In this document: positions 1 to 64,000 of the stretch, one piece after another
Layout of the letters: each line of letters opens with the position of its first letter
Numbering within the stretch: position 1 is the first letter of the stretch
From: Escherichia coli
GTDB lineage: Bacteria; Pseudomonadota; Gammaproteobacteria; Enterobacterales; Enterobacteriaceae
Assembly: GCF_041248615.1 (NCBI RefSeq)
Contig: NZ_CP158426.1
Reading direction: 5' to 3' (one strand)
Length of the DNA stretch: 64,000 nt
The notes under the pieces: model-generated
What the model was told of the DNA's origin: nothing
Seen by the model: the letters and a program-made list of their open reading frames with translations, nothing else
Databases searched by the model: none
Made by a program: the position numbers and the translations under genes

Positions 1-1006
1 CCAGCGGCATCGATTTTTTCATCTGACGAGCGACTTCAGCGGCGTCATCAATGATGATGCGGTAATGGCGGCGCGCGTTTTCACCCAACGTATGCACGAC
101 AAACTCGTCCAGTACGCGGAAGTAGTCGGCGCTCTCTTTCGGGCCGGTGAGGATCAATGGTAAAACCTGATCTTTGTTGGCCGGGTTCATTAAAATTCCC
201 AGCAAATACAGCAACTCTTCTGCCGTACCCACACCGCCAGGGAAGATAATGATACCGTGAGCGATACGGACAAACGCTTCCAGACGTTTTTCGATATCCG
301 GCATGATGATCAATTCGTTGACCAGCGGGTTAGGCGGTTCAGCGGCGATAATCGACGGCTCTGTCATACCAATAAAACGACTGTCTTTGTAACGCTGCTG
401 TGCGTGTCCGACCGCAGCGCCTTTCATCGGCGCTTCCATCGCTCCCGGACCACAGCCGGTGCAGATATTCAGCTCACGCAGGCCCAGCTGATTCCCGACG
501 CGACGGGCATACAAATACTCGTTTTCGTTAATTGAGTGCCCGCCCCAGCAGACCACCATATTTGGCGCTTCACCAACATGCAGCGCGCGAGCGTTACGCA
601 AGATGGAAAAGACCAGGTTAGTGATGTGGACGGAGTTGTCGAGATTCAGGTTGGGAAAACGAACAGTATTATGGATTTGCCCGTAAACGAAGAGAATGTC
701 GCGCAGAACCGCGAACAAGTTGGCCTGCAAAGCGCGAATAATTCGCCCATCGACAAAAGCCTCTTCCGGGGGATTAATCAGTTCCAGCTTTACGCCGCGT
801 TCACGGCGCAAGACGTTAATATCGAAATTTTCAAAACGAGACAGCAATTCTTTGCTGTTATCGGTCAAACTACCGGAGTTCAGTACGGCAAGTGAACAGT
901 TGCGAAACAGTTGATAGAGGTCGCTGCTGGCGGTGCGTTTAAGCATATCCACTTCCAGCTGCGACAACATATCCATGGAGCCAAGCGGGCTAATATGTGT
1001 AATCAA
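1..1006 (-). CDS. ppnN: Nucleotide 5'-monophosphate nucleosidase PpnN (LOG family), C-terminal part cut by window edge; probable TTG start at 1004-1006
   Basis: Minus-strand translation reads [19 protein letters not shown]...; frame open to window start; AGGAG 8 nt upstream of TTG; alternative ATG starts at 975 or 969. Confidence 0.8.
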
Positions 1007-1117
1007 GAAAAACTCCTTATGGGACGAATATCGTCATTCCCTTTGATTACAATAGCCCTGCCTGATGACCTTTCACAACCTTCTGCGTGAATCCAGCACG
1101 CAAAATTGAGAAAAAAT

Positions 1118-1966
1118 TTATTGCCGAACCAGTCTTGTGGTCGATGGGACAAAATCGCTATTACTGCGCCACGGGTTAATGTCCAGACCGCCACGACGGG
1201 TATAACGTGCGTAAACGCTCAATTTCTCTGGCTGGCAGAAGCGTAACAGGTCATTAAAGATGCGTTCCACGCACTGTTCGTGGAACTCGTTGTGATGACG
1301 GAAAGAAACCAGGTAACGCAGCAGTTTTTCTCTGTCAATTTGGCGTCCACGATACTGAATTTGGATCGATCCCCAATCTGGTTGATGGGTGATCAGGCAA
1401 TTTGATTTCAGCAGGTGGCTGACGAGCGTCTCTTCTACTACTTTTTCGCCACTGGTGGCATTCTCCAGATAGTCAGTAGTGAATTCATAGTTATCGATAG
1501 TGATATCCTGGTCATCAATGCAAGTGCCATTGAAATGACCTATCGGTTGGCCTTCCAGATCATCAAGACGATATAACGCCACGCTAACCTTACCCTGAGC
1601 GCAAGTGCTTAAGTCGCGCTCCAGCGTCTGGCGCACCTCATCCCAGTTATTAAAACGCGTCTGGTTAAAACTGTTGAGATAGAGCTTAAAACTCTTCGAC
1701 TCAATCAGATTTGCGCTGGTGTAATCAAGTGCAACATGACCGACGGCGACCTGCGGCAAACCTTTCGCATTCAGCCAGGAAAGTTCATACAGCGTCCAGA
1801 TATCCGTACCGTGAAAAGGCAGGTTATCCGCTTTCAGACCCAGCGGATCGCGATTCAGACTACGTGGAACGCCTTGCAGTAGGCTGGCGTCATAGGTATC
1901 CCGGTAATCGGTTGATTTTCCAAGAGTCAGGCCCGCAAGTGCCTGATGGTTTGCATAAGAAGACAT
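1118..1966 (-). CDS. queF: NADPH-dependent 7-cyano-7-deazaguanine (preQ0) reductase QueF
   Basis: 282-aa ORF, size and sequence consistent with E. coli QueF; synteny next to ppnN/syd. Confidence 0.9.
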
Positions 1967-2033
1967 GTTTCACCGTCATAAACCAGATAAACTAAACGAC
2001 AAGTGTATCTGGTTTAAGTGAAGAGAGAAATTA

Positions 2034-2579
2034 GTGGACGATTTGACCGCACAAGCCCTGAAAGATTTTACTGCACGCTACTGCGATGCGTGGAATGAAG
2101 AGCATAAAAGCTGGCCGTTGAGTGAGGAACTGTACGGCGTTCCTTCACCGTGCATTATTTCAACCACCGAAGACGCCGTATACTGGCAACCCCAGCCGTT
2201 TACCGGGGAACAAAATGTAAACGCGGTTGAACGCGCTTTTGATATTGTGATACAACCCACAATTCATACCTTTTATACGACTCAGTTTGCCGGGGATATG
2301 CACGCGCAGTTTGGCGATATTAAACTGACATTGCTGCAAACCTGGAGTGAAGACGACTTCCGTCGGGTGCAGGAAAATCTGATTGGTCATCTGGTGACTC
2401 AGAAAAGGCTAAAACTGCCGCCCACGCTATTTATCGCGACGCTGGAAGAAGAGTTAGAGGTGATCTCGGTGTGTAATCTCTCCGGTGAAGTGTGCAAAGA
2501 GACGCTGGGAACACGTAAACGGACGCATTTAGCCTCAAATCTTGCGGAATTCCTTAATCAACTTAAGCCTCTTCTGTAA
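2034..2579 (+). CDS. syd: SecY-interacting protein Syd (GTG start)
   Basis: 181-aa [23 protein letters not shown]...; divergent from queF. Confidence 0.85.
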
Positions 2580-2598
2580 TCCAAATACCCCATCTGGT

Positions 2599-2616
2599 TG
2601 TGAGAGATCTCTTACA
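2599..2616. promoter_or_regulatory. 18-bp palindrome TGTGAGAGATCTCTTACA, candidate UvrY (BarA/UvrY) binding site upstream of csrB
   Basis: Near-perfect inverted repeat about 180 bp upstream of csrB 5' end; matches the recalled UvrY box. Confidence 0.55.
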
Positions 2617-2789
2617 GACTCTGTAGGAGATCGCCAGGAAATAAGCGAATACTTAAAAAAATAAGAATCGTTATTTTCATTTAAAATCAATATATTGCTT
2701 GTCAATTCTTAACTTTCATATGAAATTTTCCTTAAGGCATTGTCTGTAAGCGCCTTGTAAGACTTCGCGAAAAAGACGATTCTATCTTC

Positions 2790-3155
2790 GTCGACAGGGA
2801 GTCAGACAACGAAGTGAACATCAGGATGATGACACTTCTGAAGGACACACCAGGATGGTGTTTCAGGGAAAGGCTTCTGGATGAAGCGAAGAGGATGACG
2901 CAGGACGCGTTAAAGGACACCTCCAGGATGGAGAATGAGAACCGGTCAGGATGATTCGGTGGGTCAGGAAGGCCAGGGACACTTCAGGATGAAGTATCAC
3001 ATCGGGGTGGTGTGAGCAGGAAGCAATAGTTCAGGATGAACGATTGGCCGCAAGGCCAGAGGAAAAGTTGTCAAGGATGAGCAGGGAGCAACAAAAGTAG
3101 CTGGAATGCTGCGAAACGAACCGGGAGCACTGTGAATACAGTGCTCCCTTTTTTT
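2790..3155 (+). ncRNA. csrB: CsrB small RNA (CsrA-sequestering), 5' end approximate
   Basis: About 365 nt with many repeated CAGGATG / AGGA(U)G GGA motifs; ends in hairpin 3123-3148 plus T7 run 3149-3155; located between syd and yqcC. Confidence 0.85.
3123..3155 (+). terminator. Intrinsic terminator of csrB
   Basis: 11-bp stem GGGAGCACTGT/ACAGTGCTCCC, loop GAAT, followed by TTTTTTT. Confidence 0.8.
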
Positions 3156-3200
3156 ATTCCTGCTATCCTTCGCGGCAGTTTTTCTTATTGAGGTTGCTTT

Positions 3201-3530
3201 ATGACCACTCATGACCGCGTTCGTCTCCAGCTGCAGGCGCTTGAAGCATTACTGCGTGAACATCAGCACTGGCAAAACGATGAACCCCAGCCGCATCAAT
3301 TTAACAGTACCCAACCGTTCTTTATGGACACCATGGAACCACTGGAGTGGTTGCAGTGGGTGCTGATCCCGCGAATGCACGATTTGTTAGATAACAACCA
3401 GCCGTTACCGGGCGCTTTTGCCGTCGCACCCTATTATGAAATGGCGCTGGCGACGGACCACCCGCAACGCGCGCTTATTCTGGCTGAGCTGGAAAAACTG
3501 GATGCTCTTTTTGCGGATGATGCGAGCTAA
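3201..3530 (+). CDS. yqcC: DUF446 family protein YqcC
   Basis: 109-aa ORF; synteny csrB-yqcC-truC. Confidence 0.75.
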   Translation: MTTHDRVRLQLQALEALLREHQHWQNDEPQPHQFNSTQPFFMDTMEPLEWLQWVLIPRMHDLLDNNQPLPGAFAVAPYYEMALATDHPQRALILAELEKLDALFADDAS

Positions 3531-4312
3531 TGCTGGAAATACTCTATCAGGATGAATGGCTGGTTGCGGTAAATAAACCCTCCGGCTGGCTGGTTCACCG
3601 CAGCTGGCTGGATCGCGACGAGAAAGTAGTGGTCATGCAAACCGTGCGTGACCAGATAGGCCAGCATGTGTTTACTGCTCATCGTCTGGACCGACCAACT
3701 TCTGGTGTGTTGTTGATGGGATTATCCAGCGAGGCCGGACGGCTGCTGGCACAACAGTTTGAACAGCACCAAATCCAGAAACGTTACCATGCGATTGTGC
3801 GCGGCTGGTTGATGGAAGAAGCAGTTCTGGATTATCCACTGGTGGAAGAACTGGACAAAATCGCTGATAAATTTGCCCGCGAAGATAAAGGCCCACAGCC
3901 AGCAGTGACGCATTATCGCGGTCTGGCGACCGTAGAAATGCCGGTAGCGACCGGACGTTACCCGACCACGCGCTACGGCCTGGTGGAACTGGAGCCGAAA
4001 ACCGGACGTAAGCACCAGCTCCGTCGCCATCTTGCCCATTTGCGCCACCCGATTATTGGCGACAGCAAACATGGTGATTTACGCCAGAATCGCAGCGGTG
4101 CTGAACATTTTGGCCTTCAGCGGTTAATGCTGCATGCCAGTCAGTTGTCATTGACGCATCCTTTTACTGGCGAGCCGCTGACTATTCACGCGGGCCTGGA
4201 CGACACCTGGATGCAGGCGTTATCACAATTTGGCTGGCGGGGTCTGCTTCCTGAAAATGAAAGGGTTGAGTTCAGTGCGCCATCGGGTCAGGATGGAGAG
4301 ATAAGTTCCTAA
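3530..4312 (+). CDS. truC: tRNA pseudouridine(65) synthase TruC
   Basis: 260-aa ORF with RluA-family motifs (HRLDRPTSG); start overlaps yqcC stop. Confidence 0.85.
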
Positions 4313-4329
4313 TCCAGGGAGAAAACGGT

Positions 4330-4779
4330 ATGGCGGAAATTGGTATTTTTGTCGGCACTATGTACGGAAATTCGCTGTTAGTGGCGGAAGAAGCGGAAGC
4401 AATTCTGACCGCGCAGGGCCACAAAGCAACGGTATTTGAAGATCCTGAATTAAGCGACTGGCTGCCCTATCAGGATAAGTATGTTCTGGTGGTTACGTCC
4501 ACGACCGGGCAGGGCGACCTTCCTGATAGCATTGTGCCGCTCTTTCAGGGAATCAAAGATACCCTGGGCTTCCAGCCGAATCTGCGTTATGGCGTGATTG
4601 CGCTCGGCGACAGTAGTTATGTGAATTTCTGCAATGGCGGCAAACAGTTCGATGCCTTGTTGCAGGAACAGAGCGCTCAGCGGGTTGGCGAAATGCTGTT
4701 GATTGACGCCAGTGAGAACCCGGAACCGGAAACGGAATCAAATCCGTGGGTCGAACATTGGGGCACGCTGTTGTCCTGA
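4330..4779 (+). CDS. yqcA: Flavodoxin-like protein YqcA
   Basis: 149-aa ORF with flavodoxin-like N-terminus ([12 protein letters not shown]). Confidence 0.8.
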
Positions 4780-4833
4780 TATGTTCAGCGAGCGGTAAAT
4801 GCCGTTTTAGCGGTGCTGAATCGAATCTTTTCA

Positions 4834-4886
4834 GGCAAATGCCAGTAAAAACTGCTTCATAGCGCGGATTTTTACTGGCGTTTGCC
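4834..4886 (+). other. Long imperfect hairpin (18-bp arms) downstream of yqcA; possible terminator or regulatory structure
   Basis: GGCAAATGCCAGTAAAAA ... TTTTTACTGGCGTTTGCC, one mismatch, 17-nt loop; no U-run follows. Confidence 0.4.
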
Positions 4887-5213
4887 TGGAGTCAAGCGAT
4901 CCATTTCATACTCTTCTTTATTTCTTCGTTTTAACCCTTCCTTTCTTGTTCTTGTTTTCATTTCCGTGAAGTGGATTCCACCGTCCAGGGCTAATGCCAA
5001 AATCGGGCCTCATTGAACGCATTAATGTTGTGTTGTTGCACGGTGAGCCGCTATGGCGCGCTTTTTATACTGCTATTGCCAGATATAAACACGCGCCGTA
5101 TTCGGCGAACGACCTATAAAAACGGCAAAAAACACCCTACGTCACCTCTGATTTCCTGGCGATGTCGCAGTCCAGAGTGAGCGTGGCTAACGCGAATTTT
5201 CAGGAGTGCAACA

Positions 5214-6566
5214 ATGAGTTCTTTAAGTCAGGCTGCGAGCAGTGTGGAAAAACGCACAAATGCTCGTTACTGGATAGTGGTGATGTTGTTTATCGTCACA
5301 TCCTTCAACTACGGCGACCGCGCTACGCTCTCTATCGCCGGTTCGGAAATGGCCAAAGATATCGGCCTTGATCCTGTGGGAATGGGCTATGTGTTCTCTG
5401 CCTTCTCATGGGCTTATGTTATCGGGCAGATCCCTGGTGGTTGGTTGCTGGATCGTTTTGGTTCAAAACGCGTCTACTTCTGGTCGATCTTTATCTGGTC
5501 GATGTTTACCTTGCTGCAAGGCTTCGTCGATATCTTTAGTGGATTCGGCATTATCGTTGCCCTGTTTACTCTGCGCTTCCTGGTCGGGCTTGCTGAAGCG
5601 CCATCTTTCCCCGGCAACAGTCGCATTGTTGCGGCCTGGTTTCCGGCGCAGGAAAGGGGAACGGCGGTGTCGATTTTTAACTCCGCTCAATACTTCGCAA
5701 CGGTGATCTTCGCGCCGATTATGGGCTGGCTGACGCATGAAGTGGGCTGGTCACACGTCTTCTTCTTTATGGGCGGTCTGGGGATTGTCATCAGCTTTAT
5801 CTGGTTGAAAGTCATCCACGAGCCAAATCAACATCCGGGGGTAAATCAGAAAGAGCTGGAGTACATCGCCGCGGGTGGCGCGCTGATCAATATGGATCAG
5901 CAAAACACCAAAGTTAAAGTGCCGTTCAGCGTGAAGTGGGGGCAGATCAAACAGTTGCTCGGGTCACGGATGATGATCGGCGTTTATATCGGTCAGTACT
6001 GTATCAACGCCCTGACTTACTTTTTCATTACCTGGTTTCCGGTTTATCTGGTGCAGGCGCGTGGGATGTCGATTCTGAAAGCGGGCTTTGTGGCTTCCGT
6101 TCCGGCGGTTTGCGGTTTTATCGGCGGTGTGCTGGGTGGGATTATTTCCGACTGGCTGATGCGCCGCACGGGATCGCTGAACATTGCGCGTAAAACACCG
6201 ATCGTAATGGGCATGTTGCTGTCGATGGTGATGGTGTTCTGCAACTACGTCAACGTTGAGTGGATGATCATCGGCTTTATGGCGCTGGCCTTCTTCGGTA
6301 AGGGCATCGGGGCGCTGGGTTGGGCAGTAATGGCAGATACCGCGCCAAAAGAGATCAGCGGTCTTTCCGGTGGCCTGTTCAACATGTTCGGTAACATTTC
6401 TGGCATCGTCACGCCAATCGCAATTGGTTATATCGTTGGCACGACTGGCTCCTTTAATGGGGCGCTGATTTATGTTGGTGTTCATGCCTTAATCGCGGTA
6501 CTGAGCTACCTGGTGCTGGTGGGCGATATCAAGCGTATCGAGCTGAAACCTGTCGCGGGGCAATAA
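5214..6566 (+). CDS. gudP: MFS transporter, glucarate/galactarate permease GudP
   Basis: 450-aa hydrophobic ORF; first gene of gudP-gudX-gudD arrangement. Confidence 0.85.
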
Positions 6567-6567
6567 G

Positions 6568-7908
6568 ATGACGACACAATCCAGTCCTGTTATTACTGAT
6601 ATGAAAGTCATTCCGGTCGCCGGGCACGATAGCATGTTGCTTAATATTGGTGGGGCGCATAACGCATATTTCACTCGCAATATTGTGGTACTCACCGATA
6701 ACGCCGGGCATACCGGCATTGGTGAAGCGCCAGGCGGAGAGGTGATTTATCAGACACTGGTCGATGCTATTCCGATGGTGTTGGGCCAGGAAGTTGCGCG
6801 CCTGAATAAAGTGGTTCAGCAGGTGCATAAAGGTAATCAGGCAGCCGATTTTGATACCTTCGGCAAAGGTGCCTGGACTTTTGAATTGCGCGTTAATGCC
6901 GTGGCGGCGCTGGAAGCCGCCTTGCTTGACCTGCTAGGTAAGGCGCTGAATGTTCCGGTCTGCGAACTGTTGGGGCCAGGCAAGCAACGCGAGGCTATTA
7001 CCGTCCTCGGTTATCTGTTTTATATCGGTGATCGGACCAAAACCGATCTTCCTTATCTGGAAAATACGCCGGGCAACCATGAGTGGTATCAATTGCGGCA
7101 TCAGAAAGCGATGAACAGCGACGCCGTTGTGCGTCTGGCGGAAGCCTCACAGGATCGCTATGGCTTTAAAGATTTCAAACTTAAGGGCGGCGTGTTACCT
7201 GGCGAGCAAGAAATCGACACTGTTCGTGCATTGAAGAAACGCTTCCCGGATGCGCGGATTACCGTTGATCCCAACGGTGCATGGCTGCTTGATGAAGCCA
7301 TTTCTCTGTGCAAAGGGCTGAATGATGTTCTTACCTATGCCGAAGATCCATGCGGAGCAGAACAGGGGTTCTCCGGACGTGAAGTGATGGCGGAGTTTCG
7401 GCGGGCGACCGGCTTGCCCGTCGCGACTAATATGATCGCCACCAACTGGCGCGAAATGGGCCATGCGGTGATGCTCAATGCGGTAGATATTCCACTTGCC
7501 GATCCGCACTTCTGGACGCTTTCCGGTGCAGTCCGCGTGGCGCAGCTTTGCGACGACTGGGGGCTGACCTGGGGCTGCCATTCCAACAACCATTTCGATA
7601 TCTCTCTGGCGATGTTTACCCATGTGGGCGCGGCGGCACCGGGTAATCCTACCGCTATCGATACCCACTGGATTTGGCAGGAGGGCGATTGTCGCCTGAC
7701 CCAAAATCCGCTGGAGATTAAAAACGGAAAAATTGCCGTTCCTGATGCGCCCGGTCTGGGCGTGGAACTGGACTGGGAACAGGTACAAAAGGCACATGAG
7801 GCCTATAAACGTCTGCCTGGCGGTGCGCGTAACGACGCGGGCCCGATGCAGTACCTGATCCCCGGCTGGACCTTTGACCGTAAACGTCCCGTTTTCGGCC
7901 GTCATTGA
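6568..7908 (+). CDS. gudX: Glucarate dehydratase-related protein GudX (enolase superfamily)
   Basis: 446-aa ORF, clear paralog of the next ORF (shared HDSML..GAH..FTRNIV..GHTG.GE motifs). Confidence 0.85.
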
Positions 7909-7928
7909 TTTTGAAAAAGGACATAAAT

Positions 7929-9269
7929 ATGAGTTCTCAATTTACGACGCCTGTTGTTACTGAAATGCAGGTCATCCCGGTGGCGGGCCATGACAGTATG
8001 CTGATGAATCTGAGTGGTGCACACGCACCGTTCTTCACGCGTAATATTGTGATTATCAAAGATAATTCTGGTCACACTGGCGTAGGGGAAATTCCCGGCG
8101 GCGAGAAAATCCGTAAAACGCTGGAAGATGCGATTCCGCTGGTGGTGGGTAAAACGCTGGGTGAATACAAAAACGTTCTGACGCTGGTGCGTAATACATT
8201 TGCCGATCGTGATGCCGGTGGGCGCGGTTTGCAGACATTTGATTTGCGTACCACTATTCATGTAGTTACCGGGATAGAAGCGGCAATGCTGGATCTGCTG
8301 GGGCAGCATCTGGGGGTTAACGTGGCATCGCTGCTGGGCGATGGTCAACAGCGTAGCGAAGTCGAAATGCTCGGTTATCTGTTCTTCGTCGGTAATCGCA
8401 AAGCCACACCGCTGCCGTATCAAAGCCAGCCGGATGATAAATGTGACTGGTATCGCCTGCGTCACGAAGAAGCGATGACGCCGGATGCGGTGGTGCGCCT
8501 GGCGGAAGCGGCATATGAAAAATATGGCTTCAACGATTTCAAACTGAAGGGCGGTGTACTGGCCGGGGAAGAAGAAGCCGAATCTATTGTGGCACTGGCG
8601 CAACGCTTCCCACAGGCGCGTATTACCCTCGATCCTAACGGTGCCTGGTCGCTGAACGAAGCGATTAAAATCGGTAAATACCTGAAAGGTTCGCTGGCTT
8701 ATGCAGAAGATCCGTGTGGTGCGGAGCAAGGTTTCTCCGGGCGTGAAGTGATGGCAGAGTTCCGTCGCGCGACTGGCCTGCCGACCGCAACCAATATGAT
8801 CGCCACCGACTGGCGGCAGATGGGCCATACGCTCTCGTTACAATCCGTTGATATCCCGCTGGCGGATCCGCATTTCTGGACGATGCAAGGTTCGGTACGT
8901 GTGGCGCAAATGTGCCATGAATTTGGCCTGACCTGGGGTTCACACTCTAACAACCACTTCGATATTTCCCTGGCGATGTTTACCCATGTAGCCGCTGCTG
9001 CACCGGGTAAAATTACTGCTATTGATACGCACTGGATCTGGCAGGAAGGCAATCAGCGTCTGACCAAAGAACCGTTTGAGATCAAAGGCGGGCTGGTACA
9101 GGTGCCGCAAAAACCAGGATTGGGCGTAGAAATCGATATGGATCAGGTGATGAAAGCCCACGAGCTGTATCAGAAACATGGGCTTGGTGCGCGTGACGAT
9201 GCGATGGGAATGCAGTACCTGATTCCTGGCTGGACGTTTGATAACAAGCGCCCGTGCATGGTGCGTTAA
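7929..9269 (+). CDS. gudD: Glucarate dehydratase GudD
   Basis: ORF 7905-9269; probable start at ATG 7929 ([10 protein letters not shown]...), 446 aa. Confidence 0.85.
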
Positions 9270-9342
9270 GACAGAAAACCAAAACCGGCTCTTTCAGGAG
9301 CCGGTTTGAGATTACTGACGAAGTGGCTTACGGGGACGGTTT

Positions 9343-9445
9343 TCCCCTCGCCCTTTCAAGGAGAGGACCGGGGTGAGGGTAATCATTCGCACTTGCGTTG
9401 GCCTGTTCCCCTCACCCTAACCCTCTCCCCGGAGGGGCGAGGGGA
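9343..9445. repeat. GC-rich composite inverted-repeat extragenic element between convergent gudD and barA
   Basis: Two 37-38 bp copies in inverted orientation (TCCCCTCGCCC..GGGGTGAGGG at 9343-9379; CCCCTCACCC..GGGGCGAGGGGA at 9408-9445), each internally palindromic. Confidence 0.5.
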
Positions 9446-9508
9446 CTGTCTGTGCTGCTCCCAGCATTGGCATTGGACGGAACCTATTTTGACTCGACAA
9501 AACGTCCA

Positions 9509-12265
9509 TTACCCGAGAATTTTGCTGGCTTCGCGCGCTACATTATCCATCTCGTCCAACAGTTCCAGCAGCTCCGGCTCCAAATCTTCTTCTTTAGTAC
9601 CGCTACGTAGCTGTTGTTCGATCAGTTGGCAGAGATTCTTCATACGCGGCACACCGCTATAGCCGCAACTGCCATGCAGTTTATGAATCAAATCAACCAG
9701 GCCTTCCGGGTTTTCTCCAACCAGCTGTTCCTCAACTTTGTTGCGAACTTCAGGCAGGAAATCGAGTAACATTTGCAGCATATCGCGCGCTAAATCGGTT
9801 TTTCCTGCTGCCTGGCGTAGTGCCAGTTGCCAGTCGAGGGTCGCATTCGGGTTCACCACAATTTCGTTGACTTCGGGCGTCACGACGCGAGAGGAAATAC
9901 CGCTGCCAGGCTTGTAGCGCAACAACAAATTATGCAATCGCTCTTCTTCAATCGGTTTCGCCAGATAATCGCTCATCCCTGCGCCAAGCAGCTTCTCTTT
10001 TTGCCCGGCCATTGCATGCGCCGTTACCGCGATAACTGGCGTTTGTTGCTGATGGGGGAGCTGGTGGATGAGTTCGCAGGCCCGAATGCCGTCCATGTCC
10101 GGCATTTGAATATCCATTAAGATCAAATCGAACGGCATCTGTTTCGCCCGTTCAACCGCCTGATGCCCGCTATCGCAAAGTTCCACATGTTGCACCATAT
10201 CTTCCAGCAATGCGCCGATAAGTTTCAGGTTAGCGGGGTTGTCATCAACCGCCATGACTGTCATTGCCAGCTTACTTTCATCGGTTACAGGCAAAAGCGT
10301 GTTTTGTTTGTGATGACAAAATTCCGTCAGGGCAGGTAACAGGCGCGTAGGTGTTAATGGTTTCAGCAGACACGCGCCGATACCATCTTGCTTAAGTTTT
10401 TCAGCATTGACTTGTGCATGGCAAGGAAGTGCCAGCATCAGAAAATCGGTCATCGATACCGCTTTCGCTAATCGCTCATGTTGCATTGTTAGCGGCTCGC
10501 GGAAGGTCACCGCAATGCCTAATAACATCATGTCGTAATGCGCGGGAGGCAGCGCGGAGAATGTTGGGCTATAAACCACTTCCAGCGGCGTTTCACTTAA
10601 AATATCCAGCGTGCATTGCGCTGCTGCGGAGTTTGGTTCGACATAGGCCAGGCGCTTGCCGGCGAGGCACTGGGTGGATGGCCCTTCGATAATAATGTTC
10701 GGATTCAGATCGAGATTAATGTGGAACCAGAAAGTTGAACCGCGATTCGGCTGGCTATGGAACGAAATATCGCCGCCCATTTCATTAACCAGTTTTTGTG
10801 TAATCACCAGCCCCAGCCCGGTGCCACCATGACGGCGGGAAATACTGGCATCAGCCTGTCGGAAGGCCTGGAATAAGCGCGATTGATCGCGTTCAGGAAT
10901 ACCAATGCCGGTATCCCGAATCTGCACTTCAATCTGCACTTTGGTATTACTCAGCGCACGTTTTTCTACCAGAATATCAATGTTGCCATTCTCGGTGAAT
11001 TTAATTGCATTCCCTACCAGGTTAGTGATGATTTGCTGTAATCGCAGTGGGTCGCCAATTACGTTATCGGGCACGTCGCTCTTAATATTGAGCGTCAGTT
11101 CCAGCCCTTTATCGTGAGAAGAATGTGCCAGCAGGGTAACGACTTCATCCAGCGTGCTGCGTAGTGGGAATGGAATACTTTCCAGAATCAGCTTACCCGC
11201 TTCCAGTTTCGAGAAGTCGAGAACATCATTAATAATTGCCAGCAAATTATTTGCCGAACGTTCAATCGTATTCAGGTGATCGCGCTGCGTTGGTGTTAAT
11301 TCTGTTTTCAGCGTCAGGCGAGTAAAGCCAATAACACCATTCAGTGGTGTACGCAGCTCGTGTGACATATTTGCCAGAAACTCGGATTTAATACGCGCCG
11401 CTTCCTGGGCGCGCTTTTTCGCCAGATCCAACTCAACGTTCTGAATTTCCATCTGCTCCAGCGTTTCACGCAGATCGGACGTCGCCTGGTCGATATTGTG
11501 CTGCATCTCTTCGTGATAAGCAGCCAGCGACATTGCCATCGAGTTGATACCGTTTTTCAGCATATCCAGCTCGCCGAGCATAAATCCTTCCACCCGGCTG
11601 TCGAGTTGCCCGCGACGGATGCGGTCGACGGTATTCACCATATTGCGAATCGGACCGGTTACATCGCGCATTAAGCGCCAGCCAAAAATAAGCGCAATAC
11701 CGATACAAAACAGCATCATCACGCTGGAAATAAAGATCTCTTTATATTGCTGCAAGCGAACCGATTTAAGATCCAGCTCAAGCGCAATATATCCCAACAT
11801 ATTTTGACTATTTTTGGCATCGCTACTGGGCGATTCGTCGGGGGAGTAACTCTCAGAAATAATCGGTGTGCGGAGGATCATAATATCGCCGTCACGAGTG
11901 ACAGTGAGCTGGCGAGGAAACGGCACGTTGCTGCCGAGCTGCATTGATGAGGGATCAAGATGAAAATTGGAGGTGACAAAGAGTCGGTTATTTTCATCAT
12001 AAACCGAAATCGCGCGAACAATATCGGAATGGCGACGATGCAGTACGCTTATTAACTGACCGATAGATTCGCGATTTTGCAGGCTCATGCCATATTCAGT
12101 AGAAACTGCAAGCGGCTCAATAATGCTGGCTCCGGCATCTTCCAGTTGACGCTGCAAATCGTTATAGCGATGCACAACGAAAAAGATACTCAGCAATAAA
12201 CCAATAAGGACGGTCGGTGCCAGGATCAGAATCATCATGCGTGCGCGCAGGCTGTAGTTGGTCAT
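9509..12265 (-). CDS. barA: Hybrid sensor histidine kinase BarA
   Basis: 918-aa ORF with HAMP, HisKA (SHELRTPLN), receiver and HPt regions. Confidence 0.9.
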
Positions 12266-12321
12266 GGAGTTCCGTTATGGGACAATTAAGGTCACACTGT
12301 TAAATTGAGAAAGTCTCGCCA

Positions 12322-13623
12322 ATGGCGCAATTCTACTCTGCAAAACGACGCACGACGACGCGTCAGATCATAACTGTTTCAGTCAACGACCTCGACTCTT
12401 TTGGTCAGGGCGTGGCACGACATAACGGCAAAGCGTTATTTATTCCTGGATTATTGCCACAGGAAAACGCGGAAGTTACTGTTACTGAAGATAAAAAACA
12501 ATACGCCCGCGCTAAAGTCGTGCGCCGGTTAAGCGATAGCCCGGAACGCGAAACGCCACGCTGCCCTCATTTTGGCGTATGCGGCGGCTGTCAGCAACAA
12601 CACGCCAGCGTGGATTTACAGCAGCGAAGCAAAAGTGCGGCACTCGCCCGATTAATGAAACACGAAGTCTCTGAAGTGATCGCCGATGTTCCCTGGGGCT
12701 ATCGCCGTCGCGCGCGTTTAAGTCTGAACTACTTACCGAAAACACAGCAACTTCAGATGGGGTTTCGCAAAGCGGGCTCCAGTGACATTGTCGACGTTAA
12801 ACAATGCCCCATTTTAGTGCCCCAACTTGAAGCATTGCTGCCCAAAGTCAGGGCATGCCTGGACAGCTTACAAGCTATGCGCCATCTTGGTCATGTTGAA
12901 CTGGTACAGGCAACCAGCGGCACGCTGATGATTTTGCGCCATACCGCACCGCTAAGTTCGGCTGATCGCGAAAAACTGGAACGCTTTTCGCATTCTGAAG
13001 GCCTGGATCTGTATCTCGCCCCCGATAGTGAGATACTCGAAACCGTCGCTGGTGAGATGCCCTGGTATGACTCAAACGGGTTGCGCTTAACTTTTAGCCC
13101 GCGCGATTTTATTCAGGTCAATGCGGGTGTGAACCAAAAAATGGTAGCGCGTGCGTTGGAATGGCTGGATGTGCAACCTGAAGATCGCGTACTGGATCTG
13201 TTCTGCGGTATGGGCAACTTTACACTGCCATTAGCGACACAAGCTGCCAGTGTGGTGGGTGTAGAAGGTGTTCCGGCGCTGGTGGAAAAAGGCCAGCAGA
13301 ATGCGCGTCTTAATGGCTTACACAATGTGACGTTTTATCACGAAAATCTTGAAGAAGATGTCACAAAGCAGCCGTGGGTGAAAAACGGCTTCGATAAAGT
13401 GTTGCTGGACCCGGCGCGAGCAGGTGCCGCAGGTGTTATGCAGCAAATTATAAAACTGGAACCTATTCGTATAGTTTATGTATCCTGTAACCCTGCAACG
13501 CTGGCTCGGGATAGCGAAGCGTTATTAAAAGCAGGATATACCATTGCGCGACTGGCGATGCTGGATATGTTCCCACACACGGGACATCTGGAATCGATGG
13601 TACTTTTCTCGCGCGTTAAATAG
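12322..13623 (+). CDS. rlmD: 23S rRNA (uracil1939-C5)-methyltransferase RlmD (RumA)
   Basis: 433-aa ORF with Fe-S cysteine cluster ([11 protein letters not shown]) and SAM-MTase motifs; divergent from barA. Confidence 0.85.
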
Positions 13624-13670
13624 TTACGATTTGCCGATTTCGGCAGGTCTGGTCCCTAAAGGAGAGGACG

Positions 13671-15905
13671 ATGGTTGCGGTAAGAAGTGCACATATCAAT
13701 AAGGCTGGTGAATTTGATCCGGAAAAATGGATCGCAAGTCTGGGTATTACCAGCCAGAAGTCGTGTGAGTGCTTAGCCGAAACCTGGGCGTATTGTCTGC
13801 AACAGACGCAGGGGCATCCGGATGCCAGTCTGTTATTGTGGCGTGGTGTTGAGATGGTGGAGATCCTCTCGACATTAAGTATGGACATTGACACGCTGCG
13901 GGCGGCGCTGCTGTTCCCTCTGGCGGATGCCAACGTAGTCAGCGAAGATGTGCTGCGTGAGAGCGTCGGTAAGTCGGTCGTTAACCTTATTCACGGCGTG
14001 CGTGATATGGCGGCGATCCGCCAGCTGAAAGCGACGCATACCGATTCTGTTTCCTCCGAACAGGTCGATAACGTTCGCCGGATGTTATTGGCGATGGTCG
14101 ATGATTTTCGCTGCGTGGTCATCAAACTGGCAGAGCGTATTGCTCATCTGCGCGAAGTAAAAGACGCGCCGGAAGATGAACGCGTACTGGCGGCAAAAGA
14201 GTGCACCAATATCTACGCGCCGTTGGCGAACCGTCTTGGGATTGGACAACTGAAATGGGAGCTGGAAGATTACTGCTTCCGTTATCTCCACCCGACCGAA
14301 TACAAACGCATCGCAAAACTGCTGCATGAACGCCGTCTCGACCGCGAACACTATATCGAAGAGTTTGTCGGCCATCTGCGCGCTGAGATGAAAGCTGAAG
14401 GCGTTAAAGCTGAAGTGTATGGTCGTCCGAAACACATCTACAGCATCTGGCGCAAAATGCAGAAAAAGAACCTCGCCTTCGATGAGCTGTTTGATGTGCG
14501 TGCGGTACGTATTGTCGCCGAGCGTTTACAGGATTGTTATGCCGCACTGGGGATAGTGCACACTCACTATCGCCACCTGCCGGATGAGTTTGACGATTAC
14601 GTCGCTAACCCGAAACCAAACGGTTATCAGTCTATTCATACCGTGGTTCTGGGACCAGGTGGCAAAACCGTTGAGATCCAAATCCGCACTAAACAGATGC
14701 ATGAAGATGCAGAGTTGGGTGTTGCTGCGCACTGGAAATATAAAGAGGGCGCGGCAGCTGGCGGCGCACGTTCGGGACATGAAGACCGGATTGCCTGGCT
14801 GCGTAAACTGATTGCGTGGCAGGAAGAGATGGCTGATTCCGGCGAAATGCTCGACGAAGTACGCAGCCAGGTATTTGACGACCGGGTGTATGTCTTTACG
14901 CCGAAAGGTGATGTCGTTGATTTGCCTGCGGGATCAACACCGCTGGACTTCGCTTACCACATCCACAGTGATGTCGGGCACCGCTGCATCGGGGCAAAAA
15001 TTGGCGGGCGCATTGTGCCGTTCACCTACCAGCTGCAGATGGGCGACCAGATTGAAATTATCACCCAGAAACAGCCGAACCCCAGCCGTGACTGGTTAAA
15101 CCCAAACCTCGGTTACGTCACAACCAGCCGTGGGCGTTCGAAAATTCACGCCTGGTTCCGTAAACAGGACCGTGACAAAAACATTCTGGCTGGGCGGCAA
15201 ATCCTTGACGACGAGCTGGAACATCTGGGGATCAGCCTGAAAGAAGCAGAAAAACATCTGCTGCCGCGTTACAACTTCAATGATGTCGACGAGTTGCTGG
15301 CGGCAATTGGTGGCGGGGATATCCGTCTCAATCAGATGGTGAACTTCCTGCAATCGCAATTTAATAAGCCGAGTGCCGAAGAGCAGGATGCCGCCGCGCT
15401 GAAGCAACTTCAGCAAAAAAGCTATACGCCGCAAAACCGCAGTAAAGATAACGGTCGTGTGGTGGTAGAAGGTGTCGGTAACCTGATGCACCACATCGCG
15501 CGCTGCTGCCAGCCGATTCCTGGAGATGAGATTGTCGGCTTCATTACCCAGGGGCGCGGTATTTCAGTGCATCGTGCAGACTGTGAGCAACTGGCGGAAC
15601 TGCGCTCCCATGCGCCAGAACGCATTGTTGACGCGGTATGGGGCGAGAGCTACTCCGCCGGATATTCGCTGGTGGTCCGGGTGATGGCCAATGATCGCAG
15701 TGGATTATTGCGTGATATCACGACCATTCTTGCCAACGAGAAGGTGAACGTGCTTGGCGTTGCCAGCCGTAGCGACACTAAACAGCAACTGGCGACTATC
15801 GACATGACCATTGAGATTTACAATCTGCAAGTGCTGGGCCGCGTGCTGGGTAAACTCAATCAGGTGCCGGATGTTATCGACGCGCGTCGGTTGCACGGGA
15901 GTTAG
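13671..15905 (+). CDS. relA: GTP pyrophosphokinase RelA ((p)ppGpp synthetase I)
   Basis: 744-aa ORF, RelA/SpoT family. Confidence 0.9.
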   Translation: MVAVRSAHINKAGEFDPEKWIASLGITSQKSCECLAETWAYCLQQTQGHPDASLLLWRGVEMVEILSTLSMDIDTLRAALLFPLADANVVSEDVLRESVGKSVVNLIHGVRDMAAIRQLKATHTDSVSSEQVDNVRRMLLAMVDDFRCVVIKLAERIAHLREVKDAPEDERVLAAKECTNIYAPLANRLGIGQLKWELEDYCFRYLHPTEYKRIAKLLHERRLDREHYIEEFVGHLRAEMKAEGVKAEVYGRPKHIYSIWRKMQKKNLAFDELFDVRAVRIVAERLQDCYAALGIVHTHYRHLPDEFDDYVANPKPNGYQSIHTVVLGPGGKTVEIQIRTKQMHEDAELGVAAHWKYKEGAAAGGARSGHEDRIAWLRKLIAWQEEMADSGEMLDEVRSQVFDDRVYVFTPKGDVVDLPAGSTPLDFAYHIHSDVGHRCIGAKIGGRIVPFTYQLQMGDQIEIITQKQPNPSRDWLNPNLGYVTTSRGRSKIHAWFRKQDRDKNILAGRQILDDELEHLGISLKEAEKHLLPRYNFNDVDELLAAIGGGDIRLNQMVNFLQSQFNKPSAEEQDAAALKQLQQKSYTPQNRSKDNGRVVVEGVGNLMHHIARCCQPIPGDEIVGFITQGRGISVHRADCEQLAELRSHAPERIVDAVWGESYSAGYSLVVRVMANDRSGLLRDITTILANEKVNVLGVASRSDTKQQLATIDMTIEIYNLQVLGRVLGKLNQVPDVIDARRLHGS

Positions 15906-16000
15906 TCTTACATAGCTGGATATGGCGTCAGCCGTATCCAGCGATATCTTTTACTCGAAGGTATTACACCTGACGGACCCGCAATTTTCAGGACATTCTA

Positions 16001-16792
16001 ATGAATCAAATCGACCGTTTGCTCACCATCATGCAGCGCCTGCGCGATCCGGAAAACGGCTGCCCGTGGGATAAAGAGCAGACATTTGCCACCATTGCAC
16101 CTTACACCCTTGAAGAAACCTACGAAGTGCTGGACGCCATTGCCCGTGAAGATTTTGACGATCTGCGCGGTGAACTCGGCGATCTACTGTTCCAGGTGGT
16201 TTTTTACGCACAAATGGCTCAGGAAGAAGGGCGCTTTGACTTTAATGATATATGCGCCGCGATCAGCGATAAATTAGAACGTCGCCATCCGCATGTTTTT
16301 GCTGACAGTTCTGCCGAAAACAGTAGTGAAGTGCTTGCCCGTTGGGAGCAAATCAAAACCGAAGAGCGCGCGCAGAAAGCGCAGCATTCGGCGCTGGACG
16401 ATATTCCTCGTAGTTTACCGGCTTTAATGCGTGCGCAAAAAATCCAGAAACGTTGCGCCAACGTTGGTTTTGACTGGACGACGCTTGGTCCGGTAGTCGA
16501 TAAAGTCTACGAAGAGATCGACGAGGTGATGTACGAGGCACGGCAGGCTGTTATCGACCAGGCTAAACTGGAGGAGGAAATGGGCGACCTGCTGTTTGCC
16601 ACGGTCAATCTGGCTCGTCATTTAGGGACAAAAGCGGAAATCGCATTGCAAAAAGCGAACGAAAAATTCGAGCGTCGTTTTCGCGAAGTGGAGCGTATTG
16701 TTGCCGCGCGTGGACTGGAAATGACAGGTGTTGACCTCGAAACAATGGAAGAAGTCTGGCAACAGGTAAAACGGCAGGAAATTGATCTCTAA
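16001..16792 (+). CDS. mazG: Nucleoside triphosphate pyrophosphohydrolase MazG
   Basis: 263-aa ORF with tandem MazG motifs; begins 95 bp after relA with no mazE/mazF in between. Confidence 0.85.
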   Translation: MNQIDRLLTIMQRLRDPENGCPWDKEQTFATIAPYTLEETYEVLDAIAREDFDDLRGELGDLLFQVVFYAQMAQEEGRFDFNDICAAISDKLERRHPHVFADSSAENSSEVLARWEQIKTEERAQKAQHSALDDIPRSLPALMRAQKIQKRCANVGFDWTTLGPVVDKVYEEIDEVMYEARQAVIDQAKLEEEMGDLLFATVNLARHLGTKAEIALQKANEKFERRFREVERIVAARGLEMTGVDLETMEEVWQQVKRQEIDL

Positions 16793-16805
16793 GGGAATTA
16801 CGTGG

Positions 16806-16847
16806 TCAAGCGCGATTTGTGTCATTTTTTAAATGACAAGCGCTTGA
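16806..16847 (+). terminator. Imperfect hairpin downstream of mazG, possible terminator
   Basis: TCAAGCGC..TGTCATTT / AAATGACA..GCGCTTGA inverted repeat; weak U tract. Confidence 0.35.
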
Positions 16848-17004
16848 TTTGCGTCAAAAACATTTACCCCAAAGGGGCTATTTTCTCACTCCTGATTTCA
16901 ATAGTGCGCTGGCGAAGAGGAGGGATAATGAAAGTTTGTGGCACAGGTCATGTTCGGGTATACTGCTTTCCCGTCCTGGTTATTCCATCGTCTTTTCAAC
17001 CTAA

Positions 17005-18657
<1,653 letters not shown>

Positions 18658-18728
18658 GAAAAAAGTTAGAACGGCAACGCGTACCCTGGGTACGCGTTGT
18701 TTGTCTGGAGTTTCAGTTTAACTAGTGA

Positions 18729-20042
<1,314 letters not shown>

Positions 20043-20061
20043 GTCTGACTTTATCTGATTT

Positions 20062-20093
20062 AAAAATGCCAGCCTTCGGGCTGGCATTTTTTA
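20062..20093. terminator. Bidirectional intrinsic terminator between convergent eno and ygcG
   Basis: Stem ATGCCAGCC/GGCTGGCAT, loop TTCG, flanked by A-run and T-run. Confidence 0.75.
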
Positions 20094-20101
20094 TGGTTGA
20101 G

Positions 20102-20974
20102 TTACCAGCGACCGGACGCGCCGCCACCGCCAGAAGAACCGCCCCCGCCGCTAAATCCGCCGCCACTTGAGCCGCCACCGGAACCGCTGTTGTCTGAATG
20201 ATAACTTCTACCAGATGCTTTTTTCTGAAGTACACATAAACAGGTAAAGACCATAATGGTGGTGAAAGTAAAAAAGAAGAAAAATACAGCAATGGAAAAA
20301 GTTTTATCGGAGAACAGGAATAAATCTAAAAGATAGATTGCTGAAATACAGACACTGCTTTTACATGCGCGACAAAAATTACTGCCTTGATGAAAAAACC
20401 AGAAAGGGAAGAACATCACTGCAAATACCCAAAAAATAGCAAAGTAATAATGATCACTGGAAGACGCTGATTCAATTTCTGAAGGATTAGCCGGATATTG
20501 GTGTTGTGAAGTGAGTTGGTTATTCAAAGCGTTTATAGCTAGCTCTAATCCCTGAGCTAATTTTTGTTGTTTAAATGCGGGTATCATGTTGCTACGGATG
20601 ATATCTCCAGCCAGAGCATCGGTTACCTTTTCTTCCAGCCCATAACCTACCTGGATGCGGACAGTACGATCCGACCAGGCAACAATGATCAGTATCCCAT
20701 CATTACGTTTGGCATCTCCTAAACGCCAATTGTCAAAAACCCGTGTAGCATATTTTTCAATTGTCTCGTCTTTGGTTGTGGGAACAATTAATACAGCAAT
20801 TTGCACTTGGGTATTATTGAAAATAGATTCTAACTTGTACGTCAGTTCTTTCTTTTCTTGTGAGTTTAAGCTACTCGTAAGATCCGTAACTTGTTGCTGT
20901 AATGATGGGACAATAGTTGGTTGGGCTGCAACAAAGGAACACACGAATGTGAATATTAGTATGAAATAGCGCAT
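20102..20974 (-). CDS. ygcG: TPM-domain membrane protein YgcG with Gly/Ser-rich C-terminal tail
   Basis: ORF 20102-21019; probable start at internal Met ([19 protein letters not shown], signal-peptide-like) giving about 290 aa; C-terminal [21 protein letters not shown]. Confidence 0.7.
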
Positions 20975-21267
20975 TATAAATGTCCCATTAAAGCTGGATA
21001 AATAAATTGACGGCGGCATCGGTAATTTGAGATTCGTTATAATTAAAAACGAACACAGAAAAAATAAGTATAATTTTGGTGAATGTTTTTGACATGATTA
21101 AATCCCTTTACTTTATTTATTTCTGACATAATACGTTACTCCCTTTTATTATTAACGATCTGTTTCTCATTTTTCTTTAAACCTGCCTGTAACAGAATGT
21201 TAATAAGACATGATTGTTGTGGCAGGATCTGCAATAATTAACAATTATCCACTTCACAGAGAATGCT

Positions 21268-21939
21268 ATGCAGTACCCGATTAACGAGATGTTCCAGACC
21301 CTGCAAGGTGAGGGTTACTTTACCGGCGTCCCCGCCATTTTTATTCGTTTACAGGGATGCCCGGTTGGCTGTGCCTGGTGCGACACCAAACACACCTGGG
21401 AAAAGCTTGAGGATCGGGAAGTCTCCCTTTTCAGCATTCTGGCGAAGACCAAAGAGAGTGATAAGTGGGGGGCGGCGAGCAGTGAAGACTTGCTGGCTGT
21501 CATTGGTCGCCAGGGATACACCGCGCGGCATGTGGTGATTACGGGTGGTGAGCCTTGCATTCATGATTTGCTGCCACTGACTGACCTGCTCGAAAAGAAC
21601 GGTTTTAGCTGCCAGATCGAAACCAGTGGTACTCATGAGGTACGCTGCACACCGAATACCTGGGTTACCGTATCGCCAAAGCTGAACATGCGCGGCGGCT
21701 ATGAAGTGTTGTCACAGGCACTGGAGCGAGCCAACGAAATCAAGCATCCAGTGGGACGCGTGCGTGATATTGAAGCACTGGATGAACTACTGGCAACACT
21801 GACCGATGATAAACCGCGAGTCATTGCGCTGCAGCCGATTAGCCAAAAGGAAGATGCTACTCGTTTATGTATCGATACGTGCATTGCGCGCAACTGGCGT
21901 TTGTCGATGCAAACACATAAATATTTAAATATTGCCTGA
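21268..21939 (+). CDS. queE: 7-carboxy-7-deazaguanine synthase QueE (radical SAM)
   Basis: 223-aa ORF with CxxxCxxC-type cysteine cluster (GCPVGCAWCDT). Confidence 0.85.
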   Translation: MQYPINEMFQTLQGEGYFTGVPAIFIRLQGCPVGCAWCDTKHTWEKLEDREVSLFSILAKTKESDKWGAASSEDLLAVIGRQGYTARHVVITGGEPCIHDLLPLTDLLEKNGFSCQIETSGTHEVRCTPNTWVTVSPKLNMRGGYEVLSQALERANEIKHPVGRVRDIEALDELLATLTDDKPRVIALQPISQKEDATRLCIDTCIARNWRLSMQTHKYLNIA

Positions 21940-22277
21940 TTAAACATTTATAAGCGTTATAAATGGGTGGAACCTGTAAAGACTTCTACTCATTTATATT
22001 CTTTGTCGCCTCTAAAAAACCTCCATTTTGCCCATCCTGGACTAATCATTATCATTTTCTACAAATTCTGTGGCGTTAATTTTTCGTTGGAGTGAAAATT
22101 ATTACGTCGGAGTTTGGTGGATTTTAGTCGGTATAGAATTACTTTAAATATTTGGCTTTTCAATCAATGAATTAAGTGCTCTTTAACATAATGGATGTGT
22201 TGTTTGTGTGTTTCTGTTAAGTTGGTAGATTGTGACTGACTTAAAAAATCAATAATTAATAATAGGTTATGTTTAGT

Positions 22278-22672
22278 GAGTTCCCCGCGCCAGCGGGGAT
22301 AAACCGGCTGATGCGGTTCTATCACCACCACAAATTATGAGTTCCCCGCGCCAGCGGGGATAAACCGCAAATACGCGCGAGTGGCTAACCTGGAATCATG
22401 AGTTCCCCGCGCCAGCGGGGATAAACCGGCGCGGACGATAATCAGGGGCAGGCAGGGCACGAGTTCCCCGCGCCAGCGGGGATAAACCGGAAATCCAATA
22501 TTAACGTGGTGTTTTCAAAACGAGTTCCCCGCGCCAGCGGGGATAAACCGCGTTTAGCTCCGCAATGCTGGATATCACTGATGAGTTCCCCGCGTCAGCG
22601 GGGATAAACCGTATGGGAAACAGTAGCAACGGGCACACTGGCGGAGTTCCCCGCGCCAGCGGGGATAAACCA
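22278..22672 (+). CRISPR. Orphan type I-E CRISPR array (CRISPR-II / 2.1): 7 repeats, 6 spacers of 32 bp, leader on the left
   Basis: 29-bp repeat GAGTTCCCCGCGCCAGCGGGGATAAACCG at 61-bp period; repeat 6 has the GCGTCAG variant; last repeat ends ..AAACCA; AT-rich leader with GTTGGTAGATTGT at 22221-22233. Confidence 0.95.
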
Positions 22673-23140
22673 CCATATAACCCGTAATCTCTTTCTAAAG
22701 TTTTTATATTAGCAGTACTCGTAATAAGCAACATATCCACGTAACACCTCATGTTCAAAATAGCTCTCCATATATGAGAAGTTCACAATTATCGATACAA
22801 AAAATCAAATTTAATTAAAGTGTTAGTTGTATAATACTTAAATCATTAAGAAATTATCATATATTATTTTTTTAATATTGAATTGATGTTTGTTAGTTTT
22901 TTCTTTAGGATAATAGATTGTTTTTTAAGCTTATTATTCATTGATTAAGTAATAAATCTGGAAATTTGTCTTTGTTTTGAGGCTAATGAGTGGTTTTACA
23001 TAACCGTCTCTATAGACTGTTGATGAATAGTTCTTATGAATAAAGATATCCAGTTCATACTTTAAATGAAAATTGATAAAGTACGGTTTGCGTTGTCTTT
23101 TATTCTAAGGACATCGAGTGTAGTTAATATTCCTTGTAAC

Positions 23141-23265
23141 AACAGGGATAAACCGAACTAGTTAAAGTTTTTATTATGTTCCCTGCATCAGCGGGGATAA
23201 ACCGGACTTGTTATCATTTTTTAAGTTGTCGAACTTATGTTCCCCACGTCAGCGGGGATAACCAT
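23141..23265 (+). CRISPR. Degenerate CRISPR remnant (CRISPR 2.2-2.3-like): partial repeat, two degenerate repeats, one 32-bp spacer
   Basis: ..AACAGGGATAAACCG (23141-23155); ATGTTCCCTGCATCAGCGGGGATAAACCG (23176-23204); 32-bp spacer; ATGTTCCCCACGTCAGCGGGGATAACCA (23237-23264). Confidence 0.6.
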
Positions 23266-23310
23266 TCAGGTATGTTCAGGCCGGGCAGTTTCCCGCCCGG
23301 CCTTCCTCAC

Positions 23311-24789
23311 TTACGCATTCGACCAGCTCTGGATCGAATCCGCATTCCCCAATTCACCATGCATCACTTCATACGATTTTTTCAGGATCACATCAGTGTG
23401 CTTGGTTAGGTCTTTGAAAATGCCTTTATTCATCGCGTCGTAGCGTTTGGCGTTGCTCTCAACAGGCATAAAGATATCTTTCACGCGAACCATTTTGTCG
23501 ACAGCCGTTGCGTAATCCGGGTATAGCCCCAGACCTACCGCCGTATTAATCGCTGCCCCCAGACTTGCACAACCATTAATGGCGTTACGGCGTGCCGGAA
23601 GGTTGAACACGTCGGCAAAAATCTGCATAAACAGATCGCTGTTCGAACCGCCGCCAGTAATGATCACATGCTTTGCAAAGTGATTCATTTCATTACACAT
23701 ATTGTCGTAATTGTTCTTCAGCGTCAGCGCCACGCTTTCCAGTATCGAACGATATATCCATGCGTAATCCATGCTGGAATCAAAGCCGATCATAATCCCG
23801 CGTTTGTACGGTTCCCACGGATTGGTCAGCCAGTCCAGCACCGTCATCAGACCATTACAGCCAGGCGGCACACAAGACGCTTTTTTGTTGAGTAAATCTT
23901 CCGGTGAAAGATCCTGTGCTTTGGCATCCTGAATTAACGACTCGCCTAACATGTCGCGCAGCCAGCTCACTGTCCACATGCCTTTGCGGATACCGTAACC
24001 TTCATACAGCAATGTTTGCGGAATAGAAGACATAATCGGCCAGTACGCTACCGGATCTTTCGGCAGTGCTTTGCCGTTCATCATCAACGCGATGTAAGTG
24101 CCAAGAGAAATTACCGCAGTTTCATCATCCAGTAACCCGGCTCCCAGTGCTTCTACCGGTTTATCACTGGTGGTACAAACAACCGGCAGCCCAGCCGGGA
24201 AATGTGTCGCCAGCGCGGCTTGACGAGTGATATGCCCAAGAACAGTGCCCGGCATTTGCACATCAAACAGCATATGACGGGGGATATTAAACTTCTCCAT
24301 GACTGCGGCATCTTCACTCCATGCCCAGGTCTTATAATCCACCGGCCACTGACCAAAATAGTTGGCGATATTGTCTTTAAACTCGCCGGTTAAGCGATGC
24401 GTCAGATAACCCGAAAAAGAGGTGACATATGCCACGTCAGGATTCGTATGTTCGTAAGGGCGTGTAACGCGTGCATCCTGCCAGCTAATCAACGGCGCAG
24501 CTGGCGTGCCATCGGCTTTCAATAACGCACGGCAGCAACGGATGGATCCCAGACCAATACCGACAATATCTTCTTTATTTCCGGCAAACTGACTCATCAA
24601 ATCGTGACCGGCAAAGCATAATGATGCCCATAAATCGTCGTCAGGATGTTCTGCGGTATCGGCATCTGGCGTGTGCATCGGCTGCAATAAGCCTTTGCCT
24701 TCGCAAACCACATTACCTTCCAGATCGTACATCACCACTTTTGTGCTCTGACTTCCACCATCAATCCCTATGATGTATTTTTTCGACAT
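23311..24789 (-). CDS. ygcE: FGGY-family carbohydrate kinase YgcE
   Basis: 492-aa ORF with N-terminal IGIDGGSQSTK kinase motif. Confidence 0.8.
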   Translation of the reverse strand: MSKKYIIGIDGGSQSTKVVMYDLEGNVVCEGKGLLQPMHTPDADTAEHPDDDLWASLCFAGHDLMSQFAGNKEDIVGIGLGSIRCCRALLKADGTPAAPLISWQDARVTRPYEHTNPDVAYVTSFSGYLTHRLTGEFKDNIANYFGQWPVDYKTWAWSEDAAVMEKFNIPRHMLFDVQMPGTVLGHITRQAALATHFPAGLPVVCTTSDKPVEALGAGLLDDETAVISLGTYIALMMNGKALPKDPVAYWPIMSSIPQTLLYEGYGIRKGMWTVSWLRDMLGESLIQDAKAQDLSPEDLLNKKASCVPPGCNGLMTVLDWLTNPWEPYKRGIMIGFDSSMDYAWIYRSILESVALTLKNNYDNMCNEMNHFAKHVIITGGGSNSDLFMQIFADVFNLPARRNAINGCASLGAAINTAVGLGLYPDYATAVDKMVRVKDIFMPVESNAKRYDAMNKGIFKDLTKHTDVILKKSYEVMHGELGNADSIQSWSNA

Positions 24790-24815
24790 GATTTTTCTCC
24801 TGTAATTTTCTGGAC

Positions 24816-26093
24816 TTACTTGCTGCTAGCCATAGCAGGGGCGCTATCAGCAGTACGAATTTTTTGGAACAGCAAAAAGGTAAAGACGATCACCATGGCA
24901 AGCGCCGCCATGCCCATCAGCCACATATTGCGGTAGGCTTCTGCAGCGGGCAGGGTGTCTTGCCAGTAGCCGATAATCGGGTAAACGAAGACATCCGGCA
25001 GGAATCCAATCACCGAACAAATACCTACCGTGGTGCCCATAATGTAAGACGGTGTTCTCGCTTCGCCAGGGCAGGCCCAGTACAGCCCGCGTGAGGCGTA
25101 ACAGGTGAATCCCAGCAGTAAAATCAGGCCAATCCCCATCGCGACCGATTGCGGGTTAGAGTTCGTGACGAGCAGGGCAGTTAACGCCAGCAAGCCGAGT
25201 ACGGAAAGGATTTGGATCACGCGGGTAGGGGATTTCACTTTGCTGTAGGTGGTGATAATGCCACCAAGTGGGCCGCACAGTGCGCGGAAGATTTTGTTGA
25301 TCACAATCCCCATGTAGCTCGCCGCCACCAGCGACATGCCGTACATTTCGGTCAGATAGTTGGTGGAGTAACTCAGAATGGCGTAGATGGTGAAGACACC
25401 AAAAATCACCATGCTGCAATACCAGGTGGTGCTGATGCGCAAAACAGCCAGGATGTCGCTAAGCTGGAATGACTGTTTTTCTTCGTTATTGGTATTGCGC
25501 AGGTTGTTGTTATCGCTAACAAAAAACCAACACAAAATGCCCAGCAGAATGTAAACCACACTATAGATAATAATGACCGTTTTCAGGCTGGCGCTGTCAT
25601 CCGGTGCAAAGCGAGAAAAGACCCACATGGTAAACACCGCCAGCGACATTACACCGACGCCGCGCAGCCCTTCCATCCAGCCCATAATTTTCCCTTGCTC
25701 GCTATGATCGCCCAGCAACGAGGCGGCTTTAATCGACACCGACCACAGCATTAAAATCGTCGTTATCGCAAAGGCGACCTGAATACAGAGCATTACCCAC
25801 AGCGGTGGATATGTTGCCATTAACAGACCCAGTAATCCGGTAATGATCATCGCGGAAGTAATCATTTTGCGGTGTGAAAATTTATCGGCAATAACGCCGC
25901 TGGGGGCATAAAGAATAATAGCCGCAATACCAAAGGTACTCATTATTAAACCTATCTCGGTATTGCTGAATCCCATAAATTTCGCCATGGGAATTTGATA
26001 AATATAACGTAAATAAGCCAGGTCGAAACTAACGCCGCCGCTAAAACTAATTATCGCGAGGGTTATCCAACGGCGATATGAGTTGTGTTGCAT
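24816..26093 (-). CDS. yqcE: MFS transporter YqcE
   Basis: 425-aa hydrophobic ORF directly upstream of ygcE on same strand. Confidence 0.8.
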   Translation of the reverse strand: MQHNSYRRWITLAIISFSGGVSFDLAYLRYIYQIPMAKFMGFSNTEIGLIMSTFGIAAIILYAPSGVIADKFSHRKMITSAMIITGLLGLLMATYPPLWVMLCIQVAFAITTILMLWSVSIKAASLLGDHSEQGKIMGWMEGLRGVGVMSLAVFTMWVFSRFAPDDSASLKTVIIIYSVVYILLGILCWFFVSDNNNLRNTNNEEKQSFQLSDILAVLRISTTWYCSMVIFGVFTIYAILSYSTNYLTEMYGMSLVAASYMGIVINKIFRALCGPLGGIITTYSKVKSPTRVIQILSVLGLLALTALLVTNSNPQSVAMGIGLILLLGFTCYASRGLYWACPGEARTPSYIMGTTVGICSVIGFLPDVFVYPIIGYWQDTLPAAEAYRNMWLMGMAALAMVIVFTFLLFQKIRTADSAPAMASSK

Positions 26094-26116
26094 ATCGTAT
26101 TCCCATTTGTAATAGA

Positions 26117-26180
26117 CAAAAAAAAGAGAAAAGTAAGCCGCCCTTTCAGGTGGATTACTTTTCTCAGGTCTCTAGTAATT
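26117..26180 (-). promoter_or_regulatory. yqcE leader: conserved 5' hairpin (antiterminator candidate) overlapping intrinsic terminator about 24 nt before the start codon
   Basis: Minus strand: hairpin AUUACU/AGUAAU (26153-26178) with loop AGAGACCUGAGAAA; terminator arms GAGAAAAGTAA/TTACTTTTCTC (26125-26164) plus U8 (A-run 26117-26124 on + strand). Confidence 0.6.
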
Positions 26181-26213
26181 GCAATAAGAAATAACATGGA
26201 AAGCAGTGGTGTT

Positions 26214-26229
26214 GTGTGAGAGTAATCAC
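26214..26229. promoter_or_regulatory. CRP-like site TGTGAGAGTAATCACG, positioned for the yqcE promoter
   Basis: TGTGA-N6-TCACG; centre about 41.5 bp from the start of the yqcE leader motif. Confidence 0.45.
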
Positions 26230-26271
26230 GCTTCTGCTTTTTAAAATTATTTGACAATTCGAATATCACAC

Positions 26272-26287
26272 TGTGATTACGATCACA
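26272..26287. promoter_or_regulatory. Consensus CRP site TGTGATTACGATCACA, positioned for the ygcW promoter
   Basis: Perfect TGTGA-N6-TCACA; centre about 42 bp from the start of the ygcW leader motif; TATGAT -10-like hexamer at 26304-26309. Confidence 0.5.
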
Positions 26288-26321
26288 TTAGCGATTATGC
26301 CCTTATGATAAAAATTATCTC

Positions 26322-26388
26322 CAGTTACCAGAGATAATGAGAAAGGTAACTTCCCTCTCGCGGGGGAAGTTACCTTTCTTTTTTTTTT
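26322..26388 (+). promoter_or_regulatory. ygcW leader: conserved 5' hairpin (antiterminator candidate) overlapping strong intrinsic terminator 25 nt before the start codon
   Basis: Hairpin AGUUACC/GGUAACU (26323-26351) with loop AGAGAUAAUGAGAAA; terminator 14-bp stem AAAGGTAACTTCCC/GGGAAGTTACCTTT (26342-26377) plus T10 (26379-26388). Confidence 0.65.
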
Positions 26389-26412
26389 GCCTTACGGAAA
26401 TTGGAGCTAACT

Positions 26413-27198
26413 ATGTCAATCGAATCTCTCAATGCGTTCTCAATGGATTTTTTCTCCCTGAAAGGTAAAACCGCAATTGTTACCGGCGGGAATAGCGGTT
26501 TAGGCCAGGCATTTGCCATGGCGCTGGCCAAAGCAGGCGCAAATATCTTTATTCCAAGCTTCGTTAAAGATAACGGCGAAACAAAGGAAATGATTGAAAA
26601 ACAGGGTGTTGAGGTGGACTTCATGCAGGTGGATATCACCGCAGAAGGCGCGCCGCAGAAGATAATCGTCGCCTGTTGCGAACGTTTCGGTACCGTCGAT
26701 ATTCTGATTAACAATGCCGGTATTTGTAAGCTGAATAAGGTGCTGGACTTCGGTCGTGCCGACTGGGACCCGATGATTGATGTGAACCTGACCGCCGCAT
26801 TCGAGTTAAGCTATGAAGCTGCAAAAATTATGATCCCGCAGAAAAGCGGTAAAATCATTAATATCTGTTCATTATTCTCTTACTTAGGTGGACAATGGTC
26901 ACCTGCATATTCTGCCACTAAACATGCTCTTGCCGGATTCACCAAAGCTTATTGTGATGAACTAGGTCAATATAATATTCAGGTAAATGGTATTGCCCCT
27001 GGCTATTATGCAACAGATATTACGCTGGCGACACGCAGTAATCCAGAAACTAATCAGCGCGTTCTTGATCATATTCCGGCAAACCGTTGGGGCGATACTC
27101 AGGATTTAATGGGCGCAGCCGTATTCCTCGCAAGTCCGGCTTCAAATTATGTTAACGGGCATTTATTAGTGGTCGATGGCGGTTATTTAGTGCGCTAA
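26413..27198 (+). CDS. ygcW: Short-chain dehydrogenase/reductase YgcW (KduD-like)
   Basis: ORF 26401-27198 (TTG); likely ATG start 26413 (MSIESLNAF...) with GGAG at 26403-26406; TGGNSGLG Rossmann motif. Confidence 0.8.
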   Translation: MSIESLNAFSMDFFSLKGKTAIVTGGNSGLGQAFAMALAKAGANIFIPSFVKDNGETKEMIEKQGVEVDFMQVDITAEGAPQKIIVACCERFGTVDILINNAGICKLNKVLDFGRADWDPMIDVNLTAAFELSYEAAKIMIPQKSGKIINICSLFSYLGGQWSPAYSATKHALAGFTKAYCDELGQYNIQVNGIAPGYYATDITLATRSNPETNQRVLDHIPANRWGDTQDLMGAAVFLASPASNYVNGHLLVVDGGYLVR

Positions 27199-27267
27199 TC
27201 CATAACGGTGGTTTCTGTTTTCTCTTATTAATGATTATTCCATTTTTATTATCAGGAAGGAATTACT

Positions 27268-28722
27268 ATGTCTTTATCTCGCGCAGCGATTGTCGACCAG
27301 CTAAAGAAAATTGTTGGTGCAGATCGCGTAATTACCGATGAAACAGTATTAAAGAAGAACAGTATTGACCGTTTTCGCAAATTTCCGGATATTCATGGCA
27401 TTTATACTTTGCCGATTCCGGCAGCGGTCGTAAAACTCGGTTCCACAGAACAAGTATCCCGTGTGCTGAATTTTATGAATGCGCACAAAATTAACGGTGT
27501 GCCGCGTACCGGTGCTTCCGCTACCGAAGGTGGGCTGGAAACCGTTGTGGAAAACTCGGTGGTGCTCGACGGCTCTGCCATGAATCAAATCATTAATATT
27601 GATATTGAGAATATGCAGGCCACGGCGCAATGCGGAGTTCCGCTGGAAGTGCTGGAAAACGCGTTGCGTGAAAAAGGTTACACCACGGGGCATTCTCCGC
27701 AGTCAAAGCCGCTGGCGCAGATGGGCGGCCTGGTAGCAACCCGCAGTATCGGGCAGTTCTCCACACTCTACGGCGCAATCGAAGATATGGTCGTTGGTCT
27801 GGAAGCAGTATTGGCTGATGGCACCGTAACACGCATTAAAAACGTACCACGCCGCGCGGCAGGCCCGGACATTCGTCACATCATCATCGGCAACGAAGGT
27901 GCATTGTGCTATATCACTGAAGTAACTGTGAAAATCTTTAAGTTCACCCCGGAAAACAACCTCTTCTACGGCTATATCCTGGAAGACATGAAAACCGGCT
28001 TCAACATCCTGCGTGAAATCATGGTGGAAGGGTATCGTCCGTCGATCGCTCGTTTGTATGACGCTGAAGATGGCACCCAACACTTCACCCATTTTGCTGA
28101 CGGAAAATGCGTGCTGATCTTTATGGCTGAAGGTAACCCTCGCATTGCGAAGGCGACGGGCGAAGGGATTGCTGAAATCGTGGCACGTTACCCGCAATGC
28201 CAGCGAGTGGACAGCAAGCTGATCGAAACCTGGTTTAACAACCTGAACTGGGGACCGGATAAAGTAGCTGCCGAACGTGTGCAGATCCTCAAAACCGGCA
28301 ACATGGGCTTTACCACCGAAGTGTCCGGCTGCTGGAGCTGCATTCACGAAATCTACGAAAGCGTTATTAACCGTATTCGTACCGAGTTCCCGCACGCCGA
28401 CGACATCACCATGCTGGGCGGTCACTCCTCTCACAGCTACCAGAACGGCACCAACATGTACTTCGTTTACGACTACAACGTTGTTGACTGTAAGCCGGAA
28501 GAGGAAATCGACAAGTACCACAATCCGCTCAACAAAATCATCTGCGAAGAAACCATTCGCCTCGGCGGTTCGATGGTGCACCACCACGGTATTGGTAAAC
28601 ATCGCGTTCACTGGAGCAAACTGGAACACGGCAGCGCGTGGACGTTGCTGGAAGGTCTGAAAAAACAGTTCGATCCTAACGGCATTATGAATACGGGTAC
28701 TATCTATCCGATTGAAAAATAA
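27268..28722 (+). CDS. ygcU: FAD-linked oxidoreductase YgcU (glycolate oxidase / alkyl-DHAP synthase-like)
   Basis: 484-aa ORF. Confidence 0.8.
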   Translation: MSLSRAAIVDQLKKIVGADRVITDETVLKKNSIDRFRKFPDIHGIYTLPIPAAVVKLGSTEQVSRVLNFMNAHKINGVPRTGASATEGGLETVVENSVVLDGSAMNQIINIDIENMQATAQCGVPLEVLENALREKGYTTGHSPQSKPLAQMGGLVATRSIGQFSTLYGAIEDMVVGLEAVLADGTVTRIKNVPRRAAGPDIRHIIIGNEGALCYITEVTVKIFKFTPENNLFYGYILEDMKTGFNILREIMVEGYRPSIARLYDAEDGTQHFTHFADGKCVLIFMAEGNPRIAKATGEGIAEIVARYPQCQRVDSKLIETWFNNLNWGPDKVAAERVQILKTGNMGFTTEVSGCWSCIHEIYESVINRIRTEFPHADDITMLGGHSSHSYQNGTNMYFVYDYNVVDCKPEEEIDKYHNPLNKIICEETIRLGGSMVHHHGIGKHRVHWSKLEHGSAWTLLEGLKKQFDPNGIMNTGTIYPIEK

Positions 28723-28814
28723 TATGTCAGGCAGCGTTCCGCTATGAGGGGCGTTGCCTTTTCGGCTTCTCAGGCGAGAAGCCGTTCTTATTACCGGACA
28801 ATGAAGGGGTAAAG

Positions 28815-30152
28815 ATGAACACTTCACCGGTGCGAATGGATGATTTACCGCTTAACCGTTTTCACTGTCGAATTGCTGCGCTCACTTTCGGGGCGCACCT
28901 GACCGACGGTTATGTTCTCGGCGTCATTGGTTACGCCATTATTCAGCTTACACCCGCCATGCAACTGACGCCGTTTATGGCGGGAATGATTGGCGGCTCG
29001 GCGCTACTTGGCCTGTTTATCGGTAGCCTGGTTTTGGGGTGGATCTCCGACCATATTGGTCGGCAAAAAATCTTCACCTTCAGCTTTTTGCTGATTACGC
29101 TCGCTTCGTTCTTACAATTTTTTGCCACCACGCCAGAGCATCTTATTGGACTGCGCATTTTGATCGGCATTGGTCTGGGAGGCGATTACTCAGTAGGCCA
29201 CACCTTGCTGGCTGAATTTTCTCCGCGCCGCCATCGCGGTATTTTGCTGGGCGCATTCAGCGTGGTGTGGACCGTAGGCTATGTGCTGGCAAGTATTGCC
29301 GGACATCACTTTATTAGCGAAAGCCCGGAGGCCTGGCGCTGGCTGCTGGCATCGGCAGCTCTGCCCGCATTGTTGATTACGTTATTACGCTGGGGAACGC
29401 CAGAATCGCCACGCTGGCTACTGCGCCAGGGGCGTTTTGCAGAAGCTCACGCTATCGTGCATCGCTATTTTGGTCCCCATGTTTTACTGGGCGATGAAGT
29501 GGCAACGGCGACCCATAAACACATCAAAACCTTGTTCTCTTCGCGCTACTGGCGGCGCACGGCGTTTAACAGCGTCTTCTTTGTCTGCCTCGTAATCCCA
29601 TGGTTTGTGATTTATACCTGGCTGCCAACTATCGCCCAGACTATTGGTCTGGAAGATGCGCTGACAGCTAGCCTGATGCTTAATGCGTTGTTAATTGTGG
29701 GTGCGCTGCTGGGATTAGTTCTGACGCACCTGCTGGCACATCGCAAATTTTTGCTGGGAAGTTTTTTGTTGCTGGCGGCAACGCTGGTCGTGATGGCCTG
29801 TTTGCCTTCCGGCAGTTCATTAACGCTGCTGCTTTTTGTTCTCTTCAGCACCACCATTTCGGCAGTCAGTAATCTGGTGGGCATTTTGCCTGCGGAAAGT
29901 TTTCCTACTGACATTCGCTCGCTGGGCGTCGGTTTTGCCACCGCCATGAGTCGACTTGGCGCGGCGGTAAGTACGGGCCTGCTGCCGTGGGTGCTGGCGC
30001 AGTGGGGAATGCAAGTCACCTTAATGCTCCTGGCGGCAGTGTTGTTGGTTGGTTTTGTTGTGACCTGGCTATGGGCACCAGAAACCAAAGCACTCCCGCT
30101 GGTGGCGGCGGGAAATGTAGGAGGTGCGAATGAACATTCTGTTAGCGTTTAA
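28815..30152 (+). CDS. ygcS: MFS transporter YgcS
   Basis: 445-aa hydrophobic ORF. Confidence 0.8.
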   Translation: MNTSPVRMDDLPLNRFHCRIAALTFGAHLTDGYVLGVIGYAIIQLTPAMQLTPFMAGMIGGSALLGLFIGSLVLGWISDHIGRQKIFTFSFLLITLASFLQFFATTPEHLIGLRILIGIGLGGDYSVGHTLLAEFSPRRHRGILLGAFSVVWTVGYVLASIAGHHFISESPEAWRWLLASAALPALLITLLRWGTPESPRWLLRQGRFAEAHAIVHRYFGPHVLLGDEVATATHKHIKTLFSSRYWRRTAFNSVFFVCLVIPWFVIYTWLPTIAQTIGLEDALTASLMLNALLIVGALLGLVLTHLLAHRKFLLGSFLLLAATLVVMACLPSGSSLTLLLFVLFSTTISAVSNLVGILPAESFPTDIRSLGVGFATAMSRLGAAVSTGLLPWVLAQWGMQVTLMLLAAVLLVGFVVTWLWAPETKALPLVAAGNVGGANEHSVSV

Positions 30153-30909
30153 AGCCGAACCGGATGCCGGAATGCTGGCGGAAAAAGAGTGGCAGGCGGC
30201 GGCTCAGGGTAATAGCGGACCGGATGTTTCGCTTCTGCGAAGTTTACTCGGTGCTGATGAACAGGCTGCCGCCGCGCTGCTGTTGGCGCAGAGAAAAAAC
30301 GGTACGTCGATGTCCTTAACCGCGTTGAGCATGGGGGATGAACGGGCGTTGCACTGGCTGCGCTATCTCATGGCGCTTGGGTTTGAGGAAGCTGTATTGC
30401 TGGAGACGGCGGCAGATCTGCGCTTTGCGCCGGAATTTGTCGCTCGCCATATTGCCGAATGGCAGCGTCAGAATCCGCTGGATCTGATAATTACCGGCTG
30501 CCAAAGCAGCGAAGGGCAGAATGGGCAAACGCCATTTTTGCTGGCGGAAATGCTGGGCTGGCCCTGCTTCACCCAGGTGGAGCGTTTTACTCTCGACGCG
30601 CCGTTTATCACCCTCGAACAGCGTACTGAAAACGGGCTGCGCTGTTGCCGGGTTCGCTTGCCTGCGGTGATTGCCGTGCGTCAGTGCGGTGAAGTGGCCT
30701 TGCCAGTACCGGGAATGCGCCAGCGTATGGCGGCGGGGAAAGCAGAAATTATCCGTAAAACTGTTGCTGCCGAATCGCCAGCGATGCAGTGTCTGCAACT
30801 GGCAAGAGCAGAGCAACAACGCGGAGCGACGCTGATTGATGGGCAAACGGTAGCAGAAAAAGCGCAAAAGCTATGGCAGGACTATTTACGCCAAAGGATG
30901 CAGCCATGA
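30130..30909 (+). CDS. ygcR: Electron transfer flavoprotein beta-subunit-like protein YgcR
   Basis: ORF 30124-30909; start probably MNILLAFK at 30130; overlaps ygcS stop. Confidence 0.7.
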   Translation: MNILLAFKAEPDAGMLAEKEWQAAAQGNSGPDVSLLRSLLGADEQAAAALLLAQRKNGTSMSLTALSMGDERALHWLRYLMALGFEEAVLLETAADLRFAPEFVARHIAEWQRQNPLDLIITGCQSSEGQNGQTPFLLAEMLGWPCFTQVERFTLDAPFITLEQRTENGLRCCRVRLPAVIAVRQCGEVALPVPGMRQRMAAGKAEIIRKTVAAESPAMQCLQLARAEQQRGATLIDGQTVAEKAQKLWQDYLRQRMQP

Positions 30910-31766
30910 ATATCGCAATTGTGACAATAAATCAGGAGAATGCCGCAATAGCGAGCTGGCTGGCAGAACAGGATTTCAGCGGTTGTACCCTGGCACACTG
31001 GCAGATTGAACCTCAGCCCGTAGTGGCGGAACAGGTGCTGGATGCGCTGGTGGAACAGTGGCAGCGAACGCCAGCGGACGTTGTTCTCTTTCCGCCGGGA
31101 ACGTTTGGCGATGAACTGTCGACCCGGCTGGCCTGGCGTTTACATGGTGCAAGCATCTGCCAGGTGACTTCGTTAGATATTCCAACTGTAAGCATGCGCA
31201 AATCCCACTGGGGAAATGCGCTAACGGCGACGCTGCAAACAGAAAAACGCCCGCTATGCCTTTCCCTTGCCCGCCAGGCGGGAGCACTGAAAAACGCCAC
31301 GTTGCCCTCTGGTATGCAGCAACTGAACATTGTCCCCGGCGCGCTTCCCGACTGGCTGGTTAGCACAGAGGATCTGAAAAATGTTACCCGTGACCCATTA
31401 GCTGAGGCCAGACGGGTGCTGGTGGTGGGGCAGGGCGGAGAGGCAGATAACCAGGAAATCGCTATGCTGGCAGAAAAGCTGGGAGCCGAAGTGGGCTACA
31501 GTCGGGCGCGAGTAATGAACGGTGGCGTTGATGCCGAAAAAGTGATTGGTATTTCCGGACATCTGCTGGCACCTGAGGTGTGTATTGTTGTTGGCGCTTC
31601 CGGCGCAGCAGCGTTAATGGCGGGCGTCCGCAATAGCAAGTTTGTGGTGGCGATTAATCATGACGCCAGCGCGGCGGTATTTTCACAGGCAGATGTTGGC
31701 GTGGTTGATGACTGGAAAGCGGTGCTGGAGGCACTGGTGACAAACATTCACGCAGATTGCCAATAA
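30906..31766 (+). CDS. ygcQ: Electron transfer flavoprotein alpha-subunit-like protein YgcQ
   Basis: ORF 30873-31766; start probably MNIAIVTINQ at 30906, overlapping ygcR stop. Confidence 0.7.
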   Translation: MNIAIVTINQENAAIASWLAEQDFSGCTLAHWQIEPQPVVAEQVLDALVEQWQRTPADVVLFPPGTFGDELSTRLAWRLHGASICQVTSLDIPTVSMRKSHWGNALTATLQTEKRPLCLSLARQAGALKNATLPSGMQQLNIVPGALPDWLVSTEDLKNVTRDPLAEARRVLVVGQGGEADNQEIAMLAEKLGAEVGYSRARVMNGGVDAEKVIGISGHLLAPEVCIVVGASGAAALMAGVRNSKFVVAINHDASAAVFSQADVGVVDDWKAVLEALVTNIHADCQ

Positions 31767-31794
31767 CGTGCAGCCGGATGATCCTGCCTACGGT

Positions 31795-31870
31795 TCTGGG
31801 CTGGGGACTTGTAGGCCTGATAAGACGCGTCAAGCGTCGCATCAGGCGCTGAATGTCGGATGTGGCGTGC
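31795..31870. repeat. REP (repetitive extragenic palindromic) element(s) between convergent ygcQ and ygcP
   Basis: GCCTGATAAGACGCGTCAAGCGTCGCATCAGGC-type palindromic unit. Confidence 0.65.
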
Positions 31871-31873
31871 AGC

Positions 31874-32488
31874 CTACAAATCACACAAATTCAATTCGTT
31901 ACGATTATCCCGACAAAGCAATTTTTTCGCTAGCGTCCAGACCCCGGTATTCGTGGTGGAAAGCGCCACGACACCTGCGTTAATCGCATTACGCGCATCT
32001 TCTTCATCGCACACCAGCCCGCCAGCAATCAGCGGTTGGCGGATTTTCTCCGTCACCCAGCCCAGCACTTTGGGCATACAGCCTGGCAGGATCTCAATAC
32101 AATCCGGATTCGATTGCGCAACTTGCTTATCAATGTTGTGAAACGAAATTGAATCAACAATAAACAGGCGATGAATACAGAAAAAACCTTCCGCTCTTGC
32201 TGCTTTCAGCATTGAGGCTTTGGTACTGATAATTCCGTCCGCCTCGGTCACCAGTTTCAAAAACTGAATCACCACTTCTTTATTTGACGCGCCTTCCAGC
32301 AAATCAACATGAATAAAAGCATATTTTCCGGCATTTTTAATCTTTTTAACGATTTGACTAATGGTGCAGATATTGCCGTACAACACGGAAATAAACTGGC
32401 ATTCAGAGTCGATTGCCAGTTGCAGGCTGGCATTATCTTTAACGGCAGCAATCACCGGATTCTGGCGGAGCAGGTGTAAGAGGGGCAT
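31874..32488 (-). CDS. ygcP: GlpP-family (glycerol-3-phosphate-responsive) transcription antiterminator homolog YgcP
   Basis: 204-aa ORF MPLLHLLRQNPVIAAVKDNASLQ...; C-terminal codons run into the REP element so the true stop may differ. Confidence 0.7.
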   Translation of the reverse strand: MPLLHLLRQNPVIAAVKDNASLQLAIDSECQFISVLYGNICTISQIVKKIKNAGKYAFIHVDLLEGASNKEVVIQFLKLVTEADGIISTKASMLKAARAEGFFCIHRLFIVDSISFHNIDKQVAQSNPDCIEILPGCMPKVLGWVTEKIRQPLIAGGLVCDEEDARNAINAGVVALSTTNTGVWTLAKKLLCRDNRNELNLCDL

Positions 32489-32504
32489 AAATTATCCTTA
32501 TTAT

Positions 32505-32765
32505 TTATCCAAAACGGTAGGTGATGCCGAATCCGGAAGGCGGATAGCGCCACTGTTGTAGTGTTGATTCGTCGCACAGCAAACGGCAGGTGCCACACTC
32601 CAGGCAGCCGCGATAATCAACGCGTAAGTCACCTTCCGGTGTGAGCAAAAAAAGACCAGCCGGACAAGCGTTAATCAACCGTTGTACCGTCTGGCGCTCA
32701 ACGGAGTCAGCCGGAACAATGTGCGGCGCATCGGCAACGCGCCAGAGATTACGGACTACAGACAT
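32505..32765 (-). CDS. ygcO: Ferredoxin-like protein YgcO (FixX-like)
   Basis: ORF 32505-32801; probable start MSVVRNL (86 aa); C-x2-C-x2-C-x3-C region CLECGTCRLLC. Confidence 0.7.
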   Translation of the reverse strand: MSVVRNLWRVADAPHIVPADSVERQTVQRLINACPAGLFLLTPEGDLRVDYRGCLECGTCRLLCDESTLQQWRYPPSGFGITYRFG

Positions 32766-34027
32766 CGCAGACTCCTGATAACATCGCCCGCCAGATGCCA
32801 CAGGCCGTGACGACGTAAATGACGCCAGAATAACTGGCGCAGCGGCGGAACAGGTTTATCACCCTGATCCCATAAATCACGGGAAATATCCTGCATTAAC
32901 GCAGGCCACGCCCGATACCAGCCAGGTCGTTGCAAAAGCGCCGGAACATGCTGATAACGTTGTAGAACATCCCATAGCAGGCTGCGCTCGACGTTGTGAT
33001 GATAAAGCGCAAACAGATTTTGCGGCTCGCGGTGCTGGCAGGCGCTTATCAGCGTTTGTGCCGCCGCCTGCGCGCCAGTTAGCGCCATATCCATGCCGCG
33101 TACGGAAATTCCGGTATTGACGCAACTGCGCAACGCATCGCCCAGCAGCAGCCAGCCGTTACCGGCGTATTGCACCGGCATACTGTGCAAGCCACCTTCT
33201 GGCACCAGATGCGCACCATACTCCAGTGATTCCGTGTTTTTGATAAGCGGGCGCACTGCCGGATGCGTTTTAAAGCGAGCCAGCAGCTCGCTTGCCGGAA
33301 CACGACTTTGCGTAAGGGAAGAGAGCGGGCAAACAATCCCTAACGAGAGCGTTTGTTGATTAGTATAAAGAAATGCGCCGCCGGGTAAGTCATCACAGAT
33401 CCCGCCGCTGAACAGCAACGCTGCGCCTTCGTTATTCTCCAGATGAAAACGTTCTTCAATAGCGGATGTTTCCAGCGACAGCACTTCTTTGATCCCCAAC
33501 GCCATCGCTTCGCCAGCAGGACGAGTCACTAACCCGTGACGCTCAGCCAGGACGCTGTTGGCACCTTCTGCCAGCACCACATAACGGGCGCGGAGAATAT
33601 CGTCACCACAAATGACACCACACACCCTGCCGTTTACTTCATACAGCGCATCCACCGTCGCACCAGGGATGCATTCGACACCTTCTTTTTCGGCTTCGGC
33701 AACCAGCCACGGATCGAACCGTGCACGTAATACGCTCCAGGATTCACCGCCGGGCTGTAAGCTGGAAAACGTCGTTGCGCCATCCGGCGTTAACAGGGAA
33801 AGGCTTTCGTGAGTGATGCGTCGTTCAAGAGGCGCGGTCAGATGAAATTGTGGGAGGAGTTCCGCGAGCGCATGGGTGTATAAACGCCCGCCGGAAAGGT
33901 TTTTACTGCCGGGAATTTCAGCTCGTTCCAGTAACAGAACGGACAAACCTGCCCGCGCGCAGCGTAAAGCACAAGCGGTGCCTGCTATACCCGCACCAAT
34001 AATAATAATGTCGCAGTCGTCTTCCAT
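32756..34027 (-). CDS. ygcN: FAD-dependent oxidoreductase YgcN (FixC / ETF-QO-like)
   Basis: ORF 32756-34057; probable start MEDDCDIIIIGAGIAG (FAD-binding GxGxxG), 423 aa. Confidence 0.75.
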   Translation of the reverse strand: MEDDCDIIIIGAGIAGTACALRCARAGLSVLLLERAEIPGSKNLSGGRLYTHALAELLPQFHLTAPLERRITHESLSLLTPDGATTFSSLQPGGESWSVLRARFDPWLVAEAEKEGVECIPGATVDALYEVNGRVCGVICGDDILRARYVVLAEGANSVLAERHGLVTRPAGEAMALGIKEVLSLETSAIEERFHLENNEGAALLFSGGICDDLPGGAFLYTNQQTLSLGIVCPLSSLTQSRVPASELLARFKTHPAVRPLIKNTESLEYGAHLVPEGGLHSMPVQYAGNGWLLLGDALRSCVNTGISVRGMDMALTGAQAAAQTLISACQHREPQNLFALYHHNVERSLLWDVLQRYQHVPALLQRPGWYRAWPALMQDISRDLWDQGDKPVPPLRQLFWRHLRRHGLWHLAGDVIRSLRCL

Positions 34028-34104
34028 GTCGTGCCCCATATATCCAGAGCGCAACACCCTAACATAGCGTTACTTAAGGGAAATTGACCGCCGACACACT
34101 CTTA

Positions 34105-34470
34105 TCATTCGCCGCGATAGATGCAACCTGCGGTGCAGGTTTCTTTCACCATAACCGCACTTAACAGCGGAACAACCGGTTTAACCTGATCCCAAATCCA
34201 TTTTGCTAAAACCTCGCTGGTCGGGTTTTCCAGGCCAGGAATATCATTGAGATAATAGTGATCGAGGCGATCATAGGTTGGTTTAAATGCCGCTTTCAGT
34301 TCAGCGAAATCGATAATCCAGCCCGTATGCGGATCGACTTCCCCGGTAATTTCCAGTCGCACCATAAAGGAATGCCCGTGCAGGCGACCACATTTATGCC
34401 CTTCCGGGACGTGTGGTAAGCGGTGAGCGGCTTCGAAGGTGAAATCTTTAAATAACGTGGTGGACATCAT
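34105..34470 (-). CDS. queD: 6-carboxy-5,6,7,8-tetrahydropterin synthase QueD
   Basis: ORF 34105-34554; start at [21 protein letters not shown] gives 121 aa. Confidence 0.85.
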
Positions 34471-34785
34471 AATTTCTCTACAGGACGATAAAACCGCCGT
34501 AGAGTACCGGAAAGGCTGTTTTTTCGCATTATCTAAAACGACTTTGTTGCGCAAAATCGCTGATTTATCTTATTGATGGGCAATATTCATTTGTTTTTCA
34601 TTGGGTTGGTTAATCTATTTTGTTGTTAAAGACTATTGCTAAAACAGGTTAGTCGATTTGGTTATTAGTTATCGCTATCCCGTCTTTAATCCACACCGTT
34701 CACCCCGTTAACCTTATCTTCTCTTCTGTTTTATGGGCGCTGACAGGGCGCAGAAACAGCTTTGCTTACTGGAACATAACGACGC

Positions 34786-36585
34786 ATGACGACACAGGTC
34801 CCACCTTCCGCGTTGCTTCCGTTGAACCCGGAGCAACTGGCACGCCTTCAGGCGGCCACGACCGATTTAACTCCCACCCAGCTTGCTTGGGTTTCTGGCT
34901 ATTTCTGGGGCGTGCTCAACCAGCAGCCTTCTGCGCTTGCAGCGACGCCAGCGCCCGCCGCAGAAATGCCGGGTATAACTATTATCTCCGCTTCGCAAAC
35001 CGGCAATGCGCGCCGGGTTGCTGAAGCATTACGCGATGATTTATTGGCGGCAAAACTGAACGTTAAGCTGGTGAACGCGGGCGACTATAAATTCAAACAA
35101 ATCGCCAGCGAAAAACTGCTTATCGTGGTGACGTCAACGCAAGGGGAAGGGGAACCGCCGGAAGAAGCCGTCGCGCTGCATAAGTTCCTGTTCTCCAAAA
35201 AAGCGCCGAAGCTGGAAAACACCGCGTTTGCCGTGTTTAGCCTCGGCGATAGTTCTTATGAATTTTTCTGCCAGTCCGGGAAAGATTTTGACAGTAAGCT
35301 GGCGGAACTGGGCGGTGAACGCCTGCTCGACCGTGTCGATGCCGACGTTGAATACCAGGCTGCTGCCATCGAGTGGCGCGCCCGCGTGGTTGATATTCTG
35401 AAGTCCCGTGCGCCTGTCGCGGCACCTTCGCAATCCGTCGCTACTGGCGCGGTAAATGAAATTCACACCAGCCCGTACAGCAAAGACGCGCCGCTGGTGG
35501 CGAGCCTCTCTGTTAACCAGAAAATTACCGGGCGTAACTCTGAAAAAGACGTTCGCCATATCGAAATTGACTTAGGTGACTCGGGCCTGCGTTACCAGCC
35601 GGGTGACGCGCTGGGCGTCTGGTATCAGAACGATCCGGCACTGGTGAAAGAACTTGTCGAACTGCTGTGGCTGAAAGGTGATGAACCTGTCACCGTCGAG
35701 GGCAAAACGTTGCCTCTGAACGAAGCGCTACAGTGGCACTTCGAACTGACCGTCAACACCGCCAACATTGTTGAGAACTATGCCACGCTTACCCGCAGCG
35801 AAACGCTGCTGCCGCTGGTGGGCGATAAAGCGAAGTTACAGCATTACGCCGCGACCACGCCGATTGTCGACATGGTGCGTTTCTCTCCGGCGCAACTGGA
35901 TGCCGAAGCGCTGATTAATCTGCTGCGCCCGCTGACCCCGCGCCTGTATTCCATCGCCTCCTCACAGGCGGAAGTCGAGAACGAAGTACACGTCACCGTT
36001 GGCGTGGTGCGTTACGACGTGGAAGGCCGCGCCCGTGCCGGTGGTGCCTCCAGCTTCCTCGCGGACCGCGTGGAAGAAGAGGGCGAAGTCCGCGTATTTA
36101 TCGAACATAACGACAACTTCCGCCTGCCAGCCAACCCAGAAACCCCGGTGATTATGATTGGCCCAGGCACCGGCATCGCGCCGTTCCGAGCCTTTATGCA
36201 GCAGCGCGCCGCTGACGAAGCGCCGGGTAAAAACTGGCTGTTCTTTGGCAATCCGCACTTTACGGAAGATTTCCTCTACCAGGTGGAATGGCAGCGCTAC
36301 GTCAAAGAGGGCGTGCTGACGCGTATCGATCTTGCCTGGTCGCGCGATCAAAAAGAAAAAATTTACGTACAAGACAAACTGCGCGAACAGGGCGCGGAGC
36401 TGTGGCGCTGGATCAATGACGGTGCCCACATTTATGTCTGCGGCGACGCTAATCGCATGGCGAAAGACGTTGAGCAGGCACTTCTGGAAGTGATTGCCGA
36501 ATTTGGTGGCATGGACACCGAAGCGGCGGATGAATTTTTAAGTGAGCTGCGCGTAGAGCGCCGTTATCAGCGAGATGTCTACTAA
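34786..36585 (+). CDS. cysJ: Sulfite reductase [NADPH] flavoprotein alpha-component CysJ
   Basis: 599-aa ORF; flavodoxin plus FAD/NADPH domains. Confidence 0.9.
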
Positions 36586-38297
36586 TGAGCGAAAAACATC
36601 CAGGGCCTTTAGTGGTCGAAGGAAAACTGACAGACGCCGAGCGCATGAAGCTTGAAAGCAACTACCTGCGCGGCACCATTGCGGAAGATTTAAACGACGG
36701 TCTGACCGGCGGCTTTAAGGGCGACAACTTCCTGCTGATCCGCTTCCACGGCATGTATCAGCAGGATGACCGCGACATCCGCGCCGAACGTGCTGAACAG
36801 AAGCTGGAGCCGCGCCACGCGATGCTGTTGCGCTGCCGTCTGCCGGGTGGCGTGATCACCACCAAACAGTGGCAGGCGATAGACAAATTTGCCGGTGAAA
36901 ACACCATCTATGGCAGCATTCGCCTGACCAACCGTCAGACGTTCCAGTTCCACGGTATTCTGAAAAAGAACGTCAAACCTGCGCACCAGATGCTGCACTC
37001 GGTCGGTCTTGATGCGCTGGCGACTGCTAACGACATGAACCGTAACGTACTCTGCACCTCGAACCCTTACGAGTCGCAGCTACACGCGGAAGCGTATGAA
37101 TGGGCGAAGAAAATCTCTGAACATCTGCTGCCGCGTACCCGCGCGTATGCGGAGATCTGGCTCGATCAGGAAAAAGTCGCCACCACCGATGAAGAACCGA
37201 TCCTCGGTCAGACTTATTTGCCGCGTAAATTCAAAACCACGGTAGTGATCCCGCCGCAGAACGATATCGATCTGCATGCCAACGACATGAACTTCGTGGC
37301 AATCGCCGAAAACGGCAAGCTGGTGGGCTTTAACCTGCTGGTGGGCGGTGGGCTTTCCATCGAGCACGGCAACAAGAAAACCTACGCCCGCACGGCGAGT
37401 GAGTTTGGTTATCTGCCGCTGGAGCATACGCTGGCGGTGGCGGAAGCCGTCGTGACAACTCAGCGTGACTGGGGTAACCGAACCGATCGTAAAAATGCCA
37501 AAACCAAATACACGCTGGAGCGCGTAGGGGTTGAGACGTTTAAAGCAGAAGTGGAACGTCGCGCGGGAATCAAATTCGAGCCGATCCGCCCGTATGAGTT
37601 CACCGGACGCGGCGATCGTATTGGCTGGGTTAAAGGCATTGATGATAACTGGCACCTGACGCTGTTTATCGAAAATGGTCGCATCCTTGATTATCCGGGG
37701 CGTCCGCTGAAAACTGGCCTGCTGGAGATCGCGAAGATCCACAAAGGTGATTTCCGCATTACGGCGAACCAGAATCTGATCATCGCCGGTGTGCCGGAAA
37801 GCGAGAAAGCGAAGATCGAGAAGATCGCCAAAGAGAGCGGGTTAATGAATGCCGTCACGCCGCAGCGTGAAAACTCAATGGCCTGCGTGTCATTCCCGAC
37901 TTGCCCGCTGGCGATGGCCGAAGCCGAGCGTTTCCTGCCGTCTTTTATCGACAACATCGATAATTTAATGGCGAAACATGGTGTCAGCGATGAGCATATC
38001 GTGATGCGTGTAACAGGCTGCCCGAACGGTTGTGGTCGCGCGATGCTGGCGGAAGTGGGCCTGGTGGGTAAAGCGCCGGGTCGCTACAACCTGCATCTTG
38101 GCGGCAACCGCATTGGGACACGTATCCCACGGATGTATAAAGAAAACATCACCGAGCCGGAAATCCTGGCGTCGCTTGATGAACTGATAGGGCGCTGGGC
38201 GAAAGAGCGCGAAGCGGGTGAAGGCTTCGGCGACTTTACGGTGCGTGCGGGCATCATTCGCCCGGTGCTCGATCCGGCGCGCGATTTGTGGGATTAA
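36585..38297 (+). CDS. cysI: Sulfite reductase [NADPH] hemoprotein beta-component CysI
   Basis: 570-aa ORF; start overlaps cysJ stop. Confidence 0.9.
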
Positions 38298-38299
38298 CC

Positions 38300-38350
38300 A
38301 TCAGCCCGGTCTTGTAGGCCCGATAAGACGCGTGAGCGTCGCATCAGGCA
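38300..38350. repeat. REP element between cysI and cysH
   Basis: GTAGGCCCGATAAGACGCGTGAGCGTCGCATCAGGC palindromic unit. Confidence 0.65.
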
Positions 38351-38370
38351 AGGCAAACAGTGAGGAATCT

Positions 38371-39105
38371 ATGTCCAAACTCGATCTAAACGCCCTGAAC
38401 GAACTGCCGAAGGTAGATCGCATTCTGGCGCTGGCAGAAACTAACGCCGAACTGGAAAAACTGGATGCTGAAGGCCGCGTTGCCTGGGCGCTGGATAATC
38501 TGCCCGGTGAATATGTACTTTCTTCCAGTTTCGGCATTCAGGCGGCGGTGAGCCTGCATCTGGTGAATCAGATTCACCCGGATATCCCGGTGATCCTCAC
38601 CGATACGGGTTATCTGTTCCCGGAAACCTACCGCTTTATTGACGAGTTAACGGACAAACTCAAGCTCAACCTGAAAGTGTACCGCGCTACCGAAAGCGCC
38701 GCCTGGCAGGAAGCGCGCTACGGCAAACTGTGGGAGCAGGGCGTTGAAGGCATTGAAAAGTACAATGACATCAACAAAGTCGAACCGATGAACCGGGCGC
38801 TGAAAGAACTGAATGCGCAAACCTGGTTTGCTGGCCTGCGCCGTGAACAATCCGGCAGCCGCGCCAATTTACCGGTGCTGGCAATTCAGCGTGGCGTATT
38901 TAAAGTGCTGCCGATTATCGACTGGGATAACCGAACTATTTATCAGTACCTGCAAAAACATGGCCTGAAATATCACCCATTATGGGATGAAGGATATTTA
39001 TCGGTCGGTGATACCCATACAACCCGTAAATGGGAACCCGGCATGGCGGAAGAAGAAACGCGTTTCTTTGGCTTAAAAAGAGAATGTGGGTTACACGAAG
39101 GGTAA
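38371..39105 (+). CDS. cysH: Phosphoadenosine phosphosulfate (PAPS) reductase CysH
   Basis: ORF 38218-39105; start at ATG 38371 ([15 protein letters not shown]...) gives 244 aa. Confidence 0.9.
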
Positions 39106-39123
39106 ATATTGCCGGATAAATTA

Positions 39124-39161
39124 AACGCCTCTGTCAGAAATGATGGGGGCGTTTTTATTTT
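39124..39161 (+). terminator. Intrinsic terminator after cysH
   Basis: Hairpin AAACGCC..GGGGGCGTTT followed by TTTTATTTT. Confidence 0.6.
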
Positions 39162-39369
39162 GCGAGCAGCATTCCTGATTTTAAACGTGAACGCCGCTGG
39201 AAGAATTATCAGGTATAGAATGGCGTTGGGTGCTTGAGGCTGTCTGGCGTTAAGCATTCGCGAGGTTCCAGATGGACAAAAGCCCCAGGCGATATTTCTA
39301 TCAACCTGAGGCCAGCGTTCGAACCTAAGCAATTCGAATGTTAGTCTCTTCTTTGCAGGGAGGCAAGAC

Positions 39370-39522
39370 ATGCTGACAAAATATGCCCTTGTGGCAATCA
39401 TCGTACTGTGTTGTACAGTACTGGGATTCACGCTGATGGTAGGCGACTCGTTGTGTGAGTTGAGTATCAGAGAACGTGGTATGGAGTTTAAGGCAGTTCT
39501 CGCTTACGAATCGAAGAAGTAG
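39370..39522 (+). CDS. Hok/Gef-family small membrane toxin (50 aa), HokE-like; not in ORF track because shorter than 60 aa
   Basis: [50 protein letters not shown]: hydrophobic N-terminal helix, conserved Cys, Hok signature ..LCE..R...E..A.LAYE; mRNA-like 5' GGGUGCUUGAGGC and 3' GCACCC plus T-run. Confidence 0.7.
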
Positions 39523-39716
39523 CCACCACGCGGGGGTAAAACCCCGCGTATTGAATTGTGATGGTTTGGTCTCCTGCACCCTTTTTTAATTTATATTGTT
39601 TATGTGAATATTATGCCTATGTTTATTATTTATATATATTACTGATGAAAATTATTTGATTATTCATAATGTAAATATTTTATTGAACGATATATATCAC
39701 AGATAATTTTTAATAT

Positions 39717-42416
39717 ATGCGTAAATATCCTTTAAGTTTACTGAAGGATAAAAATATTGTGACTTTTTTTGATTTCTGGGGAAAAACCCGACGCGGCGAG
39801 AAAGACGGGGGCGACGACTATCACCTTCTTTGCTGGCATTCGCTGGATGTAGCCGCGATGGGCTATTTAATGGTTAAAAGCAATTGCTTCGGACTGGCTG
39901 ACTATTTTCGTCAATTAGAGATTTCTGACAAGGAACAGGCGGCTCAATTTTTCGCCTGGTTGTTGTGCTGGCACGATACTGGTAAATTTGCCCGCTCATT
40001 TCAGCAACTTTACCTGCACCCGAAACTCAGGGTTCCGGAAGGTGCTAGAAAAAATTACGAAAAAATCTCTCATTCAACGCTGGGCTACTGGTTGTGGCAT
40101 CATTATTTAAGTGAATGTCAGGAGTTACTTCCTTCCTCTTCACTCTCTCCCCGCAAACTTACACGTGTAATAGCGATGTGGATGCCCATAACTACCGGGC
40201 ATCATGGTCGCCCGCCTGACCGTATTGATGAACTGGATAATTTTCTGCCTGAAGACAAAGCTGCCGCGCGAGATTTTCTTCTTGAAATCAAACCACTGTT
40301 TCCGCTCATAGAGATCCCCGCATTCTGGGATGATGATGAGGGCATTGAACTTATAAAACACCTTTCCTGGTATATCTCTGCAACCGTCGTGCTCGCAGAC
40401 TGGACGGGTTCGTCAACGCGATTTTTTCCACGCGTCGCACACCCAATGGATATTAAAGGTTACTGGCAGAAAACTTTAGTTCAGGCTCAAAACGCCTTAA
40501 CCGTCTTTCCTCTAAAAGCAAAAGTCGCGCCTTTCACCGGAATTAATACGCTGTTTCCTTTTATTGAGAATCCGACACCGTTACAGCAAAAGGTGCTGGA
40601 TCTGGATATCAGCCAGCCAGGGCCACAGTTATTTATTCTGGAAGATGTGACTGGCGCAGGTAAAACGGAAGCGGCGCTTATCCTGGCGCACAGGTTGATG
40701 GCTGCGGGTAAAGCGCAGAGTTTGTTTTTTGGCCTGCCAACAATGGCAACGGCCAATGCCATGTACGATCGACTGGTCAAAACCTGGCTTGCTTTCTATT
40801 CGCCAGAGTCCCGCCCCAGCCTGGTGCTGGCACACAGTGCCCGAACATTAATGGACCGCTTTAATGAATCACTCTGGTCCGGTGATTTAGTCGGGTCAGA
40901 AGAACCGGATGAACAAACGTTCAGTCAGGGATGTGCGGCCTGGTTTGCCGACAGTAACAAGAAGGCGCTACTGGCTGAAATTGGCGTCGGCACGCTGGAT
41001 CAGGCGATGATGGCGGTGATGCCGTTCAAACATAATAATGTGCGGCTTCTGGGACTGAGTAACAAAATCCTGCTGGCTGATGAGATCCATGCCTGTGACG
41101 CTTACATGTCATGCATTCTTGAAGGGCTGATCGAGCGGCAGGCGCGTGGCGGAAACAGCGTCATTTTGCTTTCTGCCACGTTATCTCAACAGCAGTGCGA
41201 CAAACTCGTTGCTGCCTTTGCGCGTGGTACAGAGGGCCAGCAAGAAGCTCCGTTCCTGGAAAAGGATGATTACCCCTGGCTGACGCACGTTACGAAATCC
41301 GATGTGCATTCACACCGGGTAGCGACGCGCAAAGACGTTGAGCGTAGCGTGAGCGTGGGTTGGCTTCATAGCGAACAAGAATGTATTGCGCGTATCGAAT
41401 CGGCAGTAAGTCAGGGGAAATGCATCGCCTGGATCCGGAATTCTGTCGATGACGCTATTAAGGTTTATCGTCAGTTGCTTGCCCGCGGCGTCATTCCTGC
41501 TTCCAGCCTTTCTCTTTTTCATAGCCGCTTTGCTTTTAGCGATCGCCAGCGAATTGAAACGGAAACGCTGGCACGCTTCGGTAAAAGTTGTAGTTTACAG
41601 AGATCATCACAAGTCATTGTTTGTACACAAGTAATTGAACAAAGTGTGGATATTGACCTGGACGAAATGATCTCCGACCTGGCCCCTGTTGATTTGCTGA
41701 TCCAGCGAGCGGGGCGATTACAGCGGCATATCCGCGATATTAATGGTCAGTTAAAGCGTGACGGAAAAGACGAGCGTTCTCCTCCTGAATTGCTGATTCT
41801 GGCCCCCGTCTGGGACGACTCTCCGGGTGATGAATGGTTTGGCAGAGCCATGCGTAACAGTGCATATGTCTACCCCGATCATGGGCGAATCTGGCTGACG
41901 CAGCGTGTGCTGCGTCAGCAAGGCGCTATTCAGATGCCACACTCAGCCCGGCTTCTGATTGAATCAGTCTACGGTGAGGACGTGGTAATGGCGGAAGGGT
42001 TTGCCCGCAGCGAGCAGGAGCAAGTGGGCAAATATTACTGCGATCGCGCAATGGCTAAAAAGTTTGTCCTGAACTTCAAGCCTGGCTATGCCGCCAATAT
42101 CAACGATTACCTTCCGGAAAAGCTGTCGACACGTCTGGCGGAGGAGTCTGTTTCCCTGTGGCTGGCTACCTGTATTGCCAGTGTGGTGAAGCCTTATGCC
42201 AACGGTGCTCACGCATGGGAAATGAGCGTTGTCAGAGTGCGTCGAAGCTGGTGGAAAAAACATCGGGATGAGTTTTCTTTACTGGAAGGGGAAGCGTTCA
42301 GGCAGTGGTGCATTGAACAGCGGAAAGATCCGGAGATGGCAAACGTGATTTTAGTTACCGATGACGAAAGTTGCGGGTATTCGGCTATGGAAGGATTGAC
42401 TGGCAAGGTTGGTTGA
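39717..42416 (+). CDS. cas3: Type I-E Cas3 helicase-nuclease (HD plus DEAD/DEAH helicase), variant not of K-12 type
   Basis: 899-aa ORF with Walker A LEDVTGAGKTEA and DEIH-like motif; alternative GTG start at 39759 with AAGGA 10 nt upstream. Confidence 0.85.
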   Translation: MRKYPLSLLKDKNIVTFFDFWGKTRRGEKDGGDDYHLLCWHSLDVAAMGYLMVKSNCFGLADYFRQLEISDKEQAAQFFAWLLCWHDTGKFARSFQQLYLHPKLRVPEGARKNYEKISHSTLGYWLWHHYLSECQELLPSSSLSPRKLTRVIAMWMPITTGHHGRPPDRIDELDNFLPEDKAAARDFLLEIKPLFPLIEIPAFWDDDEGIELIKHLSWYISATVVLADWTGSSTRFFPRVAHPMDIKGYWQKTLVQAQNALTVFPLKAKVAPFTGINTLFPFIENPTPLQQKVLDLDISQPGPQLFILEDVTGAGKTEAALILAHRLMAAGKAQSLFFGLPTMATANAMYDRLVKTWLAFYSPESRPSLVLAHSARTLMDRFNESLWSGDLVGSEEPDEQTFSQGCAAWFADSNKKALLAEIGVGTLDQAMMAVMPFKHNNVRLLGLSNKILLADEIHACDAYMSCILEGLIERQARGGNSVILLSATLSQQQCDKLVAAFARGTEGQQEAPFLEKDDYPWLTHVTKSDVHSHRVATRKDVERSVSVGWLHSEQECIARIESAVSQGKCIAWIRNSVDDAIKVYRQLLARGVIPASSLSLFHSRFAFSDRQRIETETLARFGKSCSLQRSSQVIVCTQVIEQSVDIDLDEMISDLAPVDLLIQRAGRLQRHIRDINGQLKRDGKDERSPPELLILAPVWDDSPGDEWFGRAMRNSAYVYPDHGRIWLTQRVLRQQGAIQMPHSARLLIESVYGEDVVMAEGFARSEQEQVGKYYCDRAMAKKFVLNFKPGYAANINDYLPEKLSTRLAEESVSLWLATCIASVVKPYANGAHAWEMSVVRVRRSWWKKHRDEFSLLEGEAFRQWCIEQRKDPEMANVILVTDDESCGYSAMEGLTGKVG

Positions 42417-42513
42417 GATGCCTGCGACAGGGCTCTCTGAATAGTTGATACACCGAAAAGGATGGAATGATGGACAACCGACCTAGGATGGTCTTTTTTA
42501 CGAGAGGATGCGT

Positions 42514-44076
42514 ATGAACTCGTTTTCACTTCTGACAACCCCGTGGTTGCCCGTTCGTTATAAAGACGGAACGACAGGCAAACTGGCGCCTGTCGATCTG
42601 GCGGATGAAAATGTTGTCGATATTGCTGCGCCACGGGCAGATCTCCAGGGAGCGGCATGGCAGTTTTTGCTGGGGCTACTACAAACCAGCTTTGCGCCAA
42701 AAGATCATCGTCGTTGGGATGATATCTGGGAAGACGGACTGGAATCTGAAAAGCTACGGGAAGCATTGCTGTCCTTAGAACACGCTTTCCAGTTTGGGCC
42801 AGATTCCCCTTCATTTATGCAGGATTTCGAGGCGCTCACAGGAGATAAAGTTCAGGTCGCTTCGCTACTGCCTGAGATTCCCGGCGCTCAAACAACGAAG
42901 TTTAATAAAGACCACTTTATCAAGCGTGGTGTAACGGAATACCTGTGCCCACATTGTTCTGCGTTAGCTCTGTTCTCCCTACAGTTAAATGCGCCGTCAG
43001 GTGGTAAAGGCTACCGCACCGGTTTACGCGGCGGTGGGCCGATGACCACTCTGATTGAATTACAGGAATATCAGGGCAATCAACAAACGCCCTTGTGGCG
43101 CAAACTGTGGCTCAATGTGATGCCGCAGGACGAAGCCGACTTACCGCTACCCAAAAAATTTGACGATCTGGTTTTCCCCTGGCTTGGCCCGACGCGTACC
43201 AGCGAACTGGCCGGTGCGGTGGTAACCGATGATCAGGTTAATAAACTCCAGGCGTACTGGGGAATGCCGCGGCGTATTCGTATTGATTTTAATACCACGA
43301 CAGTCGGCAACTGCGATATTTGCGGCGAGCAGAACGACGCGCTCCTGAGCCTGATGACGACCAAAAATTACGGCGCGAATTATGCCATGTGGCAGCATCC
43401 CTTAACGCCTTACCGTGTACCCCTTAAAGAGGGCGGCGAGTTTTACTCGGTCAAACCACAACCAGGCGGTTTAATCTGGCGCGACTGGTTAGGCCTTATC
43501 GAAACGGGTAAATCAGAAAACAATACGGAACTTCCCGCGCTGGTGGTGAAACTCTTTAATGCCAGCAGTCTCAAGCAGGCAAAAGTGGGCCTGTGGGGAT
43601 TTGGTTATGATTTTGACAACATGAAAGCGCGCTGTTGGTACGAACACCATTTTCCGCTGCTGCTCGATAAAAAAGAAGGCCAGATACCGAAGCTGCGGCT
43701 GGCTGCGCAAACGGCTTCACGGATTCTGAGTCTGTTACGGAGTGCATTGAAAGAAGCGTGGTTCTCCGATCCAAAAGGTGCACGGGGTGATTTCAGTTTT
43801 GTGGATATCGACTTCTGGAACAAAACTCAGCATCGCTTCCTGAGGTTAGTGCGCCACATTGAAGAAGGTCAGGATGCGGATGAATTACTCAGCAAATGGC
43901 AAAAGGAAATTTGGTTATTCGCGCGTCAGGATTTTGACGAGCGTGTCTTCACCAATCCATATGAGCCCGTTGATTTGAAACGCGTCATGACCGCGCGCAA
44001 GAAATATTTTACAACATCGGCGGAGAAGCAAAATGCTAAAGCCGCCAGGGAGAAAAAGCAGGAGGCTGCTGAATGA
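42514..44076 (+). CDS. casA: Cascade large subunit Cse1 (CasA)
   Basis: ORF 42508-44076; second ATG 42514 has better spacing from GAGAGG; about 520 aa; position after cas3. Confidence 0.8.
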   Translation: MNSFSLLTTPWLPVRYKDGTTGKLAPVDLADENVVDIAAPRADLQGAAWQFLLGLLQTSFAPKDHRRWDDIWEDGLESEKLREALLSLEHAFQFGPDSPSFMQDFEALTGDKVQVASLLPEIPGAQTTKFNKDHFIKRGVTEYLCPHCSALALFSLQLNAPSGGKGYRTGLRGGGPMTTLIELQEYQGNQQTPLWRKLWLNVMPQDEADLPLPKKFDDLVFPWLGPTRTSELAGAVVTDDQVNKLQAYWGMPRRIRIDFNTTTVGNCDICGEQNDALLSLMTTKNYGANYAMWQHPLTPYRVPLKEGGEFYSVKPQPGGLIWRDWLGLIETGKSENNTELPALVVKLFNASSLKQAKVGLWGFGYDFDNMKARCWYEHHFPLLLDKKEGQIPKLRLAAQTASRILSLLRSALKEAWFSDPKGARGDFSFVDIDFWNKTQHRFLRLVRHIEEGQDADELLSKWQKEIWLFARQDFDERVFTNPYEPVDLKRVMTARKKYFTTSAEKQNAKAAREKKQEAAE

Positions 44077-44609
44077 GTATTGTAAAAGAGGAGCACAAAG
44101 CCACGCTGCGTAAATGGCACGAAGAGTTGCAGGAAAAACGCGGCAATCGTGCCAGTCTGCGGCGTAGCACAACGGTTAATGATGTTTGTCTGTCAGAAGG
44201 GTTTCGTTCTCTGCTGATGCAGACCCACACTTTGTGGAAAATTGAAGCACAAGAGTGGCGTTTTACCGCACTGGCGCTGGTCGCCGCAGTTAGCGCCAAT
44301 GTTAAAGCTATTGATGAACGGCAGCCTTTTGCCGCGCAGCTGGCGGCGGTAATGTCGGAGGGGCGTTTTACTCGCCTGTCGGCAGTAAAAACGCCTGATG
44401 ATTTACTGCGTCAGTTACGTCGCGCGGTCAAATTATTAAATGGTTCCGTCAATCTTATCTCTTTGGCAGAAGATATTTTCCGCTGGTGCCAGGAGAGCGA
44501 CGACCTGCTCAATCATCACCGCCGCCAGCAGCGGCCAACAGAATTTATCCGTATCCGCTGGGCGCTGGAATATTACCAGGCTGGCGACGCCGATAACGAA
44601 CAAAATTAA
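44073..44609 (+). CDS. casB: Cascade small subunit Cse2 (CasB)
   Basis: 178-aa ORF overlapping casA stop by 4 bp. Confidence 0.8.
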   Translation: MSIVKEEHKATLRKWHEELQEKRGNRASLRRSTTVNDVCLSEGFRSLLMQTHTLWKIEAQEWRFTALALVAAVSANVKAIDERQPFAAQLAAVMSEGRFTRLSAVKTPDDLLRQLRRAVKLLNGSVNLISLAEDIFRWCQESDDLLNHHRRQQRPTEFIRIRWALEYYQAGDADNEQN

Positions 44610-44623
44610 TAAAGGACTATCTC

Positions 44624-45679
44624 ATGACGACATTTATTCAGCTTCATTTGTTAACCGCTTACCCTGCTGCCAACCTTAACCGTGATGACACCGGTGCGCC
44701 AAAAACTGTGGTACTGGGTGGAGCAACGCGTCTGCGCGTTTCCTCACAAAGTCTGAAACGTGCGTGGCGCACTTCTGCACTTTTTGAACAGGCACTGGCG
44801 GGCCATATTGGTATTCGCAGTGGGCGTATTGCGCGTGAGGCGGCAACTATCCTGATTGAGAAAGGCATCGAAGAGAAAAAAGCCATCGAATGGGCGGCAA
44901 AAATTGCGGATTATCTTGGGAAAGCTAAAAACGACAAAAAACCAAAAGATCCGCTCACTAACGCCGAAACTGAACAGCTAGTCCATATCAGCCCGGCAGA
45001 ATTTGACGCCGTAAAAGCGCTGGCCCATCAACTGGCCGAAGAAAAGCGCGCGCCAAAAGAGGAAGATCTCGCTTTGTTACGTAAAGATCGCATGGCGGTA
45101 GATATCGCTATGTTTGGTCGTATGCTGGCGAATAAACCCGAATTTAATGTTGAAGCCGCCTGCCAGGTCGCGCATGCATTTGGTGTCAGTGAAACGATTG
45201 TCGAAGATGATTTTTTCACCGCCGTTGATGATTTGCGCCAGGCTTCTGAAGATGCCGGTGCCGGGCATCTTGGTGAAACCGGATTCGGTTCTGCGCTGTT
45301 CTACACCTATATCTGCATCGATAAAGATCTGCTGGTCGAAAACCTCGGCGGTGACGAAGCGTTAGCTAATCAGACCTTGCGCGCCTTTACGGAAGCCGCA
45401 CTTAAAGTCTCCCCAACCGGCAAACAGAACAGCTTTGCCAGCCGTGCCTACGCCTCCTGGGCGCTGGCAGAAAAAGGCACTGAACAACCACGCTCTCTGG
45501 CGGCGGCTTTCTATGAACCCATTAATGGCACCCGGCAGTTAGATGTGGCGGTGCAGCGTATTACAACGCTTCGCGAAAATATGAATACGGTCTATGAACA
45601 GAAGACCGAATGCGCAAGCTTTGACGTGATGAACAAACAGGGAAGCATGAAGGACGTGCTGGACTTTATCTGCGCGTAA
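44624..45679 (+). CDS. casC: Cascade backbone subunit Cas7e (CasC)
   Basis: 351-aa ORF MTTFIQLHLLTAYPAANLNRDDTGAPK... Confidence 0.85.
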   Translation: MTTFIQLHLLTAYPAANLNRDDTGAPKTVVLGGATRLRVSSQSLKRAWRTSALFEQALAGHIGIRSGRIAREAATILIEKGIEEKKAIEWAAKIADYLGKAKNDKKPKDPLTNAETEQLVHISPAEFDAVKALAHQLAEEKRAPKEEDLALLRKDRMAVDIAMFGRMLANKPEFNVEAACQVAHAFGVSETIVEDDFFTAVDDLRQASEDAGAGHLGETGFGSALFYTYICIDKDLLVENLGGDEALANQTLRAFTEAALKVSPTGKQNSFASRAYASWALAEKGTEQPRSLAAAFYEPINGTRQLDVAVQRITTLRENMNTVYEQKTECASFDVMNKQGSMKDVLDFICA

Positions 45680-45689
45680 GGGGCGGCTA

Positions 45690-46436
45690 ATGAGCCAATA
45701 TTTGATTTTTCAGCTTCATGGGCCAATGGCATCCTGGGGCGTCGATGCCCCCGGCGAAGTGCGTCATACCCATGAACTGCCTTCGCGCTCAGCATTGCTG
45801 GGGCTGCTGGCTGCCGGGGTAGGGATTCGGCGTGATGATACCGAACGATTAAACGCGTTTAACCGCCACTATTCACTGGTGGTTTGCGCCAGCCGTAACC
45901 CGCGCTGGGCACGGGATTATCACACGGTCCAGATGCCAAAAGAGGTGCGTAAAGCGCGTTATTTCAGCCGTCGCGAAGAGTTGAGCGCCCCTGATCTTCT
46001 GAGCGCGATTATCTCCCGGCGCGACTACTACACCGATGCCTGGTGGATGGTGGCGGTGGCAACAACCCCCGATGCGCCTTACAGGCTTGAACAGTTGCAG
46101 GACGGTTTACGTCATCCGGTTTTTCCGCTTTATCTGGGGCGAAAAAGTCATCCGCTGGCGTTACCACTTGCGCCGTTACTGCTCGAAGGCAACGCGTCTG
46201 ATGTCTTACGTAACGCATACCAACAGTATCAGGATAGTTTCCGCGAACTGAAAGTCTCACTCCCGAAACTTCAGGATGAATGCTGGTGGGAAGGGGAACA
46301 CGACGGCCTGGTCGCGAGCAAAATATTACGTCGCCGGGATGTTCCTTTAAATCGTCAGCAGTGGCTGTTTGGGGAACGCACCATCAATCAGGGGCCGTGG
46401 CTCAGCAAGGAGGAACCATGTACCTCTCAAGAATAA
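45690..46436 (+). CDS. casD: Cascade subunit Cas5e (CasD)
   Basis: 248-aa ORF; operon position. Confidence 0.8.
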   Translation: MSQYLIFQLHGPMASWGVDAPGEVRHTHELPSRSALLGLLAAGVGIRRDDTERLNAFNRHYSLVVCASRNPRWARDYHTVQMPKEVRKARYFSRREELSAPDLLSAIISRRDYYTDAWWMVAVATTPDAPYRLEQLQDGLRHPVFPLYLGRKSHPLALPLAPLLLEGNASDVLRNAYQQYQDSFRELKVSLPKLQDECWWEGEHDGLVASKILRRRDVPLNRQQWLFGERTINQGPWLSKEEPCTSQE

Positions 46437-47064
46437 CCTTACATACCGGCCAGCTTTCGCCTGCGCAGTTGCTGCATCTGGTGGATCGCGGTGAATATGT
46501 AATGCATCAGTGGCTGTGGGATCTTTTTCCTGGCGGCAAAGAAAGGCAATTTCTTTATCGTCGGGAAGAACTCCAGGGGGCGTTTCGCTTTTTTGTCCTG
46601 TCGCAGGAACGCCCGGCGGAAAGTGATATTTTCACCATCGAATGCCGACCATTTGCGCCAGAGTTGCGTACCGGACAATCCCTTTGTTTCAACCTGCGGG
46701 CGAATCCAACAATTTGTAAAGCGGGCAAACGCCACGACTTGCTGATGGAGGCGAAACGGCAGGTGAGGGGGCAGGTGGAAGGAAGTGATGTCTGGTTGCA
46801 TCAACAACAGGCGGCGCTGGACTGGCTGGCAGCGCAGGGGGAAAGAAGCGGTTTTACACTACTGGATACCTCGGTCGATGCCTACCGACAACAGCAACTG
46901 CGGCGGGAAAACTCCCGGCAACTGATCCAGTTCAGTAGCGTGGATTATACGGGGATGCTTACGGTCACCGATCCTGGGTTATTTCTGCAACGTCTGAGCC
47001 AGGGGTATGGCAAAAGCCGCGCGTTCGGCTGTGGTCTGATGCTGATCAAACCCGGAGCAGAGGC

Positions 47065-47068
<4 letters not shown>
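46418..47068 (+). CDS. casE: CRISPR repeat endoribonuclease Cas6e (CasE)
   Basis: ORF 46280-47068; probable start MYLSRITLHTGQ at 46418 (216 aa), overlapping casD end; C-terminal G-rich loop GYGKSRAFGCG. Confidence 0.8.
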
Positions 47069-48278
<1,210 letters not shown>

Positions 48279-48374
48279 GTTATCTGTTCTTTAAAAATAA
48301 GGAAATGTTTTAATTTAGTTGGTAGATTGTTGATGCGGAATAAATTTTTTTAAAAACAGTTATGTATGCTTAGT

Positions 48375-49074
48375 GTGTTCCCCGCGTCAGCGGGGATAAA
48401 CCGGACTCAGTTTTTCCCTGCTGACCCTCCGAAGGGTGTTCCCCGCGTCAGCGGGGATAAACCGCCATGCCGCGCCAGCTCTGCGAAACAGCCCGCGTGT
48501 TCCCCGCGTCAGCGGGGATAAACCGATCCAAAGATAGTCGCCCCGATTGCCAAATTGGTGTTCCCCGCGTCAGCGGGGATAAACCGACGGTATTGTTCAG
48601 ATCCTGGCTTGCCAACAGGTGTTCCCCGCGTCAGCGGGGATAAACCGGCGGCACTAACGTGATAATCACGATCAATTATGTGTTCCCCGCGTCAGCGGGG
48701 ATAAACCGTGACGGTCCGAAAAAAGTTGGCTGAAGAAATTGTGTTCCCCGCGTCAGCGGGGATAAACCGGTTATTGCGTTTTCCTCACCTGCGGCGAGTC
48801 CGTGTTCCCCGCGTCAGCGGGGATAAACCGCATTCCGTGCAGCGGTCTGAATAATTGCCGCGGTGTTCCCCGCGTCAGCGGGGATAAATCGAGTAACGAC
48901 GAAAAAATACAGGCACGGGCCAGGTGTTCCCCGCGTCAGCGGGGATAAACCGATCCCCGCAGGTATCGCGCAGCTATCGATCGAGTGTTCCCCGCGTCAG
49001 CGGGGATAAACCGGACGCACTGGATGCGATGATGGACATCACTTGGAGTTCCCCGCCCCTGCGGTAGAACTCCC
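48375..49074 (+). CRISPR. Type I-E CRISPR array (CRISPR-I) adjacent to cas2: 12 repeats (last degenerate), 11 spacers of 32 bp
   Basis: 29-bp repeat GTGTTCCCCGCGTCAGCGGGGATAAACCG at 61-bp period; repeat 9 ends ..AAATCG; terminal repeat GAGTTCCCCGCCCCTGCGGTAGAACTCCC; leader 48279-48374 with GTTGGTAGATTGT at 48319-48331. Confidence 0.95.
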
Positions 49075-49094
49075 AGCTCTCATTTTCAAACCCA

Positions 49095-50132
49095 TCAAGA
49101 CGCCTTCGCCAGCTCCTTCACCAGCGGTAGCATTATCCGCATAACATCACGGCAGCGACGTTCTATTCTTCCAGGAAGTGCCTTATCAATATGTTGTTGA
49201 TTATCCAGTCTTACGTCATGCCAGCTATTTCCCGCAGGGAATGCAGCTGTTTTTGCGCGTTGCTGATAACCATCCTTATTCCCAAGATTCCAATTTGTTG
49301 CTTCTACCGAAAGTACGGCAATACCGGCTTTGTCGAAAACTTCGGCATCATTACAACAGCCAGTACCCTTCGGATAATTTTTATTCAAACCCGGATTGGT
49401 CGTTGCGGCAATTCCATGACTACGCGCAATTGCCAGCGCCCTGTCGCGCGTTAATTTCCTTACTGCTTCAGGGGTTTTTACACCGCTGTTGAAATACAAT
49501 TTATCGCCAACAATTAAGTTATCGAGATTAATCACCAGCAGCGTATTTTTCTTTTCGGTGTCACTCATCCGCTTGAGTAAATTCTCAGCGCCTAATTTCC
49601 CTTCCTCTTCGCCGCTGGTCGCCACAAATCGAATACCATACTCGGTAGGCGTATTTTTCAGGCGTTCTGCCAGTTCCAGCATGACACCTAAACCTGCAGC
49701 GTTATCATCCATTCCTTGTAACGTCAGTCCGCCGAGATTGGCATCGGCGTCAGCATCGCTCAGCGGGGCGTAAGTATCCAGATGCGCCATAATGATGATC
49801 TGCTGCGGCGCTTTGCCTTCATGAGCGGCAATCACCGTACTTCCCGTCACGTTATGCCAGCTCTTGCGATTATCGCGGGCGGTATAAATATACCGACTAT
49901 TAAATGTCCGAATATCACTGCGATAACCCATTTGCTGAAACTGTTGGCGAATATAATCGGCAGATAACATTTCTGCAGGAGTTCCGGTCATGCGTCCCGG
50001 AAAGAAAGTAGCAATATGTCGTGCCTGAGTATTAGCAAAATCGCCAGGTTTAGCTGACGAGGCGTGTACGGGGAGAATAAAGCATACGCCGAGCGCCAGG
50101 GCAGCGGTACGGTGGCGCAATGCGGAAAACAT
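49095..50132 (-). CDS. iap: Alkaline phosphatase isozyme conversion aminopeptidase Iap
   Basis: 345-aa ORF with signal peptide, M28-peptidase-like. Confidence 0.8.
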   Translation of the reverse strand: MFSALRHRTAALALGVCFILPVHASSAKPGDFANTQARHIATFFPGRMTGTPAEMLSADYIRQQFQQMGYRSDIRTFNSRYIYTARDNRKSWHNVTGSTVIAAHEGKAPQQIIIMAHLDTYAPLSDADADANLGGLTLQGMDDNAAGLGVMLELAERLKNTPTEYGIRFVATSGEEEGKLGAENLLKRMSDTEKKNTLLVINLDNLIVGDKLYFNSGVKTPEAVRKLTRDRALAIARSHGIAATTNPGLNKNYPKGTGCCNDAEVFDKAGIAVLSVEATNWNLGNKDGYQQRAKTAAFPAGNSWHDVRLDNQQHIDKALPGRIERRCRDVMRIMLPLVKELAKAS

Positions 50133-50383
50133 AGTGAGTCCTTAAATACCATGCAAATTTTTTTACCGCCATAGTATGAAACTGCCGATGCGCTAAAACA
50201 ATTTCAAATCTTCCTAAACGCCCGAAATCCGGTGCCTTAAGCACTTTTTGATATTAGCTTTGCCAAATCGTTATTCCGTTAAGGAACTACTCATTCTAAT
50301 TGGTAATTTCATTCGTTCTCTTACGCTCCCTATAGTCGAAACATCTGATGGCAAGAAAATAGCGGTATTGCAAAGGAACGGTT

Positions 50384-51292
50384 ATGGATCAAAAACGACT
50401 TACTCACCTGCGGCAACTGGAGGCGGAAAGCATCCACATTATTCGCGAGGTGGCGGCAGAATTCTCAAATCCGGTGATGCTCTACTCTATCGGTAAAGAT
50501 TCCAGCGTCATGCTGCATCTGGCGCGCAAGGCGTTTTATCCAGGTACGCTGCCTTTCCCGTTGCTGCATGTCGATACCGGCTGGAAATTCCGCGAGATGT
50601 ATGAGTTCCGCGATCGTACGGCTAAAGCCTACGGCTGCGAGCTGCTGGTGCATAAAAACCCGGAAGGCGTGGCGATGGGGATTAATCCATTCGTTCATGG
50701 CAGCGCGAAACATACCGATATTATGAAAACTGAAGGCCTGAAACAGGCGCTGAATAAATACGGTTTTGATGCCGCCTTCGGTGGTGCACGCCGCGACGAA
50801 GAGAAATCCCGTGCTAAAGAGCGAATCTACTCTTTCCGTGACCGCTTCCATCGCTGGGATCCGAAAAATCAGCGCCCGGAGCTGTGGCACAACTACAACG
50901 GGCAAATTAACAAAGGCGAAAGCATTCGCGTCTTCCCGCTCTCTAACTGGACCGAGCAGGATATCTGGCAATACATCTGGCTGGAAAATATCGACATTGT
51001 GCCGCTGTATCTCGCTGCGGAACGACCGGTTCTGGAACGCGACGGTATGTTGATGATGATTGATGACAACCGTATCGACCTGCAACCGGGAGAAGTGATT
51101 AAAAAACGGATGGTGCGTTTCCGTACGCTGGGCTGCTGGCCGCTGACCGGTGCGGTGGAGTCAAATGCACAAACACTGCCGGAAATCATCGAAGAGATGC
51201 TGGTTTCCACCACCAGTGAACGTCAGGGTCGCGTGATTGACCGCGACCAGGCGGGATCCATGGAGTTGAAAAAACGTCAGGGGTATTTTTAA
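50384..51292 (+). CDS. cysD: Sulfate adenylyltransferase subunit 2 CysD
   Basis: 302-aa ORF, PAPS-reductase-like fold motif (SIGKDS). Confidence 0.9.
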
Positions 51293-51293
51293 G

Positions 51294-52721
51294 ATGAACA
51301 CCGCACTTGCACAACAAATCGCCAATGAAGGCGGCGTCGAAGCCTGGATGATTGCGCAACAACATAAAAGCCTGCTGCGTTTTCTGACCTGTGGTAGCGT
51401 CGATGACGGCAAAAGTACCCTGATTGGTCGTCTGCTGCACGATACCCGCCAAATCTACGAAGATCAGCTCTCATCGCTGCATAACGACAGTAAGCGTCAC
51501 GGCACCCAGGGCGAAAAGCTGGATCTGGCTCTGCTGGTGGACGGCCTGCAAGCTGAGCGCGAACAGGGCATCACCATTGACGTGGCTTACCGTTATTTCT
51601 CTACCGAGAAGCGTAAATTTATTATCGCCGATACCCCAGGGCACGAGCAGTACACTCGCAATATGGCGACTGGCGCATCGACATGTGAACTGGCGATCTT
51701 ACTGATCGATGCCCGTAAAGGCGTGCTCGATCAAACCCGTCGTCACAGTTTTATCTCCACACTGTTGGGGATCAAACATCTGGTCGTGGCGATCAACAAA
51801 ATGGATCTGGTGGGTTACAGTGAAGAGACGTTCACCCGTATTCGCGAAGATTATCTGACGTTTGCCGGGCAGCTGCCGGGTAATCTGGATATCCGCTTTG
51901 TGCCGCTCTCTGCACTGGAAGGCGACAACGTGGCTTCGCAAAGTGAAAGTATGCCGTGGTACAGCGGTCCGACACTGCTCGAAGTGCTGGAAACCGTGGA
52001 GATCCAGCGAGTGGTGGATGCCCAGCCAATGCGCTTCCCGGTGCAGTACGTTAATCGCCCGAATCTCGATTTTCGTGGCTACGCCGGAACGCTGGCATCC
52101 GGTCGAGTGGAAGTCGGGCAACGTGTCAAAGTGCTGCCCTCTGGTGTGGAATCAAACGTCGCGCGGATCGTGACTTTTGATGGCGATCGCGAAGAAGCCT
52201 TTGCCGGAGAAGCGATCACCCTAGTGCTGACGGATGAGATCGACATCAGCCGTGGCGATCTGCTGCTGGCGGCAGACGAAGCGTTACCGGCTGTGCAGAG
52301 CGCGTCGGTGGATGTGGTATGGATGGCGGAACAGCCGCTTTCCCCAGGCCAGAGTTACGACATCAAAATTGCCGGTAAGAAGACACGTGCTCGTGTTGAT
52401 GGCATTCGTTATCAGGTTGATATTAATAACCTTACCCAACGCGAAGTTGAAAACCTGCCGCTGAACGGCATCGGGCTGGTGGATCTCACTTTTGACGAGC
52501 CACTGGTGTTAGATCGTTATCAGCAAAATCCGGTTACCGGTGGGCTGATTTTTATCGATCGCCTGAGCAATGTGACCGTGGGTGCCGGTATGGTGCACGA
52601 GCCAGTTAGCCTGGCAACTGCTGCGCCATCTGAATTCAGTGCATTCGAACTGGAATTGAATGCCCTGGTTCGTCGCCACTTTCCGCACTGGGGCGCGCGC
52701 GATTTGTTGGGGGATAAATAA
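51294..52721 (+). CDS. cysN: Sulfate adenylyltransferase subunit 1 CysN (GTPase)
   Basis: 475-aa ORF with G-domain motifs ([19 protein letters not shown]). Confidence 0.9.
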
Positions 52722-53326
52722 TGGCGCTGCATGACGAAAACGTCGTCTGGCATAGCCATCCGGTCACTGTGCAACAACGCGAGCTACACCACGGTCATCG
52801 TGGTGTAGTGCTGTGGTTTACCGGCCTCTCCGGGTCCGGTAAATCAACGGTCGCCGGGGCGCTGGAGGAGGCGTTACATAAACTCGGCGTCAGTACGTAT
52901 CTGCTGGATGGCGACAATGTTCGCCACGGATTATGCAGCGATCTCGGTTTTAGCGATGCCGATCGTAAAGAGAATATCCGTCGCGTCGGTGAAGTGGCGA
53001 ATTTGATGGTTGAAGCCGGACTGGTGGTGCTGACCGCATTCATCTCGCCACACCGCGCCGAACGCCAGATGGTTCGTGAACGCGTAGGAGAAGGGCGCTT
53101 TATCGAAGTGTTTGTCGATACGCCGCTGGCGATTTGCGAAGCCCGCGATCCAAAAGGCTTATATAAGAAAGCGCGTGCCGGTGAACTGCGCAACTTTACG
53201 GGAATAGATTCCGTTTACGAAGCGCCTGAATCGGCAGAAATTCATCTCAATGGTGAACAATTAGTAACAAATTTGGTACAGCAATTATTAGATCTGTTGA
53301 GACAGAACGATATTATCAGATCCTGA
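52721..53326 (+). CDS. cysC: Adenylylsulfate (APS) kinase CysC
   Basis: 201-aa ORF with P-loop GLSGSGKST; overlaps cysN stop. Confidence 0.9.
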
Positions 53327-53375
53327 GACACCACCGGGTTTCCATGCCCGGTTCGTCAAAGTAACAGGATCAAAT

Positions 53376-53699
53376 ATGCGTAATAGCCATAACATTACAC
53401 TAACAAATAACGACAGCCTTACTGAGGATGAAGAAACCACATGGTCACTGCCTGGTGCTGTGGTCGGTTTTATCTCCTGGTTATTTGCGCTGGCGATGCC
53501 GATGTTGATTTATGGCTCTAACACGCTGTTTTTCTTTATCTACACCTGGCCTTTCTTTCTGGCACTGATGCCTGTCGCGGTAGTGGTGGGGATTGCGCTG
53601 CATTCATTGATGGACGGAAAGCTACGCTACAGTATTGTTTTCACCCTGGTGACAGTAGGCATTATGTTTGGCGCACTGTTTATGTGGCTACTGGGCTAA
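53376..53699 (+). CDS. ygbE: Small inner-membrane protein YgbE (DUF3561)
   Basis: 107-aa ORF with predicted transmembrane segments. Confidence 0.7.
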   Translation: MRNSHNITLTNNDSLTEDEETTWSLPGAVVGFISWLFALAMPMLIYGSNTLFFFIYTWPFFLALMPVAVVVGIALHSLMDGKLRYSIVFTLVTVGIMFGALFMWLLG

Positions 53700-53892
53700 T
53701 TTGTACTTTCTTGTCTCCTCTGTTCATAATTCAAACCGTAACTAATAATGAGATTATGTTCTGCACGCCCTGGGTATACGTAACAATGGACAAATGTGGT
53801 ACATTTGCCCGCGTTGTCGCGGTATCCCCAACAGAGGATGTAGAGTCGTCTTCGGATGCATGGGATGATGATGCCGTTTTTCAGGGGGCAGG

Positions 53893-54204
53893 ATGGGTAA
53901 ACTAACGCTGCTGTTGCTGGCTATTCTGGTCTGGCTACAGTATTCGCTGTGGTTCGGTAAGAACGGTATACATGACTATACCCGCGTCAATGATGATGTG
54001 GCGGCACAGCAAGCTACAAACGCGAAACTTAAAGCGCGAAACGATCAACTTTTTGCCGAAATTGACGATCTCAATGGCGGCCAGGAGGCGCTCGAAGAGC
54101 GTGCGCGTAATGAACTCAGCATGACCAGGCCGGGCGAAACTTTTTATCGTCTGGTGCCTGACGCGTCGAAGCGCGCACAGTCTGCGGGGCAAAACAATCG
54201 ATAA
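53893..54204 (+). CDS. ftsB: Cell division protein FtsB
   Basis: 103-aa [28 protein letters not shown]... with coiled-coil region. Confidence 0.85.
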
Positions 54205-54222
54205 ATCAGCCCGGGAATTAAC

Positions 54223-54933
54223 ATGGCAACCACTCATTTGGATGTTTGCGCCGTGGTTCCGGCGGCCGGATTTGGCCGTCGAATGCAAACGGAATGTCCT
54301 AAGCAATATCTCTCAATCGGTAATCAAACCATTCTTGAACACTCGGTGCATGCGCTGCTGGCGCATCCCCGGGTGAAACGTGTCGTCATTGCCATAAGTC
54401 CTGGCGATAGCCGTTTTGCACAACTTCCTCTGGCGAATCATCCGCAAATCACCGTTGTAGATGGCGGTGATGAGCGTGCCGATTCGGTGCTGGCAGGTCT
54501 GAAAGCCGCTGGCGACGCGCAGTGGGTATTGGTGCATGACGCCGCTCGTCCTTGTCTGCATCAGGATGACCTCGCGCGATTGTTGGCGTTGAGCGAAACC
54601 AGCCGCACGGGGGGGATCCTCGCCGCACCAGTGCGCGATACGATGAAACGTGCCGAACCGGGCAAAAATGCCATTGCTCATACCGTTGATCGCAACGGCT
54701 TATGGCACGCGCTGACGCCGCAATTTTTCCCTCGCGAGCTGTTACATGACTGCCTGACGCGCGCTCTAAATGAAGGCGCTACCATTACCGACGAAGCCTC
54801 GGCGCTGGAATATTGCGGATTCCATCCGCAGTTGGTCGAAGGCCGCGCGGATAACATTAAAGTCACGCGACCGGAAGATTTGGCACTGGCCGAGTTTTAC
54901 CTCACCCGAACCATCCATCAGGAGAATACATAA
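54223..54933 (+). CDS. ispD: 2-C-methyl-D-erythritol 4-phosphate cytidylyltransferase IspD
   Basis: 236-aa ORF ([10 protein letters not shown] motif). Confidence 0.9.
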
Positions 54934-55412
54934 TGCGAATTGGACACGGTTTTGACGTACACGCCTTTGGCGGTGAAGGCCCAATTATCATTGGTGGCGT
55001 ACGCATTCCTTACGAAAAAGGATTGCTGGCGCATTCTGATGGCGACGTGGCGCTCCATGCGTTGACCGATGCATTGCTTGGCGCGGCGGCGCTGGGGGAT
55101 ATCGGCAAACTGTTCCCGGATACCGATCCGGCATTTAAAGGTGCCGATAGCCGCGAGCTGCTACGCGAAGCCTGGCGTCGTATTCAGGCGAAGGGTTATA
55201 CCCTTGGCAACGTCGATGTCACTATCATCGCTCAGGCACCGAAGATGTTGCCGCACATTCCACAAATGCGCGTGTTTATTGCCGAAGATCTCGGCTGCCA
55301 TATGGATGATGTTAACGTGAAAGCCACTACTACGGAAAAACTTGGATTTACCGGACGTGGGGAAGGGATTGCCTGTGAAGCGGTGGCGCTACTCATTAAG
55401 GCAACAAAATGA
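54933..55412 (+). CDS. ispF: 2-C-methyl-D-erythritol 2,4-cyclodiphosphate synthase IspF
   Basis: 159-aa [17 protein letters not shown]... Confidence 0.9.
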
Positions 55413-56438
55413 TTGAGTTTGATAATCTCACTTACCTCCACGGTAAACCGCAAGGCACCGGGCTGCTGAAAGCCAATCCGGAAGACTTTGTGGTGGTGGA
55501 AGATTTGGGCTTTGAGCCTGATGGTGAAGGTGAGCATATTCTGGTTAGAATCCTCAAAAACGGCTGCAATACCCGTTTTGTGGCGGATGCACTGGCGAAA
55601 TTCCTGAAAATTCATGCCCGTGAAGTCAGCTTCGCTGGGCAAAAAGACAAACATGCTGTTACGGAACAGTGGTTATGCGCTCGCGTGCCGGGCAAGGAAA
55701 TGCCCGATCTGAGCGCCTTTCAACTGGAAGGCTGCCAGGTGCTGGAGTATGCGCGGCACAAGCGCAAGCTGCGTTTAGGCGCGCTGAAAGGTAACGCCTT
55801 TACCTTGGTACTACGCGAAGTGAGCAATCGCGATGACGTTGAACAACGTCTGATCGATATTTGCGTAAAAGGTGTACCGAACTACTTCGGTGCCCAACGT
55901 TTTGGGATTGGCGGTAGCAACTTGCAGGGCGCGCTGCGCTGGGCGCAAACCAATACTCCGGTGCGCGATCGCAATAAACGGAGTTTTTGGTTGTCGGCAG
56001 CCCGCAGTGCGTTGTTTAATCAGATTGTTGCTGAGCGCCTCAAAAAAGCAGACGTTAATCAAGTTGTTGACGGCGATGCGCTACAATTAGCCGGACGTGG
56101 TAGCTGGTTTGTCGCAACCACCGAAGAACTGGCGGAATTACAGCGTCGCGTCAACGATAAAGAGCTAATGATAACCGCCGCATTGCCGGGCAGTGGCGAA
56201 TGGGGAACTCAGCGTGAAGCGTTGGCATTCGAACAAGCAGCTGTCGCCGCAGAAACTGAATTACAAGCCTTACTGGTGCGCGAAAAAGTTGAAGCCGCGC
56301 GTAGAGCGATGCTGCTGTATCCGCAACAATTAAGCTGGAACTGGTGGGATGACGTCACCGTAGAAATCCGTTTCTGGCTTCCGGCGGGAAGTTTTGCAAC
56401 CAGCGTTGTCAGGGAACTTATCAACACAACAGGTGATT

Positions 56439-56458
<20 letters not shown>
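55409..56458 (+). CDS. truD: tRNA pseudouridine(13) synthase TruD
   Basis: 349-aa ORF; start overlaps ispF stop. Confidence 0.85.
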
Positions 56459-57820
<1,362 letters not shown>

Positions 57821-57959
57821 AACGTGAGGAAATACCTGGATTTTTCCTGGTTATTTTGCCGCAGGTCAGCGTATCGTGAACATCTTTTCCAGTGTTCAGT
57901 ATGGTGCCTTGCACGGTAATTATGTCACTGGTTATTAACCAATTTTTCCTGGGGGATAA

Positions 57960-59099
57960 ATGAGCGCGGGAAGCCCAAAATTCACCGTTCGCCGCATTGC
58001 GGCTTTGTCACTGGTTTCGCTATGGCTGGCAGGCTGTTCTGACACTTCAAATCCACCGGCACCGGTCAGCTCCGTTAATGGCAATGCGCCTGCAAATACC
58101 AATTCTGGTATGTTGATTACGCCGCCGCCGAAAATGGGAACGACGTCTACAGCGCAGCAACCGCAAATTCAGCCGGTACAGCAGCCACAAATTCAGGCTA
58201 CTCAACAACCGCAAATCCAGCCAGTACAGCCAGTAGCTCAGCAGCCGGTACAGATGGAAAACGGACGCATCGTCTACAACCGTCAGTATGGGAACATTCC
58301 GAAAGGCAGTTATAGCGGCAGTACCTATACCGTGAAAAAAGGCGACACACTTTTCTATATCGCCTGGATTACTGGCAACGATTTCCGTGACCTTGCTCAG
58401 CGCAACAATATTCAGGCACCATACGCGCTGAACGTCGGTCAGACCTTACAGGTGGGTAATGCTTCCGGTACGCCAATCACTGGCGGAAATGCCATTACCC
58501 AGGCCGACGCAGCAGAGCAAGGAGTTGTGATCAAGCCTGCACAAAATTCCACCGTTGCTGTTGCGTCGCAACCGACAATTACGTATTCTGAGTCTTCGGG
58601 TGAACAGAGTGCTAACAAAATGTTGCCGAACAACAAGCCAACTGCGACCACGGTCACAGCGCCTGTAACGGTACCAACAGCAAGCACAACCGAGCCGACT
58701 GTCAGCAGTACATCAACCAGTACGCCTATCTCCACCTGGCGCTGGCCGACTGAGGGCAAAGTGATCGAAACCTTTGGCGCTTCTGAGGGGGGCAACAAGG
58801 GGATTGATATCGCAGGCAGCAAAGGACAGGCAATTATCGCGACCGCAGATGGCCGCGTTGTTTATGCCGGTAACGCGCTGCGCGGCTACGGTAATCTGAT
58901 TATCATCAAACATAATGATGATTACCTGAGTGCCTACGCCCATAACGACACAATGCTGGTCCGGGAACAACAAGAAGTGAAGGCGGGGCAAAAAATAGCA
59001 ACCATGGGTAGCACCGGAACCAGTTCAACACGCTTGCATTTTGAAATTCGTTACAAGGGGAAATCCGTAAACCCGCTGCGTTATTTGCCGCAGCGATAA
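57960..59099 (+). CDS. nlpD: Murein hydrolase activator lipoprotein NlpD (LysM plus M23-like)
   Basis: 379-aa ORF with lipobox LAGCS and Q/P-rich repeats. Confidence 0.85.
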
Positions 59100-59161
59100 A
59101 TCGGCGGAACCAGGCTTTTGCTTGAATGTTCCGTCAAGGGATCACGGGTAGGAGCCACCTT

Positions 59162-60154
59162 ATGAGTCAGAATACGCTGAAAGTTCATGATTTAAATGAA
59201 GATGCGGAATTTGATGAGAACGGAGTTGAGGTTTTTGACGAAAAGGCCTTAGTAGAAGAGGAACCCAGTGATAACGATTTGGCCGAAGAGGAACTGTTAT
59301 CGCAGGGAGCCACACAGCGTGTGTTGGACGCGACTCAGCTTTACCTTGGTGAGATTGGTTATTCACCACTGTTAACGGCCGAAGAAGAAGTTTATTTTGC
59401 GCGTCGCGCACTGCGTGGAGATGTTGCCTCCCGCCGCCGGATGATCGAGAGTAACTTGCGTCTGGTGGTAAAAATTGCCCGCCGTTATGGCAATCGTGGT
59501 CTGGCGTTGCTGGACCTGATCGAAGAGGGCAACCTGGGGCTGATCCGCGCGGTAGAGAAGTTTGACCCGGAACGTGGTTTCCGCTTCTCAACATACGCAA
59601 CCTGGTGGATTCGCCAGACGATCGAACGGGCGATTATGAACCAAACCCGTACTATTCGTTTGCCGATTCACATCGTAAAGGAGCTGAACGTTTACCTGCG
59701 AACCGCACGCGAGTTGTCCCATAAACTGGACCACGAACCAAGTGCGGAAGAGATCGCAGAGCAACTGGATAAGCCAGTTGATGACGTCAGCCGTATGCTT
59801 CGTCTTAACGAGCGCATTACCTCGGTAGACACCCCGCTGGGTGGTGATTCCGAAAAAGCGTTGCTGGACATCCTGGCCGATGAAAAAGAGAACGGTCCGG
59901 AAGATACCACGCAAGATGACGATATGAAGCAGAGCATCGTCAAATGGCTGTTCGAGCTGAACGCCAAACAGCGTGAAGTACTGGCACGTCGATTCGGTTT
60001 GCTGGGGTACGAAGCGGCAACACTGGAAGATGTAGGTCGTGAAATTGGCCTCACCCGTGAACGTGTTCGCCAGATTCAGGTTGAAGGCCTGCGCCGTTTG
60101 CGCGAAATCCTGCAAACGCAGGGGCTGAATATCGAAGCGCTGTTCCGCGAGTAA
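59162..60154 (+). CDS. rpoS: RNA polymerase sigma factor RpoS (sigma-38)
   Basis: ORF 59126-60154; start [30 protein letters not shown] at 59162 (330 aa). Confidence 0.95.
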
Positions 60155-60170
60155 GTAAGCATCTGTCAGA

Positions 60171-60206
60171 AAGGCCAGTCTCAAGCGAGGCTGGCCTTTT
60201 TCTTTT
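60171..60206. terminator. Intrinsic terminator after rpoS (also serves convergent MarR-like gene)
   Basis: AGGCCAGTCTC/GAGGCTGGCCT stem followed by TTTTTCTTTTG. Confidence 0.6.
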
Positions 60207-60274
60207 GTTTGGGAAGTCGGTGTGTTTTGTCGCCTGGATAAGACTCGTCAGCGTCCTACCCGGCAATCAGCATC

Positions 60275-60682
60275 CTATTTGCTCATCATCTTGCGCACCA
60301 ACTGCATAAACAGCTCCTTCTCTTCTGCACTCAAACGCCCCAAAAATTCCTCATCCACACTGTCACCAATGGGGATCGCCGCAGCAAGTACCTTTTCTCC
60401 TTCGGCAGTCAGCCAGACAAAGCGACGCCGCTTGTCAGCGGCGTCATGTTCACGTCTGACTAAGCCACGATTTTCCATTCTTGCCAACATTTCTGCCAGC
60501 GTTGCTTTGGTGCTGACTGCTGCTTCTATCAGTGCCACCTGTTCGATACCAGGCTTATCAGCAATGGCGCGCATCACCGCGTACTGTGGTTTGGTGAGGT
60601 TAGGTAACTCGTGCTGCCAGCGAGCCGTGTGCTGCTGAAAAAGCTGTCGTAACTGATGGAACGCTTTATTTCGTAACGCCAT
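60275..60682 (-). CDS. MarR/SlyA-family transcriptional regulator, divergent from the decarboxylase operon
   Basis: ORF 60275-60715; likely start MALRNKAFHQLRQLF; winged-helix MarR-like sequence. Confidence 0.7.
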   Translation of the reverse strand: MALRNKAFHQLRQLFQQHTARWQHELPNLTKPQYAVMRAIADKPGIEQVALIEAAVSTKATLAEMLARMENRGLVRREHDAADKRRRFVWLTAEGEKVLAAAIPIGDSVDEEFLGRLSAEEKELFMQLVRKMMSK

Positions 60683-60828
60683 GTAAACTCCGGGCAAACT
60701 ATCTGCCGCTATCATAGCGGTTTTTCAGTGACGAAGAAGATGTTGTTACTTTTCAGTGCTTGCCGCGATGAAAACAGAGGCGTATTTTAATAATAACGTT
60801 CGTATACGAATAATTAAGAGAATAAACA

Positions 60829-61422
60829 ATGAGACTGATCGTCGGGATGACAGGGGCTACCGGTGCGCCTCTTGGGGTGGCATTACTGCAAGCGCTGCGG
60901 GAGATGCCGAATGTCGAGACTCATCTGGTGATGTCGAAGTGGGCGAAAACCACCATTGAACTGGAAACGCCTTACAGCGCTCGCGATGTTGCTGCCCTCG
61001 CAGACTTCAGTCATAACCCGGCGGATCAGGCGGCGACCATCTCCTCAGGTTCCTTTCGTACCGACGGCATGATCGTTATTCCGTGCAGTATGAAAACGCT
61101 CGCCGGTATCCGTGTCGGTTACGCCGATGGCCTGGTAGGGCGCGCGGCGGACGTCGTGCTCAAAGAAGGCCGCAAACTAGTGCTGGTGCCGCGTGAAATG
61201 CCGCTTAGCACAATCCATCTCGAAAATATGCTCGCACTTTCGCGCATGGGCGTGGCGATGGTGCCGCCGATGCCTGCCTTTTATAACCATCCCGAAACGG
61301 TAGATGACATTGTCCACCACGTGGTAGCCCGCGTGCTGGATCAATTTGGCCTCGAACATCCTCACGCCAGGCGCTGGCAAGGATTGCCGCAGGCCCGGAA
61401 TTTTTCTCAGGAGAATGAATAA
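60829..61422 (+). CDS. ecdB: UbiX/Pad1-family flavin prenyltransferase (EcdB/KpdB-like)
   Basis: 197-aa ORF MRLIVGMTGATGAPLGVALLQAL... Confidence 0.8.
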   Translation: MRLIVGMTGATGAPLGVALLQALREMPNVETHLVMSKWAKTTIELETPYSARDVAALADFSHNPADQAATISSGSFRTDGMIVIPCSMKTLAGIRVGYADGLVGRAADVVLKEGRKLVLVPREMPLSTIHLENMLALSRMGVAMVPPMPAFYNHPETVDDIVHHVVARVLDQFGLEHPHARRWQGLPQARNFSQENE

Positions 61423-62849
61423 TGGCATTTGATGATTTACGCAGCTTTTTACAGGCGCTTGATGACCACGGCCAGTTACTGAAAATCAGCGAAGAGGTGA
61501 ACGCGGAACCGGATCTGGCAGCCGCAGCCAACGCCACCGGGCGTATCGGCGACGGCGCGCCCGCGCTTTGGTTTGATAATATTCGCGGCTTTATCGATGC
61601 CCGCGTGGCAATGAACACCATCGGTTCCTGGCAGAACCACGCGATTTCCCTCGGCCTGCCGCCAAACACCCCGGTTAAAAAACAGATTGATGAGTTTATC
61701 CGCCGCTGGGATAACTTCCCCATTACCCCGGAGCGCCGCGCCAATCCAGCCTGGGCGCAGAACACCGTCGATGGCGACGAGATCAACCTGTTCGATATTC
61801 TGCCGCTGTTTCGTTTAAACGACGGTGATGGCGGTTTCTATCTCGATAAAGCGTGCGTGGTTTCCCGCGATCCGCTCGACCCGGATAACTTCGGCAAGCA
61901 GAACGTCGGCATCTACCGCATGGAAGTGAAGGGCAAACGTAAGCTCGGCCTGCAACCGGTGCCGATGCACGATATCGCTCTGCATCTGCATAAAGCGGAA
62001 GAACGCGGTGAAGATCTGCCGATTGCCATCACCCTGGGTAACGATCCGATCATCACCCTGATGGGCGCCACGCCGCTGAAATACGATCAGTCTGAGTACG
62101 AAATGGCGGGCGCGCTGCGCGAAAGCCCGTACCCGATCGCCACCGCCCCGCTGACCGGTTTTGATGTGCCGTGGGGCTCGGAAGTGATCCTCGAAGGGGT
62201 TATCGAAAGTCGTAAACGTGAGATTGAAGGGCCGTTCGGTGAGTTTACCGGCCACTACTCCGGCGGGCGTAACATGACCGTGGTGCGTATCGATAAAGTC
62301 TCTTACCGTACCAAACCGATTTTCGAATCGCTCTATCTTGGTATGCCGTGGACCGAAATCGACTACCTGATGGGGCCTGCCACCTGCGTGCCGCTGTATC
62401 AGCAACTGAAAGCCGAGTTCCCGGAAGTGCAGGCGGTAAACGCCATGTACACCCACGGCCTGTTGGCGATTATCTCCACCAAAAAACGCTACGGCGGCTT
62501 TGCCCGCGCGGTGGGCCTGCGTGCAATGACCACGCCGCACGGTCTGGGCTACGTGAAGATGGTGATTATGGTCGATGAAGACGTTGATCCGTTCAACCTG
62601 CCGCAGGTGATGTGGGCGCTCTCCTCGAAAGTGAACCCGGCAGGCGACCTGGTGCAGTTGCCAAATATGTCCGTGCTGGAACTCGACCCTGGCTCAAGCC
62701 CGGCGGGGATCACCGACAAGCTGATTATCGACGCCACCACGCCTGTCGCCCCGGACAACCGTGGTCACTACAGCCAGCCGGTGGTGGATTTACCGGAAAC
62801 CAAAGCCTGGGCTGAAAAACTGACCGCTATGCTGGCCGCACGTAAATAA
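61422..62849 (+). CDS. ecdC: UbiD-family reversible hydroxyarylic acid decarboxylase (EcdC/KpdC-like)
   Basis: 475-aa ORF; start overlaps ecdB stop. Confidence 0.8.
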   Translation: MAFDDLRSFLQALDDHGQLLKISEEVNAEPDLAAAANATGRIGDGAPALWFDNIRGFIDARVAMNTIGSWQNHAISLGLPPNTPVKKQIDEFIRRWDNFPITPERRANPAWAQNTVDGDEINLFDILPLFRLNDGDGGFYLDKACVVSRDPLDPDNFGKQNVGIYRMEVKGKRKLGLQPVPMHDIALHLHKAEERGEDLPIAITLGNDPIITLMGATPLKYDQSEYEMAGALRESPYPIATAPLTGFDVPWGSEVILEGVIESRKREIEGPFGEFTGHYSGGRNMTVVRIDKVSYRTKPIFESLYLGMPWTEIDYLMGPATCVPLYQQLKAEFPEVQAVNAMYTHGLLAIISTKKRYGGFARAVGLRAMTTPHGLGYVKMVIMVDEDVDPFNLPQVMWALSSKVNPAGDLVQLPNMSVLELDPGSSPAGITDKLIIDATTPVAPDNRGHYSQPVVDLPETKAWAEKLTAMLAARK

Positions 62850-62859
62850 GGAGAACAAG

Positions 62860-63096
62860 ATGATTTGTCCACGTTGTGCTGATGAACAGATTGAAGTGAT
62901 GGCGAAATCGCCGGTAAAAGATGTCTGGACAGTCTATCAGTGCCAGCATTGCCTCTATACCTGGCGCGATACCGAACCGCTTCGCCGCACCAGCCGCGAA
63001 CATTACCCGGAAGCGTTTCGTATGACGCAGAAAGACATTGATGACGTGCCAATGGTGCCGAGCATTCCGCCGCTGCTGGCGGAAGGTAAGCGTTAA
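62860..63096 (+). CDS. ecdD: Small decarboxylase subunit (EcdD/KpdD-like), Cys-rich
   Basis: 78-aa ORF MICPRCADEQIEVMAKSP..YQCQHCLYTW with two CxxC pairs. Confidence 0.7.
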   Translation: MICPRCADEQIEVMAKSPVKDVWTVYQCQHCLYTWRDTEPLRRTSREHYPEAFRMTQKDIDDVPMVPSIPPLLAEGKR

Positions 63097-63136
63097 TAAA
63101 AAGTGCCGGGTAGTGGCTTTGCTTTACCCGGCCTCA

Positions 63137-63793
63137 TTACTTTATTTTATAAAATGACAGCCGCCCGCTTTTCGGCGATCCGGTATCAATATAAATCTGG
63201 TTTGCGAACGTCTGAATGTTATCAAACATCATATGTCCAAATATAAAATAATCAGCGCCGTTTATTTGTTGTAACTCGCCATTAAGCGATTTCTGCACAC
63301 GATCAACAGGCCAGAGTAATTCTCTCTCCGCTATTTCTTTGCCAAAGAGATATTCACTCCCCGGATAATCTGCATGTGCGATGACATATTTTATTATGTC
63401 GTTAGTGATTTCAATAATATGTGGAAGGTGATGAAATTTCAGCAACAGATCTATTGCTTCTTGTTGTTCCGTCTCATTTAATTCAAAGAACCAGTCGCCG
63501 CCGCTGGCAAGCCACATATTGCCATCGCCGGTCGCGAACGCATCCAACGCCATCGCTTCATGGTTGCCTTTAACCGATGTAAACCAGGGCTGGTTTAGCA
63601 GGTGCAGCACGTTAAGACTCTCCGGCCCACGATCAATATTATCGCCGACAGAAATAAGTAAGTCGGCTTCAGGGCAAAAAGAGAGTTGATGTAAGCGGGA
63701 TTGTAATAATTGATAGTCACCATGAATATCACCAACGGCCCATATATGGCGATAGTGATGGGCATTGATTTTTTGATAGCGTGTAGATGGCAT
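63137..63793 (-). CDS. pphB: Serine/threonine protein phosphatase 2 PphB (PrpB)
   Basis: 218-aa ORF with metallophosphoesterase motifs GDIHGD, GDNIDRG, GNHE. Confidence 0.8.
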   Translation of the reverse strand: MPSTRYQKINAHHYRHIWAVGDIHGDYQLLQSRLHQLSFCPEADLLISVGDNIDRGPESLNVLHLLNQPWFTSVKGNHEAMALDAFATGDGNMWLASGGDWFFELNETEQQEAIDLLLKFHHLPHIIEITNDIIKYVIAHADYPGSEYLFGKEIAERELLWPVDRVQKSLNGELQQINGADYFIFGHMMFDNIQTFANQIYIDTGSPKSGRLSFYKIK

Positions 63794-63898
63794 GGTTTTA
63801 CCCTGTAAAATAAGCTTTCCTATTATACAGGGTATTTTTATTTGATTCGTCAGTTGTCGTTAATATTCCCGATAGCAAAAGACTATCGGGAATTGTTA

Positions 63899-64000
63899 TT
63901 ACACCAGACTCTTCAAGCGATAAATCCATTCCAGCGCCTGACGCGGGGTGAGTGAATCCGGGTCCAGGTTTTCCAGTGCCTCGACCGCAGGCGACGTTTC
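63899..64000 (-). CDS. mutS: DNA mismatch repair protein MutS, C-terminal end only (5' part beyond window)
   Basis: Minus-strand frame ends ...[15 protein letters not shown]; stop at complement 63899-63901. Confidence 0.75.

Follow-up and report, generated by a model that had tools for sequence, protein, structure and literature searches.

A conserved TTG codon behind a strong Shine-Dalgarno sequence as the probable translation start of ppnN in Escherichia coli

In Escherichia coli, cyaA and rpsT are examples of genes that combine a UUG start codon with a Shine-Dalgarno (SD) sequence. Because UUG is discriminated against by IF3, it initiates translation less efficiently than AUG. Changing the cyaA UUG to AUG or GUG reportedly raised expression (work of Reddy et al. 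from 1985). The gene examined here, ppnN (also named ygdH), encodes a nucleotide 5'-monophosphate nucleosidase that is stimulated by (p)ppGpp (PMC6717881; bioRxiv 10.1101/2025.04.13.648610). The three-domain architecture of PpnN has been described, and its N-terminal DUF4478 domain contributes both to the pppGpp pocket and to contacts within the tetramer (PMC6717881). Papers on ppnN/ygdH contain no discussion of the start codon, and we found no experiments on it in the searchable literature. The TTG start itself is already known and is an ordinary feature of this gene, being present in the K-12 reference, in RefSeq, in the family models, and in the crystallised constructs.

We analyzed the start region of ppnN in a stretch of 64,000 nt of E. 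coli DNA (contig NZ_CP158426.1), referred to as the window throughout. In K-12 MG1655, ppnN (b2795, NP_417275.1, 454 aa) is located at 2926308..2927672, and TTG makes up its first three bases. The window derives from a different E. coli strain, and its intergenic and 5' coding sequence are identical to those of K-12, with no start-site difference between the two. In a strain that matches the window at 100% identity, the RefSeq PGAP coding sequence begins at this TTG base as well. A 601-nt query around the ppnN start matched 5425 of 5426 complete E. coli genomes (5401 at ≥99% identity); the features under this match were queF and ppnN, and the best full matches included strain 2012C-4221. Within the window, the start region is composed of the following features:

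1..1006, minus strand: first 335 codons of the ppnN coding sequence, which runs past the window start (full product 454 aa)
1004..1006, minus strand: TTG, the initiation codon of ppnN as annotated in RefSeq and K-12, and the first canonical start past the in-frame TGA
1013..1019, minus strand: Shine-Dalgarno sequence UAAGGAG of ppnN, 7 nt complementary to the 16S 3' end
1018..1013, minus strand: AAGGAG core of the same SD
1007..1012, minus strand: spacer TTTTTC, 6 nt, from SD to TTG
977..1003, minus strand: codons 2-10 (ITHISPLGS), lost with an ATG start
974..976, minus strand: Met11, the first in-frame ATG, without an SD and a false start in some annotations
968..970, minus strand: Met13, the second in-frame ATG and a false start in some Shigella annotations
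1034..1036, minus strand: TGA stop in the ppnN frame, 10 codons 5' of TTG, which bounds the frame upstream
1118..1966, minus strand: queF, the upstream neighbour of ppnN on the same strand

Along the minus strand, the end of queF (1118) is followed by a 111-nt spacer and then by ...GGGAATGACGATATTCGTCCCATAAGGAGTTTTTCTTGATTACACATATTAGCCCGCTTGGCTCCATGGATATG..., with the SD and start of ppnN reading ...CCCATAAGGAGTTTTTCTTGATTACACATATTAGCCCGCTTGGCTCCATGGATATG.... Between the TGA (1036..1034) and the TTG (1006..1004) the ppnN frame holds no ATG, GTG or TTG, so that TTG is the earliest possible start of the open reading frame, and from there the frame stays open as far as the window edge. A longer reading frame, in which this TTG would be an internal leucine codon, was ruled out by the upstream in-frame stops.

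An earlier note on this DNA had placed a strong SD 8 nt upstream of the TTG. The SD is real, since UAAGGAG (1019..1013) pairs with the anti-SD at -8.8 kcal/mol and is the strongest SD-like site in 900..1117, while the gap needs correction to 6 nt. The note had also described the first in-frame ATG as lying 10 codons downstream and lacking an SD, and this was confirmed (ATG11, 976..974, -1.5 kcal/mol); the corresponding energies were -2.4 kcal/mol for ATG13 and +0.6 kcal/mol for the ATT at codon 5. Taken by itself, the motif AGGAG-N4-9-TTG does not stand out from chance in the window, with 5 occurrences observed and 8.3 expected from shuffles. What gives this copy its significance is its place at the start of a 454-codon reading frame, together with its conservation.

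Judged from the sequence and its conservation, ppnN is very probably translated from the UUG at 1006..1004. The 30S subunit would be positioned by the 7-nt pairing of UAAGGAG, 6 nt upstream of UUG, and fMet-tRNAfMet would then decode the UUG despite a mismatch at its first position, giving the 454-aa protein. A strong SD at near-optimal spacing would in this way compensate for the weak UUG start. The initiator methionine is probably retained, because Ile2 provides a poor methionine aminopeptidase context.

PpnN matched the equivalog model NCBIfam NF038390 with 740.8 bits (cutoff 450), and residues 3-452 covered model positions 2-449 of 450. The three-domain architecture of DUF4478 (PAG1), LOG/Lysine_decarbox core, and PpnN_C (DUF3412) was present, with Pfam domains PF14793 at 4-109, PF03641 at 190-329, and PF11892 at 333-452; the DUF4478 alignment begins at residue 4, which is model position 2. 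The 335 PpnN residues encoded in the window were 100% identical to the chains of PDB 6gfl and 9hs1-3 over the aligned range. In the crystallised E. coli constructs (6gfl/6gfm, 9hs1-3) the N-terminal residues of PpnN are present after the tags, and the structures from V. cholerae (4npa, 2pmb) and Idiomarina (3bq9) align to E. coli PpnN from residues 2-3. An AlphaFold2 model built from a 12-sequence alignment had a mean pLDDT of 38 and allowed no conclusion on residues 1-10.

To compare orthologs, we scanned one genome per species, which yielded 80 loci encoding PpnN from residue 1 in the Enterobacteriaceae, Erwiniaceae, Yersiniaceae, Pectobacteriaceae, Hafniaceae, Morganellaceae, Budviciaceae, Orbaceae, and Vibrionaceae. 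The per-position codon and entropy profile was based on 77 unique sequences, and spacers and hairpins were counted in 81 sequences. None of the 80 loci lacks the first 10 residues, and all 80 have a start codon at the position of the E. coli TTG, in agreement with the reference annotations and with the initiation codon that the earlier note had proposed. The homologous codon was TTG in 66 loci, ATG in 12 (Dickeya, Gilliamella, Enterovibrio, Vibrio, and Salinivibrio), and GTG in 2 (Proteus and an Orbaceae isolate); for the Enterobacterales alone, with taxa taken from record titles, TTG was found in 66 of 69 loci. Across the 77 unique sequences this codon varies at its first base only and is never CTG, TTA or CTN, and the internal Leu14 uses all six leucine codons. 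Within a protein, TTG, ATG and GTG would stand for three different amino acids, so that their interchange is the signature of an initiation codon.

The SD is similarly conserved, with (A)AGGAG at a fixed distance in nearly all of the 80 orthologous loci. Conservation upstream of TTG is limited to this element, the other positions having an entropy of ~1.9 bits. The spacer between SD and start measures 5-6 nt in 75 of 81 sequences; it is 5 nt in most relatives and 6 nt in E. coli and E. albertii. Most Enterobacteriaceae also have an in-frame TAA that overlaps the SD, 4 codons upstream of the start, and the extra spacer T in E. coli and E. albertii shifts this TAA out of the ppnN frame.

The profile also bears on whether translation could begin further downstream. 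ATG is the commonest start codon, with ~88% of annotated E. coli starts (PMC9825163), and the true start could accordingly be Met11 (976..974) or Met13 (970..968), in which case the SD and TTG would be coincidental and codons 1-10 an untranslated leader. This is extremely improbable given the constraint on the codons in question. From codon 2 onward, the entropy profile shows a three-base periodicity in which positions 1 and 2 are invariant or nearly so and position 3 is variable. Residues 2-12 are nearly invariant (I2, T3, P7, G9, M11, and D12 invariant, H4 and S6 nearly so), and codons 2-10 are conserved out to the Vibrionaceae and Orbaceae, where ATG replaces TTG. Furthermore, neither internal ATG is preceded by an SD, and Met13 is not a general start because codon 13 encodes leucine in 52 of 77 orthologs. 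Codons 2-4 (995-1003, minus strand) had unusually low synonymous variation, with ATT in 62, ACA in 64, and CAT in 64 of the 77 unique orthologs.

Met11 is invariant in 77 of 77 unique loci, which could point to dual initiation, with TTG giving the full-length protein and a minority of events at Met11 or Met13 giving a shortened isoform with altered regulation. Such a form could behave differently in view of the place of DUF4478 in the tetramer contacts and pppGpp pocket (PMC6717881), and E. coli has genes with alternative in-frame starts, speA among them (PMC9825163). However, no SD or A-rich enhancer lies ahead of Met11 or Met13, the INRI-seq alternative-TIS entries covered here list no ygdH peak at +30 or +36, and a role in the protein would account for the invariance of Met11 just as well. 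We consider a second product from these codons scarcely credible and retain initiation at TTG as the preferred reading.

The internal ATG codons have nonetheless been chosen as the start in several deposited annotations. Among the best 120 protein clusters, lengths were mostly 454-455 aa, and five clusters were truncated to Met11 or Met13. In an exact-sequence look-up, the 444-aa (Met11) truncation of the K-12 protein was found on at least 208 contigs, and the full-length version on at least 1000. The 444-aa version occurs in GenBank (including ABJ02222.1 and AFG41732.1), JGI, ENA, and Logan records, whereas the exact 442-aa (Met13) version was found on 8 contigs, with Shigella flexneri 5 str. 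8401 and 5a M90T as the named sources; ABF04754.1 and EID63002.1 are further truncated E. coli/Shigella accessions. Thus, the expectation that callers preferring ATG would shorten the protein is borne out by deposited records. These records do not argue for an internal start: three truncated metagenome calls, whose contig DNA we checked, retain an intact SD, TTG, and ITH(I/V)SPLGS directly upstream. Several Pectobacterium calls are over-extended and read through the homologous TTG codon, which is therefore present there too. The value of the present analysis lies mainly in annotation hygiene, as the 444- and 442-aa truncations persist for E. coli, Shigella, and metagenomes, and the residues missing from them belong to the conserved N-terminal domain that takes part in the tetramer contacts and the pppGpp pocket.

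Published initiation profiling placed a further candidate start within the first codons:

992..994, minus strand: ATT, codon 5 of ppnN, the alternative translation initiation site (TIS) of INRI-seq

In the part of the INRI-seq Table S3 covered here, ygdH has an 'alternative TIS' at ATT, +12 nt and in frame, with 188 CPM in 4 replicates, and the in vivo Ribo-RET entry for the same position is weak, with a score of 5.28 (PMC9825163). These entries would fit the near-cognate ATT of codon 5 (994..992) as the only start or as an additional one, and a protein begun there would be 4 residues shorter. The +12 peak does not match initiation at TTG or at either ATG, and we did not count it as evidence against TTG. 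INRI-seq assigns the 3' end of a footprint to a start-like codon 15 +/- 3 nt upstream (PMC9825163), and Table S3 holds many in-frame ATT, CTG, and ATC calls at +3 to +15 beside annotated starts. This suggests that such near-cognate calls are an assignment artefact, or reflect ribosomes stalled only after moving on by a few codons. For ppnN, a start at ATT is very improbable: the SD would lie at a distance of 18 nt, with no other SD available (0.6 kcal/mol), codons 2-4 (I-T-H) show amino-acid constraint with synonymous variation and are thus translated, and codon 5 is a non-start codon (GTC, GTT, GTA or CTC) in 11 of 77 orthologs. Initiation at TTG remains the preferred reading. With regard to other N-terminal data, ppnN/ygdH was absent from the TetRP supplement (PMC4909307), the TRAINSPOTTER N-terminomics supplements (PMC13245402) held no match to the PpnN N-terminus, and a full-text literature search with the N-terminal tryptic peptide string gave no match.

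Directly upstream of the SD, folding of the leader predicted a small structure:

1021..1041, minus strand: predicted hairpin GGGA-A-UGA / CGAUAU / UCG-UCCC, which ends 1 nt 5' of the ppnN SD

A predicted folding energy of ≤ -4 kcal/mol was reached by the 26 nt preceding the SD in 58 of 81 sequences, compared with 29 of 81 for control segments taken 40 nt further upstream (Wilcoxon p = 1.4e-6, not phylogeny-corrected). The 3' end of the hairpin lies 0-4 nt from the SD across sequences, and no U-tract is attached to it. Its stems differ by family, and include GGGA/UCCC, CACCC/GGGUG, CACGC/GCGUG, GCCCC/GGGGC, GCAUC/GAUGC, UGUGC/GCACA, CGCAA/UUGCG, and CCCC/GGGG. No consensus hairpin emerged when RNAalifold was applied to a MAFFT alignment, because stem registers and loop lengths differ, and a second alignment of Enterobacteriaceae, in which one mis-cut sequence was included, was not structure-consistent for the hairpin. 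Against Rfam, the region 850..2100 gave no match even at E ≤ 1; elsewhere in the window, gathering-threshold matches to Rfam were obtained for the CsrB sRNA (2799-3158, plus strand, 382.9 bits) and the sok antitoxin RNA (39228-39385, plus strand, 111.7 bits). It is possible that the predicted hairpin is part of the initiation region, where it could serve as a 5'-terminal stabiliser or as a structure that presents the SD.

Inside the hairpin lies a mini-ORF, ATG ACG ATA TTC GTC CCA TAA (1037..1017, minus strand), of seven codons, whose stop overlaps the ppnN SD and which is probably fortuitous. We rejected it as a uORF since its ATG is missing in many Enterobacteriaceae and the SD-like AGGGA is too close.

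Further upstream, TGTAATCAA (1051..1043, minus strand) is a perfect 9-nt complement of TTGATTACA (1006..998), which consists of the start codon and codons 2-3. The predicted mRNA fold pairs both arms, UUG included, with P(unpaired) of 0.19 for -6..+2. Such pairing, if real, would reduce initiation. The upstream arm falls in the block GGCTATTGTAA (1057..1047, minus strand), which was found in 30 of 30 Enterobacteriaceae-type loci. Since both arms of the repeat are invariant, they offer no covariation. In two species, the segment of the arm opposite UGA is altered. In Citrobacter werkmanii the GGCTATTGTAA block lies ~123 nt further upstream (1327-1337 in its locus, L007, vs. 1450-1460 elsewhere), which implies an insertion between block and hairpin. 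The GGCTATTGTAA block may act by pairing with the start region or, just as well, be a -10 element (TATTGT). A consensus scan of the leader returned no minus-strand terminator or promoter, the Cappable-seq supplements gave no site at 29262xx, and in the part of the Term-seq table covered here the only 3' end listed is located after ppnN, with none at the hairpin. Just past the queF stop there is also an imperfect 9-nt inverted repeat, TTTTGCGTG...CACGCAGAA (1081-1105, minus strand), without a U-tract.

One could speculate that TTG, the SD-abutting hairpin, and the GGCTATTGTAA block form a conserved, expression-limiting leader that gates PpnN by transcript or condition, though we regard this as unlikely. 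In transcripts that contain the block, such as those reading through from queF, the start codon would be sequestered by the 3' part of the block, which is complementary to UUG-AUU-ACA. Transcripts that start just downstream of the block would carry only the 5' hairpin and would be translated. If true, this would place a (p)ppGpp-controlled nucleotide-degrading enzyme under an additional transcript- or condition-specific control.

The retention of TTG across the Enterobacterales can be set against the substitution seen at silent sites of the same gene. Four-fold degenerate sites at codons 7, 9, and 19 are near saturation (1.6-1.8 bits), and the persistence of TTG against this background suggests, in a comparison that is not corrected for phylogeny, that TTG is favoured and not just tolerated in the Enterobacterales. 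Its near-universal occurrence there may reflect selection for a modest level of a nucleotide-degrading enzyme.

Compared with E. coli, the PpnN of Vibrionaceae and Orbaceae has the same N-terminus (M-I-I/T-Q/H-V/I-S-P-A/L-G-S-M-D-L-L; V. cholerae, PDB 4NPA/2PMB), and the SD of these loci lies at the same distance. Their start codons differ, with ATG in 10 of 11 loci, GTG in 1, and TTG in none, and, unlike in E. coli, most of their leaders lack the SD-abutting hairpin. The use of TTG in Enterobacterales and ATG in Vibrionaceae/Orbaceae makes ppnN a small example of a conserved non-AUG start. Among E. coli genes, ppnN is alike to cyaA and rpsT in that a weak UUG start is combined with an SD.

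Follow-up and report, generated by a model that had tools for sequence, protein, structure and literature searches.

Positions 2599–3158 of the stretch of Escherichia coli DNA that we analyzed (64,000 nucleotides, hereafter the window) are almost certainly the csrB locus together with its complete upstream control region, and no result of the analysis speaks against this identification. Judging from its sequence, this segment comprises the gene for CsrB, a CsrA-sequestering small RNA of 369 nt (2790–3158, plus strand), and the binding site for phosphorylated UvrY (UvrY-P). The window also contains barA, which encodes the sensor kinase that phosphorylates UvrY. The csrB locus, the UvrY site, and barA are all already known in detail, and biologically there is nothing new in them. 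A preliminary description of this DNA, which was made from the sequence alone, had reached the same judgement and had proposed the locus as a positive control for annotation. It is useful for that purpose: a textbook RNA, a published activator site, and a sensor kinase were all placed correctly without tools.

The RNA gene matches the CsrB/RsmB family in Rfam (RF00018); this match covers 2799–3158 on the plus strand and scores 382.9 bits, as against a gathering score of 71 (E = 2.2e-111). The alignment spans the full model (positions 1–356 of 356), so by its score the RNA is a member of the family. This is the search over 2790–3155 that the preliminary description had suggested as a check on its CsrB assignment. 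The assignment and the location both hold, and the 3' end needs a small correction, as the annotated RNA stops at 3158 and not at 3155. Also, csrB from K-12 MG1655 (b4408, 369 nt) aligns to 2790–3158 of the window with 2 substitutions. K-12 CsrB is known to bind and sequester CsrA (PMC5027483). Because the two RNAs are nearly identical, differing at two bases, we infer that CsrB from the window would bind and sequester CsrA as well.

The gene neighborhood points to the same identification. The RNA gene lies in an intergenic region (2580–3200) between two ORFs that are both on the plus strand. The upstream ORF (2034–2579; 181 amino acids) has an NCBIfam equivalog match to the SecY-interacting protein Syd, and the stop codon of syd ends at 2579. 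The downstream ORF (3201–3530; 109 amino acids) is yqcC, according to the annotation of matching E. coli genomes. K-12 has the same gene order (syd upstream of csrB and yqcC downstream), the same RNA length of 369 nt, and the same number of GGA sites (22), and over this region the window and the annotated csrB locus of K-12 share 99% identity.

More broadly, we found a 901-bp query over the csrB region in 5425 of 5426 complete E. coli genomes, in every case with at least 95% identity. Among these complete genomes, three strains are 100% identical to the query. The window is accordingly a piece of E. coli chromosome. In the closest strain, KE55 (NZ_CP141061.1), positions 10681–11301 correspond to 2580–3200 of the window and are identical in sequence. 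The RefSeq/PGAP annotation of KE55 does not include csrB in the interval from syd to yqcC, whereas K-12 MG1655 has the non-coding RNA annotated there. Because the gene is annotated in one of these strains and missing from the annotation of the other, automated annotations can evidently omit csrB, and a scan of the sequence recovers it.

The few differences from K-12 can be described individually. Position 2841, beside GGA site 3, is A in the window, as in the Rfam consensus, and C in K-12. Position 3129, in the stem of the terminator, is A in the window and G in K-12; a G-U pair thus becomes an A-U pair, and pairing is kept. Upstream of the RNA, there are five substitutions in an AT-rich spacer (2660–2703). 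Two of these fall on N positions of the IHF consensus that is discussed below and none of them falls on a specified position. In contrast, the UvrY box, the additional half-site, the segment for RNase E cleavage, and the 5' end of the RNA are all identical to those of K-12.

The RNA is very rich in the motifs that are bound by CsrA. We counted 22 GGA, 14 AGGA, 9 CAGGA, 8 AGGATG, and 6 CAGGATG in csrB (2790–3158). Across the whole window, on both strands, the means per 369-nt tile are 4.9 for GGA, 0.9 for AGGA, and 0.1 for AGGATG. In 1000 dinucleotide shuffles of the csrB region, AGGATG occurred 0.3 times on average and at most 3 times. The preliminary description had reported on the order of 20 (C)AGGA(U)G motifs; this is accurate for the GGA core (22) but not for the full CAGGATG heptamer (6). 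Vakulskas et al. number the GGA sites of CsrB from 1 to 22 and place site 22 inside the terminator (PMC5027483). The count in the window agrees with this numbering, and site 22 is the GGA at 3124.

The predicted fold of csrB has a minimum free energy (MFE) of −119.9 kcal/mol (z = −4.3), which is more stable than 100 of 100 shuffled sequences. Most of the GGA motifs are predicted to be accessible: 19 of the 22 are mostly unpaired, although only 9 of the 22 lie wholly within hairpin loops of the MFE structure. (A count of the motifs in loops after folding was another check that had been suggested from the sequence, and its outcome is in line with the CsrB assignment.) The mean probability of being unpaired is 0.81 for nucleotides in GGA motifs, versus 0.44 for the whole RNA. 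The Rfam consensus structure for the family contains 12 hairpins, 11 of which have a GGA-containing loop, and all of them are matched in the window.

As had been noted from the sequence, the RNA ends in a canonical intrinsic terminator (3123–3155, plus strand), which was identified by a terminator scan and is also a hairpin of the Rfam consensus. It has a stem-loop at 3123–3148, with an 11-bp stem that includes 7 G-C pairs and a loop of 4 nt, and this is followed by TTTTTTT at 3149–3155. Just 5' of the terminator, at 3113–3122 (plus strand), is an unstructured segment which is identical to that of K-12. When we mapped the coordinates from PMC5027483 onto the window, this segment was predicted to hold the "necessary cleavage site" for RNase E. 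Specifically, the RNase E positions A327 and A331 correspond to 3116 and 3120, which are both A and are located in this unpaired segment, just 5' of the terminator hairpin. In K-12, cleavage by RNase E is blocked when CsrA occupies GGA sites 20 and 21, and CsrD overcomes this block (PMC5027483). These two sites map to 3085 and 3103 in the window.

Upstream of the RNA gene, the UvrY-P site is an 18-bp near-perfect inverted repeat, TGTGAGAGATCTCTTACA, at 2599–2616. It occurs just once in the window. The preliminary description had reported an 18-bp palindrome of the perfect type about 180 bp upstream of the RNA. The palindrome is there, and the distance from its center to 2790 (the annotated 5' end in K-12) is 182.5 bp, which corresponds to −183/−182; but it is not perfect, as 16 of its 18 positions are self-complementary (8 of 9 pairs). 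TGTGAGAGATCTCTTACA has a single mismatch to TGTAAGN6CTTACA, and no other site in the window comes within 1 mismatch of this pattern, when 0.14 sites of this quality would be expected per window.

A full-text search of the literature located this exact 18-mer in a single paper, by Zere et al. 2015, who reported it upstream of csrB and described it, in E. coli, as a "nearly perfect palindrome" centered at −183/−182 (PMC4682653). In K-12, ChIP-exo showed that UvrY crosslinks to the palindrome in vivo and that this depends on barA, and only phosphorylated UvrY protected the palindrome from DNase I (PMC4682653). Since the window has the footprinted and crosslinked K-12 site letter for letter, at the same distance from the RNA, the earlier proposal that it is a site for UvrY-dependent activation is very probably correct.

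We searched one genome per species (298 Gb in total) for TGTRAGAGATCTCTYACA. This gave at least 120 stretches, and about 17 matches would be expected by chance at equal base frequencies. The matches listed include stretches from the Enterobacterales, the Vibrionaceae, Shewanella, the Halomonadaceae, Alcanivorax, and Kangiella. We considered an RNA gene to be GGA-dense if a 300-nt stretch with 10 or more GGA was located no further than 400 nt from the box. By this definition, a GGA-dense RNA gene is beside the box at 113 of the 125 occurrences in other genomes, among the matches listed. Most of these box-linked stretches, again among the matches listed, contain 19–28 GGA, versus backgrounds of 2–6 for the same loci.

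We also ran Rfam on 18 sampled loci with the box, and CsrB was called in 12 of them. In the nine sampled loci from Enterobacterales that have a CsrB match, the center of the box is 175–202 bp before position 1 of the Rfam model. This distance is 191.5 bp in the window and 190.5–192.5 bp in E. albertii, Citrobacter, Enterobacter, and Pluralibacter. In two loci from Vibrionaceae, the Rfam alignment starts about 260–275 bp from the box. Because the search that gave all of these loci was for the box itself, the fact that the box is invariant in the cross-species alignments is not independent evidence; its association with genes for GGA-rich RNAs, and the conservation of its flanks, do not depend on the search.

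One conserved feature of the flanks is an additional UvrY-type half-site, TGTAGGAGA, at 2622–2630 (plus strand), which is 5 bp 3' of the inverted repeat. Zere et al. described this half-site for csrB from both E. coli and Salmonella (PMC4682653). The half-site was not part of our search pattern. Nevertheless, TGTRAG is present at an offset of +22 or +23 in 48 of the 98 box-linked loci. A variant that does not fit this pattern, TGTAGG, is at +23 in 17 further loci.

Two alternative explanations for the features of this region deserve consideration. The GGA-rich stretch might code for a small protein instead of acting as an RNA, and there are indeed ORFs that overlap csrB, with 46 amino acids (2814–2954) and 26 amino acids (2935–3015) on the plus strand and up to 71 amino acids on the minus strand. 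But all of these ORFs are short, and the list of ORFs is purely mechanical. The full-length match to the covariance model, the repeated layout of GGA in hairpin loops, and the terminator all fit an RNA, and in K-12 the locus is annotated as a non-coding RNA. We rejected the coding explanation, which seems extremely improbable. The palindrome, in turn, might have arisen by chance or might be the transcription terminator of syd, and not a site for a regulator. It starts just 20 bp past the stop codon of syd. Also, many 18-mers are this self-complementary: the window has 10 in which at least 8 of the 9 pairs are complementary, versus about 6–7 expected, so palindromy alone is unremarkable. However, the palindrome is letter for letter the UvrY-P site that was identified by DNase I footprinting and by ChIP-exo, and the family of 18-mers adjoins Csr/Rsm-type RNA genes in 113 of the 125 occurrences among the matches listed, across the Enterobacterales, the Vibrionaceae, Shewanella, and the Halomonadaceae. 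As for a syd terminator, the terminator scan finds nothing there, the palindrome is not followed by a T-run, and the footprint is published; we rejected this as well. There is very little chance that the palindrome is anything other than a site for a regulator, and we will refer to it as the UvrY box.

Between the UvrY box and the promoter, at 2685–2697 (plus strand), AATCAATATATTG matches the IHF consensus (WATCAANNNNTTR). Zere et al. marked a putative site for IHF in the interval that separates the two crosslinking sites of csrB, and they reported that loss of IHF lowers CsrB about 10-fold (PMC4682653). As 2685–2697 lies within the same interval, it is a candidate for the published putative site. 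The motif is weak on its own, with 9 matches to the pattern in the whole window versus 2.5 expected.

The putative core promoter (2754–2785, plus strand) was identified from conservation and from its spacing to the 5' end of the RNA. It comprises CTTGTAAGAC (2754–2763) and GATTCTAT (2778–2785), which are at least 75–90% conserved across 28 Enterobacteriaceae. Given the spacing to the 5' end in K-12, the −35 hexamer is likely TTGTAA (2755–2760) and the −10 element likely lies within GATTCTAT. A scan of 2400–3400 for consensus sigma-70 promoters found none, either upstream of 2790 or elsewhere in this interval. This fits with a weak, activator-dependent promoter, and we did not count it against transcription. 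On the minus strand, a terminator-like hairpin (2792–2775) overlaps the start of csrB; we attribute it to chance, as conservation of its arms does not extend even to Citrobacter.

We aligned the upstream regions from the 28 Enterobacteriaceae, whose overall identity to the window in this region is only 48–88%. The alignment shows these conserved blocks: the half-site (2622–2634), parts of the IHF consensus, TTTCATATGAAA, CTTGTAAGAC, GATTCTAT, and the 5' end of the RNA. TTTCATATGAAA is a perfect 12-bp palindrome at 2714–2725, centered at −70.5. With up to 2 mismatches, and at an unchanged distance from the UvrY box, it is found in 16 of the 98 box-linked loci. These are from several genera, including Escherichia, Citrobacter, Pseudocitrobacter, Pluralibacter, Siccibacter, and others. 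In the searchable literature, we found TTTCATATGAAA in cloning primers and unrelated papers only, with no regulator assigned to it.

Closer to the promoter, there are two direct repeats of TGTAAG (2745–2750 and 2756–2761, within 2745–2763), which are 11 bp apart, at −45 and −34, and which resemble UvrY half-sites. The sequence TGTAAGAC is conserved over the −35 region of csrB. The TGTAAG at −34 sits within CTTGTAAGAC, which is nearly invariant across the 28 Enterobacteriaceae, and it overlaps the −35 hexamer. By ChIP-exo, UvrY was also crosslinked to a promoter-proximal region of csrB, from −56 to +25, which was not footprinted in vitro (PMC4682653). Both copies of TGTAAG are inside this region. 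One possibility is that CTTGTAAGAC is a low-affinity contact for UvrY-P, reached via the bend that is introduced by IHF, and/or that TTTCATATGAAA binds a further regulator of csrB. We consider this idea to be speculative and rather doubtful. If it were true, direct contact between UvrY-P and CTTGTAAGAC would explain the promoter-proximal crosslink without a footprint in vitro. On the other hand, csrC from E. coli shows a similar downstream crosslink to UvrY (PMC4682653). The −35 region of csrC is TTGTTT, so it does not share the TGTAAG half-site. Because csrC is crosslinked downstream yet carries TTGTTT, direct contact at the −35 region of csrB is less likely. Zere et al. favored indirect crosslinking through RNA polymerase (PMC4682653), and we also think that this is more likely than direct contact with UvrY-P.

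The gene for the sensor kinase BarA was placed correctly by the preliminary description. At 9509–12265, on the minus strand, there is an ORF that encodes a tripartite sensor kinase of 918 amino acids. It matches the NCBIfam equivalog for BarA (NF008318) with 1623.9 bits, as against a cut-off of 890, and residues 1–917 align to positions 1–917 of the 920 in the profile. The Pfam domains are in the order sCache_4, HAMP, HisKA, HATPase_c, Response_reg, and Hpt. The residues of the phosphorelay (H302, D718, and H861) are all present, and the protein is 100% identical to BarA from K-12, with 0 differences. The nearest end of barA is 6.35 kb from the 3' end of csrB, in agreement with the 6.4 kb that had been described.

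The other partners in the pathway are not in the window. Because positional register with the KE55 genome is lost after about 14.9 kb, we searched for uvrY and csrA directly, using tblastn. With UvrY from K-12 as the query, we found only the receiver domain of BarA, at 28.6% identity. A CsrA query gave nothing meaningful in the window. In K-12, uvrY is at 1.99 Mb, which is about 0.9 Mb from csrB. The preliminary description had referred to a complete BarA-UvrY-CsrB signaling target. The target itself (the box and the RNA) and the sensor are both present, but because uvrY and csrA are absent from the window, the whole pathway is not complete there.

The proximity of barA and csrB could indicate a functional gene cluster, that is, a unit that is co-regulated or co-inherited. 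The two are 6.35 kb apart in the window, and barA is also no more than a few kb from csrB in E. albertii, Enterobacter sp. Ag1, Enterobacter asburiae, Cedecea neteri, and Pantoea stewartii. However, the two genes are on opposite strands, with six unrelated genes (yqcC, truC, yqcA, gudP, gudX, and gudD) between them. The third partner, uvrY, is far away in K-12, and BarA acts in trans, through UvrY. Furthermore, the loci from Vibrio and Photobacterium have only weaker BarA-like matches, at 30–40% identity, although short flanking sequences limit this test. The linkage can be explained by inherited synteny alone, and we consider a functional cluster to be unlikely. The barA orthologs near box-linked csrB genes (L005, L010, L058, L064, and L091) are 47–98% identical to BarA. 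In E. albertii, csrB and barA are separated by only about 1.7 kb, and this gap cannot accommodate the gudPXD genes that intervene in E. coli.

The regulatory mechanism of csrB was worked out in K-12, and for this strain we infer it from near-identity. BarA would sense acetate, formate, and other carboxylates and would autophosphorylate in response. The phosphate would pass from H302 to D718 to H861 and then to UvrY, which is encoded outside the window, in a His-Asp-His-Asp relay. UvrY-P would bind the 18-bp inverted repeat at −183/−182. IHF, bound between the repeat and the promoter, would bend the DNA so that UvrY-P could reach the weak promoter and activate transcription from about 2790. The 369-nt transcript is expected to have about 21 GGA motifs accessible, many of which would be in short hairpin loops, and CsrA dimers would bind to these motifs with high avidity. 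This would titrate CsrA away from its mRNA targets. The RNA would end at the intrinsic terminator and would be removed by RNase E, which would cut in the unstructured stretch just 5' of the terminator. CsrA at GGA sites 20 and 21 would block this step, and CsrD would relieve the block.

Besides K-12 csrB, a closely related system is csrB from Salmonella enterica, which is an ortholog in another genus. We compared it to the window by way of its description in PMC4682653: the site for SirA has the same 18-nt repeat (at −182/−181), the half-site is present, and expression depends on IHF. E. coli CsrC is a second CsrA-sequestering RNA that is activated by UvrY-P from far upstream (PMC4682653). Unlike CsrB, it is shorter (annotated as 246 nt), and it is not in the window. 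The inverted repeat of csrC (TGTGAGACATTGCCGATA) is much less symmetric than that of csrB, and csrC has no apparent IHF site. The −35 region of csrC is TTGTTT, versus TTGTAAGAC in csrB.

Two-component systems of the GacS/GacA type bind an upstream palindrome that resembles TGTAAGN6CTTACA and drive the expression of a GGA-rich RNA that acts as a sponge for CsrA or RsmA. RsmB, RsmY, and RsmZ, with their GacA boxes (Pectobacterium and Pseudomonas; Rfam clan CL00106), follow the same logic as csrB. Among the matches listed, GGA-dense RNAs that are linked to the box occur in Dickeya and Pectobacterium, which belong to the Enterobacterales, and also outside that order, in Halomonadaceae and Alcanivorax. 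Outside of the Enterobacterales and the Vibrionaceae, the box-linked RNAs are shorter and have about 10 GGA per 300 nt; at the sampled loci, they are below the Rfam gathering score for CsrB.

Some contigs from Photobacterium and Shewanella (L028, L063, L070, L074, and L104) have two boxes of the UvrY/GacA type that are 500–1640 bp apart. In three of these (L063, L074, and L104), each copy of the box is followed by its own GGA-dense RNA. In a related locus (L016), Rfam calls two adjacent genes of the CsrB family. These observations suggest that the double-box loci of Photobacterium and Shewanella are tandem duplications of Csr RNA genes.

Elsewhere in the window, the comparison to strain KE55 shows 26 mismatches over the first 13.8 kb. 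Scattered differences begin at about 14860, within relA, and positional register is lost further on. The Rfam family for the sok antitoxin (RF01794) matches 39228–39385 (plus strand) with 111.7 bits, versus a gathering score of 59, and this is a chromosomal toxin-antitoxin locus of the hok/sok type. In KE55, a gene of the Hok/Gef family is annotated between cysH and cas3. The window also contains two type I-E CRISPR arrays on the plus strand, both of which have 29-bp repeats with a period of 61 bp. The array at 22278–22672 has 7 repeats (GAGTTCCCCGCGCCAGCGGGGATAAACCG) and the array at 48375–49013 has 11 repeats (GTGTTCCCCGCGTCAGCGGGGATAAACCG). Because both arrays are shorter than those annotated in KE55 (700 and 1127 bp), spacer content differs between these close strains.

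Follow-up and report, generated by a model that had tools for sequence, protein, structure and literature searches.

Rho-dependent terminators in which a stem-loop protects the 3′ end of the transcript were reportedly put forward as a hypothesis by Peters and colleagues in 2012. In the arrangement described by Dar & Sorek (2018; PMC6061677), Rho-dependent transcripts carry a stable stem-loop without a U tail, with a Rho utilisation (rut) region immediately downstream, and terminators are suggested to be able to switch type by losing or changing their U content. The sequence features of rut regions have been expressed as thresholds, namely a C>G bubble of ~80 bp or more and an area of ~700 %*bp (Nadiras et al. 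2018; PMC6144790); known Rho terminators have bubbles of ~80 nt or more together with a [(YC)N9-13] chain of at least 4, and all tested templates with a bubble of >78 bp or an area of >700 terminated in vitro (PMC6144790). At the genome scale, RNA coverage with and without bicyclomycin has been compared in 800-nt windows (Adams et al. 2021; PMC7815308).

Here we describe the yqcA–gudP intergenic region of Escherichia coli, which lies in a 64,000-nt stretch of DNA (hereafter the window; positions are counted from its first letter, and the MG1655 coordinate is 2,927,314 minus the window position, the locus being on the minus strand in MG1655). Open reading frames and Rfam place csrB (2799–3158), yqcC, truC, yqcA (4330–4779), gudP (5214–6566), gudX and gudD all on the plus strand; yqcA ends at 4779 and gudP starts at 5214, leaving a spacer of 434 bp (4780–5213). 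Of 5426 complete E. coli genomes, 5422 match at least 80% of this spacer; it is at least 99% identical in 5398 of the 5425 with a match, and complete E. coli genomes carry no annotated feature within it. The segment 4822–4975, which comprises a long hairpin followed by a pyrimidine tract, is single-copy (5426 places in 5425 genomes), and an origin as a dispersed repeat (REP/BIME, ERIC and similar) was therefore rejected.

The layout of the segment resembles the arrangement of Dar & Sorek in that a stem-loop without a U tail is followed by a C>G, YC-rich and weakly structured region, and in that read-through at the locus is bicyclomycin-sensitive. It differs in that the hairpin is unusually long (27 bp), in that no precise steady-state 3′ end has been reported at the hairpin, and in that the putative rut region overlaps the upstream regulatory DNA of the next operon, where length, and not sequence, is kept. 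We regard the element as an uncharacterised example of a well-known class, probably a Rho terminator with a protective stem-loop laid over promoter-upstream DNA.

Composition of the pyrimidine tract

The tract (4901–4966) contains T 37, C 18, A 7 and G 4, the fourth G being located at 4966. The preliminary description of a C/T-rich stretch with three G residues is borne out as regards pyrimidine richness, whilst the G count becomes four once position 4966 is included. A 65-nt window at 4900–4964 holds 55 pyrimidines, more than any other of that length on either strand of the 64 kb; the next-best 65-nt windows have 49 pyrimidines or, counted as purines, 51, with 53 marking the 99.99th percentile. 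Under a binomial model ~0.001 such windows are expected per 64 kb, and the maximum over 100 Markov-simulated sequences of 64 kb is 51. Calling the tract C-rich, as was originally done, overstates its composition because C content is about average (27%); the tract is T-rich (56%) and G-poor (6%). In this respect it is unlike classical rut sites (lambda tR1, trp t′; the model of PMC6144790), its skew arising from G depletion and not from C enrichment, although bubble length, area and a [(YC)N9-13]n≥4 chain are features that it shares with them.

In 78-nt sliding windows with starts at 4834–4957, a C>G bubble on the plus strand (4834–5034) extends over 124 nt, with an area of 1063 %*bp and a maximum C−G of 13. 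With 16 YC dimers in 67 nt the tract ranks among the top 0.5% of windows, and its [(YC)N9-13] chain is 6 long, a length reached by only 3 of 954 windows; by raw C-minus-G it stands only in the top ~4%. Its mean unpaired probability is 0.53–0.54, compared with 0.38 for the region, and it is untranslated, lying 3′ of the yqcA stop codon and containing no conserved reading frame. In bubble length, area, YC chain and low structure the tract lies within the published sequence criteria for rut sites. A further C>G bubble is present in the gudP leader (window starts 5036–5136), with a length of 101 nt, an area of 758 %*bp and a YC chain of 2. At the heart of the tract (in whole 4900–4965) is a 41-nt spacer (4914–4954, plus strand), 85% pyrimidine with 3 G residues, which is proposed to act as a rut site on the RNA and as a linker of constrained length on the DNA.

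We lean towards a model in which the hairpin and the tract together form the 3′ end module of the yqcC–truC–yqcA transcript, working as a Rho-dependent terminator, and, with about the same modest confidence, we favour the tract as the main site of Rho entry. According to this model, RNA polymerase would pass the hairpin, the full stem of which is without a U tail; the unstructured, G-poor and YC-rich RNA from ~4892–4975 would load Rho, which would free the transcript within the next 100–250 nt, before or within the gudP promoter and leader; and 3′-to-5′ exonucleases would then trim the RNA back to the 27-bp hairpin, which would shield the mRNA and appears to constitute its steady-state 3′ end. 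The outcome would be the insulation of gudPXD, which would be on its own activator-dependent promoter, from read-through. If correct, this means that an activator-dependent catabolic operon is kept silent behind a co-oriented, constitutively transcribed operon that lacks an intrinsic terminator. The same DNA would have a second role, as a 41–42 bp linker that separates two conserved boxes upstream of gudP, both resembling protein-binding sites; two such roles would constrain one short segment separately, in composition on the RNA and in length on the DNA.

Conserved boxes upstream of gudP and the spacing between them

Eighty Enterobacteriaceae loci from different species were compared after anchoring on YqcA. 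Most of them retain yqcA next to gudP, the two being separated by 278–515 bp. Box 1 (GTCAAGCGAtCcaTTTCAtACTC; 4891–4913) forms the 5′ edge of the tract and has invariant C, A, G, G, A and A, A columns; the alignment of this interval (window 4891–4913) gives GTCAAGCGAyC..TTTCAyACTC as its general form. Box 3 (TTTTCATTTCCGTGAAG; 4955–4971) forms the 3′ edge of the tract, with a core, TTyCGTGAA, that is present in all genera examined. Box 4 (AATGTTGTGTTGTTGCACGGTGAG; 5024–5047) overlaps the −35 position, is a candidate activator (CdaR) site, and includes the word TGCACGGTGAG (5037–5047), which is invariant across the genera aligned. The predicted −10 hexamer of gudP, TATACT (5067–5072, plus strand), is likewise invariant in all genera, and GTGAGA-17-TATACT was scored as promoter-like by scan in Citrobacter and Superficieibacter. 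From this sequence evidence, transcription of gudP likely starts near 5080 (MG1655 ~2,922,234), so that the tract would lie between about −115 and −180 and would not be part of the gudP mRNA.

Boxes 3 and 4 are invariably exactly 81 bp apart, and TATACT follows box 4 at 27–28 bp; box 1b lies 52–53 bp from box 3 in every genus with both, with ~42 bp in Leclercia and RIT714. The arrangement from box 3 to the gudP ATG is universal among the loci aligned and continues as a conserved leader up to the start codon. Box 1 occurs with or without the hairpin in other genera and goes with the gudP side; in the alignment, box 1 and the spacer that follows it are absent from Enterobacter, the C. freundii group and some others. 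Sugar-operon promoters such as those of araBAD and melAB have distant upstream sites at fixed spacing, and the gudP boxes are comparable in their rigid placement upstream of an activator-dependent −10; unlike the araBAD and melAB sites, boxes 1 and 3 are putative protein sites, recognised by their sequence conservation.

That the yqcA–gudP spacer is large was rightly remarked in the preliminary description, although a terminator is not the main cause. Since its modules are mostly conserved DNA of the gudP side, the size is accounted for mainly by ~330 bp comprising the gudP leader and the regulatory DNA upstream of it.

The core of box 1 (AGCGA-N6-TCAyA; 4895–4910) reads AGCGA-N6-TCATA here and AGCGA-N6-TCACA in most genera. 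The CRP core is TGTGA-N6-TCACA, and the box 1 core resembles such a pair of half-sites, making it a candidate only. Its centre is ~177 bp upstream of the predicted gudP start. A scan also found a promoter-like site on the minus strand, TTGACT-16-AAAAAT (4895–4868), the expected start of which is 41.5 bp from that centre; Adams et al. (PMC7815308) list neither a 3′ end nor a Rho region antisense to yqcA.

Box 3, here taken as TTTCATTTCCGTGAAG, has a look-alike, TTTCATTTATGCCGTAACG, in the garP–garD intergenic region. TTGCAC-containing words related to box 4 are present upstream of cdaR and in the garP–garD region; GCATTTGCACAATG stands upstream of cdaR and recurs on the other strand of the garP–garD spacer, the corresponding stretch of gudP box 4 reading TGTTGCACGGTG (5033–5047). 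The shared-motif sites are at ~4969–4987 and ~5034–5047 in locus L082 and at ~1903–1916 in locus L083. These look-alikes of boxes 3 and 4 are candidate CdaR sites and may be motifs shared by a regulon. A sigma-54 reading of TTGCACGG was rejected on inspection, there being neither the GG of a −24 element nor a −12 TTGC.

In Enterobacter and the Citrobacter freundii group (L010, L018, L025, L033, L039 and others) a REP-like palindrome, GCCGGGTCAGGCGAAGCCGCCACCCGGC, takes the place of hairpin, box 1 and spacer within the first ~60 nt after yqcA. E. albertii (L016, 3448–3500) is without the gud operon or any part of the spacer; downstream of its yqcA stands a different hairpin, GCCCTCTGA-TAA-TCAGAGGGC, beyond which the sequence matches neither the spacer nor gudP.

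In 33 of 35 loci, drawn from many genera, the tract-core spacer measures 41–42 nt (43 in one); in the other two, Leclercia and one relative, it is one helical turn shorter, at 31 nt. Its sequence is unalignable between genera. Pyrimidine content is 83–85% in Escherichia, higher only in Leclercia (87%), and 52–83% in other genera; across the related loci the spacer averages 32% C and 15% G. C exceeds G just upstream of box 3 in all 58 loci with a full 78-nt window before the end of box 3, these loci being related by descent, and the C>G bubble is at least 80 nt long in 57 of the 58, with the conserved boxes supplying part of the skew. The skew holds although sequences and even modules differ among the 58 loci. 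Six spacer sites vary within Escherichia; five of them are C/T exchanges and at none does a G arise, which is weak evidence because transitions are common anyway. Conservation across Enterobacteriaceae, suggested earlier as a check on the tract, is thus confined to length and C>G skew, the sequence not being kept outside Escherichia; that length is kept and sequence is not would be explained by a role for the DNA as a linker between two boxes.

These observations bear on an alternative in which the tract is a DNA spacer only. It would be a sequence-free linker of box 1 (CRP-like) and box 3 within an upstream activating region of gudPXD, its length serving helical phasing or looping and its pyrimidines reflecting drift or DNA flexibility, with the Rho signal arising elsewhere, for example in the gudP leader. 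The rigid box distances across genera, the unalignable sequence with its 52–87% range of pyrimidine content, and the association of box 1 with the gudP side and not with the hairpin are in keeping with it. The conserved length, with a 10-bp shorter form in two taxa, points to a constraint at the DNA level for which no RNA function is needed, and weighs against the Rho-terminator model, as do the many genera that are without box 1 and spacer altogether. Against a spacer-only tract, the same-sign, G-poor C>G asymmetry in 58 of 58 loci would be left unexplained, as would the pyrimidine-rich spacer in the genus that lacks both U-tailed hairpins (see below) and the effect of bicyclomycin at the locus. 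We consider a spacer-only tract a possibility of the second rank; a DNA spacer function is in any case compatible with the Rho-terminator model, the two not being exclusive.

Bicyclomycin-sensitive read-through at the locus

Supplementary file 2 of Adams et al. (PMC7815308) contains a Rho termination region at 2,922,118 on the minus strand, classed as orphan, the peak of which corresponds to position 5196 on the plus strand of the window, inside the spacer and 18 nt before the gudP ATG. Without bicyclomycin there are 114 reads upstream and 23 downstream of this coordinate, and with bicyclomycin 112 and 90, respectively, giving a Rho score of 3.98 (p = 9.05e-08; PMC7815308). Upstream reads are steady and downstream reads rise to ~80% of the upstream value, as read-through from yqcA would predict. 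A bicyclomycin-sensitive boundary exists at the locus according to these published data, which apply to the locus and not specifically to the tract: the resolution is ~±800 nt, the coordinates being described by the authors as regions and not as termination sites (PMC7815308), and the peak is ~230 nt downstream of the tract, beside the C>G region of the gudP leader. Because of the 800-nt windows and this displacement, a rut role for the tract is something that we infer, and the Rho reading is partly supported by published data, at the level of the locus and not resolved to the tract. The current view of Rho is unchanged, the signal at the locus having already been present, uncharacterised, in a published table.

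The comparison of 3′ ends with and without bicyclomycin, which had been envisaged as a further check, gives a divided answer in the published data, with a Rho region in the spacer and no listed Term-seq 3′ end. The curated Term-seq lists of Adams et al., covering three growth conditions, have no 3′ end in the spacer (MG1655 2,922,1xx–2,922,5xx) of this weakly expressed operon (~114 reads per 800 nt), and the missing end could follow from that low expression; in the same tables csrB (positive control) was found, and yqcA and gudP are never named. The locus is not mentioned in the SMRT-Cappable-seq supplements, and a literature search on yqcA or gudP with Rho, bicyclomycin, CRP or promoter found nothing specific. 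The original suggestion of a Rho-dependent terminator that insulates yqcA from gudP is partly supported, by the signal at the locus, the rut criteria and the layout, but not as regards assignment to the tract, a listed 3′ end or C-richness.

The published peak is located at the 3′ edge of the leader C>G bubble (101 nt, 758 %*bp), which raises the alternative that the gudP leader is the target of Rho: RNA initiated at the gudP promoter would be ended early, in the 5′ UTR or early ORF, via the C>G region at ~5075–5175 and the leader stem, and the tract would be irrelevant to Rho. The conserved leader stem, with its covariation, suggests control at the RNA level. The YC chain of the leader bubble is only 2, however, known terminators having at least 4; the cells were grown in LB with no glucarate, a medium in which a promoter that depends on an activator should be almost inactive; and the downstream reads with bicyclomycin (90) level off just below those upstream (112), as read-through predicts. 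Bicyclomycin could also raise gudP expression indirectly. On balance termination within the leader seems unlikely, and we infer that Rho enters at the tract rather than at the gudP leader.

The leader stem itself pairs 5146–5150 with 5173–5177, with flanks UCA...UGA (~5141–5181), and its commonest form is UCAUUCUGA...UCAGAAUGA. Compensatory changes are seen among 68 distinct sequences, one pair being UA in 52 and CG in 14, and another UA in 64 and GC in 3. The stem adjoins the published Rho peak and may be an RNA control element of gudPXD.

The hairpin and its relatives in other genera

The hairpin (4829–4891, plus strand) is predicted by RNAfold to have 27 pairs, one bulge and an 8-nt loop; the 18-bp arms reported initially (4834–4886) are real and contained in this 27-bp helix. 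Its core arms, 4832–4851 and 4869–4888, are complementary over 20 nt, with one position forming a G–U pair in the plus-strand RNA only. The folding energy is −40.3 kcal/mol, whereas shuffled sequences average −17.1 (z = −7.7) and none of 200 folds as well; the minus strand, at −31.7 kcal/mol, is 8.6 kcal/mol worse. The claim that the hairpin has no U-run is correct for the sequence after the full stem (GAGUCAAGCG), but a U5 run (4869–4873, plus strand) is present within the 3′ arm, directly after a 4-bp apical stem. At −3.9 kcal/mol this apical stem is among the weakest in the 8 genera tested. A consensus terminator scan made no call on the E. coli hairpin. An intrinsic terminator is defined by a G+C-rich stem (≥5 bp) leading directly into ~7–8 nt rich in U, a combination that this hairpin lacks.

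The inner stem is kept across genera, with 71% of cells paired compared with 29–49% in slid controls, as counted for the E. coli structure on a MAFFT alignment of the hairpin region; RNAalifold predicted no structure on the same raw alignment. A compensatory change is seen in columns 49–81 (CG 6, AU 5, UA 3). In Citrobacter, Salmonella and others the homologous stem is followed by GTTTTCAT. The basal 5–6 pairs are Escherichia-specific: TTTGCCTGGA replaces TTTTCATAGG and pairs with the upstream CAGGCAAA. The hairpin derives from an older, terminator-like stem, the 3′ U-run of which was turned into extra stem in Escherichia, and we propose that it now serves as an exonuclease-blocking 3′ stem-loop on the truC–yqcA transcript. 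Another hairpin, CCCTCCC...GGGAGGG, often with a T-run, stands directly after the yqcA stop in most long-spacer genera, and Escherichia is without it. Escherichia is the group that lacks both this first hairpin and a U-run after the second, and its spacer is among the most pyrimidine-rich.

Intrinsic termination at the hairpin, possibly bidirectional, with the tract incidental, is suggested by the layout of A-run, stem and U-run, and by the homologues in other genera, in which the stem is followed by the U-run given above and at which the scan calls terminator-like sites. As in bidirectional intrinsic terminators, the ancestral form would have had an A-run, a short G+C stem and a U-run, and the inner stem covaries across genera; unlike them, the Escherichia apical stem is 4 bp and the U-run has become 5–6 base pairs. 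With only the 4-bp, −3.9 kcal/mol stem before U5 and nothing U-rich after the full stem, no scan call, no 3′ end in the curated Term-seq lists, and ~80% of the upstream signal continuing into gudP with bicyclomycin, we judge a working intrinsic terminator in E. coli to be improbable.

In terms of the Rho-dependent model, Escherichia appears to have shifted from intrinsic to Rho-dependent termination, and its comparison with Citrobacter and Salmonella displays the loss of U content that is predicted for terminator switching by Dar & Sorek. More speculatively, and with doubt outweighing confidence, the tract may be at once a length-constrained DNA spacer that phases two regulator sites and the RNA site of Rho entry, the switch from intrinsic to Rho-dependent termination in Escherichia having taken place by hairpin loss, U-run-to-stem conversion and pyrimidine enrichment. 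If true, the locus would be a clean comparative case of a terminator changing type within Enterobacteriaceae, and a dated, sequence-resolved example of the switching proposed by Dar & Sorek.

Readings of the segment as a small RNA, as a small ORF or as H-DNA (a triplex-forming tract) are very improbable: a perfect 15-nt mirror repeat, CTTCTTTATTTCTTC, at 4913–4927 would suit H-DNA but is short and interrupted; the short ORFs that run across the tract, one of 42 aa on the minus strand and one of 44 aa on the plus strand, were rejected, no reading frame being kept because the spacer sequence is unalignable between genera and its length varies by 1 nt; and the regulatory leader or sRNA first entertained finds no Rfam family here or in 7 related loci and no listed 3′ end, the tract lying upstream of the conserved −10 box. 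In the Rfam search CsrB (2799–3158) was the sole match in the window region, with none at E ≤ 1 in the spacer of E. coli or in those of 7 other genera.

In E. coli EC6563 (L084, NZ_CP095856.1, 3001–3157) gudPXD is missing, and the gene next after yqcA is barA, which lies on the opposite strand; similarity to the spacer stops at query position 157 (window ~4936), inside the pyrimidine tract. In E. coli 2014C-4135 (H32, NZ_CP027310.1) the hairpin and tract segment is found in two places, the break being near query position 67 (window ~4888), at the 3′ base of the hairpin, which suggests an insertion.

Follow-up and report, generated by a model that had tools for sequence, protein, structure and literature searches.

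The gud operon of Escherichia coli, which was reportedly characterised in 1998, encodes a transporter followed by two enolase-superfamily proteins of equal length. The downstream protein, GudD (GlucD), is D-glucarate dehydratase. The upstream one, glucarate dehydratase-related protein (GlucDRP, or GudX), reportedly has low activity (Hubbard et al. 1998, Biochemistry 37:14369), and has been reported as impaired on both GlucD substrates. Annotation and structures of the gudX-gudD pair are already known, and the locus itself yields nothing new. Comparison across species, however, narrows the role of GudX: the gene is not decaying, its chemistry appears intact, the differences from GudD fall in the active-site lid and gudX is almost never found without gudD, the outcome being a short list of candidate residues for GudX function. 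Because glucarate use matters for enteric growth in the inflamed or antibiotic-treated gut, the role of this second gene has some practical interest.

The gudPXD operon

We analysed a 64,000-nucleotide stretch of E. coli DNA (hereinafter the window), whose features are listed in Table 1. Positions 5000-9500 match E. coli NZ_LT599825.1 at 100% DNA identity, where gudP, gudX and gudD are annotated, and the three genes show 96.6-98.7% nucleotide identity to b2789, b2788 and b2787 of K-12 MG1655. That these genes form the E. coli gudPXD operon, with the identities given here, is virtually certain. The first gene, gudP, encodes an MFS glucarate/galactarate/glycerate transporter, and its stop codon lies 1 nt upstream of the gudX ATG. 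For gudD, the list of open reading frames gives a TTG start at 7905, but annotation places the start at the ATG at 7929. The promoter ahead of the operon's first gene, which is gudT in Salmonella, is described in published work as CdaR-dependent.

Table 1. Features of the gudPXD region and its surroundings in the window.
Feature	Position	Strand	Description
CsrB small regulatory RNA	2799-3158	+	Rfam RF00018, 382.9 bits; upstream of yqcC as in K-12
gudP	5214..6566	+	450-aa ORF; TIGR00893 538.6 bits, Pfam MFS_1; RefSeq name gudP
gudX	6568..7908	+	446 aa; glucarate dehydratase-related protein (GlucDRP; K-12 b2788)
gudX-gudD spacer with AAGGA ribosome-binding site	7909..7928	+	20 nt, TGATTTTGAAAAAGGACATAAATATG, read directly
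gudD	7929..9269	+	446 aa; D-glucarate dehydratase (K-12 b2787)
GC-rich hairpin, gudD/barA interval	9282..9307	.	10-bp stem, 6 G-C pairs; likely terminator
GC-rich imperfect palindromic element, gudD-barA spacer	~9330-9445		…CCCCTCGCCC…GGGTGAGGG… / …CCCTCACCCTAACCCTCTCCCCGGAGGGGCGAGGGG…; one occurrence in the window

The hairpin, which a terminator scan placed on the minus strand with a T-rich tail, lies between the convergent genes gudD and barA and, judging from its sequence, is likely a terminator. The palindromic element in the same spacer may resemble a known intergenic repeat family of E. coli. Long antisense reading frames within the genes (for example 7902-8828 on the minus strand) were judged to arise by chance; RefSeq annotates none there.

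Only 16 of 5428 E. coli records reach at least 99% identity over positions 5000-9500, and dS against K-12 is 0.12-0.15 for gudX and gudD and about 0.05 for gudP and barA; the small number of close records and the contrast in dS would reflect either a rare strain lineage or locally raised diversity. The overall range of dS against K-12 (0.05-0.15) was judged ordinary. Values of 0.35-0.43 against one nominal E. coli locus (L028) looked anomalous; given the ordinary values against K-12, L028 is taken to be simply a divergent genome.

GudX and GudD are colinear enolase-superfamily paralogs

The first-pass annotation described gudX and gudD as adjacent, colinear 446-aa enolase-superfamily paralogs, and end-to-end alignment bears this out. 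BLASTP aligns the two proteins over their full length with 284 identities in 448 positions (63%), 78% positives, 5 gap positions and E = 0, and in a MAFFT alignment identity is 64.1% for amino acids and 65.7% for nucleotides. This similarity lies far above chance, rather than too low for paralogs, and both peptide blocks that had been quoted as common to the pair occur in GudX and GudD alike. Domain composition, the KxK motif, the His-Asp dyad and the metal ligands place both proteins in the mandelate racemase subgroup of the enolase superfamily. In Pfam, GudX matches PF02746 (MR_MLE_N, 35.9 bits) and PF13378 (MR_MLE_C, 173.1 bits); GudD matches PF13378 (163.7 bits), the N-terminal domain being absent from its match list.

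Of the pair, GudD alone clears the NCBI equivalog model for glucarate dehydratase (TIGR03247, curated whole-protein cut-off 828.7 bits), scoring 899.3 bits against 748.5 bits for GudX, in agreement with the earlier remark that only GudD is a proven glucarate dehydratase. PGAP names GudX an 'enolase C-terminal domain-like protein'. The gene names assigned earlier agree with both annotation and structure matches: GudD matches PDB 1EC7 over its full length, and GudX matches PDB 4IL0 and chain C of 4GYP over its full length with 3-4 residue differences. Near-identity to these two structures, all 15 of 15 signature states described below and the gudP-gudX-gudD position assign GudX to the GlucDRP clade. 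The 4GYP entry contains two GudX chains together with the GudD sequence.

Gene conversion between the tandem copies was considered and is rejected on codon usage at identical amino acids, since in every 30-codon window the same codon is used at only about half of the identical residues. The most conserved block has 29 identical residues out of 30, yet only 11 identical codons, and it is kept identical by protein-level selection, not by recent DNA exchange.

GudX keeps the GudD active site and differs around its lid

The residue roles used here are reportedly those of Gulick et al. 2000. We take the GlucD bases to be K207 and H339, the latter acting with D313, and the Mg ligands to be D235, E260 and N289; other contacts are presumably made by H32, T103, Y150, K205, N237, S340, N341, D366, H368 and R422. 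All 16 residues are identical in GudX in the alignment, with GudD K205/K207, H339/D313 and D235/E260/N289 corresponding to GudX K204/K206, H338/D312 and D234/E259/N288. Loss of catalytic residues in GudX is therefore ruled out. Among 67 homologs, 15 of the 16 are invariant and T103 is altered in one sequence only. This conservation suggests that GudX has retained the chemistry. The comparison of active-site residues proposed in the first-pass annotation thus finds base and metal residues neither lost nor changed, so that any change in specificity would have to come from the lid loops.

Fifteen differences are fixed in the GudX clade (GudD numbering): L28I, S29G, R88H, a G inserted after 89, Q102W, D105E, I110V, H111N, T114A, Q140K, E180Q, D294N, S322A, S338C and G418P. 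In addition, a deletion has removed two residues after R107 from GudX. Nine of the 15 sites (positions 28-114) belong to the N-terminal capping domain and surround its H32- and T103-bearing loops. S338C sits immediately before the catalytic His, and the Mg ligand N289 is followed five residues on by D294N. The clade-fixed differences, as read from the alignment, cluster in the capping-domain lid (Q102W, D105E, H111N and two indels) and beside catalytic residues (S338C and D294N).

This distribution bears on the main rival to the role that we favour below (a partner of GudD), namely that GudX is an independent enzyme with a substrate of its own, which would be a different acid sugar or a diacid that GudP transports, its specificity being set by the altered lid after neofunctionalisation. 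In favour of this, the catalytic set is complete, and several clade-fixed changes flank substrate contacts (Q102W by T103, S29G near H32 and G418P near R422). Strong purifying selection and the stand-alone GudX-type genes of Paludibacterium, in a glycerate kinase-gudP cluster, and of Halomonas point the same way. However, over more than 25 years no substrate is known to have been reported, even though structures have been solved, and the near-obligate adjacency to gudD and the shared 4GYP entry point to joint action. We regard a separate substrate as somewhat unlikely.

Purifying selection constrains gudX as strongly as gudD

Comparison of E. coli with seven other enterobacterial genera gave dN/dS values of 0.015-0.042 for gudX, 0.025-0.048 for gudD and 0.020-0.046 for gudP. 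Amino-acid identity of GudX across Enterobacterales is 84-97%, and just 3 sites vary in the GudX clade while being conserved in the GudD clade. Judging by these substitution patterns, GudX is under full purifying selection, no weaker than for GudD, and is not decaying. Relaxed selection or pseudogenisation of gudX is ruled out by the dN/dS values together with the mere three relaxed sites.

These results bear directly on the reading of GudX as a redundant isozyme of low activity, or as a pseudoenzyme in decay, without a distinct role. Such a reading could draw on the score of GudX below the equivalog cut-off and on the fused or rearranged gudX-gudD forms present in databases, but it is already largely refuted by the selection and relaxation results. 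A dN/dS equal to that of gudD, the identity maintained across Enterobacterales and a conserved clade signature with almost no relaxation all stand against it, as does the presence of the locus throughout the species, at least 80% of the 5000-9500 stretch being carried by 5406 of 5426 complete E. coli genomes. We consider redundancy or decay very improbable.

GudX-type genes accompany gudD and gudP, and divergence is asymmetric

In a scan of one genome per species, we found 80 loci, 44 with a GudX-type gene (one whose product is closer to GudX than to GudD) and 36 with GudD-type genes only; one of the 44 is truncated, leaving 43 informative. GudX-type genes occur in Enterobacterales, Orbaceae, one member of the Pasteurellaceae, Paludibacterium, Halomonas and one MAG. 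In 39 of the 43 informative loci gudD lies directly downstream, with a spacer of 1-84 nt; of the remaining four, one has an adjacent but divergent gudD, another is chimeric and the last two lack gudD within 6 kb. A gudP-like gene lies upstream in 38 of the 43. This near-constant adjacency of gudX, gudD and gudP supports a shared pathway.

The two loci in which gudD is absent within 6 kb of the GudX-type gene belong to Paludibacterium yongneupense and Halomonas eurihalina. The former has the order glycerate kinase, pyruvate kinase, glycerate kinase, gudP, GudX-type gene, and its GudX-type protein scores 740.9 bits against TIGR03247, below the cut-off. In Acerihabitans arboris, gudD (2732-4297, minus strand) lies upstream of and on the opposite strand to gudP-gudX (gudX at 5974-7320, plus strand), the sole rearranged order among the paired loci.

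The 36 GudD-only loci come from Pseudomonas, Bradyrhizobium, Bacillus, Paenibacillus, Acinetobacter, actinomycetes and others, and a GudX-type partner was found in none of them. Their proteins are 69-77% identical to E. coli GudD and 62-66% identical to GudX, the corresponding values for single-copy enzymes of distant phyla being 70-77% and 64-66%, and GudD retains the conserved residues of the single-copy enzymes at 14 of 14 signature substitution sites. In a neighbour-joining tree, the GudX clade stands apart from the GudD clade, which holds all single-copy enzymes; being midpoint-rooted, the tree is compatible with an ancient duplication and equally with a later one followed by a fast GudX stem. 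The identities and the tree together indicate asymmetric divergence after duplication, with GudD ancestral in sequence and GudX derived.

The first-pass annotation had proposed subfunctionalisation of the pair, and this claim loses support, since the divergence is strongly asymmetric. A classical partition of GlucD substrates, for example D-glucarate to GudD and L-idarate or an epimerisation to GudX, would accord with the fact that each copy retains the Lys base, which is S-specific, as well as the R-specific His. Against it, GudD stays near the single-copy enzymes and keeps their residues while GudX lies farther away, and GlucDRP is reportedly impaired on both substrates. The asymmetry fits a new or accessory role of GudX better than a symmetric split of function, and we consider subfunctionalisation improbable.

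Fused forms and a parallel gene pair

Pantoea stewartii carries a single gudX/gudD chimera (5992-7335 of its locus) and no second copy. Its first ~270 residues are of GudX type and are followed by a GudD-type C-terminal part, with the breakpoint in the most conserved block, and the gene looks like the product of unequal recombination between tandem paralogs. Fused forms were also seen among database proteins: GudX 1-229 joined to GudD 92-446 (P0007, in 23 E. coli contigs), GudX 1-274 joined to GudD 29-446 (P0004 and P0005), and GudX 1-443 reading through into the first ~200 residues of GudD (P0002 and P0003). These five may be real lineage variants or artefacts of assembly or annotation.

Lucifera butyrica has an independent tandem of an MFS gene and two GudD-type copies (4512-5951 and 5908-7323 of its locus). 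The upstream copy keeps the catalytic residues of the barrel and has a 17-aa insertion and a rewritten lid loop in the 100s, including T103E. Of its 17 departures from GudD-conserved positions, 10 fall at 91-113, which parallels GudX.

GudX as a candidate partner subunit of GudD

In the account that we favour, GudP takes up D-glucarate, and GudD, as a Mg2+-dependent enolase-superfamily enzyme, abstracts the C5 proton through Lys207 or His339 and eliminates the 4-OH to yield 5-dehydro-4-deoxy-glucarate, which GarL, GarR and GarK then convert to glycerate phosphate. GudX would stem from an old asymmetric duplication after which the whole catalytic barrel was kept and a remodelled capping-domain lid became fixed, and it most likely acts in the same pathway as the partner subunit of a GudD-GudX hetero-oligomer, with little activity alone. 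We infer this partner role from gene identity, paralogy, residue conservation, selection and synteny, which were observed directly. It is favoured because the unchanged barrel, the altered lid, the gudD-like constraint, the adjacency to gudD and the shared crystal entry are found together; the co-deposition of GudX and GudD in 4GYP makes a hetero-oligomer at least as likely as a separate substrate. Taken as a whole, with operon, old duplication and GudX as a subunit of GudD, the account seems to us about evenly balanced between right and wrong.

Indirect support for the partner role comes from S. Typhi, in which a point-mutated GudD impairs growth on glucarate and ygcY (gudX) is described as apparently intact. 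Three points argue the other way. The 4GYP co-crystal, known here from its entry sequences alone, is no proof of a physiological complex; the GudX-type genes of Paludibacterium and Halomonas suggest that such proteins can work alone; and a complete catalytic set is unexpected in a purely structural subunit. A Tn-seq result from Dickeya solani, in which gudX is a fitness gene on galactarate, was set aside as evidence on GudX, since garL, garR and garK follow gudX in the same orientation and polar effects could explain it. Literature searches on GlucDRP, b2788 and the PDB codes returned nothing relevant, and those on gudX mostly unrelated papers.

More speculatively, GudX-type proteins could represent a conserved, 'lid-rewired' class of partners, with an intact barrel, an altered lid loop in the 100s and obligate pairing with a canonical dehydratase whose activity, stability or substrate range they tune; the arrangement of transporter, lid-diverged copy and canonical copy would then have evolved independently in the Firmicute Lucifera butyrica. 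We regard this generalisation as unlikely, if worth stating.

Comparison with known systems

The closest described protein is K-12 GudX (b2788, GlucDRP; PDB 4IL0 and 4GYP chain C), of which GudX in the window is the ortholog, with the same length and operon position. The two differ at 4 of 446 residues (from K-12 to the window, A2T, D58E, V164L and E185D), all conservative and none at a catalytic or clade-signature site. Likewise, GudD in the window is the ortholog of K-12 GudD (b2787; PDB 1EC7 series), from which it differs by two amino acids (S171K and E394Q). With K-12 GudD, GudX has in common its fold, its length and all catalytic residues, but it is set apart by 63-64% identity, the 15 clade-fixed differences, two lid indels and its score below the TIGR03247 cut-off.

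Outside E. coli, the protein of PDB entries 3N6H, 3N6J and 3PFR, deposited as 'mandelate racemase/muconate lactonizing protein', scores 787.6 bits against GudX and 625.2 bits against GudD. It carries the signatures of the GudX clade, including GCHSNNH, and is therefore assigned to that clade, although it comes from another organism and is further from GudX in the window than are the E. coli entries (787.6 versus about 1040 bits). In Pseudomonas, Bacillus, Acinetobacter and Bradyrhizobium, the single-copy glucarate dehydratases are 70-77% identical to E. coli GudD, belong to the same family and have the same catalytic residues.

Follow-up and report, generated by a model that had tools for sequence, protein, structure and literature searches.

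The spacer between the convergent genes gudD and barA of Escherichia coli can hold a GC-rich composite inverted repeat, and the question raised by this locus is whether the repeat serves the two genes or simply belongs to a family dispersed over the genome. We have analyzed it in a stretch of 64,000 nucleotides of E. coli (NCBI RefSeq assembly GCF_041248615.1, contig NZ_CP158426.1), called the window here. An earlier description made without database searches (the sequence-only reading) had suspected a dispersed extragenic repeat family that it could not name, and had offered bidirectional termination, mRNA stabilization and binding of nucleoid proteins as roles. As judged from sequence comparison, it is essentially certain that the repeat is a pair of BoxC elements, a family already catalogued and known since the 1990s. 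The reading that we prefer, with a probability of roughly 80%, is that this is an ordinary, slightly decayed BoxC pair that rides as a passenger in a permissive spacer between convergent genes and is unlikely to have a dedicated function.

Structure and identity of the repeat

The gene names gudD and barA were taken from RefSeq records that are 100% identical to the window across positions 9000-9800. The repeat is fully intergenic; it lies behind the hairpin that follows gudD and ahead of the barA stop codon (stop codons at 9269 and 9509), as the sequence-only reading had placed it. By a repeat search, inverted arms with a length of 40 nt and a complementarity of 78% were found at 9343-9382 and 9406-9445, with a gap of 23 nt. 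The core elements inside these arms are 28 nt apart (Table 1), in agreement with the two GC-rich inverted elements, 28 bp apart, that had been reported.

The single-stranded DNA of the composite has folding energies of -31.1 kcal/mol (plus strand; z = -4.2) and -32.3 kcal/mol (minus strand; z = -5.1), a stability that was not reached by any of 200 shuffles. When up to three mismatches were allowed, the 37-nt pattern of the right arm had one match in the 64-kb window against 0.00 expected. Because of this match number and these fold scores, the composite is not explained by chance; the pair at gudD-barA is the only BoxC pair in the window. RNA folding, proposed earlier as a check, has shown pronounced structure in the spacer RNA of either strand (z = -4.8 for the barA strand and -6.8 for the gudD strand), mainly by pairing of one arm with the other. 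The claim that each arm is able to form a hairpin of its own has stood only in part: single arms do self-fold, at -7.4 and -10.5 kcal/mol, yet shuffled sequences with their biased composition fold just as well (z = -0.6 and -1.0).

Table 1. Positions of features in and around the gudD-barA spacer, numbered on the window.
Feature	Position	Strand	Basis or remark
gudD stop codon	9267..9269	+	ORF 7905-9269; RefSeq annotation of identical records
Intrinsic-terminator-like hairpin, outside the repeat	9282..9307	-	TGGTTTTCTG follows on the minus strand; just past the gudD stop
Allele-specific spacer segment	9312..9491		Alignments with REP-allele and BoxC-allele strains
Whole BoxC composite, ~118 bp	~9338..9456		Arms, spacer and short flanks aligned with four K-12 pairs
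Type B arm, degenerate: CCCTCGCCC-TTTCA-AGGAGAGGA-CCG-GGGTGAGGGT	9345..9380	+	Comparison with K-12 TMECO no. 10
Spacer, 28 nt, TAATCATTCGCACTTGCGTTGGCCTGTT	9381..9408		Kept in three of four aligned K-12 pairs
Type A arm (TTA second loop, one mismatch) CCCTCGCCCCTCCGGGGAGAGGGTTAGGGTGAGGGG	9409..9444	-	Identical to TMECO no. 23
barA stop codon	9509..9511	-	ORF 9509-12265; RefSeq annotation of identical records

The family was reached by a full-text literature match to the 12-mer CCGGGGTGAGGG, which led to two papers (PMC4666352 and PMC5100583). Table 1 of Holder et al. 2015 (PMC4666352) lists 23 TMECO elements in K-12 MG1655, and the same paper states that TMECO corresponds to the earlier BoxC (Bergler 1992; Bachellier 1999) and to the PIT elements of Hoyne and Maher, a synonym used by Hoyne et al. 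2000. Box C was first described at the envM (= fabI) region (Bergler et al. 1992, as cited in PMC4666352). The two motifs that Kaplan et al. 2016 (PMC5100583) described as prone to form G-quadruplexes, HPG1 with a TTA loop and HPG2 with a CC loop, are the same two sequences, and published BoxC copy numbers in K-12 range from 23 to 32.

On the minus strand, the sense strand of barA, the right arm has exactly the sequence of a type A element of K-12, TMECO no. 23; its alignment over about 45 nt with the K-12 fabI(envM)-ycjD element shows 2-3 mismatches. The plus-strand sequence of the left arm (CCCTCGCCCTTTCAAGGAGAGGACCGGGGTGAGGGT) matches the type B element no. 10 (CCCTCGCCCTTTCAGGGAGAGGGCCGGGGTGAGGGT) at 34 of 36 positions; the two differences are G-to-A changes, both at the ends of block 2. 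The arms show the 34-37-nt motif CCCTC[G/T]CCC - loop - GGGAGAGGG - TTA (in type A) or CCG (in type B) - GGGTGAGGG. Strain GON1437 carries an intact block 2 (GGGAGAGGG) at the same locus, its whole type B arm being GGGAGAGGGGCGGGG. Since two guanines have been lost from its type B arm, the copy in the window is a degenerate version that is already decaying. A search of 9000-9800 against Rfam with a permissive E-value has given only sub-threshold eukaryotic miRNA and snoRNA models, the best being miRNA models with 15-22 bits against gathering scores of 58-105.

BoxC elements of K-12 often stand in close opposite-strand pairs, always of one type A and one type B element, and the inverted A+B pair has been published at five K-12 loci (PMC4666352, PMC5100583). 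The pair in the window fits this rule: its B element is on the plus strand, its A element is on the minus strand, and the two face each other head to head. Four K-12 pairs have this orientation (ygfF-gcvP, alx-sstT, hrpB-mrcB and fepB-entC), and we aligned the composite with them; the fifth, lldD-trmL, has the reversed, tail-to-tail order. The spacer (about 27 nt, consensus TAAnTnTTCGCACCnGTGCTGGCCTGTT) is conserved in three of the four, that of hrpB-mrcB being shorter and divergent. The aligned pairs also share short flanks, GGTTTTC at the left end and GACTGnCTGnGC at the right end, and diverge beyond them. In the window, the left flank GGTTTTC is followed by the type B arm, the conserved spacer and the type A arm, and the unit closes with the right flank GACTGTCTGTGC. 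Because the spacer is conserved as well as the arms, the composite of about 118 bp is one repeat unit; the hrpB-mrcB strain without the unit is missing about this extent.

Copies, alleles and instability

For a copy search, the 121-nt query 9335-9455 was compared with 28 Gb of sequence at E <= 1e-3, and the resulting counts are lower bounds. At least 78,473 matching places were found in 5418 of the 5426 complete E. coli genomes, nearly all of them chromosomal, with a median of 16 per genome; a genome identical to the query across the 121 nt has 14 places. Single-copy status, which would have argued for an idiosyncratic terminator, is therefore not what was found, and the suspected dispersed extragenic family is BoxC. 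An identity of at least 99% to the version in the window over this query is reached by about 32 records, and 143 fall in the band of 95-99%; among the matches listed, no RefSeq gene lies under the repeat. Naming BoxC settles the finding, since it makes the repeat a catalogued one and no new regulatory structure.

The unit is a minority allele at gudD-barA. Region 9000-9800 is covered to at least 80% by a single match in 189 of the 5426 complete genomes (about 3.5%), while those sampled from the remainder match 78% of it in two pieces, with a nearly equal total length. K-12 belongs to the roughly 96% of complete E. coli genomes in which the spacer holds instead an unrelated segment of about 172 bp with a REP element (GCCGGATAAGGCGTTAACGCCGCATCCGGCA; in K-12 at about 3888-3918 of the extracted locus). 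Two different extragenic repeats, a BoxC pair and a REP, are accordingly alternative alleles of one spacer, and no similarity between them was recognizable in alignments across 9312-9491. Among the aligned strains, the BoxC allele is present in the window, GON1437 and MS 69-1, and the REP allele in K-12, EC10 and MINF_1D. EC10 carries the REP allele, yet its flanks are 99.8% identical to those of the window, and GON1437 has the BoxC allele together with a different variant of the neighboring hairpin. These combinations indicate that an allele can pass from one background to another, presumably through recombination between flanking sequences. Near-identical flanks with both alleles offer a natural experiment on the effects of the repeat at the barA 3' end.

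Since the BoxC pair is absent here from about 96% of the genomes, it cannot be required for expression of gudD or barA. We infer from the absence of evidence for one that the pair lacks a dedicated role for either gene.

According to PMC4666352, the only positive association of the motifs is a higher sequence variability between strains around them, and a "palindrome effect" has been described there, in which pairs lose their middle and a hairpin is left. We have found concrete examples of this instability in the form of recurrent internal deletions. At gudD-barA in MS 69-1, an internal deletion of 70 bp has fused the beginning of the B arm with the final two blocks of the A arm; at hrpB-mrcB in 07_3337, a 64-nt deletion between direct GGGAGAGGG blocks has left one perfect hairpin; and at alx-sstT in EH01-18-04-A, 75 nt are deleted between direct CCCTCTCCC blocks. 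In these three independent deletions of 64-75 nt, each between the pair's own direct 9-mers, a pair has become a single two-block hairpin. They fit slipped-strand or microhomology deletion between direct repeats, by which the DNA would misalign on its own repeated CCCTC/GAGGG blocks and the pair would collapse to a single hairpin.

Other rearrangements were observed at related loci. At hrpB-mrcB of HM670 the whole unit is missing; ACCAAAGC stands in place of about 110 nt there, and no duplication could be seen. At alx-sstT some strains, such as SW07164, carry an unrelated GC-rich segment of about 440 nt (about 260-700) where K-12 has the BoxC pair and the last part of alx. In roughly 2400 of 5425 genomes the similarity to K-12 at ygfF-gcvP breaks off at a distance of about 35 nt from the pair, and beyond the break, at about 423-425 of the extracted K-12 locus, the ygfF side is missing or different; a break so near the pair places the repeat at the edge of a variable region.

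Mobility, transcript ends and DNA structure

The first explanation to be weighed against the passenger reading concerns origin and is compatible with it: the pair of about 118 bp could be the replicating unit of a REPIN-like non-autonomous mobile element, whose single-stranded DNA hairpin is moved by some enzyme, and solo BoxC elements could be its decayed remnants. We regard this as possible, though unlikely on balance. In its favor, pairs always join two different arms around a conserved spacer, the collapse from pair to hairpin and the loss of the whole unit in HM670 are both seen, and the copies are dispersed at loci that vary between strains, with 63 loci in 56 strains (PMC4666352) and only a minority allele at gudD-barA. 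Against it, the motif has no association with transposons, phages or plasmids (Holder et al., PMC4666352). The gudD-barA locus shows a replacement of 180 bp and no clean insertion, a clean empty site being absent among the strains sampled. No target-site duplication is seen at hrpB-mrcB either, although REP-type elements likewise lack one.

Further evidence on mobility comes from other taxa. We scanned contigs from outside the enterobacterial genomes with the pattern GGGTGAGGG-N20-40-CCCTCACCC, which asks for the two inner blocks of the pair and nothing outside them. The matches listed comprise at least 120 loci, all from other taxa, including Ca. Contendobacter, Afipia, Bradyrhizobium, Pseudolabrys, Polaromonas, Mitsuaria, Archangium and a few others; more than 30 of those listed are from one Gemmataceae genome, on a single 2.3-Mb scaffold. 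Among 130 matches listed, a CCCTCTCCC-loop-GGGAGAGGG hairpin lies within 75 nt on the left in 94, on the right in 107 and on both sides in 80, against a background of 0.01 per kb in the same loci. Blocks 2 and 3 are linked, among the matches listed, either by 3 nt as in E. coli or by an inserted mini-hairpin, whose stem differs between taxa and which often has a GAA-type triloop; the two arms of a pair usually have different links. The three-block, paired and asymmetric architecture is thus present in many copies, among the matches listed, in Planctomycetota, in Alpha-, Beta- and Gammaproteobacteria and in Myxococcota. Rfam at the gathering threshold gave nothing on the elements of 14 related loci. 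In a Ca. Contendobacter metagenome-assembled genome, a YrlA (Y RNA-like) gene above the Rfam gathering threshold (352-489) lies about 240 nt from a BoxC-like pair, a proximity that is probably coincidental.

The recurrence of one paired asymmetric architecture in multiple copies in unrelated phyla favors a mobile unit, whereas the search for a mover and its traces around the listed loci speaks against it. With one E. coli RayT sequence as query, phmmer found no relative at E <= 1 in 6550 ORFs around 120 listed loci. All-against-all clustering of the neighboring ORFs of the listed loci gave no obvious candidate for a recurrent neighbor across taxa, the clusters being only large paralogous families of Gemmataceae and spurious high-GC ORFs. 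In 61 Gemmataceae copies there was no signal of target-site duplication (2.52 observed against 2.48 with permuted partners).

The single motif has been reported in more than 260 genomes (Holder et al., PMC4666352), and neither Holder et al. nor Kaplan et al. (PMC4666352, PMC5100583) describe a paired, asymmetric unit for species other than E. coli. The three 9-nt blocks are strikingly conserved across phyla; this counts against a purely passenger reading, since it speaks for some selective or mechanistic constraint that pure junk would not explain, and the paired architecture across phyla hints that this constraint is shared. We put forward, tentatively and as a rather unlikely idea, that the pair rather than the single 36-nt motif is the functional unit of an old cross-phylum hairpin element, spread or maintained in a REPIN-like manner by a host or element activity that acts on single-stranded DNA. 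Such a unit might be built from a first arm of three blocks, optionally with an inserted mini-hairpin, then a spacer and a second arm that differs from the first, a composition that we hold just as tentatively. Solo BoxC elements and single hairpins might then be its decay products, again as a doubtful suggestion.

The second explanation, that the pair acts as a bidirectional terminator or 3' mRNA stabilizer for gudD and barA, had been raised by the sequence-only reading and in our judgment is improbable. Its position between convergent genes and its very stable RNA hairpin on both strands would suit such a role, and the REP element that occupies the same spot in K-12 points in the same direction, since REP elements are well established to stabilize upstream mRNA. 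A consensus scan of 9200-9600, however, found no promoter-like site and a single terminator-like site, the hairpin read from 9307 to 9282 on the minus strand, in the barA direction. No terminator-like site was found in the composite itself (9338-9456), and no T-run follows it on either strand. That about 96% of the genomes lack the repeat at this locus also speaks against a stabilizing or terminating role. According to PMC4666352, the elements behaved as neither promoters nor terminators in the tests of Hoyne and Maher 2002, left RNA polymerase unaffected and did not block replication in vivo. As for the supposed binding of nucleoid proteins, nothing in our sequence analysis or in the BoxC papers points there.

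The hairpin ahead of the repeat, reported earlier at 9286-9310, is indeed terminator-like (Table 1) and is probably the barA terminator. It is present in both alleles; GON1437 and MS 69-1 retain the stem, with one pair being G-T, and differ in the loop. This post-gudD hairpin occurs in at least three sequence variants (CTCTTTCAGGAG, CTCTATCTGGAG and CTTCATAAGAAGT), and the retention of the stem in all of them fits a functional bidirectional terminator. Because this conserved hairpin lies between gudD and the repeat, gudD transcripts probably stop, for the most part, before reaching the repeat. On the passenger reading, the likely consequences of the pair are structural, a proneness to deletion and a changed barA RNA: transcripts of barA would probably read through the composite and end near 9282, which would place the pair in the barA 3' untranslated region, where arm-to-arm pairing would give a long imperfect hairpin. 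In the K-12 allele, a weak terminator-like hairpin followed by TTTTTATGAC comes directly after the barA stop (3825-3841 of the extracted K-12 locus). This site is missing from the counterpart in the window, 9469-9508. The barA 3' untranslated region may consequently be much longer in strains with the BoxC allele, and the BoxC and REP alleles could differ in how the barA 3' end is formed.

The third explanation holds that the pair is a non-B DNA switch, either an intrastrand purine triplex or an alternation of G-quadruplex, hairpin and duplex, which regulates replication or transcription locally; to this also we give only a small chance. Consensus oligonucleotides of the G-rich strand of types A and B form a stable intrastrand purine triplex by CD and NMR, with 18 imino signals and a Tm of 70-82 C (PMC4666352), and HPG motifs switch between G-quadruplex and hairpin depending on ions, as followed by CD (PMC5100583). 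The type A arm of the window, which has an identical sequence, is intact, and the four runs of at least three G with short loops between them that define the HPG motif can be read from it (GGGG-AGA-GGG-TTA-GGG-TGA-GGGG). In the type B arm, however, only two such runs remain (AGGAGAGGA-CC-GGGG-TGA-GGG), and with AGGAGAGGA as block 2 it has two added mismatches; the two substitutions in the central block have probably weakened any triplex of this arm. Moreover, the triplex reverts to duplex once the complementary strand is present, it was undetected by in vivo DMS footprinting, and BoxC shows no correlation with the function of neighboring genes or the distance to them (PMC4666352).

Lastly, that the repeat encodes a small protein is effectively refuted: the ORF 9306-9662 is open for 118 codons and its translation contains PLTLTLSPEGRGD, a peptide motif also present in translations of other BoxC copies, but the ORFs that hold it in those copies have different sequences around it, while the ORF in question starts with TTG, runs antisense into barA and has no Pfam family above threshold, no RefSeq annotation and no promoter-like site. 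The motif is the repeat itself translated in one frame, and the sequence-only reading was right to call such ORFs artefactual. ORFs across this repeat should stay unannotated. A YmjE-like Pfam match (E = 0.079; 13.4 bits against a cut-off of 27) was below threshold. It raised the question whether the YmjE family itself derives from translated BoxC copies, but ten K-12 BoxC translations gave no YmjE match and there is no ymjE at fabI-ycjD, and the match was rejected as chance.

Comparison with known repeats and terminators

The preferred reading, a BoxC pair carried as a passenger, can be set beside four known systems. The composite resembles intrinsic terminators in being a GC-rich hairpin downstream of converging genes, but it has no U-tract, its stem is far longer and it is repeated genome-wide. 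It resembles REP and BIME sequences as an extragenic GC-rich palindromic repeat, and a REP occupies the same intergenic region in K-12, but the BoxC pair has no sequence similarity to REP. REP elements have about 35 nt and one stem, are bound by known proteins and, unlike BoxC, have the cognate transposase rayT.

REPINs were reportedly described by Bertels and Rainey in 2011 as doublets of REP sequences that form hairpins. The composite is like them in having two short inverted repeats and a short spacer that together make one long hairpin (fold z = -4.2 / -5.1), in being dispersed in extragenic space and in having solo copies that resemble remnants. It is unlike them in that the BoxC sequence is unrelated to REP and that no associated RAYT-type transposase was found with a single RayT query at loci of other taxa; to our knowledge, none is known for BoxC.

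With BoxC itself the agreement covers the three-block layout CCCTCNCCC / GGGAGAGGG / GGGTGAGGG, with TTA or CCG in the second loop, as well as the intergenic position, the multiple copies and the inverted A+B pair with a spacer of about 27-28 nt. The copy in the window differs from the K-12 set in its locus, since gudD-barA is not among the 23 listed K-12 copies, and in the two G-to-A changes in block 2 of its type B arm.

Follow-up and report, generated by a model that had tools for sequence, protein, structure and literature searches.

Genes and features at the relA–mazG junction

The stretch of DNA analysed here (the window, 64,000 nucleotides) carries relA followed directly by mazG on the same strand, with rlmD and barA upstream of relA and pyrG and eno downstream of mazG. 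The relA stop codon is TAG at 15903-15905, and the open reading frames bear out the original prediction of a relA end at 15905 and a mazG start at 16001, with a gap of exactly 95 bp between them.

13671 to 15905, + strand: relA (GTP diphosphokinase), 744 aa; NCBIfam equivalog NF008124 (1678 bits), open reading frame list and RefSeq annotation of NZ_LT599825.1
15906 to 16000, + strand: relA–mazG spacer, 95 bp, read here as the unoccupied and very probably ancestral allele of the mazEF insertion site, from comparison with E. coli, other Escherichia, Citrobacter and Klebsiella
16001 to 16792, + strand: mazG (nucleoside triphosphate pyrophosphohydrolase), 263 aa; TIGR00444 (419 bits), NF007113 and RefSeq WP_001071643.1

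This is the arrangement of an unoccupied site, namely relA and then mazG with a short spacer and nothing annotated inside it. The RefSeq record NZ_LT599825.1 has no feature between the two genes, tblastn with the E. coli AbrB-fold antitoxin MazE and PemK-family endoribonuclease MazF against all frames of the whole 64-kb window gave no match at E <= 1e-3, and alignment of the spacer with the mazEF insert of other strains stayed at chance level (see below), so that the gap indeed holds no mazE or mazF coding sequence or remnant, as had been claimed. The one open reading frame of note in this interval, of 50 aa at 15922-16074, was rejected as spurious: it starts within the hairpin described below, overlaps mazG out of frame and is unannotated in RefSeq. 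Scanning 15500-16400 permissively against Rfam returned only a chance-level match (PK-IAV, E = 7.7).

Two further RNA matches were recorded elsewhere in the window. The sRNA CsrB (Rfam RF00018, 382.9 bits) lies at 2799-3158 on the + strand, about 6.4 kb from barA, and its presence is presumably what one expects of that chromosomal region. The antitoxin RNA sok (Rfam RF01794, 111.7 bits) lies at 39228-39385 on the + strand, which implies a hok/sok type I toxin-antitoxin (TA) locus in that part of the window.

The window corresponds to positions 1,152,001-1,216,000 of the chromosome of E. coli NRZ14408 (NZ_LT599825.1), where a 24-kb query matched in one piece at 100.0% and 9 kb were identical; other E. 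coli stand at about 98%, and the window is from this species. NRZ14408 is carbapenem- and colistin-resistant according to the title of the paper cited for it. Isolate 362 from Madrid (NZ_OW967178.1) is its close relative, with 100% identity over 1.1 kb at the junction and 99.7% over the 24-kb query. Only three genomes reached at least 99% identity over 24 kb, the next best standing at 98.1-98.6%. The lineage (NRZ14408, isolate 362, ST2747) is thus seldom sampled; most other E. coli are 2-5% away from it in the flanks. Isolate 362 also carries, between nrdG and cybC (4,272,750-4,273,272 of NZ_OW967178.1; L086:10750-11272), an annotated RelE-family toxin with a RelB/DinJ-family antitoxin, a further small TA cassette wedged amid core genes.

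The hairpin and the probable REP origin of the spacer

Within the spacer, palindromic elements are followed by the signals that precede mazG.

15915 to 15942, + strand: REP-like hairpin with a 12-bp stem (GCTGGATATGGC / GCCGTATCCAGC) and the loop GTCA; from folding, scanning and alignment
15943 to 15952, + strand: T-rich tail GATATCTTTT after the hairpin, which together with it gives a weak terminator-like signal in a lenient scan
15953 to 15985, + strand: decayed second REP ACTCGAAGGTATTACACCTGACGGACCCGCAAT, aligned to the second REP of C. gillenii, Citrobacter wls619 and K. pneumoniae
15990 to 15993, + strand: likely Shine-Dalgarno sequence of mazG, AGGA, 7 nt before the ATG and within the motif TTTCAGGA; from the spacer alignment, with the function inferred

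A hairpin had been noticed at this place before; it is real, and its stem is longer than was then described, comprising 12 pairs from 15915 to 15942, of which seven are G-C and one is G.U. The predicted RNA fold of the spacer is more stable than that of all 200 shuffled sequences (z = -4.4). Comparison with related genera points to where this structure came from. In Citrobacter and Klebsiella the spacer begins, directly after the relA stop, with classical REP/BIME palindromes (GTAGGCCGGATAAGGCG...CCGCCATCCGGC), and in the alignment the E. coli hairpin GCTGGATATGGCGTCAGCCGTATCCAGC coincides with the first of these REPs in C. gillenii, Citrobacter wls619 and K. pneumoniae. Across this alignment the pairing is kept in 85.7% of cells, versus 21-39% with slid partners, and one pair is compensatory, C-G having become U-A with both sides changed.

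The arm sequence agrees with this origin. Consensus-type arms (GCCGGATAAGGCG ... CGCCTTATCCGGC) can be recognized in the hairpin, the left arm matching the REP consensus GCCGGATAAGGCG at 11 of 13 positions, although the copy is degenerate (GCTGGATATGGCG versus GCCGGATAAGGCG) and the second REP is recognizable only by alignment. On the separate question of a multi-copy family in this genome, the REP arm pattern with up to two mismatches has seven loose matches in the window against 1.7 expected, a number reached by none of 100 shuffles. The position is likewise that of a REP: extragenic, at the 3' end of a gene, and at the same place as the REPs of related genomes. Like the REP/BIME elements, then, the structure is an imperfect palindrome behind a gene, standing where Citrobacter and Klebsiella have theirs and keeping its stem, and on sequence and alignment we regard it as a degenerate REP palindrome. 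The TTTCAGGA motif just upstream of mazG varies little among the spacers compared (E. coli, E. albertii, Citrobacter, Salmonella and Klebsiella).

The T-run behind the hairpin is only 4 nt long, starts 6 nt past the 12-pair stem and passes only a lenient terminator scan. Because of this short and distant T-run, efficient intrinsic termination at the hairpin appears doubtful.

Two alleles of one site in E. coli

The locus of K-12 MG1655 reads relA-mazE-mazF-mazG with the antisense RNA aMEF in addition, which confirms that K-12 carries mazE-mazF where the window has none. When the junction was aligned with those of K-12-type and other E. coli, the difference came down to a swap of one segment.

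15906 to 15966, + strand: 61 bp found only in the empty allele; strains with mazEF have 698 bp here instead (alignment)

What the two alleles have in common is the end of relA and the 34 bp immediately preceding the mazG start codon (15967-16000), which are identical; the right part of the decayed second REP, from 15967, is therefore shared with the mazEF-bearing allele. The 698-bp segment consists of promoter/operator, mazE, mazF and a short tail. The K-12-type allele thus has the same flanks and the same 34 bp before the ATG as the window, and differs in that the 61-bp REP segment has given way to a cassette comprising the P2/P3 operator palindromes, mazE, mazF and aMEF. The GC content of the insert is 46.6%, versus 53.9% for relA and 51.3% for mazG. 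Flanking direct or inverted terminal repeats of the mazEF insert were sought as a sign of transposition, and none was found, the only repeats being those known from the operator.

No relic of the cassette could be detected in the spacer. Local alignment with the 77-bp mazEF promoter region scored at chance level (1279 of 2000 shuffles as high), as did alignment with the whole 698-bp insert (1998 of 2000 shuffles as high) and with its tail, and neither the GTATCTACA operator palindromes nor any other remnant of the cassette was found by this means.

How common the two forms are was asked of 5,426 complete E. coli genomes, the relA–mazG locus being found in 5,425 of them. The mazEF DNA is present in 4,419 (81.4% of the 5,426), and the empty-allele filler, searched for with an 80-bp query spanning the specific part of the spacer, in 1,006 (18.5%), with matches at 90-100% identity. 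As these two counts add up to 5,425, the site has two forms. Among the strains with the empty site are EC958 and other strains of O25b:H4-ST131, SYNB1934 (which we take to be a derivative of Nissle 1917), UPEC 26-1, strain 042 and many avian isolates.

The original prediction implied that the absence of mazEF was something unusual. This does not hold, for 18.5% of complete E. coli genomes have the same allele and the arrangement is already in the literature: the review of Fraikin, Goormaghtigh and Van Melderen (2020; PMC7167474), citing Pandey and Gerdes (2005) and Fiedoruk et al. (2015), states that many strains lacking these systems, for example UTI89, keep relA-mazG as an undisturbed bicistronic operon, and describes TA insertion loci as plastic. 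The B2 strain NRG857c has classic mazEF (PMC7232551). In gene order and in the absence of mazEF the window is the same as the UTI89-type bicistronic arrangement, and nothing essential differs; homology of the spacer itself was seen in the 1,006 genomes, in divergent Escherichia, and as colinearity in Citrobacter and Klebsiella. The absence of mazEF here is accordingly real, ordinary and already known. What we can add to the known picture is small: the probable derivation of the spacer from REPs, what looks like a scar in E. albertii, and further cassettes occupying this site in other genera.

The chromosome was also searched for mazEF and its paralogs elsewhere. With a window-specific anchor joined to mazEF, a blastn search in 'distant' mode returned 5,428 chromosomal places, equal to the number for the anchor alone, and no ectopic chromosomal mazEF was found on any chromosome of the collection. 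The anchor joined to a K-12 chpS-chpB query found two places in NZ_LT599825.1. There, chpS-chpB is annotated and intact at 4,765,138-4,766,895, between ppa and ytfP, and it is present in the relative isolate 362 as well. Judged from its chromosome, which is what was searched, the strain is a natural mazEF null that keeps the MazF-family paralog ChpB together with its antitoxin ChpS.

The ancestral state

Species representatives were scanned for the locus by means of MazG, which gave 80 loci: 78 from species other than E. coli and two labelled E. coli. Between relA and mazG, MazE or MazF was found in none of the 78 non-E. coli Enterobacterales representatives, whose gaps are mostly 46-146 bp. 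A Salmonella representative has a gap of 74 bp, in line with the earlier statement that Salmonella has relA directly followed by mazG. Both representatives labelled E. coli are divergent Escherichia, with flanks 92-96% identical to the window, and have the same 95-bp spacer. The spacer is also colinear with those of Citrobacter and Klebsiella, with the REP in the corresponding position, right behind the relA stop codon.

E. albertii offers the comparison that shows what a loss may leave behind. The type strain NBRC 107761 (L006:2740-3000) lacks mazEF and has a spacer of 261 bp, in which we found relics of the mazE operator region (about 30 bp) and of the tail that follows mazF (about 33 bp), each with a score as high in none of 2000 shuffles, and, between these two relics, two REP palindromes. 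This looks like the scar of a mazEF loss that was backfilled by REPs. The same spacer has a match to the Rfam sRNA family ES036 (CssrF) at 2816-2858 of L006 on the - strand (44.9 bits, above the gathering threshold). Since the relic places mazEF in the history of a species outside E. coli, mazEF may have been gained and lost more than once.

From the colinearity with the outgroups and the freedom from relics, unlike E. albertii, it follows that the allele of the window predates the mazEF insertion and is not the product of a clean deletion. We therefore consider it very probable that the gap is the ancestral, never-occupied relA-mazG region, composed of a decayed REP pair followed by the mazG ribosome-binding site, and that a 698-bp cassette replaced 61 bp of it in about 81% of E. 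coli. Where it had been proposed that this strain either never acquired mazEF or lost it cleanly, the first half is retained, in the sense that the allele, being colinear and relic-free, never held mazEF, and the clean loss is not.

That the allele was never occupied does not by itself settle the history of the lineage. An ancestor with mazEF might have regained the empty allele from an empty-site donor, by homologous recombination in the conserved relA and mazG flanks, so that the lineage lost mazEF while the allele remained ancestral. Several observations would suit such a replacement. The flanks of the window are 98.6% and 99.1% identical to those of the mazEF-bearing strain CH10268, with which it shares an identical MazG (WP_001071643.1), and 97.4% and 98.3% identical to those of the empty strain SCU-102; with flanks as close to CH10268 as to SCU-102, the allele may have come by recombination and not by vertical descent alone. 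Moreover, E. coli strains differ from one another mostly within the final ~400 bp of relA and the initial ~700 bp of mazG (87-97% identity per 100 bp), with 98-100% identity farther out; this pattern around the mazEF site suggests either an old two-allele polymorphism or recombination breakpoints. The nearest non-clonal genomes over 24 kb (98.1-98.6%) appear to comprise both states, as inferred from 14 versus 16 annotated feature names per row. Nevertheless, replacement needs an extra event, and the empty site is seen in all seven genomes that reach 99% identity or more at the junction; we hold replacement to be improbable.

Deletion of mazEF in situ from an occupied allele of this lineage has an even smaller chance of being right, notwithstanding that such loss is known to occur, the E. 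albertii type strain being without the genes. Deletion cannot make the 61 bp of sequence that are specific to the empty allele and colinear with the REP spacers of outgroups, and this colinearity effectively excludes it; besides, the spacer of the window has no operator or tail relic, its scores being those of chance, unlike that of E. albertii, and the same spacer recurs in 1,006 genomes and in divergent Escherichia. An assembly collapse or mis-join, or a wrong organism, has nothing that we found in its favour and a negligible probability, given that mazEF is single-copy and offers no repeat to collapse, that the same junction stands in 1,006 independent complete assemblies and in isolate 362 with identity over 1.1 kb, and that the window is identical to one E. 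coli chromosome and about 98% so to others.

Expression of relA and mazG

Taking the never-occupied site as the setting, one can envisage how the two genes would be expressed. A scan of 15500-17100 for sigma-70-like promoters predicted none, and hence none for mazG. In the empty-site strain relA and mazG would form a two-gene operon, in which read-through from the relA promoters would probably supply the mazG transcript, and mazG would be translated by way of a Shine-Dalgarno sequence of its own. REP elements in general have established roles as attenuators and as stabilisers of mRNA 3' ends. The REP-type hairpin of the spacer would probably act as a partial transcription attenuator, as a 3' mRNA stabiliser, or as both, and so set the ratio of relA to mazG.

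The occupied allele would behave otherwise. According to PMC5120126, mazG and mazEF are cotranscribed in K-12, and a TA cassette that is transferred takes along its promoter/operator while lacking a terminator. From this cotranscription and the terminator-less nature of the cassettes, the two alleles should regulate mazG differently, and the regulation of mazG probably does differ between them; in the empty-site strain, mazG expression would be uncoupled from the autoregulation of MazE/MazF, unlike in K-12.

The spacer as a site for cassettes

Other spacers in our collection hold genes of their own. That of Superficieibacter sp. 1612_C1 (L019:2174-2786) has a ParD-family antitoxin (TIGR02606, E = 8.9e-25) followed by a 98-aa open reading frame, which we take from its position to be ParE-like, no NCBIfam family matching it. 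The ParD cassette fits the remark in the review cited above (PMC7167474) that Salmonella can have parDE between relA and mazG. S. electus (L017:2048-3000) has an apparently degraded ParD/ParE-like version and a hydrophobic open reading frame of 112 aa. The spacer of Buttiauxella agrestis ATCC 33320 (L043:1341-2928) is enlarged by a 1.8-kb insert encoding the type VI secretion tube protein Hcp/TssD (TIGR03344, E = 3.4e-56), along with open reading frames of 261 aa and of 109 aa (the latter hydrophobic), neither with a family match; together with Hcp these may make up an Hcp-effector-immunity cassette that uses the same hotspot. The parDE of Superficieibacter and Salmonella and the Hcp cassette of Buttiauxella resemble mazEF in being small, self-contained cassettes placed exactly between relA and mazG, though the families differ and none of them is in the window.

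Unusually long spacers were observed in Pectobacterium (L063, L065, L066), Brenneria (L067, L070) and Samsonia (L074), with a conserved stretch about 340-420 bp upstream of mazG. They contain recurring pseudo-translations such as RRARHGASNRRRPVTPVF and no convincing open reading frame, and an Rfam scan of the L063, L066, L067, L070 and L074 spacers gave no match. A repeat element, or an RNA not yet described, may lie in these spacers.

It is tempting to go one step further and to think of the spacer as an integration hotspot across genera, marked by REP/BIME elements, where small selfish or competition cassettes (mazEF, parDE, the Hcp cassette) repeatedly replace the palindromes and may afterwards disappear again, REPs then filling their place as E. 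albertii suggests. We put this forward tentatively, as an idea that is rather unlikely to be correct. If it were true, REP palindromes, or enzymes acting on REPs, would take part in the integration of chromosomal TA cassettes.

Significance

E. coli lineages that naturally lack mazEF are common, and they already serve in the literature as an argument for regarding mazEF as a dispensable accessory inserted into a working relA-mazG operon. For work on the part of MazF in stress, cell death and phage defence, this means that mazEF is not to be assumed in clinical lineages: NRZ14408 and the sampled ST131 strains are without it, and NRZ14408 keeps ChpBS. More generally, the REP-derived spacer, the apparent scar in E. 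albertii and the other cassettes found at this site bear on how TA cassettes choose the places into which they insert.

Follow-up and report, generated by a model that had tools for sequence, protein, structure and literature searches.

Between eno (18744-20042, + strand) and queE (21268-21939, + strand), the window, which is the whole 64,000-nt stretch of Escherichia coli DNA that was analysed, carries a 305-codon open reading frame (ORF) on the opposite strand (20102..21019, 305 aa). Its position between the two genes and its reversed orientation relative to both, as given in the preliminary description, are confirmed by the ORF list. The frame contains ygcG, an already known and annotated E. 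coli gene for a membrane protein of unknown function. RefSeq assigns the gene name ygcG and the product "TPM domain-containing protein" in the identical region of E. coli strain 135; the products in use for the gene are this one and "YgcG family protein", and curated naming places it in the YgcG family. A chance ORF is excluded by the match to the Pfam TPM_phosphatase family (126 bits versus a cut-off of 22.1). The initial identification as YgcG, a TPM-domain membrane protein, is upheld by Pfam, RefSeq, the paralogues, AlphaFold2, and Foldseek. The K-12-type protein (WP_001268451.1) shares the locus, the 290-aa length, the architecture, and the tail, with 95% amino acid identity; 9 of the 15 differences lie within aa 161-290. 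No experiments on YgcG itself were found in the literature that mentions the protein. Features of the locus are collected in the table, with residues numbered for the 290-aa form.

Table. Features of the ygcG locus in window coordinates
Feature	Coordinates	Strand	Basis
Bidirectional intrinsic terminator hairpin, eno and ygcG	20062..20091	.	A-run, GC stem, T-run; RNA fold
ygcG CDS (290 aa + stop)	20102..20974	-	RefSeq in identical and K-12-type strains; paralogues; Pfam
C-terminal tail, aa 251-290, predicted cytoplasmic	20105..20224	-	composition, pLDDT, positive-inside analysis
17-residue family C-terminal motif, aa 274-290	20105..20155	-	alignment of relatives
Three predicted transmembrane helices, aa 174-193, 199-220, 226-250	20225..20455	-	AlphaFold2, hydropathy
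TPM domain, aa 29-152, predicted periplasmic	20519..20890	-	Pfam PF04536, AlphaFold2, Foldseek
Predicted Sec signal peptide, aa 1-17, then QP	20924..20974	-	hydropathy, AlphaFold2, paralogue layout
263-nt junction segment, reduced haplotype only	20798..21060	-	rest of lemA remnant, 13-nt spacer, ygcG codons 1-59
35-codon ORF, yqcG homologue, lemA 5'-end remnant	20988..21095	-	DNA and peptide alignment
Upstream in-frame ATG (305-aa alternative), rejected as start	21017..21019	-	inside small ORF, other frame
A5 run	21086..21090	-	three-way DNA alignment, K-12-type yqcG translation
Divergent yqcG/ygcG - queE control region, AT-rich	21130..21267	.	GC 0.31-0.35

YgcG would be a 290-aa inner-membrane protein consisting of a signal peptide, a periplasmic TPM fold (∼aa 20-158), three helices, and a cytoplasmic tail, with a disordered acidic linker predicted to join the TPM fold to the three transmembrane helices. 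The signal-peptide-like N terminus that had been noticed downstream of the second start is supported by hydropathy, the -3/-1 rule, the paralogues, and the relatives. It combines a basic residue (R2), a 14-residue hydrophobic core, and V-A-A at positions -3 to -1; a Kyte-Doolittle peak of 2.1 spans aa 3-23, and AlphaFold2 places a helix at aa 2-13. The paralogues share this layout (SVFA/IQ, AFA/EQ, and VLA/QQ). From hydropathy and the -3/-1 rule, we infer cleavage after aa 17.

The presence of a TPM-like soluble region, a reading that had been staked beforehand on a TPM domain hit, is borne out by Pfam PF04536, which matches at 126.1 bits (gathering threshold 22.1, E=1.1e-36) over profile positions 1-124 of 125. 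In the AlphaFold2 model of the 290-aa protein (mean pLDDT 83.9), confidence reaches 95-98 over aa 20-155. The model has the alpha/beta sandwich of the TPM fold, with Foldseek TM-scores of 0.90 to 5ANP, 0.89 to 7TBR, 0.77 to 3PVH, and 0.74 to 4OA3; the Foldseek matches of the domain comprise BA41, 7TBR, AtTLP18.3, Psb32, LMTP1, and 6ADQ_J. Thirteen of the 15 core residues of YgcG-like proteins (D31, E73, W83, G86, G93, R106, E108, G110, G112, E114, G115, D119, P132, F134, and G142) are kept. At the other two positions, Q108 replaces a glutamate found in 96% of relatives and E115 replaces a glycine found in 91%. Judged from conservation, these substitutions may have altered or weakened the function of YgcG.

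Kyte-Doolittle peaks of the 290-aa form lie at aa 3-23, 176-196, 203-221, and 224-251, and AlphaFold2 places three helices in full-length and truncated models alike, in agreement with the hydrophobic segments originally noted after the TPM region. The number of K+R residues per loop is 2.0, 0.2, and 2.0 among 54-71 relatives, which positions loop 1 and the stretch after TM3 on the inside. By these simple rules of hydropathy and charge, the TPM domain is predicted to be periplasmic and the tail cytoplasmic.

Comparison with other genomes traces ygcG to an ancestral operon between queE and eno, made up of lemA and three TPM genes, in which it was the third of the TPM genes. Genes for LemA and TPM proteins occupy this site in 1455 of 5426 complete E. 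coli genomes (27%), most with all three TPM genes, and the four-gene operon is seen in loci L003-L006. At the same site, E. albertii has lemA and three TPM genes, while Klebsiella and E. marmotae have lemA and one. The order of lemA followed by TPM genes recurs in Leptospira, Paraburkholderia, Acinetobacter, and Yersinia; in Brenneria, lemA adjoins a divergent TPM gene. Other strains and species carry two or three TPM genes in the lemA-TPM operon, and ygcG is the sole TPM gene in the window. Directly upstream, in the same orientation, an intact LemA (PF04011) gene is replaced by the 35-codon remnant, and no LemA-like sequence was found elsewhere in the window. This reduced haplotype, with lemA cut down to the small ORF and ygcG alone, is present in 3947 of the 5426 genomes, this type included; the body of lemA is missing from 3971.

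The DNA on either side of the 263-nt junction can be traced to the four-gene strains. Window positions 19700-20797 are 97% identical to their third TPM gene and eno, and positions 21061-21500 are 91-92% identical to queE and the first 35 nt of lemA. The third TPM gene of the L004 type (e.g., protein P0068) is orthologous to ygcG from codon 60 onward (97% DNA identity) and has the same tail, terminator, and place beside eno. In contrast, the first 59 codons of ygcG are 41-46% identical to it, and upstream of ygcG here there is no intact copy of lemA, TPM1, or TPM2. The junction itself has no close match in the four-gene-operon strains and is present in the same 3947 of 5426 genomes. No source for it was found. 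The N-terminal 81 aa retrieved E. coli fragments alone, and a contig scan gave only E. coli, plus a 413-bp contig of a Corallococcus assembly that resembles contamination. In E. albertii, E. marmotae, and Klebsiella, BLAST detected just a single 68-nt match (71%). The YgcG-type membrane region is wholly unlike the canonical TPM3 of E. albertii, E. marmotae, and L003.

The 13-nt spacing shared after lemA and yqcG had raised the idea that a deletion fused the first TPM gene to the third to create ygcG. This was rejected, since the first 59 residues are 41-46% identical to TPM3 and 27-37% identical to TPM1; YgcG is nearest to the TPM3 lineage in every segment. A foreign origin on the grounds of low GC content is not supported: the whole Escherichia operon is AT-rich (GC of 41% in lemA, 44%-49% in the TPM genes, and 41% in ygcG). 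On this comparison, lemA has shrunk to a 35-codon remnant in this strain type, the first two TPM genes are gone, and YgcG is left an orphan without its usual LemA partner. Any function that needs LemA and the two other TPM proteins would be lost here.

The origin of the remnant is visible in its alignment. The ATG of the small ORF aligns with that of lemA, and its first 35 nt together with the upstream region are ∼92% identical to lemA-type strains. Aligned to the N terminus of LemA, its peptide scores 37, compared with 13.2 ± 5.1 for shuffled sequences, 1 of 2000 of which reached this score. BLASTP of YqcG against LemA gave no match, and the homology is visible only in DNA alignments and in shuffle-controlled global peptide alignments. 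In the identical strain, positions 20988-21129 carry a RefSeq annotation as a pseudogene with a frameshift. In K-12-type strains, the run has four A residues, which puts an upstream ATG (window 21129-21127) in frame with the lemA-derived sequence, and the product is the 46-aa YqcG; with five here, this protein is not encoded as such. YqcG appears to have been built from the signal-peptide end of lemA and former 5' untranslated sequence.

Downstream, the hairpin shared by eno and ygcG folds at -20.3 kcal/mol (z = -6.3), and 0 of 200 shuffles were as good. A scan with consensus promoter and terminator patterns missed it, and returned 4 promoter-like sites versus 3.8 expected. In K-12, the region homologous to the divergent control region shows a ChIP-seq peak for sigma-S and an RpoS site from genomic SELEX; it also includes a "promoter island" associated with H-NS and is bound by PhoP (PMC4447067, PMC5493296, PMC3661553, PMC4974570). 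ygcG would be expressed together with yqcG from this stress-responsive, AT-rich region shared with queE.

With lemA and two paralogues lost, ygcG of the reduced haplotype might have no function left and be decaying into a pseudogene. Its partner genes are deleted, and its dN/dS of 0.36 is far above that of its neighbours (0 for eno and 0.05 for queE). The two substitutions at near-invariant TPM positions point the same way, as do signs of independent decay elsewhere, such as an IS1 deletion in locus L010, a locus with lemA, one TPM gene, and unrelated DNA (L009), and partial matches (H22 and H23). Many truncated YgcG fragments are found in databases, and the region is AT-rich and H-NS-associated. 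However, 3918 genomes keep the ORF intact across at least 80% of the junction. The dN/dS is below 1, and with 12.5 synonymous versus 16.5 non-synonymous changes the synonymous share is above the neutral expectation of ∼1:3.5. The C-terminal motif is intact, as are nearly all conserved TPM residues, and the YgcG-type membrane region is not degenerate sequence, since it has relatives in Brenneria and Yersinia. Constraint on the gene is weak, but the gene is not dead, and a functionless relic is unlikely.

Analogous to its structural relatives, the TPM domain of YgcG is probably a non-catalytic accessory or assembly module, tied to envelope stress. The domain would attach to some membrane complex or envelope component from the periplasmic side. 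Models for this are Psb32/TLP18.3 with photosystem II (PSII), CcoZ with the cbb3 oxidase, the TPM subunit of the mycobacterial CIII2CIV2 supercomplex, and MOLO-1. TPM proteins have been described as accessory factors of membrane complexes (PMC11237479, PMC8267372, 10.1101/2025.05.08.652833). The full account, in which ygcG encodes a 290-aa protein that is the lone survivor of the operon and serves as a TPM accessory module, is favoured with some reservation. A literature search for the function of LemA with TPM proteins found nothing.

The best solved relative is BA41 of Bizionia argentinensis (PDB 5ANP; E=1e-22, TM-score 0.90, 36% identity over the TPM domain), in which, as in YgcG, the domain is followed by a hydrophobic stretch and a Gly-rich tail; in BA41 that tail ends in GGGGASGGW. 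Its host, however, is a flavobacterium, and identity to YgcG outside the TPM core is low. Psb32/TLP18.3, which acts in PSII assembly and repair, shares the TPM fold (Foldseek E 3e-6 to 9e-5), lies on the non-cytoplasmic side of the membrane, and is accessory rather than catalytic (10.1101/2025.05.08.652833). In contrast, E. coli has no photosystem, and the YgcG family, unlike Psb32/TLP18.3, has the Gly motif and three helices. Chain J of mycobacterial CIII2CIV2 (6ADQ) has the same fold (Foldseek E 4e-3, TM-score 0.69 to the target), and it and C. jejuni CcoZ are accessory subunits of membrane complexes (PMC8267372). These respiratory TPM subunits are ∼17% identical to YgcG and belong to the DUF5130 subfamily, for which YgcG falls below the cut-off. 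Membership in Psb32 (NCBIfam NF047379, equivalog; 39.2 bits versus a cut-off of 160), MOLO1 (PF17175; 13.9 bits versus 27), and DUF5130 (PF17174; 15.8 bits versus 27) was rejected. To our knowledge, no link between YgcG and an oxidase has been described.

The Pfam name TPM_phosphatase suggests instead an enzymatic role, with YgcG acting as a phosphatase or nucleotidase in the periplasm. YgcG keeps the conserved acidic residues D31, E73, E114, and D119, and BA41 has been published as having ATPase/ADPase activity, according to a citation in PMC11237479. Phosphatase or nucleotidase activity is, however, disputed for the family (PMC11237479, 10.1101/2025.05.08.652833); reported activities are low, and the literature speaks of "competing hypotheses" (PMC11237479). 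In PSII intermediates and respiratory supercomplexes, the TPM proteins that have been solved or modelled are subunits without a catalytic role, and YgcG has a glutamine in place of E108. A catalytic role is considered quite improbable, and an accessory role is preferred.

The two candidate starts listed in the preliminary description, at 21019 and 20974, are both present in the ORF. The start was described as ambiguous, but RefSeq, the paralogues, and the distant relatives all back the second, and it can be resolved: the best-supported start is the ATG at 20974-20972, the RefSeq start in identical and K-12-type strains. In the alignment with the three paralogues, which all start with MR..., this ATG falls in column 1 and M1 and R2 are invariant; ∼100 distant relatives begin at the same place. 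GGGA sits 8 nt upstream, and 13 nt separate the ATG from the stop codon of the small ORF, the same spacing as between the lemA stop and the TPM1 start. Initiation at 21019 would yield 305 aa, with a 15-residue extension ahead of the hydrophobic core. The frame is open from 21019 here and in K-12-type strains, and some gene callers give even longer fused forms (P0004, 341 aa). Yet this ATG lies within the yqcG-like ORF in another frame, overlapping its codons ACC GAT GCC (T D A), and inspection of the 25 nt upstream found no Shine-Dalgarno-like or purine-rich motif. Given these features and those of the rival ATG, use of the upstream start is very unlikely.

The tail of YgcG begins with a basic juxtamembrane QKKASGR, followed by a Gly/Ser linker. 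The low-complexity, Gly/Ser-rich composition first reported is indeed present, with 16 Gly and 10 Ser in the last 34 residues, and pLDDT is below 50 for aa 251-271. The end of the tail, in contrast, is, as aligned, a conserved, family-defining terminal motif common to thousands of proteins. It matches the family consensus GGGGxxGGGGASGxW, and YgcG has the combination of helices and motif that marks the family. G278, G279, G284, G285, S287, and W290 are invariant in an alignment of 103 sequences, which was limited to sequences ending in W, so that W290 is invariant there by construction; with no such filter, W is the last residue in 112 of 116 relatives. The mean top-residue fraction is 0.85 in the motif compared with 0.54 in the TPM domain, and the motif is kept in relatives of 27%-42% overall identity.

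The earlier suggestion of a slippage-prone repeat does not hold for this tail, whose last 17 residues are conserved in the family. Comparison of length among strains used 60 rows spread evenly over 4866 E. coli genomes, of which ∼50 cover the full query; only one of these differs (H186, 3 nt shorter in a stretch that includes the tail), and the remainder are equal in length. Tandem Repeats Finder reports a weak 12-nt unit in 2.3 copies (score 35), and the perfect repeat of variable length that defines a simple-sequence contingency locus is absent. A slippage-prone contingency tail of strain-variable length, to which runs of GGC/GGT codons, the 12-nt array, and rare variants (one residue fewer in P0004 and substitutions in P0001 and P0006) might point, can be set aside as having negligible probability in view of the heterogeneous codon use within the tail, its near-uniform length, and the retention of the motif in distant relatives.

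In the full-length AlphaFold2 model, the conserved motif forms a confident beta-strand, which is gone when the N-terminal 167 residues are removed. This dependence on aa 1-167 does not sit well with a tail in the cytoplasm and a TPM domain in the periplasm. A speculative reading of the models, to which a low probability is given, is that the motif would be a beta-strand ligand for a TPM fold, not a spacer, and may dock on a TPM protein without a signal peptide. Such a protein is encoded by the third gene of the lemA-TPM-TPM operons sampled in Paraburkholderia, Leptospira, and Acinetobacter, and is presumably cytoplasmic. If the tail docks on it, the module would couple periplasm and cytoplasm across the membrane. 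The Escherichia operon has no signal-less TPM gene; if docking is true, the three tails of this operon, like the one remaining here, would either lack a partner or have another use.

By itself, the main finding re-identifies an annotated E. coli gene and matters little. The reading of the tail is corrected, from a low-complexity repeat to a conserved terminal motif. ygcG and the small K-12 "envelope stress" gene yqcG are the leftovers of a lemA-TPM operon, and YqcG may provide a small, concrete example of a short gene arising from a decaying one. Experiments on YgcG or YqcG of K-12 therefore concern an orphaned fragment. The operon is still intact in UTI89, Nissle 1917, and O157:H7, and it is in these strains that the complete system can be studied.

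The ORF list places the window on the E. coli chromosome, and ygcG in it is a correctly identified, previously annotated gene. The list recovered the coordinates of the preliminary description, its two candidate start codons (ATG 21019 and ATG 20974), the N-terminal residues read from the second of them, the C-terminal tail and its placement of the gene between eno and queE, opposite in orientation to both. The TPM region proposed there was borne out by a Pfam search, in which the product matched TPM_phosphatase (PF04536) over the whole profile (126 bits against a cut-off of 22.1, E=1.1e-36). A 1401-bp segment spanning ygcG matches E. coli strain 135 with 100% identity; the RefSeq annotation of that strain has ygcG, "TPM domain-containing protein", with its start at the position of ATG 20974. 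The analysis settles the start, re-reads the C-terminal tail as a conserved motif and shows that the locus is what is left of a lemA-TPM operon.

Features of the ygcG locus and of its product
Feature	Position	Strand	Remarks
pyrG	17020-18657	+	ORF list
eno	18744-20042	+	ORF list
Terminator, strong, bidirectional	20062-20091		RNA fold -20.3 kcal/mol, z = -6.3; separates ygcG and eno
ygcG ORF	20102-21019	-	ORF list
ygcG aa 282-290, end of C-terminal motif	20105-20131	-	
ygcG codon 115 (E)	20630-20632	-	G in 91% of relatives
ygcG codon 108 (Q)	20651-20653	-	E in 96% of relatives
yqcG homologue, 35-codon ORF	20988-21095	-	start is exact homologue of lemA ATG
yqcG, frameshifted pseudogene	20988-21129	-	RefSeq, this strain type
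queE	21268-21939	+	ORF list
CRISPR array, then ygcE	beyond queE		ORF list
N-terminal helix	aa 2-13		AlphaFold2
TPM alpha/beta domain			AlphaFold2, pLDDT 95-98
Disordered linker	aa 159-171		AlphaFold2
Three helices	aa 174-193, 199-220, 226-250		AlphaFold2
Second disordered stretch	aa 251-271		AlphaFold2
Ordered C-terminus	C-terminal to the second disordered stretch		AlphaFold2

The CRISPR array between queE and ygcE comprises seven copies of GAGTTCCCCGCGCCAGCGGGGATAAACCG with a 61-nt period (22272-22672), and three degenerate repeat copies lie ~480 nt farther on (23121-23265). RefSeq has a CRISPR feature at the same place in the identical strain.

The start of ygcG, which had been described as ambiguous, is better placed at ATG 20974, giving a protein of 290 aa. 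RefSeq uses this codon in both the window genotype and the K-12 type, which has the same layout with another allele. All three paralogous TPM proteins that other strains encode at this locus start with MR and align at column 1 with M1-R2 of the 290-aa form, and the N-termini of distant relatives fall within a few residues of the same position. GGGA ends 8 nt upstream of ATG 20974, and the 13 nt that separate it from the stop of a small upstream ORF equal the distance from lemA to the first TPM gene of other strains. Translation from ATG 21019 would add 15 codons, whose frame is open in all strains examined; however, this ATG lies inside the small ORF in another frame (ACC GAT GCC, T-D-A) and is preceded by no purine-rich motif, and with RefSeq, paralogues and distant relatives all placing the start at or near ATG 20974, it is very improbable.

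The small upstream ORF is a relic of lemA. Aligned with the LemA N-terminus (M..F..I.IF...YN..Q..D..VN), its peptide scores 37, compared with 13.2 +/- 5.1 for shuffled sequences, of which 1 in 2000 reached it; it lacks the lipobox cysteine and the entire LemA domain. The 35-codon frame from ATG 21095, the original lemA ATG, is open, is preceded by AAGGGA and retains the hydrophobic segment and C-terminus of YqcG. In K-12-type strains YqcG has 46 aa and is named "cell envelope stress response protein" by RefSeq. The window carries a run of five A (21086-21090), the run length of lemA, where the K-12 type has four; in the latter, loss of one base brings an ATG farther upstream (window 21129) into frame with the lemA-derived codons. 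Because this loss recruits the upstream ATG, the first 12 residues of YqcG come from sequence that serves as 5' leader in strains with lemA. Annotated yqcG is missing from roughly one third of evenly spaced genomes with the reduced haplotype (lemA remnant and ygcG only), and wherever sequences were compared the reason was the A5 run.

The whole ygcG region was matched in only ~72% of complete E. coli genomes; in the remainder, a LemA family gene adjoins queE. In strain WL297, lemA encodes a 200-aa protein whose signal is of the lipoprotein type (LSGC). Three TPM genes come next, with 312, 382 and 301 codons, and all their products share the terminal motif of YgcG. In a second operon form (L004-L006, the same locus in other strains), the third gene has 290 codons. 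Window 19700-20797, which runs from eno through the terminator to codon 60 of ygcG, is 97% identical to L004, and window 21061-21500, which takes in the start of lemA (35 nt), the adjoining intergenic region and queE, is 91-92% identical; the 263 nt between these stretches have no close match in lemA-operon strains. This junction occurs in 3947 of 5426 complete E. coli genomes. The interior from lemA to the third TPM gene occurs in 1455, at a coverage of at least 80% in 1103 of them, its carriers including UTI89, Nissle 1917 and O157:H7; sensitive blastn with the lemA body found it in the same 1455 of the 5426 and no others.

The order queE, lemA, three TPM genes, eno is found in E. albertii, while the same site holds lemA, a gap and one TPM gene in E. 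marmotae and lemA with one TPM gene in Klebsiella quasipneumoniae. The closest relatives of YgcG outside E. coli (43% identity), from Brenneria goodwinii and Yersinia pseudotuberculosis, also adjoin lemA, and TPM genes lie beside lemA on replicons of Leptospira, Paraburkholderia and Acinetobacter. Because outgroups carry lemA with one or more TPM genes, the arrangement in the window is derived, lemA having been truncated, two TPM genes lost and ygcG left alone.

Two further E. coli loci are other decayed forms of the operon. In one (L009, 5023-5385), lemA and a single TPM gene are accompanied by ~430 nt of AT-rich DNA that is unrelated and contains an ORF of 120 codons; in the other (L010, 2579-3886), IS1 has inserted and the DNA from lemA to within the second TPM gene is deleted. 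Relative to the canonical third gene, ygcG is strongly divergent in its first 59 codons and in its membrane region. A chimeric origin of ygcG from the first and the third TPM gene was rejected by segment-wise comparison, every segment being closest to the third-gene lineage. The mosaic alleles P0056 and P0068, the latter being the 290-codon third gene, show recombination between allele classes, with boundaries at the conserved lemA start and the conserved tail-coding sequence. The YgcG variants P0001 (459 aa), P0005 (299 aa) and P0056 (292 aa) include forms in which the domain-to-membrane region is duplicated internally and a mosaic allele whose middle derives from the canonical third TPM gene, which indicates frequent recombination among the repeated TPM genes.

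Elsewhere, a Pseudomonas aeruginosa megaplasmid (p2014S05-249-1, 2008-4640 of locus L011) carries two YgcG-family genes between flhB and flhA, inside the flagellar export gene cluster and without lemA nearby. In Y. pseudotuberculosis (L019, 5308-6843), lemA and a YgcG-like gene lie as a pair within a type VI secretion cluster, flanked by VgrG/FGE-sulfatase-like genes on one side and PAAR/TssM genes on the other; the TPM protein also matches Pfam YxzE. A 413-bp contig of very low coverage in a Corallococcus aberystwythensis assembly encodes part of a protein with 94% identity to YgcG of E. coli and most probably represents E. coli DNA contaminating that assembly.

The AlphaFold2 model of YgcG (102 relatives in the alignment) has a mean pLDDT of 83.9, and the hydrophobic segments noted earlier correspond to its three helices after the TPM domain. 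Foldseek against the PDB returned TPM domains as all top matches: BA41 (TM-score 0.90), followed by Rhom172_1776, PG_0361, AtTLP18.3, BA42, Psb32, LMTP1 and chain J of the mycobacterial CIII2CIV2 supercomplex; a PDB sequence search agreed (BA41, E=1e-22). The signal-peptide-like N-terminus reported from the second ATG holds as a prediction, with R2, a 14-residue hydrophobic core and V-A-A before Q18; it has the features of a Sec signal peptide, predicted to be cleaved, and no lipobox. In relatives with three predicted helices, K+R averages 2.0 in the first loop, 0.2 in the second and 2.0 directly after the third helix, and the segment ahead of the first helix is acidic. From this charge distribution, the positive-inside rule predicts a periplasmic TPM domain and a cytoplasmic tail.

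Searching 1.84 billion cluster representatives yielded 20,962 relatives at E<=1e-3. Terminal W is present in 112 of the 116 top relatives of similar length, with endings GSW, GRW, GGW or GKW, and in 100 of the 116 Gly makes up 40% or more of the final 30 residues. An alignment of 103 sequences shows no variation at G278, G279, G284, G285 and S287 and more than 90% conservation at several adjacent positions; W290 does not vary either, only sequences ending in W having been admitted. Conservation averages 0.85 over the last 18 positions versus 0.54 in the TPM domain. The Gly/Ser-rich composition described earlier stands, but the suggestion of a slippage-prone low-complexity repeat does not: Tandem Repeats Finder detected only a weak 12-nt x 2.3 array, and of 60 matches drawn evenly from 4866 matching E. 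coli genomes, ~50 covered the full query, one being 3 nt shorter and the rest equal. Little length variation and a family-wide conserved ending show that the tail is a conserved terminal motif after a variable Gly/Ser/Arg linker.

Residues 281-289 form a beta strand in the full-length model (pLDDT 79-92), which is gone when residues 168-290 are modeled alone (pLDDT 46-55), the two alignments being of unequal depth. As the strand vanishes, it may depend on residues 1-167, TPM domain included, presumably through the TPM sheet; we treat this as a lead only. It conflicts with the predicted topology, which sets the motif and the TPM domain on opposite sides of the membrane. Three lemA-TPM-TPM operons were sampled outside Escherichia, and in each the TPM protein encoded by the third gene lacks a signal peptide, which would make it a topologically possible partner for the tail; the Escherichia operon encodes no such protein.

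The window and K-12-type alleles of ygcG differ at 29 nucleotides and 15 amino acids. From these small counts dN/dS is 0.36 (0.42 for aa 1-160 and 0.33 for aa 161-290), compared with 0 for eno and 0.05 for queE, and synonymous changes, also few, exceed neutral expectation. Around codons 108 and 115, where YgcG has Q and E, the motif in relatives is RIEVGYGLEG, and the other E. coli TPM paralogues likewise have E and G at these two positions. The gene is weakly constrained, not obviously dead.

In K-12, the intergenic region between queE and yqcG/ygcG contains a sigma-S ChIP-seq peak, a strong RpoS genomic-SELEX site and an H-NS-associated promoter island and is bound by PhoP, and deletion of yqcG raises queE expression (PMC4447067, PMC5493296, PMC3661553, PMC4974570). 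Its GC content in the window is 31-35%. A literature search found no study testing YgcG, or LemA together with TPM proteins. Elsewhere, the TPM proteins CcoZ of C. jejuni and MSMEG_4692 of mycobacteria are associated with terminal oxidase complexes (PMC8267372), and a comparative-genomics study groups TPM with chaperone-like PspA partners (PMC11237479). Given these roles of TPM-fold proteins, it is possible, rather than probable, that YgcG acts as a non-catalytic accessory factor on the periplasmic side of the inner membrane, perhaps linked to envelope stress.
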